Shown here: positions 1 through 58,855 of the stretch, piece after piece
Position numbering within the stretch: the stretch's first letter is position 1
Layout of the letters: each line of letters begins with the position of its first letter
Assembly: GCA_051942245.1 (NCBI GenBank)
Contig: JAVECL010000010.1
Location: 62,001-120,855 of the forward strand
Direction of reading: 5' to 3'
DNA from: Trypethelium eluteriae
Taxonomy: Eukaryota
DNA length: 58,855 nt
Made by a program: the position numbers and the translations under genes
The notes under the pieces: model-generated
Databases searched by the model: none
What the model was told of the DNA's origin: nothing
What the model saw: only the letters and a program-made list of their open reading frames with translations

Positions 1-11
1 GATTGGCCTAC

Positions 12-142
12 TTCTCTTTCAATCCACCTCCAACGCCCGTACCTTTGCCCTGAACTGTCAGAGTAGCATCGCTGAAGCTCCAAGATGCGGCAGAGACAGC
101 GCTGGCACTTAGAAGAGCTACAGCTCCGTATAAAGTCCGCAT
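12..142 (-). CDS. First exon of oligosaccharyltransferase subunit ribophorin II/Swp1-like protein (gene continues off the window)
   Basis: Manual translation from ATG 142: MRTLYGAVALLSASAVSAASWSFSDATLTVQGKGTGVGGGLKEK, then a GTAGGC donor at 11. Signal peptide followed by a WxFxDAT..VQxKGxGVGGG segment recalled from Pezizomycotina ribophorin II N-termini. Not in the ORF track. Confidence 0.7.
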
Positions 143-961
143 GACGGCGAAAAAGATGGAGTTTTGCGAGTGATGGTGAAGACAGCAGCGATGAGAAGAG
201 CTTTTGGATGATGGAGCTACGTTGCCTGAAAAGGTGGTGTCGGGACCAGCCGAGTATCCCTGCCACCGAATCCTGGGCTGTCTCCGTTAACCTCAACAAG
301 ACAAAGGCTCTTCATGTCGCGTCAGAAAATGCAAGGCAATGGGTCTGATCAGCTATTAGAAGTCTAAAGTGCCCTTTAAGTGGCACGACGACTTCACGAA
401 ATGTTCATCAGCTTCGCGGGGATGGATGCTAGGCTCCGCCCTTGTGAAATCAAGCCTCTGCGTTAGACAATGCAGTAGGAAGCCTTGTGGCAGTAGAAAC
501 AGTGATGGACTTGCAAGGTATTCACAAAGTTGCGCTGTGGTTGTTCCCATGTTTGATGCCATTTCTGAGGACTTAATTGTGGAGTACGCTATGTTCAGTG
601 ACTTTCTATTTGCACCAACGTTAGCTTTTCCTTTCTTAACTGCTCGACGTTATAATTCCTCTCTTGTGCAGTAAAGTCGCTCGCCAGAACGGCCATCCTC
701 ATCGCACAGTCTTGTCGTATTCTTCTTCAATAACTCACAATATCCACCGCTCATATGCTCAATGCTTCCGGTTTTCTAGATCAGAAGGTTCTCTCGAGCA
801 AGCTATCTCGCACAAACCTTTTGCAGTTGACACTTAACTGGAAGCTTTTCGCATCACCAGATCTGTCTTGAAGCGATGACATCTATTGAAGGCATCAAGC
901 ACCAGAAATTCCGGCAACCAAATACTCTAAGCACGCATGACCGACCTTGAGCGCCACAGCG

Positions 962-2002
962 ATGGAAGGTCATAAGATTGACCCATACCATCCAGCGCAC
1001 GCCTCTGAAATTGCTAGCCGAAAAGACAGTGATATGTCAAGCAGTATCGAGCATGGCACGGATCCTCCTGATCACTGTACATCCTTTCCGACAAACCCCG
1101 ATGGCAGTACGCCAAGATCTGGCCACGTCCATCAGTCCCCCGTGCAAAAGCTCAAAATCAAGGTAAGACAACCCACATCAAATGACAAAGAAGCATCCGA
1201 AGCGGTCTCACGGAAAAAACTACGTATCGCGACAACACAGGCAAGCTCTACGCCCCGGCGCAACCCCAACCGATCTCGCCGAAAGCAAGGATCTGCCAAC
1301 GATCACATCGAGCGGAAACACCCACAGAATGTGAGTTACGCTCACATCGACCTCCAAAAATCCCGACGGTGCGATGGCAACCTCGTCAACAAGACCAACG
1401 GTCAGGACTCGAAAATGCCACGGGGACAACCATTCCTAGCCAAGGCACAATCAAGGCTCACTCAACGAACGCTCAAACTTCTCGAACGCGGAGTCCTCCA
1501 ATCTGCGACCGACGCACCACAGATCGACACCGAGGTCGCAGAGGTCCTCTGGCACCTTGCCCAAGAATTCGAGAACCAATGGCATGACGGCACGCCCAAC
1601 CCGCTCGTTCATGACCCAGTCATCCGCGACCACTGCAAACGAACCATTGAGAACCTCCTCAAGGGCGGTGGTCCCGTGGTCAACAGCATGATTCCTACTA
1701 TCGAGTCCCGCAAGCTGTCGCAACTGTACTACAATTTGATCAGGCTTTCCGAGAAGGAATCTAAGAATGGCTCCGGGAATAATATGAGAGTGGCAGCGCG
1801 TGAAGGCATACAGAGAGGAGAGGCGGGCATGAGTTGGGCTAGTCTACCTGGAATGCGCTTCCGGTTCGGGGGGGAGGCATCCGGGTCATCCTCGATGGAT
1901 TTTAGAGCATTTCCTGCACGCAAAGCTGCTGAAGATGGAGAAGGTGCAAATGGGGAAGGGGATGTCGAGGAAATGGATGTTGTGGAAAGCGCATCAGTAT
2001 AG
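962..2002 (+). CDS. Hypothetical protein, largely disordered and basic with a short helical C-terminal region
   Basis: Long uninterrupted ORF (first ATG at 962, MEGHKIDPY...); K/R-rich patches; no recognised domain. Confidence 0.55.
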   Translation: MEGHKIDPYHPAHASEIASRKDSDMSSSIEHGTDPPDHCTSFPTNPDGSTPRSGHVHQSPVQKLKIKVRQPTSNDKEASEAVSRKKLRIATTQASSTPRRNPNRSRRKQGSANDHIERKHPQNVSYAHIDLQKSRRCDGNLVNKTNGQDSKMPRGQPFLAKAQSRLTQRTLKLLERGVLQSATDAPQIDTEVAEVLWHLAQEFENQWHDGTPNPLVHDPVIRDHCKRTIENLLKGGGPVVNSMIPTIESRKLSQLYYNLIRLSEKESKNGSGNNMRVAAREGIQRGEAGMSWASLPGMRFRFGGEASGSSSMDFRAFPARKAAEDGEGANGEGDVEEMDVVESASV

Positions 2003-3060
2003 ATCAATGTGACTTTCCTGACTGGTAGATTGAAGGATTAATGAGGATTTTGGTGTGGGAGACAACCTATACTCAAATGGAAAGGTTACTGACTATAATT
2101 TTCTGTGAGTGAATGCTCTCCGTTTCTCATGCTCTCCTGGGATGAGCTGCGTGTTTACAATGAATGTGGAATTCTAAGAAAATCTCGTCTATTAGATTTC
2201 CAAAAATAATAACAATCCTGTTCTGGCTACTGGTGCGATAATGAACCAAGTCCAGCATTACATTCGCGAGCTTAGCTTTGATAGACCACGGTATGCCTTA
2301 CGCTGTGAAATTCTCGTCTTGTGAAATGGAAAAGACTGAGTGAGGATGGTTGAGAACGCAGAGAGCAAAGAGCCGTGGCATGGATCTAATGATCCAGGGC
2401 TAGCTCCATTACTCTATGATCTGGAATTTACAGTTCTTTCGATTCATCAATTTGAGCGCATTGATACCCATCCCTCCTTTTTCTCATGGTCTCCCTTCAG
2501 GGCTGTTCTGTTCAAATTACCCCCGTCTGAATAGTGCTCAAAGTTCTGTTACCAAAATCTTCTTCTCCAAAAATAGGCGTGACAAAGAACATTCAGAATA
2601 TTGACAGCGGCGGGAGACTTGAAGCTGTCATGAGACTTTTCTGGAGTTGTTTGCCTTCATCACTGGGTCATCAAAAACAGCAGACACGGATAAGATGATG
2701 GAAAACCGCGGCCAAAACATAAAAAAAGACTGCAGAACACCAGACAGCATGACAGACAAATTATATGATAGATACTCTAAGCCGCATAGCGCTACCAGCT
2801 CGAATCAGATAAGTTTGAAGAAAACCATATGTACCACATCGATGTAACCATGTTGGTCGCGCTTGTGCAAGTAGGTATTAACCATGCAGGCACGCGGGTG
2901 CCAAAAAAACTGATACACGAAAATCTCCCCCACCATAGCTCCGCACCTAAATTTCTATGTAACTAGATGCTGCGCACAACGCCTAAATATTCGTAAATTT
3001 TCAGATATCTATGAAGCCATTCAGAGCTATTTTCGTGATGTATGACGTCAAAAAACCACA

Positions 3061-3088
3061 GTGCCTACGTGCCTACGTGCCTACGTGC
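3061..3088. repeat. GTGCCTAC x3.5 tandem repeat inside the transposon, downstream of the transposase stop
   Basis: gtgcctacgtgcctacgtgcctacgtgc read directly. Confidence 0.9.
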
Positions 3089-3101
3089 TTGCCTATCTGT
3101 C

Positions 3102-4232
3102 TCAATATCCTGTCATCTTGCCCTCACCTTGAGTGACTGCATCTAGTCGTTTAGGCATCTCGTCAACCCTAGGATTGATGAACCTAGGTGTAACCCTATC
3201 CCATGCCTCCTCTGCTATCTCCTTCGTGGTGTTGTTGTCCCAATGTGGGTACTTTTTGAGGGCTTGTTTTAGTGGCTGCCAGCAATTCTCAATGATAGAA
3301 AGGTCTGGGGATCCTGCGCAGTTGAAATAGTGCTTCATCTTAGCATCTTCCTTCCATTTCTGCACAGGACATCTTGCTCTATTCCTGCCTTTGTTGCCGT
3401 GACCTGAATCTCCATCTTTTTTAAGTATGAAATGATCACCTTTATCTAGCTATGGCTTCACAATAGGCTTAAGTATCTGCTTTAAATAGACCTCCTTTAA
3501 CATCTTCCCGTTCGTATTACCAGGCACATTATACCAAATCAGGTCTGTTTTGAAGTCCCATCCAACGGCAGCCCACGCGTGAAGGCGTTTGGAGTTAATA
3601 TTTAATGAAGTATCATCCTGTTCTTGGATACAGTCAAAACAGTATTGTTCACCTGGCTTTCTAATGATTCTTAGCTTCCCCTGTGGCCCTACACCCTAGT
3701 GGACCTTATCTGAGAAGCGTACAGGCCTCCAATCCTCTGGATTTGGATAGCGTTTAAGCATGACCTTCGCGTACTCCACACGCCTCTGTGCGAGATCTTT
3801 ATTCACCCAGCCCTTTCTGCATGCTATACACTTGTGGTAGTCCATTCGTCCCATAGCTCTTTGTATTGTACGGCTGGAAACATCAAGGCCACACTCATAA
3901 CCAAGCTGCTTCCACGTGAGGGCCTTCGCAGCGAAGCCTTCGTCCTCCAAAACCCTCTCCATTTCGCGGATCTCTCGTGGAGATATTAAGGGACGTCTGC
4001 CTCTATGTTCATCTTCATCCTGATTGTGGTGTCTACGCGGAGAACTGTCAGGGTGAAGCATCCTCCATCCAGTAGCGTGAGACACGTCAAAATGTCGAAA
4101 TACATCTGCCTTAGTGTGCTGAATATTATGAGCATTTAGATATTCGATAGCGCCTTTGACCTTAGCCTTCGTAGGTGATGTGAAATCAGGTTCCCCTAGA
4201 GCTTGTGTGCGTGCATTCTCTGCGATAGTAAT
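3102..4232 (-). pseudogene. Tc1-like DDE transposase pseudogene
   Basis: One frame with an HTH-like N-terminus, WRPVRFSD(K)VH, ILKKDGDSGHG and SPDLSIIENCW motifs. In-frame TAG stops at 3696-3698 and 3450-3452; no in-frame ATG at the expected start. Confidence 0.92.
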
Positions 4233-4708
4233 TTAGGTGGGGAGCTATGATGTGGTGAAATTTCTATGGTGCGGGGAGATTTTCGTGTATCAGTTTTTTT
4301 GGCACCCGCGTGGCAGGGCAGCCTCCCCTGGGCCGGACGATGGAGAATCTTCGGGACGCTTTCAAGTGTCACTGCAGGTCAAAATCTTGGCAAGATGTTG
4401 TTGAGCTTTGGTAAACAAGACTCCTTCTTTGCCACCGCGTTGCAGCGGAAGCAAATCTTTCCTTCGATCATGATTCCATAAGTGATGTGAAAAGTGTATC
4501 GAACCGGTAATATGTGCTCAAAATGACCGAAAGCCGTCGGACATCAGAGTCCTCGTTTATGTATATATACTCTATACTACTCATGATCCAGAAAGAAACT
4601 GTACTCGACGCCCCAGGCGCCCACGCTGATTATACAGGTTCCCCTCATACCTCGTATCTCTCACGGCCCAGAAGACTTGTCTTTACAGCTTTCATCAACA
4701 TCCCGCAC

Positions 4709-5909
4709 TTACCATGACGAGTGCCCGCCATCCATCCTCAAATCCGCACCGGTCAAGAAAGAGCTCGCGTCGCTCATCAAGAACACCGCAGCCCCACGAT
4801 ATTCTGCAGGTTTGCTCAGTCGGCCCAACATATTCTCCTGCGGCCAGTCACGCCGGCGCTCCGGATACTGCTCAAATAAGGCATCCACCATGTCAGTGAG
4901 AATATATCCCGGCGAGAGCGAGTTGACTCGAATGCTCTGGTGGGTAGGGGATGCGGATGGGCGGGCCGTATTGGCGGGGGAAGGCGGCAAGTTGCCCCAT
5001 TCGGAAGCTAGGTTACGAGCGAGTTGAAGAACAGCGGCTTTGCTGGAGTTGTATGCCGGACATATGAGACCCTATCACACTGCGATCAGCAATCGGGTGG
5101 AGGGGGTGCGAAAAAATTACGGAATAGGGAATACATACCCGGTTGGCGATGGTACCGCTCATGCTGCCGATGAGACAGATGCTGCCGCCCCGGCCGTACT
5201 TGATCATTTGACGGGCGGCTGCCTGAGCAGTCATGAAGACGCCAGTCACATTGATATGCAAGATATTGTCGATTTCCTCGGCGGGGTATTCAATGGCGGG
5301 GATTTCCTGCTGGATACCGGCTGCGGCAATGAGACCATCAAGACGACCGTGTTCATTTCCAATTGCCTCAACGATCTTGTTGAGGTTCGGCACGTCTCGA
5401 ACATCGATTCTGTGGTAGTGGAGAGATGTACCAAGCTCTTTGGCTCGTTTGGCAACTTCATGGAAGGCCGGTGAAGGCTCGGGTAGACGGTCAAGGGCAT
5501 GAACTGGAGGGTGAGATTAGCGACACGCTCATGCTCAAACAGTCAGAATACCAGTGTTCCTACCTGTTGCACCGGCTTCCAGCAACGCCTCTGCTTGGAC
5601 TAAGCCCAACCCTCGAGCAGCTCCAGATACCAGAATCACCTTGTCCTGCAAGCTGAACTCTGGCATGCGGGCGGGTGTGCCCAGGGCGATACTGCCACCA
5701 GATTCTGACATGTCTTTTGTGGTAGTGTGGGCTTTCCTAATTGCTAGATGACTGGCGGAGCTCTTCACCGGTCCACCAGAGATGCAGGGGGGCTCATGTC
5801 TAAAGCTCGTAGGTTTGACTCTGGAGGGTGCCAAAGCTGAGCAGGCGGTTGGTACACGCGTACAACTCCTCAAGGCACCAGATGTACGAGTACGTAAGTA
5901 AGTACTCAT
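4709..5909 (-). CDS. Short-chain dehydrogenase/reductase, D-arabinitol 2-dehydrogenase-like (3 exons)
   Basis: Spliced (introns 5504-5563 and 5072-5138): VSGAARGLG Rossmann motif, GSMSG catalytic Ser, AYNSSK (YxxxK), IRVNSLSPG and C-terminal DGGHSSW. Confidence 0.92.
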
Positions 5910-6922
5910 GATGGCTATAGTGTGTTGGGCTGGAGATAAACTGGGAATCGGGGTTGAACAACAAATATTCAAGAACTGGCTTCTGAGGAAATGTTTGAGA
6001 TTACGATGCTCTGGATCCGGAAGCTGTGATGCCAGGAGCAGGGGCGAAGAGGAGCAGGAAGAGGAGCAGCAAGAGAAGCAGCAAGTTACAATGAAGAAAG
6101 TAAAGAACAGGAGGAAGACAGAATTTTAGAGCGACGGAAACTTGAGAGCTGCTTGCTATGAATTGGTGCGAATCATTGGTTTGACCGAACAACTCACCTT
6201 ACCGCGTCATTATCCGTGACAGCCGTTTGGCACGAGACGCGGAACCTGGGGGGTTCTCACGCAATTCTTGGTTCCAAGCTTCCGGAAAGACCAATTTGGG
6301 CCTTGTATCGGCGCCTGGAGTTTCATGGCAGTCTTAGATGGCGACAAAAGTTCAGGGCGGGGGAATGCGGGGCCTTGAGATGAGCGAGCTCGGATTACCA
6401 GGATAGGCAATCCCCATCCGTCGCCCTGCGATAAGGCAGGGAAACTTGTCGTTGTCTGCCAAGAGCGTGGCAAAGGTAAGTACCTATCTACCTATAAGGT
6501 AAAGTAAAGCACTAGAGGTAGCACAGTCGGATCATGGCCGTGAGCTTTCAAAGCCCGAAGAAGGGGCAATCATGTGACCCGTCTCATGGACGTCACTTTG
6601 AGGTCAGACACGGGAAAGTTTGTTTTCTGCACATTGAAATCTGTGAAGTCCAGGAAATACGGCATATCGTCAGGGTTGGCAGACGGTCTGCTCACCGGTG
6701 GTACGATACGGTGATATAGTATGCGGGCTCGCAGATCTGAGCACGCAAGCTAGCTCCTAACGCCGCGGTCTCGAACCCTTATCGTAGTTGATGGGGATGG
6801 TGATTGTCCTGGAGATATCCAGACAGCGACGTCAAATCGCACACGGGTCTGTTTCGTTCCGATTTTTCTTTTGGGAATATCGCGCATTGCCGAGTCTTCT
6901 TGTTTGTTTCTTTTGATCTGCA

Positions 6923-8793
6923 ATGGAAACTGTAAGATCGACGATTACAGCTGTCACATCTCCCGTCGTAGATTCTCTCCTACCTTCTAGTAGACCCGCA
7001 AAGCCATGGCAAGAAGTTGCGAAAGAAGCACAAGAACATCGAGACCAAACGATAGCGGCTGTGCAACCTGATATCCCTAATGTACCCGACGAACTGCCTC
7101 TGAACGTGACCGCTATTCCAACCCAGCTGCTGACAGCCGAGGAACTCGAGATTACAGGGCAAACGGCAGAGCAACTGCTGCCAAAGCTTGCGAGCGGAAA
7201 ACTTAGTTCTGTCGCCGTGGTTAATGCCTTCTTGCGCCGCGCTGGACTCGCCCAAAAACTTGTCCGCAGTCCTCCCGAATTGCCAGAAAACCCAACTGAC
7301 CTGTTCCTATACAGACAAACTGTATCACGGAGCTGCTTCCTCATCGCGCCCTCTCCCGTGCCGCTTATCTCGACGATTACCTTGCCACTCATGGCCGTCC
7401 TATTGGGCCTCTCCACGGCCTTCCCATCTCCGTCAAGGAGCATATCGGCATCCGCGGACTTGACCTTAACGCAGGCTTCGTCTCCTGCCGTGGCGAGATC
7501 GCCTCGCAAACTGCGCATATTCTGCAAATCCTGCACAATGCCGGCGCGGTCTTTCATGCGCGGACGACGGAACCGCAGACGTTGATGCATCTGGAGACGA
7601 GCAGCAACCTCTATGGCGAGACTGTGAACCCGTTCAATCGGGCGTTGACGTGTGGAGGGAGCTCGGGGGGTGAGGGTGCGCTTCTGGCATTGAAAGGGAG
7701 CTGTTTGGGGATCGGGACGGATATCGGTGGCTCAATCAGGAGTCCGGCAGGCAATAACGGGGTTTATGGGCTGCGGCCGACGAGTTTCAGGTTACCGATT
7801 GATGGCTGGAAGGCAACCATGGCGGGGGCGGAGGCAATTATTCCCGTGATTGGACCTTTGAGTAGGAGTCTAGAGGGCCTTAAGATATTCATGACGGTTA
7901 TCTTAGATGCAAAGCCTTGGCTAAAAGAGCCAAGCCTAGTGCCATTTGGCTGGAGAGAAGGCTTGCAGGTTGGGTGGTTTGGATGGAGGAGCGAGAAAAG
8001 GAGGCTGAAGATTGCGGTGCTATGGGATGACGAGGTCGTGAAACCGCATCCTCCAGTGACAAGGGCTCTGAATGAGGTAGTCGAGAAGCTAAGGCACAAA
8101 GAGGGAATCACCATTGTGGACTGGAAACCGTTCAAACATGACCTAGCTTGGGATGTCGTGGCGTCTCTATACTTCTGCGACGGTGCAGCAGATGAGTCCT
8201 CTTGCATCAATGCGTCCGGAGAGCCATGGCGTCCACTTTCGAACTTCATCATCACAGACAATGCTCATGTGAAAGAGCATACTATCTTTTCTCTCTGGGA
8301 ATGGACCATTAAACGCGAGGAGTACAAATCCAAATATGCTGAGCTTTGGAATCAGACAGCATCAAATTACAAAGCACCACTGGAGAGCGTCAAGGATGAG
8401 GATGCGACTCACAAGCAAACAGAAGAAGTCTATGAAGAGCTCCGAGACATGGTCGACGTCATCCTCTGTCCTGTTGGTCCAGGTGCTGCACCTCCGCTTG
8501 ACTGCGCCAGGTATTGGGGCTATACTTCGCAATGGAATTTGTTGGATTATCCCGCTGTCGTCTTCCCTGCCATTCAGGCTGACCCAGAGATCGACAAGGC
8601 TGACGAGGGGTATATCTCCCGGAATGAGCAGGACGAGTATAACCACAAGCTTTACGAGCCGGAGGAATATCGTGATGCACCTGTCTCGCTCCAATTGGTA
8701 GCAAGGAGATACGAAGATGAGAAGGTCATGGAGGCATTGGAGATAATCAGGGGAACTATCGATTTGCCGTTCTCGAAGGGCTTGTCAGACTGA
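6923..8793 (+). CDS. Amidase signature family enzyme (acetamidase/general amidase-like), 2 exons
   Basis: Intron 7262-7314 joins AQKL to TNCITE. GPLHGLPISVKE, GGSSGGEGA and IGTDIGGSIR provide the Lys-cisSer-Ser triad motifs. Confidence 0.95.
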
Positions 8794-9111
8794 CTTTGAA
8801 AGCGTCCGAACCTGCATCTTGCTGTGCCAAACGCTTCTCTAGTAAAGGGGTGTATGCAGTGAAGCGTTTGTATGTAGTATATTGAACTAGCGCCTAGTCA
8901 TATTGCCCATCAAGGCCTTGAAGGGACGTGTAAAAATGAGTAAAGGAGACAGGTAGCAGCCATCGAGACGTTGGAAATTGCTATGGGCCTAACGATCTCA
9001 CCTGGAGGCGTATACGTAGATGGGACACGTGTTGGGACTCTATAGCAGCTCCCTGGACATCTAGTACGAGCGGTATGCTGTCCGAATCTCCCAAAGCCCT
9101 AATCTTTCTCT

Positions 9112-9147
9112 GCATGCGTAGGCCTGGCATGCGCAGGCCTGGCATGC
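9112..9147. repeat. 15-bp tandem repeat GCATGCG(T/C)AGGCCTG x2.4
   Basis: gcatgcgtaggcctg gcatgcgcaggcctg gcatgc read directly. Confidence 0.85.
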
Positions 9148-9386
9148 TTGCGCGAAACACCCCAATTGCCTACCCCGTCTTCCCGGTAGTTTTGTTAGCC
9201 ATCCCTCCTTCCCGAACGCCTCAGTCGCCTCATTGAAGCACTACTCTCGACTGCACGATCCACCTACGCCTCAATCATGGCGCGACTAATTCACAGCAGC
9301 ATGAAGCAGCATCCGATACTGGACGGATTTCTCAGCGCCTCGAGCATGACAGCTTGCTTGATGATCGTGTTGAGTTTGGGCTACGC

Positions 9387-9421
9387 CATGACGATCCACC
9401 GCATGACGATCCACCGCATGA
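9387..9421. repeat. 15-bp tandem repeat CATGACGATCCACCG x2.3
   Basis: catgacgatccaccg catgacgatccaccg catga read directly. Confidence 0.85.
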
Positions 9422-9943
9422 TTCTCTTTGGCGCTGTGCGGACGAGACCGATGATGTATGAGGTCATTCTTCGCGGAGGAGTGTTGCGCGACCCCTGTCT
9501 GAAGAAGTGAGAGCTGCAACCAGTATAGCGTATCTTGAGCTGCCTCTTAGTTCTCGCGATCCGGACTTCGTTCCATTGGATCCGAGACTGTCGCGACCGT
9601 TCCGCACTTCCGGCTGCGGTAATTATAGCAAGCTTTGCGCCTCTACGCCTCTCCACAGGCTAGGCGTATATCAGCTTCTGAACCAGCAGACTGGTTGTTG
9701 GCTTGTGTGACACTTGACTACCCATGTTGTTAGACATTGCAGCTTCAAGAAAAGACAGTAAGATTGGATCATGATATCTCAAAGCGTATTTTACATCACC
9801 CACAGTAGATTGCAGTCTTTGCTTACTTCGTGTCAAATGGAACTGCTTTCAGCTCATATGATAACATTGGTCTCAATCGAATTGCTTATCGCTTCTGCTC
9901 CATGTCTTTATTCCATTCAACAGGCCAGTTCTCTGCTGTTTCC

Positions 9944-11389
9944 ATGTGTGAATCAAGCAGCATACAGTCTCTTGACGTTTCAGGCCCGGCTTTTGAGCTC
10001 AAGTTGTCCCCTTTTGACGCGCGGATTCCACCTGTGTATTCCAAGAGAGTTTTACTTTTCCCATTGTCAGAAGCAACTCAACAGCACAGGCATAATATCA
10101 TTGACCTACTTCGCGAGGCTGTACAATCGACCGTTGAAGGATTGCCGTTCCTTGCAGGTTCAGTAGTGCCTTTCTCGAAGGGGCGACCATGACTTTACCG
10201 TCTACATGGCCAGGGCGCTGTACGCCTCGAGGTTTGTGACCTTAGCCACGAGCTCGACTACGACAAGTTACGAGAAGCGCAATTTGTGAGCTCATTGCTG
10301 GATTCCGACAAGATTCGTCCAAAGGCAGAACCTCCTGTCGACGTCTGCCGTTTGCGCGCCAATTTTGTTGCCAATGGGCTGATTCTAGTCGTTCCCATCG
10401 CTCACACCGTCTGCGACGGGCGTGGAATCACTGAAGTTCTCAGCGTCTTTGCGAAGCACTTTCGCCATCGTTCGAATATTGAGTTCATCTCAAGTGAAGA
10501 AAATGCACACACCAAACAGTTCTACAAAGCTGACCGCACAAACGTCCTGTCCAGCAATGGTGCCTCTGGCACCATCAAGAACCACATGGCCTGGAAAGCG
10601 CTTCCACGAACGCCTCATCTCAGTAGCAGTAGTTTCGTACCACCAACCGGCATTTGCGCAAACTTCAGAATCAGCAGTGACGCGCTGCGCACACTGAAGC
10701 TACTGGCATTGCCGCCCAAGCCCATCCTCGCCGACTGCGCATCCCCCTCGACCTACATCTTTACACACGACGCCATTTCCGCCCTGCTCTGGTGCAACAT
10801 CATGCGCGCACGGCGTCAGGCGAACATCCTCGACGAAAACGCCATAGTATACGCCATCTTCCCCGTCGACTGTCGTGCCCGACTTGGGCTACCAGCACCA
10901 TACTGCGGTAACGCAGTGTACACGACACGTACTGTGCTTCCTCTCCGCACTCTCACACAGCCCATTGCAATGGACGAACATGAGTCTGATCCTCTACAAA
11001 TCTCAGGCCTCCAAGCTGCCGCTCTTGACATCCGCGCCGCTCTAATACAGGTGACAGGTGATGTCTTCCGCGACTTCCTTGGATTCGTGGAGAAAAATGA
11101 TAGTACGATGGCTATGCATATGGCCGGTTTCGAGGAGTTGGGAAGTTCGAACATGCTGCTGACCAGCTACTTCGGATTTGACCATCATGGACTCGACTTC
11201 GGCGAGGTGCTGGGTGGGCGAATCGAGGCGTTTCGCATTCCGTCACAGGGCTTGCTGCCAGGAATGCAGTTTTTGCTGCCACGTCTTCCTGATGGAGGAT
11301 GCGAGATTGTGATATTTGATTCCAAAGAGGTGGTCGAGGCCTTAGATGCCGATGCGATCTGGAAACAAATGGCAGTGAGGCAAGGTTGA
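9944..11389 (+). pseudogene. CoA-dependent O-acyltransferase (Tri101/BAHD-like transferase family) interrupted by one in-frame TGA
   Basis: ORFs 9830-10192 and 10286-11389 share a frame and are separated only by TGA 10190-10192. Motifs LSPFD, LPFLAG, HTVCDG (HxxxD), DAISALLW, VDCRARL..YCGN and LDFG. Start codon uncertain (9902 or 9944). Confidence 0.85.
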
Positions 11390-12544
11390 AATGCAAAGAT
11401 ATGAGTGTGCTACAGCGGCGAGTGATATCGTTCTGCGGATTGAGCGATGGCCGGATGTGGAAACGATCTGAAGTGAAATATTTTTACCTGGATTATGTTT
11501 CTGATGCTGCCTTTGAACTACGTCGGAACGACGTACTCATAAAGGATCAGCGAAACCTGTCCTGACCGTCCAGCTCGGCTGTAGGGGCTGCCGAAAAACG
11601 ACGCCAAAATATTTGGTTGCCTTTGCCGTGAGAGATGCCATTGGTATACGAGCTCGAATCCTACACATACTCAAAATAGCGACGATACGTACTCGTATAA
11701 TCGGCTCGGCCGCTGAGAACTCGAACTCGAATATGATTAGTGCTTGATCATTGGAGGATCTTACTGTCTTCTATTCTGGCAAATGAGGCACTAAATTTCT
11801 CTAGAAGAGATTGTTCTGGTCACCTTGTGTGCATGAAGAGCGACATAAAGATGACGCCCAACAACTCCAAGCTTCTAAAGTGGTCATAACGAGGCAGGAG
11901 AAACTACCCACCGCTACAAGTACAAGGCTACGTTCACAACACGCGAGTCATCATGAAAGTGCATCAGCTTTTGATTTCAGCTTTACGAATGCCTTAAATT
12001 AGCAGTCGAATTGGCAGACATTCGAACCCTTTTGGCGAATAGAAACTAGACAGACCCTTGGTGACCTGATGTGAACCCATGCTCACGTACAATGCCATGC
12101 ACGCCAAGATAGCAAAAAGCACTTCGATGTCTCACTCGGCGTGTGATGAACTCCCATGCATTCCTGAATATCTGAGACTCTCACACTTGCAGAGTTGCTG
12201 CTATTCTTAGCAGATTACCCACAATGTAGACGGTCTAAAAGCGTATTCGGTAAAGACGAAGTTGAGAATCGCCCGCATGCTTACAGCATATTTAGAGAAA
12301 CGAAGTCGTGGGGAGCCAGTCAAGTGTAAGAAACCAAGCCTCAGATACTTTGGAGTGACTCCTTTATGATACCCTCACGTCTGGAGCTACTCACTGTGTG
12401 CACCTCCCTATTGATGTTCGTCAAACTGGTTAAGGTGCTTAACTGACGTATAGTATGAGTCAGTCTGTGGTCAAGGCCTAAATAGCTGAGTATAGAATTC
12501 GTGACCAGACATCAGCATGGCCTCAAATGCCCCACTAGTCGAAA

Positions 12545-13623
12545 GAGTTAGTCCATATATAAGAAACGCTCTTCTTTCGAGCGATCAGCTACGCATTGAA
12601 AGCGTTTCGAGACGGATCGGCAGATTCAAGGCTTTAGGCAATGCCCACGAGGAAGAAATTCGGCATGGGTCAAAGTATGATCTATAGGCTCGGCCAATAC
12701 CGTACATTACGTCGCGCTTCCCGAAGGCAGAATTTAAACCCTTCAGATCAGCGATGCGCCGGTAGTTGGAACAGGACCACAACACATTAGGCATGTCCGG
12801 TCAAATGGAACAACTTTAACACAGAGGAGCCATCTTTACTTGATGTAAGCTTAGCCCTATCCTGAAATGTAGAGCCATGGTGGCTGAAAGAAGGCTGGAT
12901 TTGCTGTGGTTGAGGCAGCGGGAACGACAGTGAATTTCTCCACGAATTGAACGTAAGCAGTAGAAGGCAAAATTGCAAACCAAGTCCCCGGAATGTCGAC
13001 TCTTCTGGAAGTTTCAAGCTTGTTTCTGGATGTCTAAAGTCCAGGCGGTAGCGAGTTCACGGGTAAAGCACTCAGCACGCGGGCGGATAGTCCGAAAGGA
13101 ACAGCGTTGGAGGGAATCTGAAGCATCAATAGGCCAAAATGGAAAATCTGCATATGCAGGTCTTTAAGATCTTTATGAGAAGCATCTTGATATATTTCTG
13201 AGGTGTTGGTCGCGCGTATGTCGGCCGAGATACAGAAAGCCCCTGCGTTTGCCTAAAAACGGCCGGACGGGGGCAAAGCGCGGGTCGCAAGAGTTGTACG
13301 TCCGGAGCAGAGCAGGGGGTTCAGCTTGGCTGGGTCGTATACGCTCATGAAAGGTCTTATTGATCGATGATGGCGTTCAATGAAATTTTGCCAACGGCCA
13401 GGCGCTTTTCGCCGGGCGATGCCACAACGACAAAGATTCCAACAAACTCAGGCTCGGAGGCTTGCCAAGGCAGCTTCCGTGCATAATGACTCGGCCAGGG
13501 CTGGAAATGCTGAGAATCCAATGTCAGTCAAAGCCCTGGGTGTGGTCTAATTTGCACTGCGGAAGTATTCAGGCTGAAAACCGAGAAGGGTTTATCAAGA
13601 GTTGCCATGATCATGGCAGGCAT
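12545..13623 (-). pseudogene. Probable heavily eroded second acyltransferase gene
   Basis: Frame-switching fragments in transferase order: EPEFVGIFVV, FMSVYDPAKLNP, PAVFRQ, MQIFHF, RELATAWTLDIQKQA, FNSWRNSLSFPLP, NSAFGKRDV, WALPK..IRLETLSM. Many stops; no HxxxD found. Confidence 0.35.
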
Positions 13624-13818
13624 TGCTGAGACTCGCCATTTGCTCCTGCTCACTCGTAAGTGCTTTGATTTAAGGAAGTACCTCCTTGGACTGCCGAAAA
13701 CTTGCTGCATGATCAAGACTCCAACCCTCTTTATAAAAGCCTTCGGCACTTGCAATCAAGTTGAACCATTTCTTCTGTGAATATCAAATATCCTCCATCA
13801 TTTTAATGCCCAGTCAAG

Positions 13819-14883
13819 ATGGTACAGGCGCAAGCCCTCACGAAGTCCATGCAAACGGACGAAGATACCGGCCTTCCGTTGGTCACATTTCAAGAATCTG
13901 GGCGAGAGTCACTTGGACCCAGGGATGTTCTCATTCGATTCCTTGCTGCTCCAATCAATCCACTCGATATCCTGGTCCTCGCTGATGTCTATACTACCAA
14001 GCCGCACCATTACCTTCGTGGTGAGCCGATTATGGGCTATGATGGGGTTGGTGAGATAGTTCTCCGTGGGGCAGCTGTCAGTGATGTTTCGCCTGGCGAT
14101 ATTGTCATTCCAAGCAAGCTCGGTATGGGAACATGGAGGACACAGGCGGTTGTCAATGTGGAGTGGGTGCACAAGATTGATCAGCCAAGCAACAATACGT
14201 TTGCGGCAATGATGTACAGCACAGTCGCACCAGGCTTCCTCTTGGTCGAAGACATGTGCAATCTGAGGCCTGGCGATTGGATTATCCAGAATGCGGCCAC
14301 ATCTGCAATTGCTCAAATGGTTGTCCAATTTGCTCGTTTAAGGAACATACACACTATCGGGATTATTCGAGATCGTGATGTAGCAGAGGCTGAATCGGTG
14401 AAACAGACTTTGCATCAACTTGGATCAGAAATAGTGTTGACGGAGAGCGAAGTGGAAGGCAATGCGGAGATCGGGTCCAAGCCTGTCAAGCTAGCATTGG
14501 ACTGTGTCTCTGGAACTTCTGCGAGGAGACTGGTAGACTTGCTATCGACTGGAGGAACATTCGTTCAGCTAGGGCTCGTCGCTGAGCGGCAGGGACAGCT
14601 TCCTTTGGACGCAACGAACCGTTCCGGTCACACGCCGACTTTCAAAACGTTTCGCAGCAAACCTCAGATGGCATTAAAATCTCGGGAAGAACAAGCTCAC
14701 ATGTTCAACGGATTTGTCGCTCAATTCAATGCCGGAGAGCTGGTGTTGCCACCGCTGGGGCTGGAGACAATACTTTGGAATTCGAGGGAGCCAGAGGTCA
14801 GCTCTGAAAGGATCGTGAAAGCAGTAAAGCGAGCCCAGAGCGGGAGACTTGGTCAGAGAAAGCAGGTCATGATCTTCATATAG
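13819..14883 (+). CDS. MDR-family trans-2-enoyl-thioester reductase (Etr1/MECR-like), intronless, no obvious mitochondrial presequence
   Basis: FLAAPINPLD..ADVY, GYDGVGEI, GTWRT and LRPGDWIIQNAATSAIAQMVVQFAR motifs. Confidence 0.88.
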   Translation: MVQAQALTKSMQTDEDTGLPLVTFQESGRESLGPRDVLIRFLAAPINPLDILVLADVYTTKPHHYLRGEPIMGYDGVGEIVLRGAAVSDVSPGDIVIPSKLGMGTWRTQAVVNVEWVHKIDQPSNNTFAAMMYSTVAPGFLLVEDMCNLRPGDWIIQNAATSAIAQMVVQFARLRNIHTIGIIRDRDVAEAESVKQTLHQLGSEIVLTESEVEGNAEIGSKPVKLALDCVSGTSARRLVDLLSTGGTFVQLGLVAERQGQLPLDATNRSGHTPTFKTFRSKPQMALKSREEQAHMFNGFVAQFNAGELVLPPLGLETILWNSREPEVSSERIVKAVKRAQSGRLGQRKQVMIFI

Positions 14884-17800
14884 AAATAGATGTAGCGCCC
14901 ACTTATTTCTTTTTGTTGATGTCTTTCGTTAATTCTGGTATGATGAGAGCTACGGAAGCGGACGGAAATTAGATGTGGTCAAAGCTGAGGATCCAACAGA
15001 TTGTCACCATTTTCAACCGCTAGAGATTCATAACTATCATTCGAGACTAGAGAAGGGAACGCTTTCTTTTACTCTCAGAAGACGACTGTGTTTATCCGCT
15101 GACTGTAATCTCTCTGTCTTTGTCAGCGAACACTTGACTCAGAAACCGCGATATCTCTATTATCATCCTTCATCCCATTGGTGATCTTCTTGACATGCAC
15201 CTGAGGTACGCTTACACTAGTCATTAAAGCGAGCGTACGCTTAATAACGTCTAGCAGATCTGCTAGATGCCAGATGTTTGTCTAATATCTGGTGGGGTCG
15301 ACCGGGGCCTCCGTCCCCTGGTCTACCACTACTGTGGATATCATTTGGTTTGCAGCCCATGTAACGGATGTCCACCTACTGATTTGATGTTGTAACAAAC
15401 AACTGAATGGGTGGTGAAAGCTTATAGATTAAGCTATGGAGGCAAGGATATCTATATACGTAGCCAATTCACGAACCTCACTCCTATTCACGTGATAGGA
15501 TTGCCAATTTCCTCATAAGATTGCCTTCTCACACATCACATGCAACATCATGATTGCGCCCAAATCTACAAATGACAGGCGATAAATATCCCCGCATCTG
15601 GCGCTGAAATGATCGCAGTGTGCAGTGCATTGTGTTACAGACTTTCCATCAAAGTAAAAACAATAGCTACTGCAAGGTGAGCAAATAGGCAACGAGATTC
15701 TTGGCTAGGGAAGAGATTGCAGCGACGTTGGGACGCCCTCAGCACTCTGCATCATCTGAGGTGCAGAGGCTGAGTGGGCGTAGAAGAAGATTGGGCAAAG
15801 CTTACGGAGAAAGCGGTTCTGTTCGATCTACCCATGGCTAAATGGAACAGTGAGTGGCTATGGCCCCCAGTAACGCGGCGATAAGCATTAGAAGACAAAG
15901 CGGTTCGTCGTGGTTGGAAAAAGCGATGCAGACCCAGAACGACAACTCTCCAAAAGCTGTTTTCACATGGACTACGTGGATGAATGGGTCGCATAGATAT
16001 CCCTGTCGACTTCAAAGGTTGCTTCATCAATGATTAACAGGCGTCAAATTAGGAAGCTCGCCTATTTTCGTGGAGACAACCCTGCTGCGAGACGCGTAGG
16101 CAGAAACATATCACTTTTGCTGCTCCTCTACAAGCCTTATCCTTTCCGCCGAAGTGTTTCGCCTCGCTTGCATGTGTTCTGATGAGTCTCCGTCCGGGTA
16201 GGCATCAAATCAAACCGAAAACAGAGTGCTTTTGCTACGTTACGCGCAAATAGCGGTAAGTCGGGCCCGCGTTTCTCATGAGGTCACTACATGATGTTCC
16301 AATACCTTCGCTAGTTGAGATCAGTAGTAATCCCACTTGACATTAAGGGAGCTCTCGCACGGGTTAGCGGCTAACCAAATACTACTCTTGCAGCTCTAGT
16401 CATCGTCCGATCACCCGTGACGAGGTCACCCACCTTATCTTTATGTTTTCGTATGTGAAGAATAGCGTTACTTGGAAAGATGACTTCGAGTGTCGTTACT
16501 AGAGAAAGGAAAAGGGAGCTAGGTACCATTGTCCAGTTATGGACGATTCAAACGTTTGAAAAAAAGGTAAAGTGATCCAGTCTGACGCTCGCAAGACTTG
16601 TTCTCCCAGACCCGGTTTTTCCCTTTACTATCTGGCAGTATTCCTACACCCCGTGGAGGCGATATGTTTGCATTAGAGGAGATGCACAAAGAAAGTGAAC
16701 CAGTAAGCTATTGACGTTAGTCGCCTTTCTTATCATCAGTCAGAGGCGGACCATCTCAATGTTACAGACTTTCCAGGGCAACGGCGTTGATTACAATCTA
16801 GTGAATCCCCTCTATTCACGCGAGCACGCCATTGTTATCACATGCGCAATCATTCTGCTGTTGCCACTACTGCATCTGCCGGTAATACTTTATTTTCATC
16901 TCTTGTCAATCCTAACTTGCTTTCCGAGCCAACAGACAAGAAACACGCCGTACCCGCCCACAGGCGGTCAAGTTAGCGGTAGATATGATGGTAGCTTTGC
17001 TCGTTGCATCAGAGTACCGCCTTGAATCTAATGGAATGAGGGAAAAAGACCAATTATTAAATAACATCGAGACATATAATCGAACGATTTAGCAAGTCAA
17101 TCATACTCATAGAGTGGGAACAATGTGGACACTAACGCTGAGGTTTACTCGGAGTTAAAGGTGACCGGCATGGAGAGCTGAGGGTTGTGGACGCATTTAC
17201 CTTCGCATTGTCCCCATCTGGCAATCCTATTAGTCTGAAGGCTAAATAGCACGGCTTTGCTCCGCTTACCAGCAATAGCGATCGTGGCCAGTTCCATCAA
17301 ATAGATGCATATGCATAGGCGTTTCCAGCGACTTCAGGGGTGTGGAGAGAAACCAGAAATGAAACTGGGGACTACGCTTACTTTTCTCCGTGAAGGGGAC
17401 GGCGAGGAGGAAGCTGAATAGGGGATTTTCAGTGCAAAGGGCATTAAACTTTTTACGGTAATGGTGGACTCTGACTAAACTATTACAAGCTGTACTTGAG
17501 AGTGTTACTTGAATAGAAATCGATAGTACTAGTGGATGGCAACAGGAAATTCTGGACGGGTCTTGAAAGGTTAAGATCTTGACATGGATCATGTAGAGTA
17601 CGACTAAGTTGTATTAAGCTTTGATGGGGCAACAAAGAAAAACTTAAAAATTAGACATTAAGAATTTGCCATTGTGCTTATCGAAGTCTTGAGGAGCTCT
17701 TCTTCGTTGTCCTTAAATAAGACATTGCTGCAGAGGCACTCCCACTGACAGTCGAGAGCGATATTTGTCGCCTCGTGCAGTGTTCACACTTCTTGATCTT

Positions 17801-19539
17801 ACCCAATCTAGAATATTATAATCGCCTACGGACGTTCATCATCAGAGCTGAGTTATTTTCCGAAGGCAGGGTGAACTTTGAGAATATGCTGGACCCGGTA
17901 CTCGTCATGCCCCTGTCTCCCAGTCTGGATAGGTGCAGCGCGGCAACGGGAGCGTCTTTGACTGCTGTACCATGTGTGTGGCGCAGAGTCTACTCGCATG
18001 CCCTCTTCAGTAAATATCCCCGAAGACACTATACCCGGCGCCGCCCCAACTAACGCGAAGGAGTCTATGTTTGGTCCATTGTGGCACCTGATTTGGAAAC
18101 TTAACGTGGATGCACGGTGCGGTGGTTCCCAGCAAGCATGTAGGGCTGCAGGATTACTGCAAGATCGGGTGAAAGGGATACTAGACCTAGCGGTGGCCCT
18201 GCTCCAGATATGCCGACGTGGTTTTCGACAATAATAATCACCCTGCTTCGATGCCTTAAAGGGCCTTCCGATCAGGAGAATACGTTGCCTACCCCTACTT
18301 GAAACCAGAGCCGTGAAGAATTTGAGATGAATGTGTGTCGAAAATCAATATCTCCGAAGCCTTACCATTCGTAATGTACGGTAAGAAGGGCCACAAGGGC
18401 CCATGGACGGTAAGCCAGCAACCCAAGTACTTGATCATGCATCTTTCCTCGTCAACATCGTCGCTTTCATCCTTGTACATATGTGAGAAACATGACGGTC
18501 ACGCCCAAAGCAACCGCCCGAGCCTGCGTCAGAAAGGGCTGAATCGGCTACTTCTCAATCTTCATCAGCCAAATCACTCATGCTCCTTTTCTCTCCCCCT
18601 TCCTCTCTCTTCAAAGTATGCTAGCATACTGATTTCTGAAATAGTCAGCTCGAAGCCGAATTTCACCGTTTTCTATTCTCATGCTTCTGTAAGCTTGAAT
18701 ACCACCTTCAGCCTTTCTTAGAAATTCTGGAACAAGTACTCTCCTAAGGCTTTCAACCCATGTAGTATCACGATCCTTATCAAAGAACTCAGACGAGCTG
18801 ACAAGACAACTCCTTAGATTCTTCATTCTGAGCTCTTAGCATACTTAGTCCAGCAGCTGCGTCTTCGCCACCGAACACTGCAACACTTGGTTTATCCCCA
18901 CGGAAGGAATCAGCGGCCCCTTTCAATCGCTCTCCACTTCACCTATTCCCCAGCTTTCTCGCTACTGAGCTCCCCCCTTGCGATCCGGCATCGCCATCCA
19001 ATGAATCATCGGGATGTTAACGCCAGAGCAATCCAAACACTGATCCCTGTCGCAAAAGCTGCGTCACCTTGCAATAGCTCGCAGTCCAAATCTTTGGCCA
19101 GTAGCCGGCTCGCTCTTCTATGAAATGTCACGAAGGACTTTCCAGAGTTTGCGAACTATAAGAGGGGATGTACTCGAGACCAGCAGCCAAGAAGATATAT
19201 AAGGAGATGTCCTAAACGAGTCAGTGATTTCAGGACGCTCCTAAGAACCGAGCGGTTTTGCAGCGGTTTTGCTAGGCTGTAACCCTGTATACTGTGTAGT
19301 TGGTGTAAAACTCGTGTGAATGCATCTCTCCCATTGGGAAAAGCATGTATGTTTGGAGTGACGGAGATACCCAAGTATGAACGGAGAGAAAGCTTATTGG
19401 AAAGGAGCTATAATCAGTGATGAGAAGGATGGTACTAAATTGATGCTCCACAATCAGGAGAGCGCTAGCTTTGCTCTGAAAGACTGGTAAACTTTTCTGC
19501 ATTTCCGATTGCTTTTGCGGAGCAGTCCAAGCTTCACCA

Positions 19540-20967
19540 TCAGTCCTTTTCAATACGTGTTGAGACTTTGTTTGTGACTGAGACACACTTATCAGTACCA
19601 GCCTCCTTTCGGAACCGCTGAAATATAAAACTATTGCCCTCAGTAGCCCACCAAGACATCGTCATCAGGCTGCTTTTTTGCGCTTTCCAAGAGCCTGGAT
19701 GATGCATCATCACGGTTCGCAAAAGTTCGAGCACAAACAAAAAGCTCTCATGACGGCTGTGAGCTATGAATACTTCATGTCCAAAGTAAATGTGGTTTTC
19801 GAGCTTCGCCCCTCTCCAAAAATGCTCTAAGGGAAAGCGGCTGCCTTGATAAGCACAACCTTCCGGAGTCCACGAGCCGCCAGGATTGAGTCTCAACCCG
19901 ATCATCAGGTCTTTCTTTAACCGGCGTCTGTTGCTATTAAACCTACCGACCTGGGCATGGTGAGTGATCGGTCAGTGCCTGAGATTGAGCGCGCTTACCG
20001 TGATTCGTCTTCCTTGTCGGAGAATGCCGAACCTGATATCTTCACCTTGTAGAACGTTCTCAATGCGACACACAAAGCTAAATCTGGGATACTGCTGCGG
20101 GTCCAGGAAGCTCGGAATCCCCTCTGGAATACACTGTTCAAGAGCTGCCACTACAGTATCTTTGAACAACTGACGTAGATCCGATGGCCAGTATCTCGAG
20201 GTTGTGGAGTCAACCCGTCGAGCGCCAAAAAGCGCAGGTTGGAACTCTTCCTTGTCATATCGCTCAATGAAAGCAGTGATGGACTTGTTTAGCTTGTCTA
20301 TCTTGATGGCTCTATCGCTTCGTGAGTGGGTTTGCTGGATCTGCTCTTTTTCCAGGTGGCCTAGTTGCAGGCCCAGTATCTTGGCTATGTCACTGCCGTC
20401 TTGGGCTACTGAATGACCAGTGACGGAGTTGAGTATTTTCTCATTGTGAGGGGCATTGTGAACTCGTGTGCTGCCCTGCAGCGAAATTTGCCCTTCGTGG
20501 GCTGTCTTTGCATTCACAGTCCCAGAACCGTCAACACAAGAACCACGAGGGCACTCGCGTGCCCTATCTTGGATAGGCTTGCCGTTTCGATGATCGTTCT
20601 CCTGGGTAACGGGACATGACTGAGGGTCCTGATAAATTTGACATTCTGCAGCACTGTTTCCAAGGTTTGCGGTCAAGGGGTCACCATTTTCAGGTACAGA
20701 GGGGTGAGATGTCGGTCCGGAGTGATCGGCAGTCTCCGATTCATCATGACATGTAGTCAACATGGCAATAAGTTCTGTGATCTTAGCCTTTATCTGATCC
20801 TCCAATATGTCTGTTCTAACGTAGGTGAGCCCTTTCCTACTGATTTTCTCGGGTGGAGGCGATGCGTCCGATGACTCCTCGGCCGATCGCTTACGACTTG
20901 CCGGACTCGCTGACAGTGGAAGAAGTGGTAGGAAAGAGACTTCTCCTGATTTCCTGGGATCTGCCAT
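19540..20967 (-). pseudogene. Hypothetical protein gene interrupted by an in-frame stop
   Basis: ORF from ATG 20967 (MADPRKSGE) ends at TGA 19972-19974, and the same frame stays open through ORF 19540-19905; no family recognised. Confidence 0.4.
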
Positions 20968-23900
20968 TCTAATATAGAATGAGATTAAATACTTCGGGTG
21001 AAATAGTCGGTGATGTGATGCTCGAACGATGTACAAAGCGAGGGGCCGAGAAGATGTTACCCTGGAAAAGTGAAGTTTGAGGCAATTTCGTATCTTCTGA
21101 GAAAAGATCAAGGTGAGGGTATCGATGTGATAGGCCAGCGTGGTGTCCAGCGGAGTTCCAGGCGAAATGCTGTGACGTAAAAGGGTTGGCAGAAAGAGAA
21201 GGGATGGCAATATATTGTCGATGATTTGCTCGGAAAGCGATGTTAGCGTGCGATGTGGTATACCCTAAGCTGCGAGCGTTGCTTATGTGACGTTACAAAA
21301 CTGAGTATCACCTGTTGGAAAGTGTGTGCAGCCGGCGAGATCAGATGAAATGAGAGCAATAGTAGCAATATGTGACTTGCTTCAAGTTTGAGCTCCGCCA
21401 AGAGATGAACCAGATAGGGATGCCTGAATAGTAAATGAGAAAGGTTCTACTAAATGTGGTACAGGCTTTCACGAATAGACTAGTGGTCCGGGCATGGCTT
21501 TGGTTAAAGGCTCAATGCTCTTTGAGGGATGATCGAAGACTGCGTGCCGCTATGCCGATTGGGACTCAGTCTCATGTATTCTTCATTTCGTTTCACCTAG
21601 GAAATCTGTGGACCACTTATGGGTTGAAGCAGAGTGCTCTTGATGATACTTGAAGTTCCAGAATTCTTAGGATCAAGGAAGCGTCCCGGCTCTGGGCCGG
21701 AGAATAAGAAATATCCTTGGCAGGAGAGTTAACTTCGGGCCTTGTTCTAAGTGAAAGGTCTGCAGGTATCATCAGTAGATTCACATAACAAGATGTGTAG
21801 TCATCGCTCTCGACTTGGGGCGAATGTGCTGCCTGGTAGATTGCGTAGCCTTCAGTTTTAGAAAGACGAGAACTTGATCAGAAAGCGATCGGAGGAAGGC
21901 ATGCTGGTCCTTCGAAGTTGCTTCCCATTGCTCATCTTGCAAGTTCACGTAATGACTCCTCTCGATTGAACTTGATTGATCATAACTTAGTCAAGACAAG
22001 TGTCATCACACAATTTGCACCTGTGATGAATGCCTTGACCAACCTCACATATATCATCCATAGTTTGGATCACTGAATTTTTCGTAGAATAAGCCTCGGC
22101 TAATTTGGCCATGAAGGGCTTCAGTGGTTCTCTAGCATGCATCGGCATGGTCGAATATATTGTGGTCGACGACAATCTCGTCCCAGGCGTACACCCCATA
22201 TAGAGCAGCAGAGAGTGTAGCAGTCACAATCTAGTTGACAAGTGCAACCGTAGGTATGCGCTCTCGAGACTCGCCTTTCAGATTGACCACATACCTCCCC
22301 CTAGCTCTCTTGACAGAAGCCAATGACAATGATGTCGAAGAAGCGTTCTAGTCATCGAGATCCAGAACCTAGTTGTCCGGCCTTAGTGTCGACGACATTT
22401 TGAGATTCTGTTTGGCGAGTAAGAGCTATTGAAGTGCCCAAAGAATTATTGACTATTGCGGGCATAGGAAGAGCCTTCCATCCTAGTTCAAACAAGTCAT
22501 ACTACCCATACAGCACCACCTTTGCGGTTTTTAGTGAGGTTTCTCGGACAGTTTGGCTATTGGTTTAGGCAAAGTCTTCGGCACTCCACTATGGTCCACG
22601 AACAATCTGGGGATGATGTGCAAGCATATGCGGAAACTCCAGCCGAGAACCTCCGTAGATCATACAAGGAAGTGGTGAAAGCCTCCACTCAGGTAATTTC
22701 AGAAGGAGCCCCACGTCGGATGGACACTTCCGAGGGATGCCTCTGCAAATTGTCAAGTTGGAACAACCTGCAGGCATCCATGAGTGTACATGCAATGACA
22801 ACTGGCGGTACCAGATTGGTGTCCTTCCCTTCAAATCCCATGAGAACCAACAATCAAGGTAGACCTCAGACCAATTTTATTCTTAATGCCTCTCCCATGT
22901 GTCCCCGGATGGAAGATGGAATCACGTTCGAGCTGTACGCATTCCAGATGATACAGGTAACGCAACTCAGTAGCTGAGTCAAGACTGAATGAGTTGAGAT
23001 TCGGGCTCCTTGGGCCGTTGCGGAAATTGATGGGGTTTTCGTTGGTCCTTGCCGAGCACAGCTGGTACTTATATTAGATACTTCTATCTTTCTCTGCAAT
23101 ACCCTTGATGAACAACATACCACGTTGGTAAAGCTCGTATCCGCAAACAATAAGTATAGGTAAGGCAACAATGAGAGACGTGATCCTGAGCCAAAGCAAT
23201 GTCTGTCAAATTCTCGGAGCTTCTAGGTCTGCATGGGCTAGCTCATACCTCCTAGATGCGCCCTTGTATTTCTCGGGCAGTTTCCCAGTTCTGACTACCT
23301 CTTCCGCTGCCTTTCTTCCCGCTTCTGTATCTCCCTGTCTGGAAAGCACATTGATGATGAAAGAAGTCCATGCTCTCACTGGTTGCAGACTCGCAGATTC
23401 GGGTTGTGGAATGTTTCTGCCTGAAGCCGTTCCTTTTGTCTGCTTGGCGTTCAGAGCCTCGGTCTTTAGAGAAGTCGATTTTGTCGCCGCCTTGTAGGGC
23501 AAAGGCTTGGAGGCAGGGTTAGGAGCTGATTTGGCGGCAGCTGAGGATGGAGAGAGACCGTTTGACTGAATTAGGGGGGTTGCATGTAGGCTTCTGCAGG
23601 TATATGCTGCAGGGCGTAAGGTGTCACGCAGGTCATTGAATTTCCCAGGGCAGTGCAGGAGGAAGGCTTGCTTTTCCATCTTCTGCAATTTGACCAAAAT
23701 TGGAGCTCTTGGGCTCAATGGGATTGGGAATTCTCTCATTGGTGATGGTGGGGTGCCCGTTCGGGTGATAGGGCTCGTTGAACGTTGGAGGGCAGAAAAG
23801 TGATTGTGCGGGATCGGCCGATTGGAGAGTATTCACAAGATTGGTCCACAGTGATTGAAGCTGGAGGTCTGCTCCGTACAATAGCACAATAGGGTGATAG

Positions 23901-24128
23901 CATTCACCGCCTCGCAGTGAAGATAGCCGTTTCTGGAGTGGTGTGTAATGGTGCAGCCACGTTACGTCAAGGCGCAGAGCCACGCACCCCCATCACGCCG
24001 CATCCCTCCCCATTCCACTTTCGACTTTGCTCCGCCCCATCGTATTTGAAGCCGAGCCTGCTCCACTACTTTTCTTACTTCGCTCAACGATTCGTTTCCT
24101 CAAGAGAAGATAGTTATCCAACTTCATC

Positions 24129-25307
24129 ATGCCCCCCTATCCTGAATCTCAGGAACGACGTCCTCGCGAGCGTGACGACCTTCCACCGCCGCCACCTCCG
24201 CCTTATCCCGGCGACCGAGAAGGCTACGACCCCAACAGCCAGCGACCACGACGCCCCCGTGGTTCACCATACGGCGGTTCTTCATCAGGTCCGGATATCC
24301 CTCCTCCACCTATCGGTCCATATGCTAAGCCGAAAAAAGGGTACGACCCCCGCCAACCCAGCTTTCCTGACGAGCGTTCCTACCTCAATGGCGAAGCTCC
24401 GGACCTCGAACGCAAGGTGTCGCCCCGCCAGCATGAATTCCGCCAGAAACGCGGTGGCTACGAGAGCGACGAAGGCGATGCCCTGAGACGATCCAAGAGA
24501 GGCAACGACGACGGCGGAAGGCCTCGACGTCCCAAACCAGACAATTTTGACGATGTACGGGACCCTCGTGACATTGAGCCCGAAGCCCACCGAGAGCCTC
24601 GTCGTGACGCTCCTCGCTTGCGACCCCCTCCTCCGGGTCAATCTCGAGGGAGCTATTATGACGAGGACCCAGCAGCAAGGGAACCCCCCGCCCCTCGCCG
24701 TCGCCACACTGAACGACCACCTCGGTCTCAGCCCCAGTACGATGATGATGACGAAGAAGATTACGGCCGTCGCCGCCGACCCCCGCCTCGACGCCGCAGC
24801 GACGATGACGAGACGTACGCCGACCGTGGCTACCGCTCTGACGGACGCCATGCCCGTCGCCGTGAGCCGCGCGAGGATCGGGGCTACCGCTCGCATGGTG
24901 AAGACGATCGACGCAACAGGCGCCGTGACAGCTACGACGACTATGATGGTGATTATGATCGTCAGCGACGTCGGGCTGGTCCGCGGGATGATCAGAGGCG
25001 TAGCGATTATGGGCGCCAGGCTGACTACTGGCGTGAGAAGAGTCGAGACCGAGATAGGGATCGAGACCGCAATCGGAAGGTCAGGTATGATGATGACGAC
25101 GATGATTATGACGATCGGGATCGTAGACACAGGGACAGAGACAAGAAAGGAAAGGATAAGGATAGGCGAAAGTGGAATGAGAAAGTCAATAAGGACGACT
25201 TTGGGAGATACGTCAAGACGGGCCAGAAGCATTATCAACAGTGGGCGCCAGTACTTCTGCCCGTCGCAAAGAGCTTGGCGAAGACATATATGGATTCGAG
25301 GAGATGA
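24129..25307 (+). CDS. Hypothetical Arg/Asp/Pro-rich low-complexity protein with a C-terminal amphipathic helix
   Basis: 392-aa ORF preceded by a CT-rich leader; PPPPY, RD/RE dipeptide tracts and terminal WAPVLLPVAKSLAKTYMD. Confidence 0.75.
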   Translation: MPPYPESQERRPRERDDLPPPPPPPYPGDREGYDPNSQRPRRPRGSPYGGSSSGPDIPPPPIGPYAKPKKGYDPRQPSFPDERSYLNGEAPDLERKVSPRQHEFRQKRGGYESDEGDALRRSKRGNDDGGRPRRPKPDNFDDVRDPRDIEPEAHREPRRDAPRLRPPPPGQSRGSYYDEDPAAREPPAPRRRHTERPPRSQPQYDDDDEEDYGRRRRPPPRRRSDDDETYADRGYRSDGRHARRREPREDRGYRSHGEDDRRNRRRDSYDDYDGDYDRQRRRAGPRDDQRRSDYGRQADYWREKSRDRDRDRDRNRKVRYDDDDDDYDDRDRRHRDRDKKGKDKDRRKWNEKVNKDDFGRYVKTGQKHYQQWAPVLLPVAKSLAKTYMDSRR

Positions 25308-25863
25308 GGTCATTTTCAAAGAGGCCGACAGTGGGTAGGGCGCGAAGGTGGGAAATACCTCTGCTCAATCATCAGATTGCTTATGGCTTGTCCATCTTTC
25401 ACAAAACTTTCTGTATTCATACTCTAACCTTCATTTCATGTTTACGAGTAACGACCTTTGGATACCAGGGAAAAGTAAAATGATCAAGTCTCTATTGGTT
25501 TATCTTGCATCTCTGTATTCTACGCCTCGTGTTCATAGTTCCACCGTGCCCTTATGCTCCATTTCCAACTCTGCAGATATCACATGAGGAGCCTCTGGAC
25601 GGCCCGAGGATGCATAGTAAACTACCTACCAAAGAAGTCAGGTGGCAGGGCTCTCCCTGAAAGACCGATCCCTTAAAAATGGACCTTTCACCCTCTTCCC
25701 AAATCATGTATTTTCTTGTCGTGTCCCTGTTCGTGGACGTTTACGACGGCTGAAATCAGCTACATCAACTTCATGTGATGAGCAAGGAGAAGCGACAGCT
25801 CCACATCTCGTATCAATGAGTATGCGCATATCCCGAAGAACCCAGAGCCCGTGTAAATAATTC

Positions 25864-27391
25864 CTATACATCGTCCCCACGATAATGCCCAGCAACCAAG
25901 AACGCCAACTCTAGTGCCTGCTTCTCATTGAGCCTCGGATCACAGTACGTGGTATAGTTGAGACTAAGATCTTCCTCCACAAGGCCTTCACTTCCTCCAA
26001 TGCACTCCGTCACCGCGTCGCCCGTAAGTTCGAGGTGCACACCGCCTAGGAAGGAGCCATGCTCGCGATGTATGCGAAGTGCGGACGCTACTTCGGAGAG
26101 AATGGAGGAGAAATGGCGAGTCTTGATGCCTGTAGGGGTTGACTTGGTGTTTCTGTACGCCATTAGATACTTTCTTTACGAACCTGATAGAAACCATGAC
26201 GCCTTACCCGTGCATAGGATCGCATTGCCAGACAACAGTATGACCAGTCGCCTTGACTGCCTCAATATGCGGACCGAGCATCGTTTCCACCTTACCCTCA
26301 CCGTAGCGCGTGATCAACGTCACCTTTCCAATTTCTTTATTCGGATTTACGATATCCAAGAGTTCGACGAGTTCATCGCTCTTCATTGAAGGCCCAACTT
26401 TGATGCCAATAGGATTTTCTACGCCCCGGAAGTATTCGACGTGTCCGCCATCGATCTGCCTGGTGCGATCCCCGATCCAGATGAAGTGGGCAGACGTGTT
26501 ATACCAGCCCTTACCATCGGCGTCTAGAGGACTTGAAACGATCTTCCGATTCTTCGGATGCTTCAATCTTCGTGTAAGTGCTTGCTCGTACTCAAGCAAT
26601 AAGCCCTCATGACTCGTGTAAAGATCCACTGTCTCAAGCTGCCCCGCGGTATCGGCGCCTATTGTACGCATGAAACGAAGCGATTCGGTAATACTGGAGA
26701 CGATCCTCGAGTATCTCGCTTGCAAAGTTTTATCTTTCACATGTCCAAGTTCCCAGTCGAGAGGGTCATGTAGGTCTGCAATACCCGATGAAATCTGCCC
26801 TCGAACATAGTTGAGCGTGGCAGCAGAATGGAAGTAAGCGCTTACGAGCCTTTCAGGATCTAGTGCTCGGGTATCTGGATGATAGCCATTGAGGATGTCG
26901 CCCCTGAATGATGGGACTTCTTTGCCATCAATGATTTCTGTGGGGCTCGACCGAGGTTTTGCGAACTGCCCAGCCATGCGCGCTATGCGAACTACTGGCT
27001 TATTTGCGCCCCATATAAGGACAAGGGACATCTGCAGGAGTAGCTTGATTTTGGAGTCGATTACAGAGTCTTCGCAATAGTCGAACAATTCCGCACAGTC
27101 ACCACCCTGAAGTAGGAATGCATTTCCGAGTGCGACCTCTCGTAGGTTGTTCCTAAGCGCGTGTATCTCCACTGGCGTGACTATCGGGGGTAACTTCTCA
27201 AGCTTCGTGATTGATCTCTGCACGGGGATTTGGTCTGGATATACTACTTCTTGCTTCACGGGCTTCTCTCTCCAAGACGACGGAGACCAACCCTTTTCAG
27301 AGGGTTCATCTTCTTTTAGCCCTTCGACAGTTATGTTCGTTTGTTTTAAGCTGCCATTAATGATAGCTCCATGAGGACCGTTAGATGCCAT
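25864..27391 (-). CDS. Class II DAHP synthase (phospho-2-dehydro-3-deoxyheptonate aldolase), 2 exons
   Basis: LLQGGDCAE, RMAGQFAKPRS, IWIGDRTRQ, WQCDPMHGNT (across intron 26153-26207), GGVHLELTG and CDPRLN. Confidence 0.96.
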
Positions 27392-28070
27392 GTTTTAAAA
27401 TATTCAGCTCCTGAGTCTTAGTATCTTACGAGTCGCTTTACTCGCCGGGATCGAGGTTGTTTCAAGTATTAAATTGCTGGCCTGCAGGTTCCGAAAAGGT
27501 AGCAAAGAGCAGATGAAATTGCCAACTTCCTTCAAAACGAATTATGAGACGTGAAACACATGCAGACTTCAGTCACGCTGCAATCCAGACACTTGCTGAG
27601 CGTCCAATATGCGTTCAATTGTAAGAAAGGTTCAAGGAGAAGAATGTTTTCAGGGAACACTGAGCGCCAGTGATTGTTTTGTAAAACGGCCAAGAATGTG
27701 TTCTCCAGTTGTGTGGGTGGATAAAATCCCTTGATGACTCTTTCATTCGATAATGGTACGAGTGTCTGCTGTGAGAAGCGCATGAATTACCACAGTTGCA
27801 TGGAAACCGAGCACAAGATCAAGGAAACAAAGATATCCTTAACGAAAGTCGATAGGCAACCCTTCAGTTTCAAGGAAGAGAAAATTAATCCTAAATTCCA
27901 AAAATCGGCAACGTTGCGGCAAAATTATCTCACCGAAGTATGAAAATCCGGGGAAAGCTCGCGACTGCCCCCATCGTTCTCGACTTCATCCACGGCTAAA
28001 TCCCGCCAGCTCACCACTGATCCCACCACTCTTCTTCCGCCTCAATCACTCAATTGCTGGCTCTTTCAAG

Positions 28071-28606
28071 ATGGCAGAGCCCCAACCTGCGAGCATCCAC
28101 GAGGGTGCTGACCCTGACGCAGCCGAAGCCTCCGAAAACCCCTCCGTCCCCGCCACCGCCGACGACCGCAAAGCTGCTGCGGCCCTCTCATCTCTCGAGA
28201 CGCACGGGGGCGCTGAGGATGAGGAGTCGGGGAGGAAGAAGCTGAATGTGGATGCTGATGCATTGGGGAAGGCGATGCGGAATCTGGAGATTGTGGCGGG
28301 GGAGAACCGGGGAGGGGCGAAGGGGAAAGAAGAGGTAAAGAAGGAGGAGGTGAAGAGAGTGAAGGTTGAGGCGAAGGACGTGGTCTTGATGGTAAGATTC
28401 GTGTCTTTTCATGTTAGCATGGGGTTTCGGGGCTTGGTTGGCATGAATAAGAAGTTATGGAGGAGATATCAATGGATCACACAGCTAATGGCAGCCTCCA
28501 GGTTGAACAATTGGACCTCTCGAAACTAAAGGCGACGGATTTGCTCAAGGCACACGATGGCGACCCAATCAAGGCAATGACGGCCTATGTGACTGCTCCT
28601 GTATAA
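28071..28606 (+). CDS. HYPK-like small protein with C-terminal UBA-like domain, 2 exons
   Basis: Intron 28392-28501 gives ...VKVEAKDVVLM/VEQLDLSKLKATDLLKAHDGDPIKAMTAYVTAPV*, a HYPK/NAC-type UBA pattern. Confidence 0.82.
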
Positions 28607-29237
28607 ACTCAAGTCCTTCCAAGCAAGTTTTACGCCGCGATATCCAAAGTCACCCGCATTGCAGGAGTTTGGGCTATCATAGATTCCATACTCACGCAAT
28701 TTAGCAAGAGCTAATTCGAAACATCAGTCAATTCTCGAGTAGATAATTTTGTTTGCCTTGCTCGTCCTCATCGCAGAGCATCATCAGCTGGCATGTAAAA
28801 GGAAGCCTGCAGGTCAAATGTGATCTACATCTAACCCGTAGCTCTTTTCTGCACGTGTAGGGAAAGAAAGGCTAATGTTTATGTATATATATCTTGGCAG
28901 TTTTTTTCTTTCTATTTTTCTTTTTCCCTTTTCGTAGTCCTTATTGAACAAGAGGGGAGAGCGGCGTCAAGTTTCCACTTGGCATCCTTTCCATCGCCGC
29001 GTCTTCTTGACGTCACCTCCTCTCCTAAAACCAAAAGAGACAGGGAAAGTTGGTCAGGTCAAATTACAAAGAATGGAATTTAGGACATGTCCTAAGTAAG
29101 ACCAGCACCCGCACTTTGGATCGCTAAGCGTATGATAATCCTGTCGAGGTCCACAATTTCGTTGGAGCTAAACTACGGAAACTTCACCGTGCACCTTTCG
29201 ATCCCAGTACTACCTCAGATATCTCACTAGAAGTAGC

Positions 29238-30301
29238 TCATGAGGTATCCCACACAGTTGAGAACGGCTCATGCCCATGTTCGCTGCGTTGGCCCTCCCA
29301 CCTGCTGTCTGTCCAAGATTCCGTTGAAGTCGAACTTGCGCTTGTGACGTAATATTCCCGTTCTTGGCCTTGTTCAGCTTCTTTCCATGGTTTGGCCTTC
29401 AGAACGTATTTGAGGATCTCAAGGACAGTTGGGATGGCGTTGCGTCCTTTCAGAGTGGATTTACCCATGTCGGGCTTTACTCTATCACGCTCAGGAGCAC
29501 CCCAGACTCCACCGTACTTTTCATGCTGCCAGCCTTGTCTAATCACATTACAGAGATGCCACTCGCCGGTCTTGGTAATGGTGAATATTACAAGCGGCTC
29601 CCATTGTATTCCATCGCTGCTCCAGTTTTTGGTAACGTAACTAAATTTACCGAACTGTGGGAAAATCAACATGGCTGTCGATAACGCTTGATGCGGAGGA
29701 AGGTGAGCCTACTTACAGCGACGTAACTGTTCTTGCGCACGATTGCGATGTGTTCATCAGCGGAAGCCCCCTCGCCAGGACTGCAGACGAGTTCGAAGTA
29801 TTTAATCTTCTCAAGATCTCCAAGCTTGATCACATCTTCTGGATCGTGTTTTTCAACAAGCAACATGATTGACGCTTTAGCTAGTTTCACCACCTCCGTA
29901 ACCATCACATTCTCTTGTGCTTTTGTCGTGCGAACTTCTGCACTGTCCTCGTTGGTCATGCGCTTATATTCTCGGCGGACCTTCTTGATGAGATCTTTGA
30001 AGTCGCGGTCTTCGTCTTCGTCTTCGTAGTCGGTGTATTCGTCCTCTTCCCCATCAGAGTCTCCAGTATTCTCCAAGGGCTCATCGGCTGAGATTGGTAC
30101 TGAGAAGGCCAAAGTGCCCTTGGCCTTGCTCTTTGCAGCCTTTCTCTTCGGCATTGGAATTTCAGAGTCGCTGTTCGCAGCACGCTTTTTGAGCCCTGCT
30201 GTGTTGCGGTCATTGATAGCGTTGATGCTACTACTGATGCCCTCGATAACAGAGCCCTTTGGGGAGGGGTCAGAACCCTCAGCGATGGATGAGCCCGTCA
30301 T
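29238..30301 (-). CDS. Hypothetical protein (2 exons)
   Basis: GTAAGT...CAG intron 29655-29716 joins ORFs 29666-30301 and 29238-29672 in frame (SYVA/FGKF). Acidic and basic N-terminus, Trp-rich C-terminal region. Confidence 0.65.
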
Positions 30302-30540
30302 GGTAGCGATGGCACTCCGAGGTCTTGAAATGATGAATGGAGTAAGCGATCAAAGGTGAAGGCAGAGAGTCAAGGAAGTGAGTGAGGTAGGAAAGAAGAT
30401 GAGAAGCTGTGGCATGTGACATCACCTCAAAGAGAGCTAAGAAGTGAGTCAAGTGATGGCATGTAAGAGGTTGGTGAAAGCGACAGTGAGGATCAATGCG
30501 TAGCTGTGTGTTCCGTCCCAGAATCAGAACGCTATATCCA

Positions 30541-33359
30541 CTAATCCTGCCTCCTCCGCCTGAACTTGAACTTCAACCCATCGCCCTCGTCGTCCTGTCG
30601 TGCTGCTTTCTGGCCACTATCTAACTTACTCCGTCTCTTGGGCTGTGGCATGGGCTCTATCTCTTCTCGCGCCGGCCTCTTTCCCTTACTCTTCTGCGTC
30701 TGCGTCTCCGCTCTCGATGTCTGCGTTGGATGCCGAATGCTCTCATCATGTTGGGTACTGATCTTGCCTCTTTCTCCAGCCCGCTCCTCAGCTCTCTGGT
30801 CAACTTGCTCGGTCTGTCTCGCTCGAATTACCTCTTCAGATTCAGACTGTTGGAATGGCTGGCCAACCTCGGCTTCCTGTCCCAAATTCTTGCTCCTGCC
30901 TTCACGTCGGCGGTACTTGTTTGAGTCTCCCTCATCTTCGTCCTGGGTCTGCCTCTGGCTTCGACTCTTCCTCGTCAGGCTCTGCGATTCCGTCCCTGCT
31001 CGACCCTCACTTGGAGTATTGCCCCAATTCTCTCCCCTTAGCCCAAAGCTCTTCCTTTTCACTTCCTCCATCGGGACAAATACCTTCTGCCGCCTTTTCT
31101 GTACCTCCTCGTCTTGTCCTCTTCGCCTAAATCCCTTGAAATTTTTCCTTCCATTCCAACGCTGGTCCCACCGCACATTATCCGGTCCCCTACCCTCTTG
31201 CCCATCACCGTTTCCTTCAGAAGGCCGTGATCGCATCGGTACTTCCATCGTGTCCACTTTCACCAATCCTTTCATGTCCTCGACAGTCAAACCATCAATC
31301 GCCAGCGCCTCTCTCAATGCTTCCTGATCTCGCTGAGCCGCCTCATCCTCAGCTTCTCGTCTGGAACGGAGTAGTGCATTGTAGTCAACATCCTCGACTT
31401 CCGTCTTCGGCTTCTTGGATGAAGATGGCTCTTCCTTGATCTCATCGCTTGCTTTGCGTTTCCCGCTCGTCTCTGGAGTAGGTGTACCACGTTCAAGGCG
31501 TCGACGTTTTAGGGCCGCGGCACCTGGGAGGAGATCATCGACCGCAGCTTCGGGGTCTGGTGATGGTGATAGAGGCCGTTTCTGGGTTACGGCGGGCTCA
31601 GAGGGTGACGCTGGCGTAATCGTAACTTTGGATCTGGTAGACTTTGCTGGAGCTGGGGTTGGAGATTGGGCAAGTTCTCGATTTTCTGTGATTGGTGGCT
31701 TGGAGGTAGGATGAGATTCTCCAAAGTCATCGAAGCCTATAAAACGGCTTGTGATGATTCCACGGCGCCCTCGACGTCGGGTTGTTGCAGATGGAGCCGG
31801 TTTGGAGGGGTGACGTGTGTCTTGCTGGGGTTGTTCAGCTTCAATCTGCTCAGAAGCTGACGATGGTGGCGCTTTCAGCTCCGGTGACGCTGCGGCTGAC
31901 CTGTTCTCTAGTGTGCTACCTTGCTCCTGTTCTGGCTCAGCGATACCCGAAGAGGATGCTTTCATTGAGGGGAGCTTTGCAACTTTCTCGCTAGTCGTTC
32001 CTCGTTCTGTCTCAATCTCGGCTCGATCATCGTCTTCAAGTGGCCGTCTTAGCGGACTGGCATTATTTTGGAGGATAGCGTCTAAGAACTCATTTTGCTC
32101 GACAGACCTCAATCCCAATTTCACATCCACCCGCTGTTGTAGGTTAGTCATCCAGTTAGACCACTCTCCCTTCGGCCGTAGTCGAACCACAACCACGCCA
32201 GTCTTCTGTTGGGTCGTATTCTGGAGCTCGTTGATGTCTTTGTAGCCCGAAACATTGGTAACATAGTCAACGATCTGGTCTACCGTAGTTTGACCAAGGT
32301 TAAGCTCATAGATCAAAGCTTTTCCATGTCCTTCGGTGATAGGAGCTTGTAGAGCATCGAATTGATCGGAGCTCAAGAAAACGAAGGTGAGTCCGCCGAA
32401 GACATCCGCCCTCTCCGGTCTTGGATTGAACGCTCCTGGTGGTCGTGGGATCGGTTCATTACCTGCAGGAGGTAGGAATGGTGTTGCATCAGGCCAATTA
32501 GCATCAAAGTCCTGCTCCAAAGATGATGGAAGTGGATCTGAAGGGTCTGCCGGATTTGGGATTGGAGTGGTTGCGGTAGCTATGGCATCGATGAAGCCTT
32601 CCGTCACAATTGGTTTAGCATTGATGAGAGCTTCAAGACCTTTGGTGGTATTACGTCGTGCCGCAACGACATGCGTGGTTTTTCCTACAATGTATTCGTG
32701 CACGGTCTTGATATCGAGGGGCTCGAGGCGATATTGATGCGGAGCGATGGGATCGTCGTCTGCGCGTATTTGCTTGCTTGGGAAGTTGAAAGAGAGAACT
32801 GCAGGGTTCCACTTGATTCTGCAGAACAACATTAGCTGTTGCTATACGAAGTTTTACCCACCCGATACTAACTTGAAAACGCATTCATAGCTTCCTAAAC
32901 GAAACTCGTGCTCGGTCTTGTCTAGAGTCCGAGTCTCCTTGGCAAACTTCACTCCGTCAAGCCAAGTCCCAATCTTGGAAAGCTCCTCAAAGGTAATGGT
33001 ACTTCTAGAATGAATTCTTGCCTACAAGAGTATTCAGCGAAGAGGAATGTAAGCAAAACCACCACGCTACTTACCCCACCACCTGGATTTACGGGACCGA
33101 CGTGGATAACGAGATGTTTTCGAGACACAGATTTATTTTCGATGGCAAATGAGTCTGAACCTTCTGATCAGAGGTACTGCTTGTCGAGCCGAGAAATTGA
33201 CTAACTCTTCTCTTCCTTATTCTGTGTGCGCCCGAAGATAGTTCGCGAGCCAGGCCGGAGCCACAGCCTTTTCCCTAATATTCATCTCAGCTTCTAGAAT
33301 GTCAACATTTCGTTCAACCTACCTCCCAGATGTGAGCCATCACATTCGATAGTCCACAT
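30541..33359 (-). CDS. NBS1: Nibrin/Nbs1/Xrs2, MRN complex subunit (FHA-BRCT), multi-exon
   Basis: Short 5' exons give MWTIECDG..GKRLWLRPG..FGRT..SVSRKHL..SKIGTWLDG (FHA). BRCT region (THVVA..NTTKGLEALI), Mre11-binding NGRKNFKGFRR and C-terminal LKFKFRRR. Confidence 0.92.
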
Positions 33360-33442
33360 CTCCAAGGGCGAATGAGTTCTGTAGCAATATCGAGGTTTGC
33401 GGAGCCGAGTAGAAATCGAAGTGGCGTCCATAATCTAGGCAG

Positions 33443-33471
33443 ACGCGCGTACCCCGCGCGAGCTCACGTGA
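33443..33471. promoter_or_regulatory. MCB-like CGCG elements plus E-box in a bidirectional promoter
   Basis: ACGCGCGT (33443-33450), CGCGCGA (33455-33461) and TCACGTGA (33464-33471) within the 231-bp gap between divergent ATGs. Confidence 0.6.
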
Positions 33472-33590
33472 TAGATCAGTCCCAATCGGGAAACATCATG
33501 ACTTCCAGTTCACTGTTTACATCCATCCCGCCATCTCAGCATCCTTAAGACTCGCATGGACTCCAATCGACATTCCTTTCTTTACTTCAA

Positions 33591-36500
33591 ATGAGCCAGT
33601 CGAGAGAAGTGGAGACTGAAAACACCCTACATCACAACTTTGAATTCCCTCTGGACTATTACCTAAGTATCACAACAGAGAATCGGATCCTCTCCTGGGA
33701 TGCCAATGACCTCCGAACAATTTTTCAGTCGAAATCTGGGGGTATCCTCAGTGCCAAGGCAATCGAAGATGGCGGAAGCAAACTGGCCGTTGCAGATAGC
33801 CAAGTTGTTCTCCTTCACGATTACGAGCGCGGTTCATCGAAGACGTACAATTTAAAGGGTACAGATGCAAGTTGTAATGCTTATGCCGTAGCAACGAGCA
33901 GGTATTGACGTGTCAATACAGGACGAAGTTCGGCTTCTTACGTACTCGAGAGATTCGAAATGCCTGTTTTTCACGACATCACTACAAAATGCCGTGCAAC
34001 GCTATTCTATCAATGAATCCCGCCTCCTCAACCCTGGATGCGCCCATCCTTCTCCTCCGACTGTCCTAGCTGTGTCGCCGAGTTCTCATTTACTGGTCTC
34101 TGTGTCTGCTACTCCACCGGTCGTTTTTCTTCAAAATCTCACATATGGGACATCACCTCTGCTACTAAATCCAATAGCTTCAACTAGCGCAGTGACCATA
34201 GCTACGTTCCATCCTCAACGAACGAACATATTTCTTCTAGGATTCTCGGATGGTACGGTCGCGGCATACGATGCGACCAAGGTATTTGGAGACGGGTCCA
34301 TCAAAACATCTGCAGAGCTTGCAAAGAGTGGTGGGATGGGAGAAATTGGACACTTGAAGAAATTGCATGGGGTCATTACGCGGCAAGAGACGAAAGGCAA
34401 CACGGCACGTGGAGAAGGCTCAATTGATGTTCTCCTTGGTAGTCGGGCTGAGAGCGTTACGGCAGCAGCGTTCATGCCGGGTCATAAAGCACGTGCCGTG
34501 ACTGTAGGTGCAGATGCTAAGTGTCGCTTAATCGACTTCCGAGGCGGTTCCACAATTTTACGCACTTGGAAGATGAGAGCTCCGGCTACTTCTCTATCGA
34601 TCCTGTCCCTGAAATCAGATCGCCGGACACAGAGCCAGTTGTCGCACGATGGGCCCAAGGCCATAAATCAGAAACGGTCCCGTCAAGAAGCTTGCAAAGA
34701 TACAGCTTCTAGCAGCAATATGCTTACGGATAGCCTGCTCGCTGTCGGGCGGGTCGATGGCAAAGTTGCCTTATTTGATAGTGTTGGTACATGGCTGACT
34801 GAGCGGGAAATGGACCCCCAAGCTAATCCTGTCATTGATGTTGAATGGGTACAAGGGGCCATACCAAAGCCGATCCTGGAGTCAGGTGGTGGACCAGACC
34901 TCTTACATTCGAGGGATGTTGGTCCTGAGATAGATGATCAGACGAGCCGCGAGAGCAGGGCTGAACTTCGTTCACCTGGAGCTAGTCCTACCGGTACTAA
35001 AAGAAAGCATTCCGGGACTGCCTACCAAGTGACTGGCGGCTACGACCAAGAAGAAGGCGAAGCGAATTTCAAGCGACGAGCCAGGTCGCCAACCGTCGGA
35101 GATAGAGGATTGGCTCAGCCAATCGACTACTTGGACCTTTTTTCACCTGTGAAGAAAAATCTCCCACCCGATTCTGGAGCTGGTAATGCAGATTCAAACG
35201 CTATACTCAGGAAAAAGAGTGTTAGCTTTGAGCAAAATGAAGTTGTAGGACGCCAGTCTGATCCGCCATCTCCTCCAACAAAGCCGTCGTTATCGTCGCC
35301 ACCAAATGACCTTTCCGAGCGAGCTAAGTCGGTTACTTCTTCTCAAGAAGACAGTGCTCAAAGAGGTGCTCAGTCCAATGCAATTCGACCGTCGACAGTA
35401 ATGAACAAGTCCTTTCGTCGCATGGGCTCCCCATTTATGGATGACGCGAACTCATTAGACTCGTCGAATTCCATCGATTCACGATCCGATGGGGCATCTC
35501 TCGAGCATTCTAATCTACTTGCGGACCTCAAACGAATTGGAAACCGTGGCTCCAGCAGTAACAGAAGCGGAACTGCTTTATTCGCGCCATACATGAAACC
35601 TGCACTAAAACCATCCATCCGTAATGACAAAGATAGAGAAGAAAACAGAACGTCACACTCGAAAACGTCACACTCTAAAAATGGCAGCAGCGAGTTGGAA
35701 AATTCGTCCAGTGCAGTCAAAAGCGAGAGTTCCAGCACGTCCGGACAAAGTAACGGCACCAGCGAAGACATCTGGCTGGAATCCTCCAGTCCCGCCAAAC
35801 ATTCCCGATCTCGCCGTCGCCCTCCACTACCACCACGTTCGGCACTCAATCAGACCGCGACCGCTTCTCCTCCCATCTCCCCGAAAAATAGTCTCCCCTC
35901 ACCATCTCGATCCAAAAGTCCACCCCAGCCCCCCTCGCATCCCGCCCTCCGAAGCGATCTGTCTGTCAATCCTTCTACAACCGAGCCGTTTCCTCCATTC
36001 GAAACCGCATCCGTACCCACCGACTTCTCCGGCATATCCCCTGCGTCCTCTTCGACCGTTTCTCCCAGCGCTCTCAAGCCTGCCGATCCTTACCGCAACG
36101 TGTACAGTCCTTCTAACCGTGTTGACACTGGCCCCTTGCTCTTTTACCAGGAAGCCATCGAGCACCATCCGCCTCCATCCCGACGGCAAAGCATTGCAAA
36201 TCGACTGAAGCCGCGGCTGACGCCGTCAAATGCTGGGGAGCTAGGGGCAGAGAAAAATGATGGAAAAGAAGGGCCCGAAAGGAGGACTGGCTGGAACCAG
36301 GTCAAGGAGGTGCTGAGTCCACGGCGCAGGAGGGAGCGAGAGGAAGCGAGGGCAAGAGAGAGAGAGCGAGAGGAAGGTAGGGAGGTAGAAAGACGGGAGG
36401 CGTTGACGAAAGAGGCGGAAAGGAGGGAGAAGGAGAAGGAAGTGAAAAGGAGAGAGGAGAAGGAGAAGGAGGCGAAAAGGAGAGAGGATGTTGAGCGAGA

Positions 36501-36840
36501 GTTGAAAAGAGAAGAGGAGCACATAGCGTCCAGAGAACTCGAGCGCATTCGACTTCAGGGGCGGATGCGGGAATGGCTCCCTTCCATCGAGGTGCGTGGT
36601 TCGGAGCTTTACGTAAAGCCGGAGTTTCCCATTTCGGGAAATGAGTATCCGAAAGTTGGGCCTGAGACCGCACAACCGCGTAAGGAGCACCCACGAAGGG
36701 AACAATCACGAAAAGAGGAGTCAGGGCATGCATGTCATTGTACAGAGTGTCCGCATCTAAGGGGCGAGTTGCAGAAGCTAAAGAACGAGGTGGCACACCT
36801 GAGAGCAGAGATATTAGTTCTAAAAGGCGGAGATCCTTGA
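33591..36840 (+). CDS. N-terminal WD40 propeller, disordered linker and C-terminal coiled-coil protein; NEDD1/GCP-WD-like
   Basis: GC-AG intron 33867-33921 joins the two ORFs in frame. WD blades (FHPQRTNIFLLGFSDGTVAAYD, AVTVGADAKCRLID, LLAVGRVDGKVALFD) and terminal heptads LRGELQKLKNEVAHLRAEILVL. Confidence 0.85.
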
Positions 36841-37282
36841 GGCGTTTCAGGGAAGTTCTATAGAGCGTTGGTGTTAGGATACTACTAGTGGCATAGCATG
36901 CGGTGCTTAACATATCTCGCTTGGGATGATACGTTCGTTTTGCTTGTATGGTTTGGCGTTGTTCATGTTTGCTGCTATGCTCTCTAGATACCCTGCAGTC
37001 ATGCTCCTGAAATGCATTTTATGACGTGAATCTTTTGTACAAGAGCATGGATATGTTCGTCTATGGTATCACGTTGATCAATCTAAAATACAGTGAACTC
37101 TCACATCCAAGGCACCGCCTCAATGCTTTTCTGCCGCCTATGCATACATGAGTCACCTGCTCGCGTACGAGCCAGCGATGATCGCAATCCGAAAATCTAA
37201 CAACCTCAAGTCTAGGTGTCTGTAGCTATCGTTAGAGAACCTGGAGACGAGTAAAACATCAGTGCTCAGCGCGAGGGTTGAG

Positions 37283-39890
37283 CTATTTCTTATGTTTCTC
37301 CGCCATTTCCTTTTCATGCTTAGCCATTAACTCCCTTTGCGTCTGAGGTAGAACGGGGGAATAGTGAGAGAACTCCATTGTCTGTGAAGTAGTCAGCACG
37401 GCGGATCGGAAGATGGGAATGAGGCTCGCATACATATTCTCCCTTTCCTTGAGTAGCAGCTCTGATATGACTCGATATGCCAAACTTTCATACCGCAGAT
37501 CAGCTAGGTTGACTCAAAATCCATTGTCGTCTGTGATTAGACTTACCATGTTACTCAACGGCGTATCCGCCCACACTGTAAAATCTTCGGTACCAACTTC
37601 CGAATCATTTATCACCGCGTTGCGCTTATTCAACAAGCCGACCACATTGCCCTGGAATTCACTCGGGGCGACGACCGTCGTCTTCATCATTGGCTCCAGG
37701 ACCTGCCCGTTCTTCGCGCTGAACGTCTTGCGCACCGCTTGCATCGTTGCGATCTTGAACGCGTTCTCAGAAGAATCGGTCGAGTGAATGGCTCCATCCT
37801 GCATCACCATACTCGAGCCCAAGACTTTGTGTCCCAGTAGCGGTCCCTTTTCGCACGCTTCGTTGAATCCCTTTTCACACGCATATATGTACTTCTCGGG
37901 AATATTGCCTCCTGTCACCGTACTCTCGAAAGAGTTCTCCGCTAGCGCACCTGTTGGTTCCATATATCCGATGACCCGCGCGTAATCACCAGCACCGCCG
38001 GTCTGTTTCTTGAGAAGGTGATCGAAGGGAACCTTCTGCGTGAGGGTCTCGCGGTAGGCGACCTGAGGCTGACCCGTCTCACAGTCGACCTTGTATTCGC
38101 GGCGCATACGCTCGACGTAGATATCCAGGTGGAGTTCGCCCATACCTGAGATAATAGTCTCTTGGGATTCAGGGTCGACATGGACACGGAAGGTCGGGTC
38201 TTCGCGCTGGAAACGGTTCATGGCTTTGGAGAAGTTGGCACCATCTTTGCTTTGCTTCGGTTTGATAGACAGGGAGATGACGGGTTCGGGGACAAACATA
38301 GATGTCATAGTGTAGCCGAGAGAGCCATCAGTGAAAGTGTCGCCTGAGGCGCAGTCGACGCCGAATACAGCGCAGATCTCGCCGGCACCAATCTCTGGAA
38401 CCTCTTCCATCTCATTTGAGTGCATTCGCACTATTCTTGGGACCTTGACCTTTTTGTCGGTCCGGGCATTAAACACCGTCATTCCTTTTTTAAGTGATCC
38501 CTGGTAAACTCGGATATATGTCAATTGGCCGAAATTGCTTTCTTCGAGCTTGAAAGCCAGACCAACGAATGGCAGTGATTGATAAGAAACAAGTTTGACA
38601 GGTACCTCGGACCGTGACCTGTCCAAGGCAAGATTTTCAACCTCGGAAGGATTTGGAAGAAAGTCGCAAACGGCATCTAGCATAGGCTGAACAGACGTAT
38701 CCGCAAGCGCAGATCCCATGAAAACCGGCGAGAATTTACGCGAGATTGTTGCTCTTCTGACAGCAGCTTTCATCTGTTCTGGTGTCGGTGTCCGCTCGTC
38801 CAGAAATATCTCGGCTATATCTTCGTCAACATCCGCCAGTGTTTCGATTAGCTTCGCTCTTCTTTCCTCAGCCAAGCTCTTAACCTCCGCAGGTATCTCA
38901 TCCTTCTCCACGATTATCTCTCCCTTTTGCCCTTCATTGTAGATAGCCTTCATACGAATCAGATCGACGACCCCTCTGAATTCGTCCTCAGTGCCGATGG
39001 GGACCTGCATAGCAGCTGCTGGGAGTCGAAGTTTCTGGTTGATCTGCTCAATGGCTTTGAATGGATTTGCGCCCATGCGATCCATCTTGTTGATGAAAGA
39101 TATCCTTGGGACGTTGTAACGCCGCATTTGTCGATCCACCGTGATTGTTTGCGATTGAACTCCTGATACAGCGCAAAGTATCATGACAGCTCCATCTAGA
39201 ACCCTCAATGCTCTCTCTACCTCTATTGTGAAGTCTATATGGCCGGGGGTATCGATCAAATTAATATGATACCTCTGCTCCTTTCCATCCTCTGTCTTGA
39301 GCCAGTCGCAGAATGTCGCTGCGGACTGAATTGTGATACCCTTTTCTCTCTCCAAATCCATGGAGTCCATTTTCGCACCGATTGCATCCTTTCCTCGAAC
39401 TTCGTGAATAGACTTTATTCGCCCGGTGTAAAAAAGGACACGCTCTGTAGCTGTAGTTTTGCCGCTGTCAATATGCGCCTGTCGATTTTAGTCACCCGCA
39501 TACATGTGTTCCGAATCATGACATACAGCAATACCAATATTACGAACTTTAGACAAGCGTGCAGCCTCTTGAGGATCAAGGTTCTGGATAATGGTTTCTT
39601 GGGCCAGAGTTTGGGGGTCTTCAGTAGCTTGCTCAAGTCTGATGTTAAAGTTAGCTTCGCTGGCTGCCCGAGTCTTTTCTCTGTACTCACACTGCAGCTG
39701 CGGCTCCGGACTGATGCCGTCTTGCTCTCCATGACCAAGGATCTGCAGAAGGGGTGATGGTAGCGGGTCGTAGAACAGCGGCCGAGGCGTATCGCCGTTG
39801 TATCACCCTTAAGGGTGCCGTGCATTGTGAGACACCGAGACGTGAGCAAAGAGCTCGGGTCCCAGCTCTACCCACGGCATTGACCCTCAT
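37283..39890 (-). CDS. MEF1: Mitochondrial elongation factor G1, multi-exon
   Basis: Arg-rich presequence; [47 protein letters not shown] and the TQGKGEY/TMEFSHY C-terminus assembled across GT-AG introns. Confidence 0.96.
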
Positions 39891-40183
39891 TGACGGAACG
39901 TAGCAGGAGCTGAAGAGGAAATGGGTTGGGACGAGAAACCTGAAGATCGTCGACGCGAAGATCAAAAAATTGATCGGAGGTCGGAGTTTGCGAAATGGGA
40001 ACGAGGTCACGTGCTCTCAGAGCAACTGTCAAGGACAAAGGGGAGTATTCTACCGTGAAGGAGAGATATATAGGTACTTTACTGGGATCGTAATATCTTC
40101 TGGCATACGGCTATGTAGGTAAATCATGTCTCGTCATCTCCGTCTTTCTGAACGCCGCGTAAGAAGGGCGATTGGACCCTTAT

Positions 40184-42071
40184 TCAGAGCATCACCAATC
40201 CAATGCCTCCAGCTTGCTTCTCGTCCACCTGATTTGCTTTGTTCAGCCCTCCCGTGACAGGTGCTGTGCGATAATTGTAGAGATAATAGTGGAGCAGTCC
40301 ATCACCCGGGCCAAATTTCTGGTCCTCAAGAAATAGTGGGTTATCGAGATGGGTGAGTGCGTTGAAAACATCGAATTTGGCCTGCAGCACGTTAGGTATT
40401 AACTTAGAGGGACGAAGAGAGTCGAGTTACCTCCTTTGCAAGAATCAAGGCATCCTTCATCAATGCATTCAGTCGGGCCTTGTATGCAGCCTTATCGTTT
40501 CCGAATGCGGCCTCGGAGGCATAGTAAAATAGATATGCAGCCTTGATGGTATCGTATTTTTTGGCATTAATGATCGTCGACTCTAGGATGTAGAAAGAAA
40601 AGAAATCGGTTATTTTGTGAGTCTCTGGATCCTCAGAAACATAGGCCCAAACAACCCGCTCGGGTGCGCTGGGATCTGCATGATCTATTAGCCAATGTTG
40701 TACTTCTTCTTTGGTGAACAATGGTGCCAGCTCTGTTCGCGCAAGGTATCTTTTGAGCAGATCAAGAATGGCTTCAACGTCTTTAGTCTCCATTGGTCGT
40801 AGGCCCTGAATCTCTGTTTGCGTCGGAAGCTTGTATCTCGCAATTTGACGCAACGGAGTACTGCCGGGAGGCAATGGAGAGAACTCTACGTCGTACAGTT
40901 TCTGCCAGTCAAGACTGCGGTGAAAGTAACGGCACGTTGCCACAGGAGTAGGAATGAGGGTACCCGCCGTGTAAACTGCTTGGTATATACCGGAGAGATG
41001 GGTACGTCGCGTGATTTCCTTGATGAGGACAGGAGCCAGACGCTTCTGGCGGACTTTCTTGTGGTTACACATGAAGTTTATTTCTGTGCAGCTGATTGTT
41101 CTCTGGCGGACACGCATATTGACCGGGATTCCTGATATGAACGCCACAAGTTTTTGTGATTGTGAAGCACGAACGCCTACGTGCCATTCTTTTCGCCAGC
41201 CAGGTGCCATAAGCGCCCTTCGTTTATTAGTACATCATCTCATCGAATTTGGTGAAAACCTTACCATTTCAGGAACGAGGAGGAGTACTTGAAGCGAAAC
41301 ATTGATTCATGGTCCTCAACGTAGTGGTTAGAAAGAAGGTCATAGACTTCGTCATGCTAAAGCGTATCAGCTTTATTGTGCTTTTGTGACAGCAAATGAC
41401 CGTAGACCTACTTGCTGAGGGTCAGTCAAATCCATGGTAACCCACTCGAAGCCAGCAGGTAGCGGAGCGGGTTCTTTGGGCACTCTCTCGGGATCGACAG
41501 CTTGGATTTCGCCTTCTTCTGACGGCTGATCATCAAATTTTGGAACAGGCTGAGTCTTCCAGAATTTGTATTGAGCTAAATCTTTTTGATGCGGAGCAGC
41601 GGCACCCTGGCGTCGCAGAAGTCAGTCTTAGCAAGCCTACACTCCGGATGAAAATGTGGAGCAGAATGAAAGAATATGTACCGCTCCAGTCACCATATCT
41701 CCAAGCGAGAGCTTTTTTATGAAGTCTTGAATTTCAGACGGACTTTTGCGTTCGAGCTCATCCTTCAAACTGGGATTAATTTGGGCAAGTTGGTTGAGCT
41801 GCTCTTGGCTAAGTTGAGGTTTTGTATCAGCTTTCCCAGAACCCTCAGGGTCTTTGCGACCTGTCAGAGCTTCCTTGAGCTTCTTCTTCTTGGACATCTT
41901 TTTCTTTTTACTCGATCCTGTTGCCGCAGCCCCTCCATCTTGGTGGTCCCCAGGACCTTCTTCACCTGAATGATCGTCCTCATCCGATTCGACACCAGCT
42001 TGAGCTAGCACCTCTTCAGAGTCACCTTTGGCTCTCTCCCTATCGGTAGTATGGAGCTCATCAGGCATCAT
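40184..42071 (-). CDS. NMT1: Glycylpeptide N-tetradecanoyltransferase (N-myristoyltransferase), multi-exon
   Basis: [54 protein letters not shown] and [16 protein letters not shown]. Confidence 0.97.
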
Positions 42072-42857
42072 GGACTGACATTTGCGTACATGGAGGAAGG
42101 AATATGCTGAGTATCAGGCAGAGGTTTATGTTTGCCTCTAGCGTGAACTAGGTAACCTCGGCTAGAGTTGCCCAAGTCTTTCAGTGGAGATCAAACTCCC
42201 TCCAAGATATTCACTCCGCGGCTTCTGGGGTTCTGGTCCAGCCATACCGGCCTTGCAAGGTCTGGATAGGCAAGGCCACTTTCCTAAAGATGTTTATTTG
42301 CGAGGTTCGTGAATAAGCTCTATGGAAACATAAATTCGGACTGAGTCTAACCAAGTATCTTAGCGGTCCGTTAGAGGTAGGGGTTTCAACTGATTATGGC
42401 TTCCCAAAAAAAGGTGTGTACTGTTCATATCTCTTTCTCTTCCTAGATTCGAGCGCTTGCGGTAATATCTCAAGCTACCGTCCACGTTCGATCAAACAAA
42501 TACCGATTGCAGCGCTCCTGAGTTCAGCAAGGACACGCTTGTATGCGATAACTTTTGTCCCTTCCCACATAATTGATAACCCTGCTTCCTTGGATGCGAC
42601 AGACTAGAAACCACACAGATAGTATTGCGGACCTGGTAGGATTTAATGGGTTCTTTTTATGCCGTGCTTAAATCCTAACTTTGTCACTACTTCAAGAAGT
42701 CACCTCTGACGTTTCAACATTCTAACTCAGTAGGTAAAATGAGGAGTGAGGAGGAAGACGCTTTCTCCTCTAAGCACCCCAATTTACTAACACGTGCGCG
42801 AGGAAACCCGGAGGCATTCCACGAGTAAGTGAAATTCGTCGACTCTCGATTATAGAT

Positions 42858-43697
42858 ATGGAACTGGCTGTCGGAGACATAGGAATCAGCGAATTCCTCT
42901 TCCGAGATATCACGCTTCTCGAGTGCAGCGTGCTAATCGCTTCTAGGATTTTAGAGAAAGATTTACGCACATTCGAGATCGGACCTGACAAAGAGCTATT
43001 CTGCATGCCCGCAGCTGTCTTGATTAAACTTTCTCATTACTTCAAAGTCCTTCTGACCGGTGATTTTGCCGAAGCTACGTCCCAAGATCCGATTTCTCTT
43101 CCTGAGGACAGCGTTGCCGCATGGACGCTGTTCAGATACTGGATCTACTACGGTGATGTCCGCCATGAGAAGAGTCATAAAACTGCATACTGCCACGTTG
43201 AGGCTCTTGCCCAGGACCTTGAAGACTTTCTCGATTTGTGGATACTGGCAGATAAAACTGGGATCAATATTCTTGAAAATCTCGCTACCAGGGAGGTTTG
43301 CCATATATTGTATGGATACAGTCTGCAAAAGCGGGTCCTCGATACAAATTATCAAGACAGTCTATCTCCCGAGGTTCTAATTCCGATGATCGAAACTATA
43401 CCTCCTGGCTCGCATATTTATACCATTCTGATGGAAGTCGTGGCCGATTCCCTCGTGGCATACGACCATGACATATTCGACTATTCAAAGCTACTTTCTA
43501 GCAAGGATTTCGTTCAAGGATATACTACAAGGCTCGTGTTCAATCTTCAGTTCGGCACGCGGTTAGACTTAGCCTTTGATCCTGAAACATATCTTCTACC
43601 CGAGGCCTTATCTGACCCTTACTTTGACTGCAAGATAAGACCGTTTCCAGGACTTCATCTTGCTGAAGAGGCAATAGGTCGGCTTAAGGAACGTTAA
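42858..43697 (+). CDS. BTB/POZ domain protein
   Basis: FEIGPDKELF..VLIKLSHYFKVLLTGDFAEA..ISLPEDS..FRYWIYYG and LWILADK, the typical fungal BTB pattern; start codon uncertain. Confidence 0.82.
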   Translation: MELAVGDIGISEFLFRDITLLECSVLIASRILEKDLRTFEIGPDKELFCMPAAVLIKLSHYFKVLLTGDFAEATSQDPISLPEDSVAAWTLFRYWIYYGDVRHEKSHKTAYCHVEALAQDLEDFLDLWILADKTGINILENLATREVCHILYGYSLQKRVLDTNYQDSLSPEVLIPMIETIPPGSHIYTILMEVVADSLVAYDHDIFDYSKLLSSKDFVQGYTTRLVFNLQFGTRLDLAFDPETYLLPEALSDPYFDCKIRPFPGLHLAEEAIGRLKER

Positions 43698-44860
43698 TTT
43701 CAGATCACCTATCAGTTCTGGAGTTCTCTTCAATGTCCCTTATTGCTTTTCCGTGAATGTCGAAACAGACTGTGCTGTTGTTTCGGCGAGTCTAACGATA
43801 CTTGTATCTGGGAACAAATTACAGCAGACGAGAAAGGCCAGAGCTTGCAGCTTACCCTGAATTAGGGGAAAGGTGATGGATGAGGCCATTTTAAGAAGCG
43901 GATTCACAAAATTTACAGACAGCTTCAATGGTGAAGGAGATCGACGACCAAATCTGCATGGAGTATTTCACTAGAAACCTTCCTCCCTTAGCTCTAGAAG
44001 CGTATTGTTTAAACGATATCAAGTTTTGCTTTGAGTCATTTCGTATCGGCACGAGCTTGGAATTGCTCCTAGTCTCATGTCTTATTCATCGTATCCCACG
44101 TCAAATATAATTCGACTAACCCATCGACTCTGGTCCATAGCATTGCTGTACTAAGAGCTCTCATACTGCACCGGGATATCTACCTCCGCTTGGGTCAATA
44201 TCTTTCCCGTCGCCGTCGTTTCATTGACAAGTATCAGGTTCGAAAAGCCCATCACCTGCACGCCCTGGTATTGTGGATCTGTCGATAGCCTGGGCCTACT
44301 GTCATGAGCCTTCGACTGCTTGCAAACGTCTTCTTCAACCCACCCCACTATACACACTGCCAGAAGGGTGGAACTCACGAAGTATTATTAGAGGACCCCT
44401 GAACCTCAATCACCGCCCCGCTCAAAACTACGCATCACTGACTAATATCAATCTTCAGATTCGAAGTCGCCCTCGGTACACCCGACTCGCCCATTCGTCG
44501 CGAAGCCTCTTTCTGTCGACTGTCCCTCGGTATCCTTGCCTGGGGTCTAACTTATAGTTGTACCTAGGTAGAGCAGCTATCTATATGTGTCTCCAATATT
44601 TGGTTTACCATTCAGTTGGTTAGGCGGAAGCCAAATTTCAGGAGAAGGAGCTTATTCATCAAGTCGCACGCATCACTAATAAGGTTTTTGCCTGACTCAC
44701 ACCAGGGAAACTAGCACTATAAAGCACATGTAAAGGCATCTTCTGGTTTCTCATTCAAATACTATGAAACGACTATATCAATCATTCTTCATCTCTCAAC
44801 AACCCATACTGCATCTCTGGAGCTCTCCTTGAGCCCCTATCATCCTCGACTGACACTAGA

Positions 44861-45859
44861 ATGACGTCCAGAACTTTCCATCCCTTCCCTAGATTGCCGA
44901 AAAAGTTGAGGGATGAAATTTGGGCTCTTTCGATTCGGCCCGAACGACCGGGTGCACACTTTTTTACCATCTTCAACAGTGACAACTCCGCTGAATTGCT
45001 TACTATGCGCCACTATGCACTGCTCCATGAACAGCGCCGCCATTGTAGCCTCGCTGCACCTCGACGCAACGTTTTAGACCCCCAAAAGCCGTCATGGACC
45101 GACGGAAATCGCTCCACATATTTGATTGACAGTGGGTTATGGGCGGCGTCCCAGGAGTCGAGAGAAGCGGCAGAGAGACATTTTCAGGTTTTGCAGTGGA
45201 GAGCGAAGATGGAGCAGCCTGTTGACGTGGATTATGAAAAACTTTAAGATCTCCCCAAGGTCCCAGCTGTCGGATCCTTCGCAGCCAACGGCGAGTGGTG
45301 GCGATGTACGACATATCCCAGATGTGATCTGTTCTGCCTCCAGCCATCGGACGCCAGCACCGTCGAGTGGGAAGCCTTGTGGGTTACTGTACCTATCTTC
45401 GATCCCGTTAATGGCTACTATGTCGGACACATTGCCCTCGACTACGATCCAGAATGGTATCATGAGCTTCTTCAAAATAATGAAACATGGACGAACCATG
45501 GTACGCTTGGATGCGCTATTAGAGCAGCGACCAACCAGGATAATTGGGTGGAGAAATTGTGGTTTATTGCTTTTCGCATTCGTAGACGTTCGCACGACTG
45601 CGCTGCAGTGGAAAAATCGGCAGGATTTCGACACCAGTTCGATGGCAACGGTTGCAGGTTCACAGAGGTGCAGTATGGCGATCCGGAATGGGACACCGAC
45701 CAAGAATGCGACATCTTTGAGTTTCTGTACTATGTTGATATCGAGGTGAGCGAATACATTCACGAATGCGTTCACATGGACGATAGCGAGGAGCCGATCA
45801 CCGACCATTACGGGGCGCCCAGCGTCGGTGTCCTGGCGTATGAAGTGGACGCTTCCTGA
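44861..45859 (+). pseudogene. 2EXR-domain protein gene interrupted by one in-frame TAA
   Basis: TFHPFPRLPKKLRDEIW N-terminal 2EXR signature. TAA at 45245-45247, after which the same frame continues (DLFCLQP, HIALDYDPEW) to 45859. Confidence 0.78.
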
Positions 45860-47325
45860 ATTGGTCCTGATTTCGCGATCTCCAGCAAGAAGGTCAGTGG
45901 AAGAGCGAATACCCACGACAGGCCATTCGAACGATGTACATGTTGGAGAGTTTCGGGTGATAACTTCGGCTGCTGTGACGCTGATCGGGCACTGGTATCG
46001 ACATGCAAGACACTTCGGGAGTAGTGGCGGATAAAGGCAATTAGCGATTCGTTAGTGTATATGTAAACAAATATCTATTCTCAGATGTAATTTACTACAC
46101 TACTCTCAGTACCTAACTGCTTTGCGGGCTACTAACCACCGCTGAATACCAGCACTAGATGGCTGATAGCCACTGGCCCTGTGAATCAAATATAGTAATG
46201 CTCTTCGTATCAGAGATGGCGTTTGAATGCGACTATTTAGGATGCTTTGGGTTCGCTTACCTCTAGTCGTAAGCCACAACTGATTAAAAACAATTTGCCC
46301 GATTATCGTCAACGACATTCTAAGTCTATAACCACGGTCTTTAATCTCAACGACACTTTAAGTAACCAGCACACTACCAATAGCTGTACAGGAAGTTACG
46401 TGTAGGGAGCATTTCTAGAAGTCCATAAAAGGACCTTGTCGACCACACAACCTGCAGCATCTGCAAAACCTCAGAAACCTCAGAACGTGCTCCATGTACA
46501 ACCTCTACGCGTCTACATCGAGTGATAAGTGGGGAAGACTAATTGAGTGTATCAAGGGCCTCTGCCCTCTGCTTTCGCAAATATGCTTCTGAACTTTTCT
46601 GAGTTCTATGCGATAAGCTATATCTATGAAATGCTGAAAAACTTGACTTCGAACAGCACGATAGGATAACACAAGATTTCGAAAGGGATCATCAAAAGAG
46701 AGCGGTATACTCCATCCCTCAGCGACACAACCAAAGAGCATCACTTGTACTATCAAGTTAATCTTGCCCCCAATCGACGCCCTCGCCCTCGCCTCTCTGT
46801 GCGTCAGCTATCACTAATCCTTTTGAATTATCTCATAAGTTAGGCTCCAGATGGCGCAGGATCTAAGGAAATGAGATTGAGATGGGAGAAGGGCGGTTGC
46901 CTAGGAGCGCCAGGCTGGCAGTCGATAGGTTCAGGGAATAAGTTTCACTTGGATACCCGGGATGAACTTGAGTGGAAAGTGTCACTGGTCATGTAAACCA
47001 GCATAATTGAAAGTCATATATGTACAGTAAATGCCTTCAATATAGCATTTTCCGAAGTGGGCTAACCCAGTGTACCTGCATGCAACTCATTCCCTGAGCC
47101 AGGTGGCAGTCACGATAGGCGTACCTGCCACTTTACAAGATGGCCATAGAATCTTGACGCCACTTAGGTACGTCAAATCTCCTTCTACACACTTCTAAAC
47201 TCATCGGAATTGGCGCTTATATCATGTTTGTTTTGCTCTAAAGGTCAAAGTATTGATTTGATATACACGTATAGCTAACAACGATGGAATCTAGATCGAT
47301 TTCAATAATTAACTCTACTCCAATA

Positions 47326-47504
47326 CCTCACGGGGCTGGGGGGTTCCTCAACTGGTAATCAATACAATGTTTGTTCAACCTTACTGTTGTGACCAGGTTG
47401 GCCCAGGTTAAGGCGGTGCTAACATCAACCAACAAGGTCACAACAGTAAAGTCGGAATGACATTGTATTAATTACCAGTTGAGGAATCCCCCAGCCCCGT
47501 GAGG
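47326..47504. mobile_element. MITE / fold-back element, 179 bp, TA-flanked
   Basis: 69-bp inverted arms with 8 mismatches (CCTCACGGGGCTGGGGG...), short spacer, TA at 47324-47325 and 47505-47506, no ORF. Confidence 0.85.
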
Positions 47505-47708
47505 TAGGTAGCTTATGTAAGTCAGCTTCGGAATCACGTAACCATTGGGTACTTTCTTCTTCAGGGTAGGTTAAAGTTTCAGGAGTGCCTAAGCTAGCTT
47601 CGCGAAGTGCTACGGATGTCTACGTAACAAGTTTATCAGCGTCAGGGATCCCTACTTCATGGGCAGACGACAGAAGTCGAGAATTCCACCAACGGTGGGT
47701 TCGCCTCT

Positions 47709-50277
47709 CTAGAACCACCTCCTCTGCTCCAACTTCTCTTTCCTCCTTTCGGGCTCCAACTCCTCCCTAGGCCCCTTGAACCTCAGAATCTCATCGTTAA
47801 TGCCGATCCTCACGTCAATATCGAAAATGTTACTTGTCACTGGTTCTGACCCTAGGCTAAAGCTGGCTCGTACTCTCACCCCACCCTTTCTTCCCTTAGC
47901 CGCAGAGCTCAGATGCTTGGCCACCATATCTCTCACCTGCCTCGCGAGCATGTCTGGCGCATACTTGCTCCGTAGCTGTGCCGCCCAGGCTCCATCTTCT
48001 TTCTCATCCCCAGACAATGGCACCAGCGCAGTCGAAGATGAATCTCGAGCATTGAGCCAATAGTCGATAATCTCGCGATCCCGCCAGTCATCCTCAAAGA
48101 AGGTCAGGATCCACATCGACAGTACAAGCTGGCGAAGCGCATGGAAATGGCGCAAAGGATAGAGGAAAGAGTCTGTGATCGCCGTCGGCGAGCCTAGGAT
48201 TGGCGACCCCTGGTATCCGCAGAACTTGAGCTCTGTCACCGTCGCCGCATGGAGCGATGCAATCATATGAAGCATTGGCGGTTGCGGACCCGGTCCAAAC
48301 GTGGGAACATAAGGCTCCTGCGGTGGCTGTAGCGGGCTTGACGCATAGCGCACAACGGTGTCGATGTCTTCCGCCTCGAGAAATTCGGACGCAGTGAGGA
48401 AGTGACCGTCCTCCAGGTGACCGATATCGTTACCATTCTCGCCCCAAGTGTTGCCGAGTGGAGAGGAGACGCCAATGGAGACGATACGCTGTAAGGGACA
48501 GTGACGCAGCGCACGCAGCGTTTCACGGCGTTCGTCCCGCGGGATGCAACCTTCGATTTTGACGTGGGCGACAGAGCGCATGCGGGAGGCGAAGTGGGTG
48601 ATGAAGAGGCGGCGACGCTTGCGTTCGGCAAAGGACATGATCCGTTCGTCAACCTGGGAGTGGGGTTCGCCCTGGTCATTGTAACGGGCATCGATACGCA
48701 GGTCGATAATGGAAGTTGAGAGACTGTCGATTATTTGGTCGATGCGATTCCGTGTGTCGAGTGTCTCTTCGTACTGGGTGAAGAATTGAGCCATGGGCCA
48801 GCCGAGACACTTCAGGTTCCGGTGTGCTTCCATGAAGGCCAGGAATGATAGACCCAAGGTTCCGAACAATGGTACTAAATCGTGGACCAGTACGCCTCGC
48901 GTGACTGCGTTACGAAGCTGAAACGCGCGTAGATTTGGGAATCTAAGCCTTGATATATTCTCTAGAAGAGGCATAAATAAATGACCCTGACGAGCATATT
49001 TCTTATATGGATGGGAGACTAGAAAGACCCAGTCGAGGTTCAAGCTTGTCAACGTGGCCATTGATCCAGCCAGAAGACTAGCCGCAAACTTTGCTGGGGC
49101 ATTTTTCGCAGCTCGAAGACGTACCATTTGTCTGTAATTCTGTGCATTGTCCATCCAAACAAGGTGTGCCCCCATCCCAGAAGGGTGTGCCTCGGGTAAC
49201 ACTTCCTGGTGGCTTGCGATATAATTGTAACCATCCTCGCTACTTACGAGCTCACTGATCCCTGGAAGACTGTCATAGATGCGCGTATCGAAAGCTTTAG
49301 AAACGTCGAAGATTGTGCCAGGCCTGATGTAGTAGCCTCCCTCATCTAATCCAGGATCCAGAAGATCCCGACGATCCGGAACTTCCAAGGGTTTGTTGAA
49401 CATTGAGATATCATATTCATCATGCAAGGTCGTATAGTACAAACCTCCTTTTCCATCATGCATGGCCTGCTCTATACCTCCACGCATGAGTACTTTTCTT
49501 GTGGTAGCGTGGATGGGCGTAGGGGCAAGTCGCATACGCCTAAAGCGGACGACTTCCAGTCCGTCGAAATCGCACTGATCTTGCTCATGTTGGAATATGC
49601 CCTCTATGGAGCAATTTTCGAGCCATAGCCTTCTGATAGAGATATTACGAGGTCTATACCGATCGAAGAATCCAGTTATTAGCTCAACCGTGAGAAGCCA
49701 ATGCCCGTATAGAATCCTCAGGGTCTGTACGTTGACTAAGTTCCGAATTGCATGTTTCAAAAGACAAGCAAGTCGGATATCGGAAGATATAGTTGGACTC
49801 TTGAAAGGCATCTTTGGGAGTTCTTGGAAGCTATCCGGTGAAGGAAGGTGGCAGCGGTGCGTGAGTTCGACGACATGCTTTGCAATATGTGGGTGCCTGA
49901 CAATCTATCAGTCGGATCAGAGGATTTGAATGTGTACTACTGACTTTGCGAAGATGAGCAACTTTCTTAGTATTGGAGTGTCATCATGTTCGTCTATGAG
50001 TGTCTCATTCTCGGGATCGTCGCCTTCTGTGTAAACTGTGGCGCGATCGTGAGGCGTTCTACAGTCGACAAGCTCCACAGATTTCCATATTCGTGGAGAT
50101 GAATGGATATATAATCGTTTGGACACAAGACTTGTCTGGCAAAGGTCTTGCCGAGAAAGGTATTGGAAAATGCTTGATAAAAGCTCTTCAGGCAGATGCA
50201 GTAGCTATTTCGCATCAGTCACTGCTGAGAAAAGCTTGGCGGAGGAAATATACAGTTCCCGAAGCTTGACTAGCCAT
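47709..50277 (-). CDS. F-box domain protein (3 exons predicted)
   Basis: Predicted MASQASGT/LLHLPEELLSSIFQYLSRQDLCQTSLVSKRLY F-box, then DEHDDTPILRKL and, after a second intron, HRCHLP leading into the long ORF ending RRWF. Confidence 0.85.
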
Positions 50278-51522
50278 CTGACACGCTTCCGTGGCGTAAA
50301 TCCGGACGCGCTAGATTGACAAGGCGTAAAGGCATCCAATCGACGAAAGTATCTTGTCAGCCTCACCAGACGTGATGCTAATAAGGAGTATAGTACACGA
50401 AGAGTCAGTATTTCAAAAGTTAGGAGAGACGCATGGTGTTTACAAGATTTCTCCTCGTTTCGGCGGCGAAAATTCACCGTCGTCAACCCACCTGGCTAGC
50501 TATACATCTCACCGTATCATCATCACTGAATGACGTGAGGTGTTTCGTTGGAACGGGATTGGAAGCGGTGAGAATTCTGCCGCCCAGCCAAATCAAGCTA
50601 GCACCCTGGCGCGTCTGGGTCAAAGTACCAGATGCTTTGCGTAGTGCCAGACTCACTAAGAAGAGCCTTATTGACTTCCATCCTATTTTCTTTCCAGTCC
50701 CGTACCCACATACCTCCGTATTCAGTGGCGAATCCTGCGAGGCAAACGACGAGCAGGAAGTCGACGAGAGTCGCGTTATCCAGCGCCCGCCAGGCTCATC
50801 GAGGGAGACGGGCACGCTTAAGGCGCACGACAGGTCGCCTCACACCAACTGATGGCAGACGTAAGAGGCAGGAGACTGGGTGGGAAGCTATTTGATACCA
50901 GATGGTGTCGGTCATGCCTCCAAAAACAGGACCAGGCCCTGCCCTCCACGGCCGCCATCCAGTCAATCTTGGCGTCGAATGCACGTTTGCCACCCGCTCC
51001 ACCCCTCCCAACTTTGTGCCCCAGCTACTCATGCACGAGCTTTTACCGCTCGCAAGTCCCTGCTGATGCGCTCGGACGCACTTGAAGGCATACTTACAGT
51101 TCCTGCATAAAATCCATTCTCATTCGAGCGCCAGCATCGGGCCGCCTGCTTAGAAGATGCAGCTGCGGTAGCTTCTTTTTCGTCTGCTCTACCCTCGGCC
51201 TTGCAAGCAGCAAATCATGTCTCCCTCGGCAACACCGTGGGCCTGGTTCGAGCCCTATCTACCATCTCTCAGCCTGCTTGGAGCTCACCTGCAAAGGCAA
51301 GGTTTGCGCGGGGCACGCAACGTTCCGTCAGCTTTTATTGCAAGCCGAAGCTGTACAATGATCGTCACGTCCTTGCCCCGGGTCACATTGGCGTGACGAG
51401 ACACTGTAGATATATAAGATGATATGATGTCCAGACCAGTCTGGAATCGCCATCGCGTCTGAAAGTAGGACAGCTAGGGTGATCTTACAGCTCTCGCTCT
51501 CTATTCAGCAAGCCCGGCGAGT

Positions 51523-52586
51523 ATGCGGTCGTTCTCTTCTCTTTCCGTCATCTCCCTCTTGGGTGCGGCAACCAACGTCATCAGCCAAGCTCCATCTGGT
51601 GTACCCTCTTTTGTCACCGAATATGCACCTATCAACTATCTTTATTCGGGAGAAGTCTACTTTCCGTCTGATCTCCAAAATCAGCTAAATAATACTACCC
51701 CGGAAGTCAACTTCACTGCTGTTCAGGGGGTTCCATCACCCTTGACGCTTGACAATCTGGATCAGCTCAACAACCTGCCCCCGGCGAACGGTACCAATGT
51801 TTACCTCACATCTAACGACAACATTGAGACAAACCCGGCTTGGCTCATCGGTGTTGCTCCTACCAATAACAAGACCGACGGTGTCACTTCTGCTACAATC
51901 GTCGTAAACGATCATGGCAATGGACTCGTAGATGCATTCTACTTTTACTTCTACGCTTTCAACTATGGCGGCGAGTACGTTGGACAGATTCTAGGTGATC
52001 ATGTTGGCGACTGGTAAGTGGCGAACCCATGTGGTTAGAGTAACTGGCGAGAGCTAAGACATGCAACAGGGAGCATAATATGGTGCGCTTCGAAAACGGG
52101 ACCCCCTCAGCCGTGTGGTACAGTCAGCACAGCAATGGCGAGGCCTTCACATATGAGGCTCTGAACAAGACCAACGGTCGACCGATAAACCTTGTCGCCA
52201 ACGGGACGCACGCTAACTACGCGATTGGCGGCACGCATGATCACACCATCCCAGATCTCAATCTACCCGAGGGATTCGTCGAGGATTACACCGACTTTGG
52301 CGCGATCTGGGATCCGCTACTGAGTGCCTATTACTACTCTTACAATGCAAACACTCAAGAGTTCTCCGCATACGACGACAGCACGCCGGTCAACTGGCTC
52401 AACTTCACCGGACAATGGGGTGATGACCAATATCCAAATAGCGATCCTCGCCAAAAGAGTCTCCTAGGCCTTGCGTACAAATATACTGGCGGTCCAACCG
52501 GCCCAGAGGACAAGCAGCTGAACCGGACGAACATCTGTCCCGATAATGGCGATGCTTGCATCGTTAGAACTATGCTTGGACCCTGA
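51523..52586 (+). CDS. Vps62-like secreted/lumenal protein, 2 exons
   Basis: Signal peptide; YAP..YLYSGEVYFPSD, FYFYFYAFNYG, GDHVGDW/EHNM across intron 52014-52069, YSQHS and GTHANY. Confidence 0.9.
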
Positions 52587-53585
52587 AGATTATCATAATA
52601 ATGGTATGTTTGGAATGTTTTGGATACAACGACAGCACACGAATGGATAGACAAGTGCATGGGAAGGTGAACCGTGGCTCCTTTTAGGCAGATGTCTTAC
52701 AGTCAACTGACTACAGTACGACTCTGTAGAGTAACATATGTAATAATTAAATTCATGTCTCCTCCAATCAAATCGTGCGCTAATGCACCCCACAAAGACG
52801 ACACACAGGAACTGCCGGTTATAGAAAAGTCAGTCTCTGCAAGTGTACCGCCGTTGTCAGCAGCTGCGTCAACAGTGAGCATGCTAATGTTGTATTTGGC
52901 CATTCAGGCGATTGAATTTTCCCAGGCCCTGGATTTAACAGATGAAAACGCCTAAATGCAGGGTCGGTTGGCGGCGATGATCTACCGCTACTCTAGAGTG
53001 CCGCTTCGGTTGCCATCCGTCTCAACTCCACTTTCTACTTTTCACACACCTCCTACTATTGGCTTTGATGGCATCAACTTTCCAATTCCACACCCTGTCA
53101 CTTCGCTGTCCGTTGCTCTTCGCATCTCTTAGCCTTCGATTCAATGCAGCATATTCTGCTGTATCACTTTTGCATGCTAAGAGGAGGGGTCCTGTCGTTG
53201 GATTTCCAGCGCTAGTTGCTCCTTGTAGAATAGCCTGTTTCATCCCCTTCAATTCCGGGATCCCGCGGCCGAAAATATATTAATTTGGTCCTCAATGATT
53301 GATGGAAACAATAGAATGCCAAGGACAAGAGGTCTAAGCAAGCGTTTCTCCTAAAGCTGCTCTCTAGTATTCATCCTTCATTTCGTCGGTAGCGGAATCA
53401 GCCGTCAGTCCAGATTGGCATCAGTACTGTAAGTACATAATGGAGCAGATTTCTTGCCAAGGTTTCTTTCTTCCTTCAGCAACCTCTTTTGGCTCCACTG
53501 GCTTGAGTGCCGACACTTTCGATTCTTATATATACTATACATTATCTTATTGAGACACTTGTCTTGCCTCTCTCATTCAGAAAAC

Positions 53586-54635
53586 ATGCATTTCTTCACT
53601 TTGGCCGTGGCTGCTGCCACAGCTGCTTCGGCGGCGACCATTCCTCAAAAGCGAGGCACAGCTACAGCTGAGGCTCCTGCTGCTTCCTCTTCCGGTGCCT
53701 TCGAGTTCTTCGGTATCAACGAATCTGGTGCGGAGTTCGGCAACACCAACATTCCTGGCGTCTATGGTACCGACTACACCTGGTACGATCTCTCCACCAT
53801 CGACACCTGGATCAGCGCCGGCATGAACATCTTCCGCATCAACTTACTCATGGAGCGTCTCACCCCCTCTGGCCTCACCGGCGCCCTCGACTCCGCTTAC
53901 AGCGGCAACCTCACCCAGACCGTCAACTACATCACCCAAAAGGGCGCCTACGCCATCATCACCCCCCACAATTACGGCCGCTTCAACAACGCCATCATCA
54001 CCGACACCTCGGGCTTCGGAACCTGGTGGAAGAACGTTGCCAAGCTATACGCCAGCAACAGCAAGGTCGTCTTCGACACCAACAACGAGTACCATGACAT
54101 GGACCAATCCCTCGTCGTGAACCTCAACCAAGCCGCCATCAACGGCATCCGCGCCGCCGGCGCCACCTCGCAGTACATCACGCCCGAGGGCAACGCGTAC
54201 ACGGGCGCCTGGTCCTGGACGCTCGACAACTCCGCCGGCAACAACGGGGCGACCATGGGCGCGCTGACCGACCCCTCCAACAAGCTCATCTACCAGATGC
54301 ACCAGTATCTCGACTCCGACTTCAGCGGCACCTCGGCCACCTGCAACAACGCGACTGCCCTGTCTGACACGCTCAAGAGCGCCACCGCCTGGCTCCGCGC
54401 AAACAACAAGGTTGGGTTCCTCGGCGAGTTTGCGGGCGGTATCAACAGTCTGTGCGAGGAGGCGATCACGGATGGCTTGAACTACATGAGATCGAATGCG
54501 GATGTGTGGAAAGGAGCAGCTTGGTGGGCAGCGGGACCCTGGTGGGGTACGTACTTGTACTCGGCGGAGCCAACGAGTGGTGTTGCGTACCAGTATGTGA
54601 CGCAGTTGGCTAAGACCTATGGTGTCAAGGTATAG
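53586..54635 (+). CDS. Secreted GH5 (subfamily 5-like) endo-beta-1,4-glucanase, no CBM, intronless
   Basis: Signal peptide MHFFTLAVAAATAASA; GINESGAEFG, GMNIFRI, PHNYGR, FDTNNEYH (acid/base), HQYLDSD, GEFAGG (nucleophile) and WWAAGPWW. Confidence 0.95.
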   Translation: MHFFTLAVAAATAASAATIPQKRGTATAEAPAASSSGAFEFFGINESGAEFGNTNIPGVYGTDYTWYDLSTIDTWISAGMNIFRINLLMERLTPSGLTGALDSAYSGNLTQTVNYITQKGAYAIITPHNYGRFNNAIITDTSGFGTWWKNVAKLYASNSKVVFDTNNEYHDMDQSLVVNLNQAAINGIRAAGATSQYITPEGNAYTGAWSWTLDNSAGNNGATMGALTDPSNKLIYQMHQYLDSDFSGTSATCNNATALSDTLKSATAWLRANNKVGFLGEFAGGINSLCEEAITDGLNYMRSNADVWKGAAWWAAGPWWGTYLYSAEPTSGVAYQYVTQLAKTYGVKV

Positions 54636-57600
54636 ATGAGAAGAAGAAAAGATGACGGCGGGAAGGGGTGGGAGAGACAGGGAGATGTGACCTTCTTGTA
54701 CATACTTCGCAATCATCACGCCCAGTCGAGGCGGCTTGCATTGAATTTGTTGCGGAACCATGTCTCGACTGCGTGAAATCCTCCTCGATCGAAGCTTCTA
54801 TCCCTTGTCAAGTTGGGATGTTGTACACCGCCAATGATCACGTGCTGAGCTTGTCCCATCTATATCTGCTGGTCCATGCACAACGGCCTTTTGCAACTTG
54901 GCAAGCCGGTGGAAGGATGGTGATCGTCGCTATCGTCGTAGAAAGCTCATTAGAGAGGGTGTAGTCGCCATTTCGAAGGTGAGAAACATGATGAGCGTGT
55001 CGTGTATGAACAAGCACTTTTCGTACGTTTCCAAAAATCTGCAGTTTTTGTAGCGGTATCTTCATAGTTTGACATTGTCTTCTCTGCAACGAACCATGCT
55101 GCTTGCGCTGTTCCTCGGCCATAGTATTCCCATCATCGTTTTTCTTGTGAGATAGCCACCTAAATACGGAGGTTAGAGTCCCAGCTTGAACAAGCCATCT
55201 CCCTTGGCATCAAAGTCATGATCTTGACCCCCTGGCTAAAATCCTCAGTCCTTTTCCAATCCAAGTGCTACGCTGCCAGAGGGTCAATTGAATAGAAAGA
55301 GGCTGTGAGGCGAGGCTTCCGTGGGAAAGCTCAAGGAAATGGTTTAGTATGCTGTCGGTGTGGAAGCTTTCATTTCTAGAGTTAGTTAGTCGAAGGTCTG
55401 GGGAGGAAGAAATTTAGAGATTTACGACACCTTGAATTGCTATCGGCCAGCGTTTGTTTAGATAGCTAATCGACGCGCCTATTGCACAATGCTTCTGCCA
55501 GGCATAGAGTACCTAATCCTGGCATTCACGAAATTGCCATTCATGATCAATGATTCTTTCTGTCATGGATGTGACCGTGTCGCCCGTGTCCCGTGGCCGC
55601 GGCTGCCTGCCACTAAGCTATTGATGTCGGTGAGCATATCTACAATCACAGTCAATTCGTATGGTAGCGAATCTGTCCGCCCTGGGTTACCTACTGTTGT
55701 GGCACGTCATGCCTACTCCCTGTGGCCTAAGTCACGCGGGAAATCCGGACTCGGGAATGTGGCTTGCGATGAGCCGGCTGGCTGAGAGCATCCGTGGGAG
55801 AACAACAGTGCACCATCAACAGTGACGGTGGCTTGCTCTTCGTGCTCCTCGGGCTTCTCCATGGTGTCCCATTACGAGGAGAATGTAAACTCAGAGTGCT
55901 CGAAAGAAAGCTATGAGATCCCGCCTGTAGATATGAAGAATAAACACCACTCATCAAGGAAGGGCCAAACTTGATCCCGATACGTGAGCTTCATTGATTT
56001 GATTATGGGAGCGATTCTATATCACGAAGCAAGTAGATAGCCTGAAACTCCATGAAACACTGCGTAATGGGTCGTGGCTTCTTTCGCGATCGCTACTGTT
56101 CTGCTCCACCTTGGGCCTTGCCACCATGCCATCACACAACTGCGTTTACCAAAGAGAACTTCATGAAGCTTTCTTCCCCATATCCATGCTCAAGGCACAG
56201 CAAATGATGAAAAAGGGAAGGTCGCGTCAGCCCGAGGCAGTGCAAGACGGGCGACACTGTGGGTGGAAAGATGAGCAAGCTCAGCGCCAACCACCCAATT
56301 TCCAAAAATAGGTATAATCAATAAATGTGTCCGTAGACACGTTTCAGAGATTAAACTGAAAAGAACAGATACTACACTTGATCTGCAAAGGTTGTTAGCA
56401 AAAGGTGCGCAGGTGGTAATGGTGCATGGATGGTCACGTACCTAAGCCAAAAGGCAAAGAGAGCTAAAGAAAAGAAGAGAAGGTTGGAGTAGGAGGGGGG
56501 ACCTGATAATATACTTGGGCATGGCGCTAGGCACTAGCGTAATTACATAAGCCGGCCGGCGGGGTGGCGGACTTGGTGGGACTGCTGCCTGCCCGTCAAA
56601 ATATCACAGTGGGGCTAAATGAGGACCTCACCACTCTCACTTTCCACTCTCACCTCTCTTACTACCAAATCACGTGAAGTATAGCCATGCACTGGAGAAC
56701 AGAGGGTCAGAACCTTCTGCCATCTTTAGAAAGGCAGTCGAAACTTTGATTCTACCCTATTCAGTTTATATCGACCAAAGTGAGAAGTGAGATCATATTC
56801 AAGACCTCGATTGGGGATCCAATACCGAATTACGACTGTCAACAATCTCTTTCTGCTTCGCTTCGTCTGGAGAAATTTCACTCAGGATCTTTAATACTCC
56901 CGATGTCATCAAGTCTTGGCCCTTTTTATTCATTCCTCGCTGCCAGACCACGTCATGTTATCTAGATACGTCGCCAAAGTAACGAAATGCTTCCATATAT
57001 ACTCATTAGCCGTGCTTTTTCTCACTGAGCTACGCCAAGTAACTGCCAGGTTTGGACACCGAAATTCATGATGAACACCTAGGCATGAAATAGAGGTCGT
57101 TGCTCCTAATTCGGCACACAATATCACGCGCCTCCTTTCGCAGCTAGTGGGCTAATTTCGAACGCCCACTACTGAAGCCCATTCTCGGGAAGCTAGGACA
57201 TGATCCTAAGGGTCCGGCCCATCCTACCGTACCAGGCGTACCTACTGAGCAGCTTATTTTCAGGGGATCAAATTGAGAGGCCCAGGGTTGAGTGCCAAAC
57301 CAACGATGCCAATTTTGCTTTCCCAAAAGTAGGCCGCACTCTCCCTTGCGTAAAGCTGATAAATCCTCTTTATCATCGAAGTTAGGCGGCTGACATTATT
57401 GACTACGACGTAAGGGGGGGACTAGAAATGGGAGTAAGTCGATGTGAATCAATGTAAGTCGATTCTGATTAGACTGAGCCGCGCCTGAGCGACACGAGCC
57501 GTTGTGAATGCTCTGGATGAGGGCCTTCTCGTATCATCAAAGGGTTGTGGTATTCACGCCCTACTCCAGTGACTCAATAGGCCTACAAGTTGGAGATTGT

Positions 57601-58778
57601 GACATGCGCATGACATGCGTCAGACACAACCATTAAATGTCATAACTCGAAGCAAAATCCTACTCTTCCAAGAAATGTTCTTTATAATCTTATGTTTTGA
57701 ACTCATTTTCCACTAGAGAGAGAAATCCAATCTTCAAACCAGGATAGTGAATCTTTGCTCATGATGTTGTCGAGATACCGATATCGCGCATTATTGGCAA
57801 TTTACTTCGAAAAAAATTTCCAAAACAAAACGAACCATATTACGACAGACTATCGACAAGCTTCTACACCTATGACAAACGCTGGAGGAAAGGCGCAAGG
57901 CCCTTGCAGCTCAAAGCAGTCAACTGCTCGTGCGTGACACCCCTCGCCGCTCCATGTGATATACACTTCTCCAAATATGAGGTGAAAGAGATGAAATGGA
58001 ATTGCTTTGGGCGAAGGCTAATGAGGGACCAGGAATCAGCCAAGATTTGCCGGGAACTGCGATGCGTGCAAGGCGAACTCGGGTCTGAGAAAATTGAGTG
58101 CTGATGAGAGTCAGCTCTGGATACAAATCCAGGACAGAAAAGCTCTGAGGACAGCACAGGACATCTGGGGCAGGAGAGCCGCGCAGCAGGCGAGCGAGAT
58201 CAATCAGGCTATCGGGGAAGTAAGGCGCGTTTCAGCAATGAGAAACAAAGGACAGAGGAGACGCAAACAAAACGATTCCGAGGTGAGAATAAAGCGGCAA
58301 GTTGTCGTGGATATGATCATACACAAGGTAGACAACAGCCAGAGGGCCTTGAAGGATCATGAAGAGAGTGTAAAGAAGTCATACCGATCGGTGGTACACA
58401 GTGGACCACAAACCGGCAACTCCCTTTACTTCTGTTTCGATCATAGGCAAGAGTATGTTAATCAAATTGGTACCGAAGTAATTCATTTCATAGGCTTATT
58501 GTGAAGATTCTGACATGTGTGAGATCTTTGACAGTTCCATTCGCTGCAAGAAATTCTCAATCATTGCCAACCTCCGCCAACAATCTATAGTCACGTGTCG
58601 GAGTTTCCTTGCGGTCACAAAATGTCACTACTTCTTGATAGTCAGCTTCCTATCGACCTTGAAACAGGAAATGCCTATCTCAAAAGTCATTCACGTTCCT
58701 CTTGATGTTATTCTTTGATGGTGTAATCCAACCACCTTCGCTAGCGGCTACACCGTTGGCTACCACCACATCTACAAA

Positions 58779-58852
58779 GGATCAATATATTGGACGAACC
58801 AATGGATCACTATATTGGACGAGCCAATGGATCCAAATATTGGCCGCACAAT
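58779..58852. repeat. 25-bp tandem repeat x3 with internal ATTGG..CCAAT dyad
   Basis: ggatcaatatattggacgaaccaat / ggatcactatattggacgagccaat / ggatccaaatattggccgcacaat. Confidence 0.85.
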
Positions 58853-58855
58853 GAA

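What the first reader, a model, noticed from the sequence alone, without database searches (positions are those of the whole stretch)
2886..4317. Tc1/mariner-fold transposon with a 5-bp GC-rich target duplication (GCAGG) and CAC termini instead of TA
Seen: perfect 40-bp TIRs starting CACGCGGGTG, flanked on both sides by GCAGG (2886-2890, 4313-4317). Neither flank has TA, and the inverted match stops exactly at the CAC/GTG ends. The enclosed transposase has ITm motifs (FSD, SPDL..IEN.W). Established: Tc1/mariner/IS630 elements characteristically duplicate TA, whereas 5-bp TSDs with CAC ends are hallmarks of the unrelated Transib/RAG group. Inference: a fungal ITm lineage with altered strand-transfer stagger and target choice, which I do not recognise as a described family. 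A chance 5-bp match is about 1 in 1000 at equal base frequencies, so one copy is suggestive, not proof.
Basis: partly seen in the sequence, partly recalled or inferred. Interest (0 to 1): 0.78.

Follow-up and report, generated by a model that had tools for sequence, protein, structure and literature searches.

The report
Fungal Tc1 transposons duplicating five bases
A dead jumping gene in this fungus belongs to a widespread fungal branch of the Tc1/Sleeping Beauty family that copies five target letters on landing instead of the two-letter TA that marks the family, which points to a different way of gripping and cutting the target DNA.

Summary
Observation confirmed and extended from one copy to a lineage. 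The 1,422-bp element has perfect 40-bp TIRs, GCAGG on both sides and a broken Tc1-fold transposase. A second insertion in this genome shows CATAG/CATAG, and 7 of 13 complete related MITEs have exact 5-bp duplications. Among metagenome relatives, 14 of 31 independent sites have an exact 5-bp duplication by automatic count (shuffled mean 0.03), 17 after hand correction; none is TA-flanked; 9 show no duplication. A canonical Tc1 in this genome does duplicate TA. Targets follow a palindrome, TA-S-[CCWGG]-S-TA, reproduced in a separate set of 51 ends: TA is preferred beside the duplication, not in it. The transposases are DD37-38E, Sleeping-Beauty-like in fold, and carry two CxxC motifs absent from 120 canonical relatives. 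CAC ends are not fixed, so the Transib likeness is superficial. Best reading: an ITm lineage with a 5-bp strand-transfer stagger; the structural cause is inferred only. Ten literature searches found no description, but Repbase, Dfam and TREP could not be searched, and no empty site was seen. The scan noted one such element before in another genome.

The parts
2886..2890 (.). Left copy of the 5-bp target-site duplication (GCAGG)
2891..2930 (+). Terminal inverted repeat at the 3' side of the transposase gene, 40 nt perfect
3062..3090 (.). Short tandem of an 8-nt unit (about 3.5 copies) between the stop codon and the TIR
   Evidence: read; not tested further
3102..4226 (-). Inactive Tc1-family transposase gene (DD41E in this copy); no ATG at the start position, two TAG stops (3696-3698, 3450-3452)
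3819..3830 (-). First CxxC motif (C135-C138), between the DNA-binding and catalytic domains
3708..3710 (-). First catalytic Asp (D175, FSD)
3630..3641 (-). Second CxxC motif (C198-C201), in the loop after the first catalytic Asp
3414..3416 (-). Second catalytic Asp (D273)
3288..3290 (-). Catalytic Glu (E315, SPDLSIIE)
4273..4312 (-). Terminal inverted repeat at the 5' side of the transposase gene
4313..4317 (.). Right copy of the 5-bp target-site duplication (GCAGG)

Best explanation
A RIP-damaged copy of a Pezizomycotina lineage of Tc1-type (ITm) cut-and-paste transposons whose own transposase joins the two element ends to target phosphates five base pairs apart (rarely 6 or 7) instead of two. 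Host gap repair then leaves a 5-bp direct repeat. Target choice is a loose palindrome, TA-S-[CCWGG]-S-TA. Shown: the TSD length, the lack of TA duplication, the target palindrome, the Tc1 fold, the lineage-specific CxxC pair. Inferred from Mos1: a transposase dimer does the excision and joining. Inferred and untested: the lineage has dropped the adenine flip-and-trap step that fixes TA in Mos1, bends a longer target less sharply, and reads the symmetric flanking TA steps. The two CxxC motifs, probably a zinc site, are the leading candidate for the structural change (about 35%).
For: Own genome: the end of contig C253 and the start of C868 share 141 identical bases of the element, and their outer flanks both read CATAG. 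Related MITEs: 7 of 13 complete copies have an exact 5-bp repeat, 1 an exact 6-bp, 3 a 5-bp with one transition; 0 of 20,000 shuffled pairings gave any 5-bp match. Metagenome relatives at 38-62% protein identity: 14 of 31 independent sites exact 5 bp, 1 exact 6, 1 exact 7, 0 TA; shuffled mean 0.03, maximum 1; 17 of 31 after shifting one terminus by one base in three loci. 26 different duplicated sequences among 29 sites, so the repeat is not part of the element. Control: both copies of a DD34E Tc1 in this genome are TA-flanked. Target palindrome: T at +2 in 40 of 58 half-sites, A at +3 in 34 of 58, TA in 23 of 58 against 5% background; in 51 other ends 29, 29 and 18 of 51, and 0 of 51 abut TA. 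Protein: Sleeping Beauty catalytic domain is the top hit by HMM (E 7e-19), Foldseek (E 2.7e-10) and VIA-align (Z 20.6, rmsd 4.4, 214 aligned). All 26 tree rows with 5-7-bp TSDs lie on one side of a branch with 99% SH-aLRT against 11 canonical fungal Tc1 rows (quick tree). All four Cys in 80 of 97 homologs; no CxxC in 120 canonical relatives. Natural copies with full ORF, TIRs and TSD exist (L016, L018, L031, L083).
Against: No empty site was found, so duplication is inferred from flanks only. 9 of 31 metagenome sites and 2 of 13 MITEs show no duplication; six of the nine lie within 352 bases of a contig or locus end and may be assembly joins, but L036 and L078 are on long contigs. 42 of 80 loci were dropped before the count for lacking an end or flank. 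Only one of the 11 control rows in the tree has a known TSD, and impala was not in it. A sister grade of unknown TSD also carries both CxxC motifs, so the motifs may predate the 5-bp trait. Both CxxC segments have low model confidence (pLDDT about 56-60). The careful tree did not finish.
Confidence: 0.88

Rival explanations
1. The trait is real but already catalogued, for example as Mariner/Tc1 families with 5-bp TSDs in Repbase, Dfam or TREP.
For: The family is common and has intact multi-copy members in well-studied fungi such as Pyrenophora tritici-repentis. The held library lacks most subscription papers and all Repbase Reports.
Against: Ten searches found no description. PMC10045372 (2023, passages) says ITm elements make TA TSDs 'in general'; PMC5481204 (passages) says 'strictly at TA'. 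The P. tritici-repentis proteins are annotated 'HMG box protein'.
Confidence: 0.3
2. The elements are moved in trans by an unrelated transposase that makes 5-bp duplications (Transib-like or other) and recognises CAC-type ends.
For: CAC is the commonest end; Transib/RAG use CAC ends and 5-bp GC-rich TSDs (recalled).
Against: The trait follows the transposase lineage across many hosts, including intact copies. No TA-flanked member was seen. Ends vary (CAA, CTC). PMC5751038 reports Transib absent from fungi (passages).
Confidence: 0.04
3. The repeats are chance matches or assembly artefacts.
For: Some sites lack the repeat and several contigs are short.
Against: Shuffle controls; assembly joins destroy rather than create matches; the independent target palindrome.
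Confidence: 0.02

Closest known systems
Tc1 family of the IS630-Tc1-mariner superfamily (Sleeping Beauty, PDB 5cr4; Mos1 complexes 3hos, 5hoo)
   Same: Fold, bipartite HTH plus DDE layout, SPDL motif, about 1.3-1.5 kb, short TIRs starting with C.
   Different: 5-bp (rarely 6-7) variable TSD instead of TA; palindromic GC-rich target with flanking TA; DD37-38E; two CxxC motifs; EEDGDSGHG around the second Asp.
impala subfamily of fungal Tc1 (DD37E according to PMC7325037, passages and supplementary tree part 1)
   Same: Fungal host range, size, modal DD37E spacing.
   Different: impala duplicates TA (recalled). Its sequence could not be fetched, so the relation was not tested; no Fusarium name appeared among the listed named homologs.
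ITm members with non-TA duplications: Bogo (TAA; PMC9942856, passages); TBE, Tc4, Zator (3 bp; recalled)
   Same: Show that ITm elements can leave the strict 2-bp TA rule.
   Different: Those are 3-bp, AT-based and fixed or nearly fixed in sequence; here five variable GC-rich bases.
Transib/RAG
   Same: 5-bp GC-rich TSD and frequent CAC ends (recalled).
   Different: Unrelated protein by sequence and by top structural matches; ends not fixed; convergence at most.
DTT_Birute of Zymoseptoria tritici (PMC7174668, section 15 read)
   Same: Tc1/mariner element with no Repbase match at the time; reported terminal string contains CTCGTG, like the CTC/CAC ends here. Z. tritici proteins P0457 and P0464 fall in the CxxC-bearing sister grade.
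   Different: 1,884 bp; the reported 'TSD' is inverted and may read as TA plus terminus. Whether it is P0457/P0464, and its true TSD, were not tested.

Membership tests
IS630-Tc1-mariner superfamily | RNase H-like DDE/D transposase homologous to Tc1/mariner | tested here: met
IS630-Tc1-mariner superfamily | N-terminal paired-like HTH DNA-binding region | tested here: met
   PF01498 weak match; full-length alignment to Mos1 3hos (Z 18.3, rmsd 13.7, 321 aligned) and Tc3 1u78 (Z 5.9, rmsd 7.0, 103 aligned)
IS630-Tc1-mariner superfamily | Single ORF between terminal inverted repeats | tested here: met
IS630-Tc1-mariner superfamily | TA target-site duplication (2-bp stagger) | tested here: not met
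   0 of 31 sites, 0 of 15 MITE pairings, 0 of 51 other ends. It works like and descends from ITm but is not a canonical member on this feature.
Tc1 family, DD34E | 34 residues between second Asp and Glu | tested here: not met
   37 in 43 and 38 in 20 of 86 scored homologs, 34 in 2; window copy 41
impala subfamily | Groups with impala in a transposase tree | not testable with these tools
   no impala sequence could be fetched
Transib/RAG | RAG1-core-like transposase | tested here: inconclusive
   Not among listed structure rows, which does not exclude a shared RNase H core; all top matches are ITm, and Pfam gave no RAG1/Transib family
Transib/RAG | Fixed CAC termini | tested here: not met
   CAC in 21 of 40 ends
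Already catalogued family | Entry in Repbase, Dfam or TREP with 5-bp TSD | not testable with these tools
   databases not held

The most novel reading that the evidence does not exclude
An undescribed ITm family in which a zinc site, formed by a linker CxxC and a catalytic-loop CxxC (possibly across subunits), resets transpososome geometry to a 5-bp stagger, while the ancestral taste for TA survives as recognition of two symmetric TA steps outside the duplication. It would be a natural, mappable switch between 2-bp and 5-bp integration on one protein scaffold.
Probability: 0.25. Interest if true: 0.87.

Novelty: new variant of a known kind. Interest (0 to 1): 0.72.

Why it matters
TA duplication is used as the diagnostic of Tc1/mariner elements and is explained structurally by a 147-degree bend and adenine flipping in Mos1 (PMC5481204). 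A lineage of the same fold that duplicates five variable bases makes the question of what sets stagger and target choice testable by direct comparison and domain swaps, with intact natural copies available. It could give a Sleeping-Beauty-like tool that is not tied to TA. It also means that TSD-based classifiers mislabel these fungal elements and their MITEs.

Tried and rejected
Empty-site search among held loci: only the same insertions in other assemblies were found. Sequencing runs: one run only, possibly the source. Viral contigs: no relative; three lone pattern matches not followed. Prokaryotic genomes: 4 weak hits at 24-33%, no clear TIRs. No Transib/RAG chain among the listed structure matches; absence is weak evidence. 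Careful tree unfinished after three runs; quick and FastTree results are used. One search was read in the wrong frame and not used. The automatic pairing mis-paired C15 and counted two truncated MITEs (C806, C339); the 13-copy count uses for C15 and drops those two. Motif search in the six text supplements of PMC7325037 found none of three family motifs, but it is not known that those files hold the protein sequences. TIR 12-mers appear in no relevant paper. Earlier-findings look-ups by sequence were empty. RIP as the cause of flanking TA was rejected because the excess is confined to one position.

Full report
Observation. The window holds a 1,422-bp element at 2891-4312 with 40-nt perfect inverted ends and GCAGG on both sides. 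Its minus-strand gene reads as a Tc1-type transposase with D175, D273 and E315, two TAG stops and no ATG at the start position. It is intergenic, between an ORF with no Pfam match and a short-chain dehydrogenase gene. It differs from the second full copy (contig C868) at 65 sites, 61 of them transitions, 36 in CpA context, as expected from fungal repeat-induced point mutation. This copy is dead.

Other copies in this genome. A DNA search found four places. C868 begins exactly at the TIR, and the last 141 bases of C253 are identical to its first 141. The outer flanks of the two both read CATAG, so this is most simply one insertion split by assembly, with a second, different 5-bp duplication. 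The end on C656 has no assembled partner. A degenerate TIR pattern gave 24 matches against 0 for the control pattern and exposed a MITE family of about 240 bp. Of 13 copies with both ends, 7 have an exact 5-bp direct repeat, 1 an exact 6-bp, 3 a 5-bp repeat with one transition, and 2 none. No shuffled pairing in 20,000 gave a 5-bp match. As a control, both copies of a DD34E Tc1 element in the same genome have TA on both sides.

The lineage elsewhere. The protein has 266 homologs. The named ones among those listed are all Pezizomycotina: Pleosporales, Eremomyces, Colletotrichum, Orbilia, and Xylaria. A profile finds 473 clusters at E 1e-30 or better. Of 80 metagenome loci, 38 had both ends and flanks, giving 31 independent sites; 42 were dropped. 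With termini set by a TIR profile, 14 of 31 have an exact 5-bp repeat, one 6 bp, one 7 bp and none TA on both sides; shuffled pairs give 0.03 on average and at most 1. Moving one terminus by a base in L020, L059 and L084 raises the count to 17, and three dropped loci (L025, L046, L065) are also exact. Three sites have one mismatch. Nine have no repeat; six of these lie near a contig or locus end and may be joins of different copies, L082 matches over six bases with a two-base offset, and L036 and L078 are unexplained. No empty site was found.

Target preference. The 29 exact sites hold 26 different 5-mers, 66% G+C against 49% in flanks, with A or T in the middle in 23. Read outward, position +2 is T in 40 of 58 half-sites and never G, +3 is A in 34, and TA fills both in 23 against a 5% background; the metagenome and own-genome subsets each show this. 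In 51 ends not used there, the first five bases approach CCWGG, TA sits at the same place in 18, and none abuts TA. The target is a loose palindrome, TA-S-[CCWGG]-S-TA, as a symmetric dimer would choose. Termini are CAC in 21 of 40 ends, CAA in 8, CTC in 6.

The protein. The closest solved relative is the Sleeping Beauty catalytic domain by profile, Foldseek and VIA-align, followed by SETMAR and Mos1. The D-to-E spacing is 37 or 38 in 63 of 86 scored homologs, against 34 or 35 in all 114 scored of 120 canonical relatives. Two CxxC motifs, one in the interdomain linker and one in the loop after the first Asp, are complete in 80 of 97 homologs, and no CxxC occurs in the 120 canonical relatives. 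In a quick maximum-likelihood tree all 26 rows with 5-7-bp TSDs are separated from 11 canonical fungal Tc1 rows by a branch with 99% SH-aLRT. FastTree gives the core group 100% local support and shows a sister grade, DD38-39E, many with both CxxC motifs and of unknown TSD. A single-copy member of that grade in this genome has no TA at its ends and a possible 3-bp repeat.

How it most likely works. In Mos1 a dimer bends the target by 147 degrees, flips both target adenines and traps them on V214, using W159, R186, F187 and K190 (PMC5481204, passages). Here the same scaffold must attack phosphates five base pairs apart, with repair giving the 5-bp repeat; this follows from the flanks. That the flip-and-trap step is lost, that the target is bent less and that the flanking TA steps are read or bent is inference. 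The second CxxC lies, by alignment, in the loop after the first catalytic Asp that bears Mos1 R186-K190. Linker and loop meet across subunits in Mos1 (recalled). A zinc bridge there is my leading but weak candidate for the change: the segments are low-confidence in the model, no dimer model was obtained, and the sister grade may have the motifs with a different TSD.

Comparison with what is known. It descends from and works like Tc1, but fails the TA and DD34E tests. PMC7325037 defines ITm partly by the TA site and lists impala as DD37E (passages and supplementary tree part 1). Fungal surveys report TA: PMC3441728, PMC2836289 and PMC4112212 (passages); PMC2836289 could not define a target site for TremH. 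PMC5751038, PMC9977792, PMC11544213, PMC5630946, PMC5915480, PMC2817418 and PMC12730594 (passages) showed no 5-bp Tc1 in the passages returned. Bogo has a 3-bp TAA duplication (PMC9942856, passages). DTT_Birute has an ambiguous reported TSD (PMC7174668, section 15). Ten searches found no description. Repbase, Dfam, TREP, subscription papers and most supplements were out of reach, so I leave about 30% that the trait is already catalogued. An earlier scan note, e1-7639546, reports one similar element in another fungus; I did not check its DNA and do not count it as support.

Verdict. The feature is real and lineage-wide: a new variant of a known kind, with interest 0.72.

Noticed in passing
G000 contigs C17, C189, C64, C236, C60, C282, C44, C200, C178, C15, C95, C586 (loci L131-L142, L172, L193): A MITE family of about 240 bp with TIRs of this lineage; its TIR differs from the window element's, so its autonomous partner may be another subfamily, not found in this assembly.
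   Followed up: partly
L098:1789-3215 (G000 C6): Single-copy distant relative in the sister grade, with an insertion in the catalytic domain, no TA at the ends and a possible 3-bp repeat (GAG); another reading gives a 5-bp repeat with uneven ends.
   Followed up: partly
L133 (C15 MITE), L053, L082: Flanks match over 5-6 bases but with two or three extra bases on one side next to the TIR; longer TSDs with later mutation or repair slips.
   Followed up: no
L194 and L195 (G000 C106, C494): Canonical DD34E Tc1 element with very imperfect TIRs and TA flanks, two copies.
   Followed up: partly
P0044 cluster: A multi-copy member in Pyrenophora tritici-repentis is annotated 'HMG box protein'; its close tree neighbour L031 has a 5-bp TSD.
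   Followed up: partly
L016 flanks: The element sits between two arms of a roughly 44-bp inverted repeat, perhaps inside another small element.
   Followed up: no
window:47324-47506: Long inverted repeat: 87-nt arms, 84% complementary, 9 nt apart.
   Followed up: no
window:58775-58849: Three tandem copies of a 25-nt unit at the window end.
   Followed up: no
window:3062-3090: 8-nt tandem repeat inside the element, downstream of the stop codon.
   Followed up: no
window:5013-11389: Neighbouring short-chain dehydrogenase, amidase and acyltransferase-family genes.
   Followed up: partly
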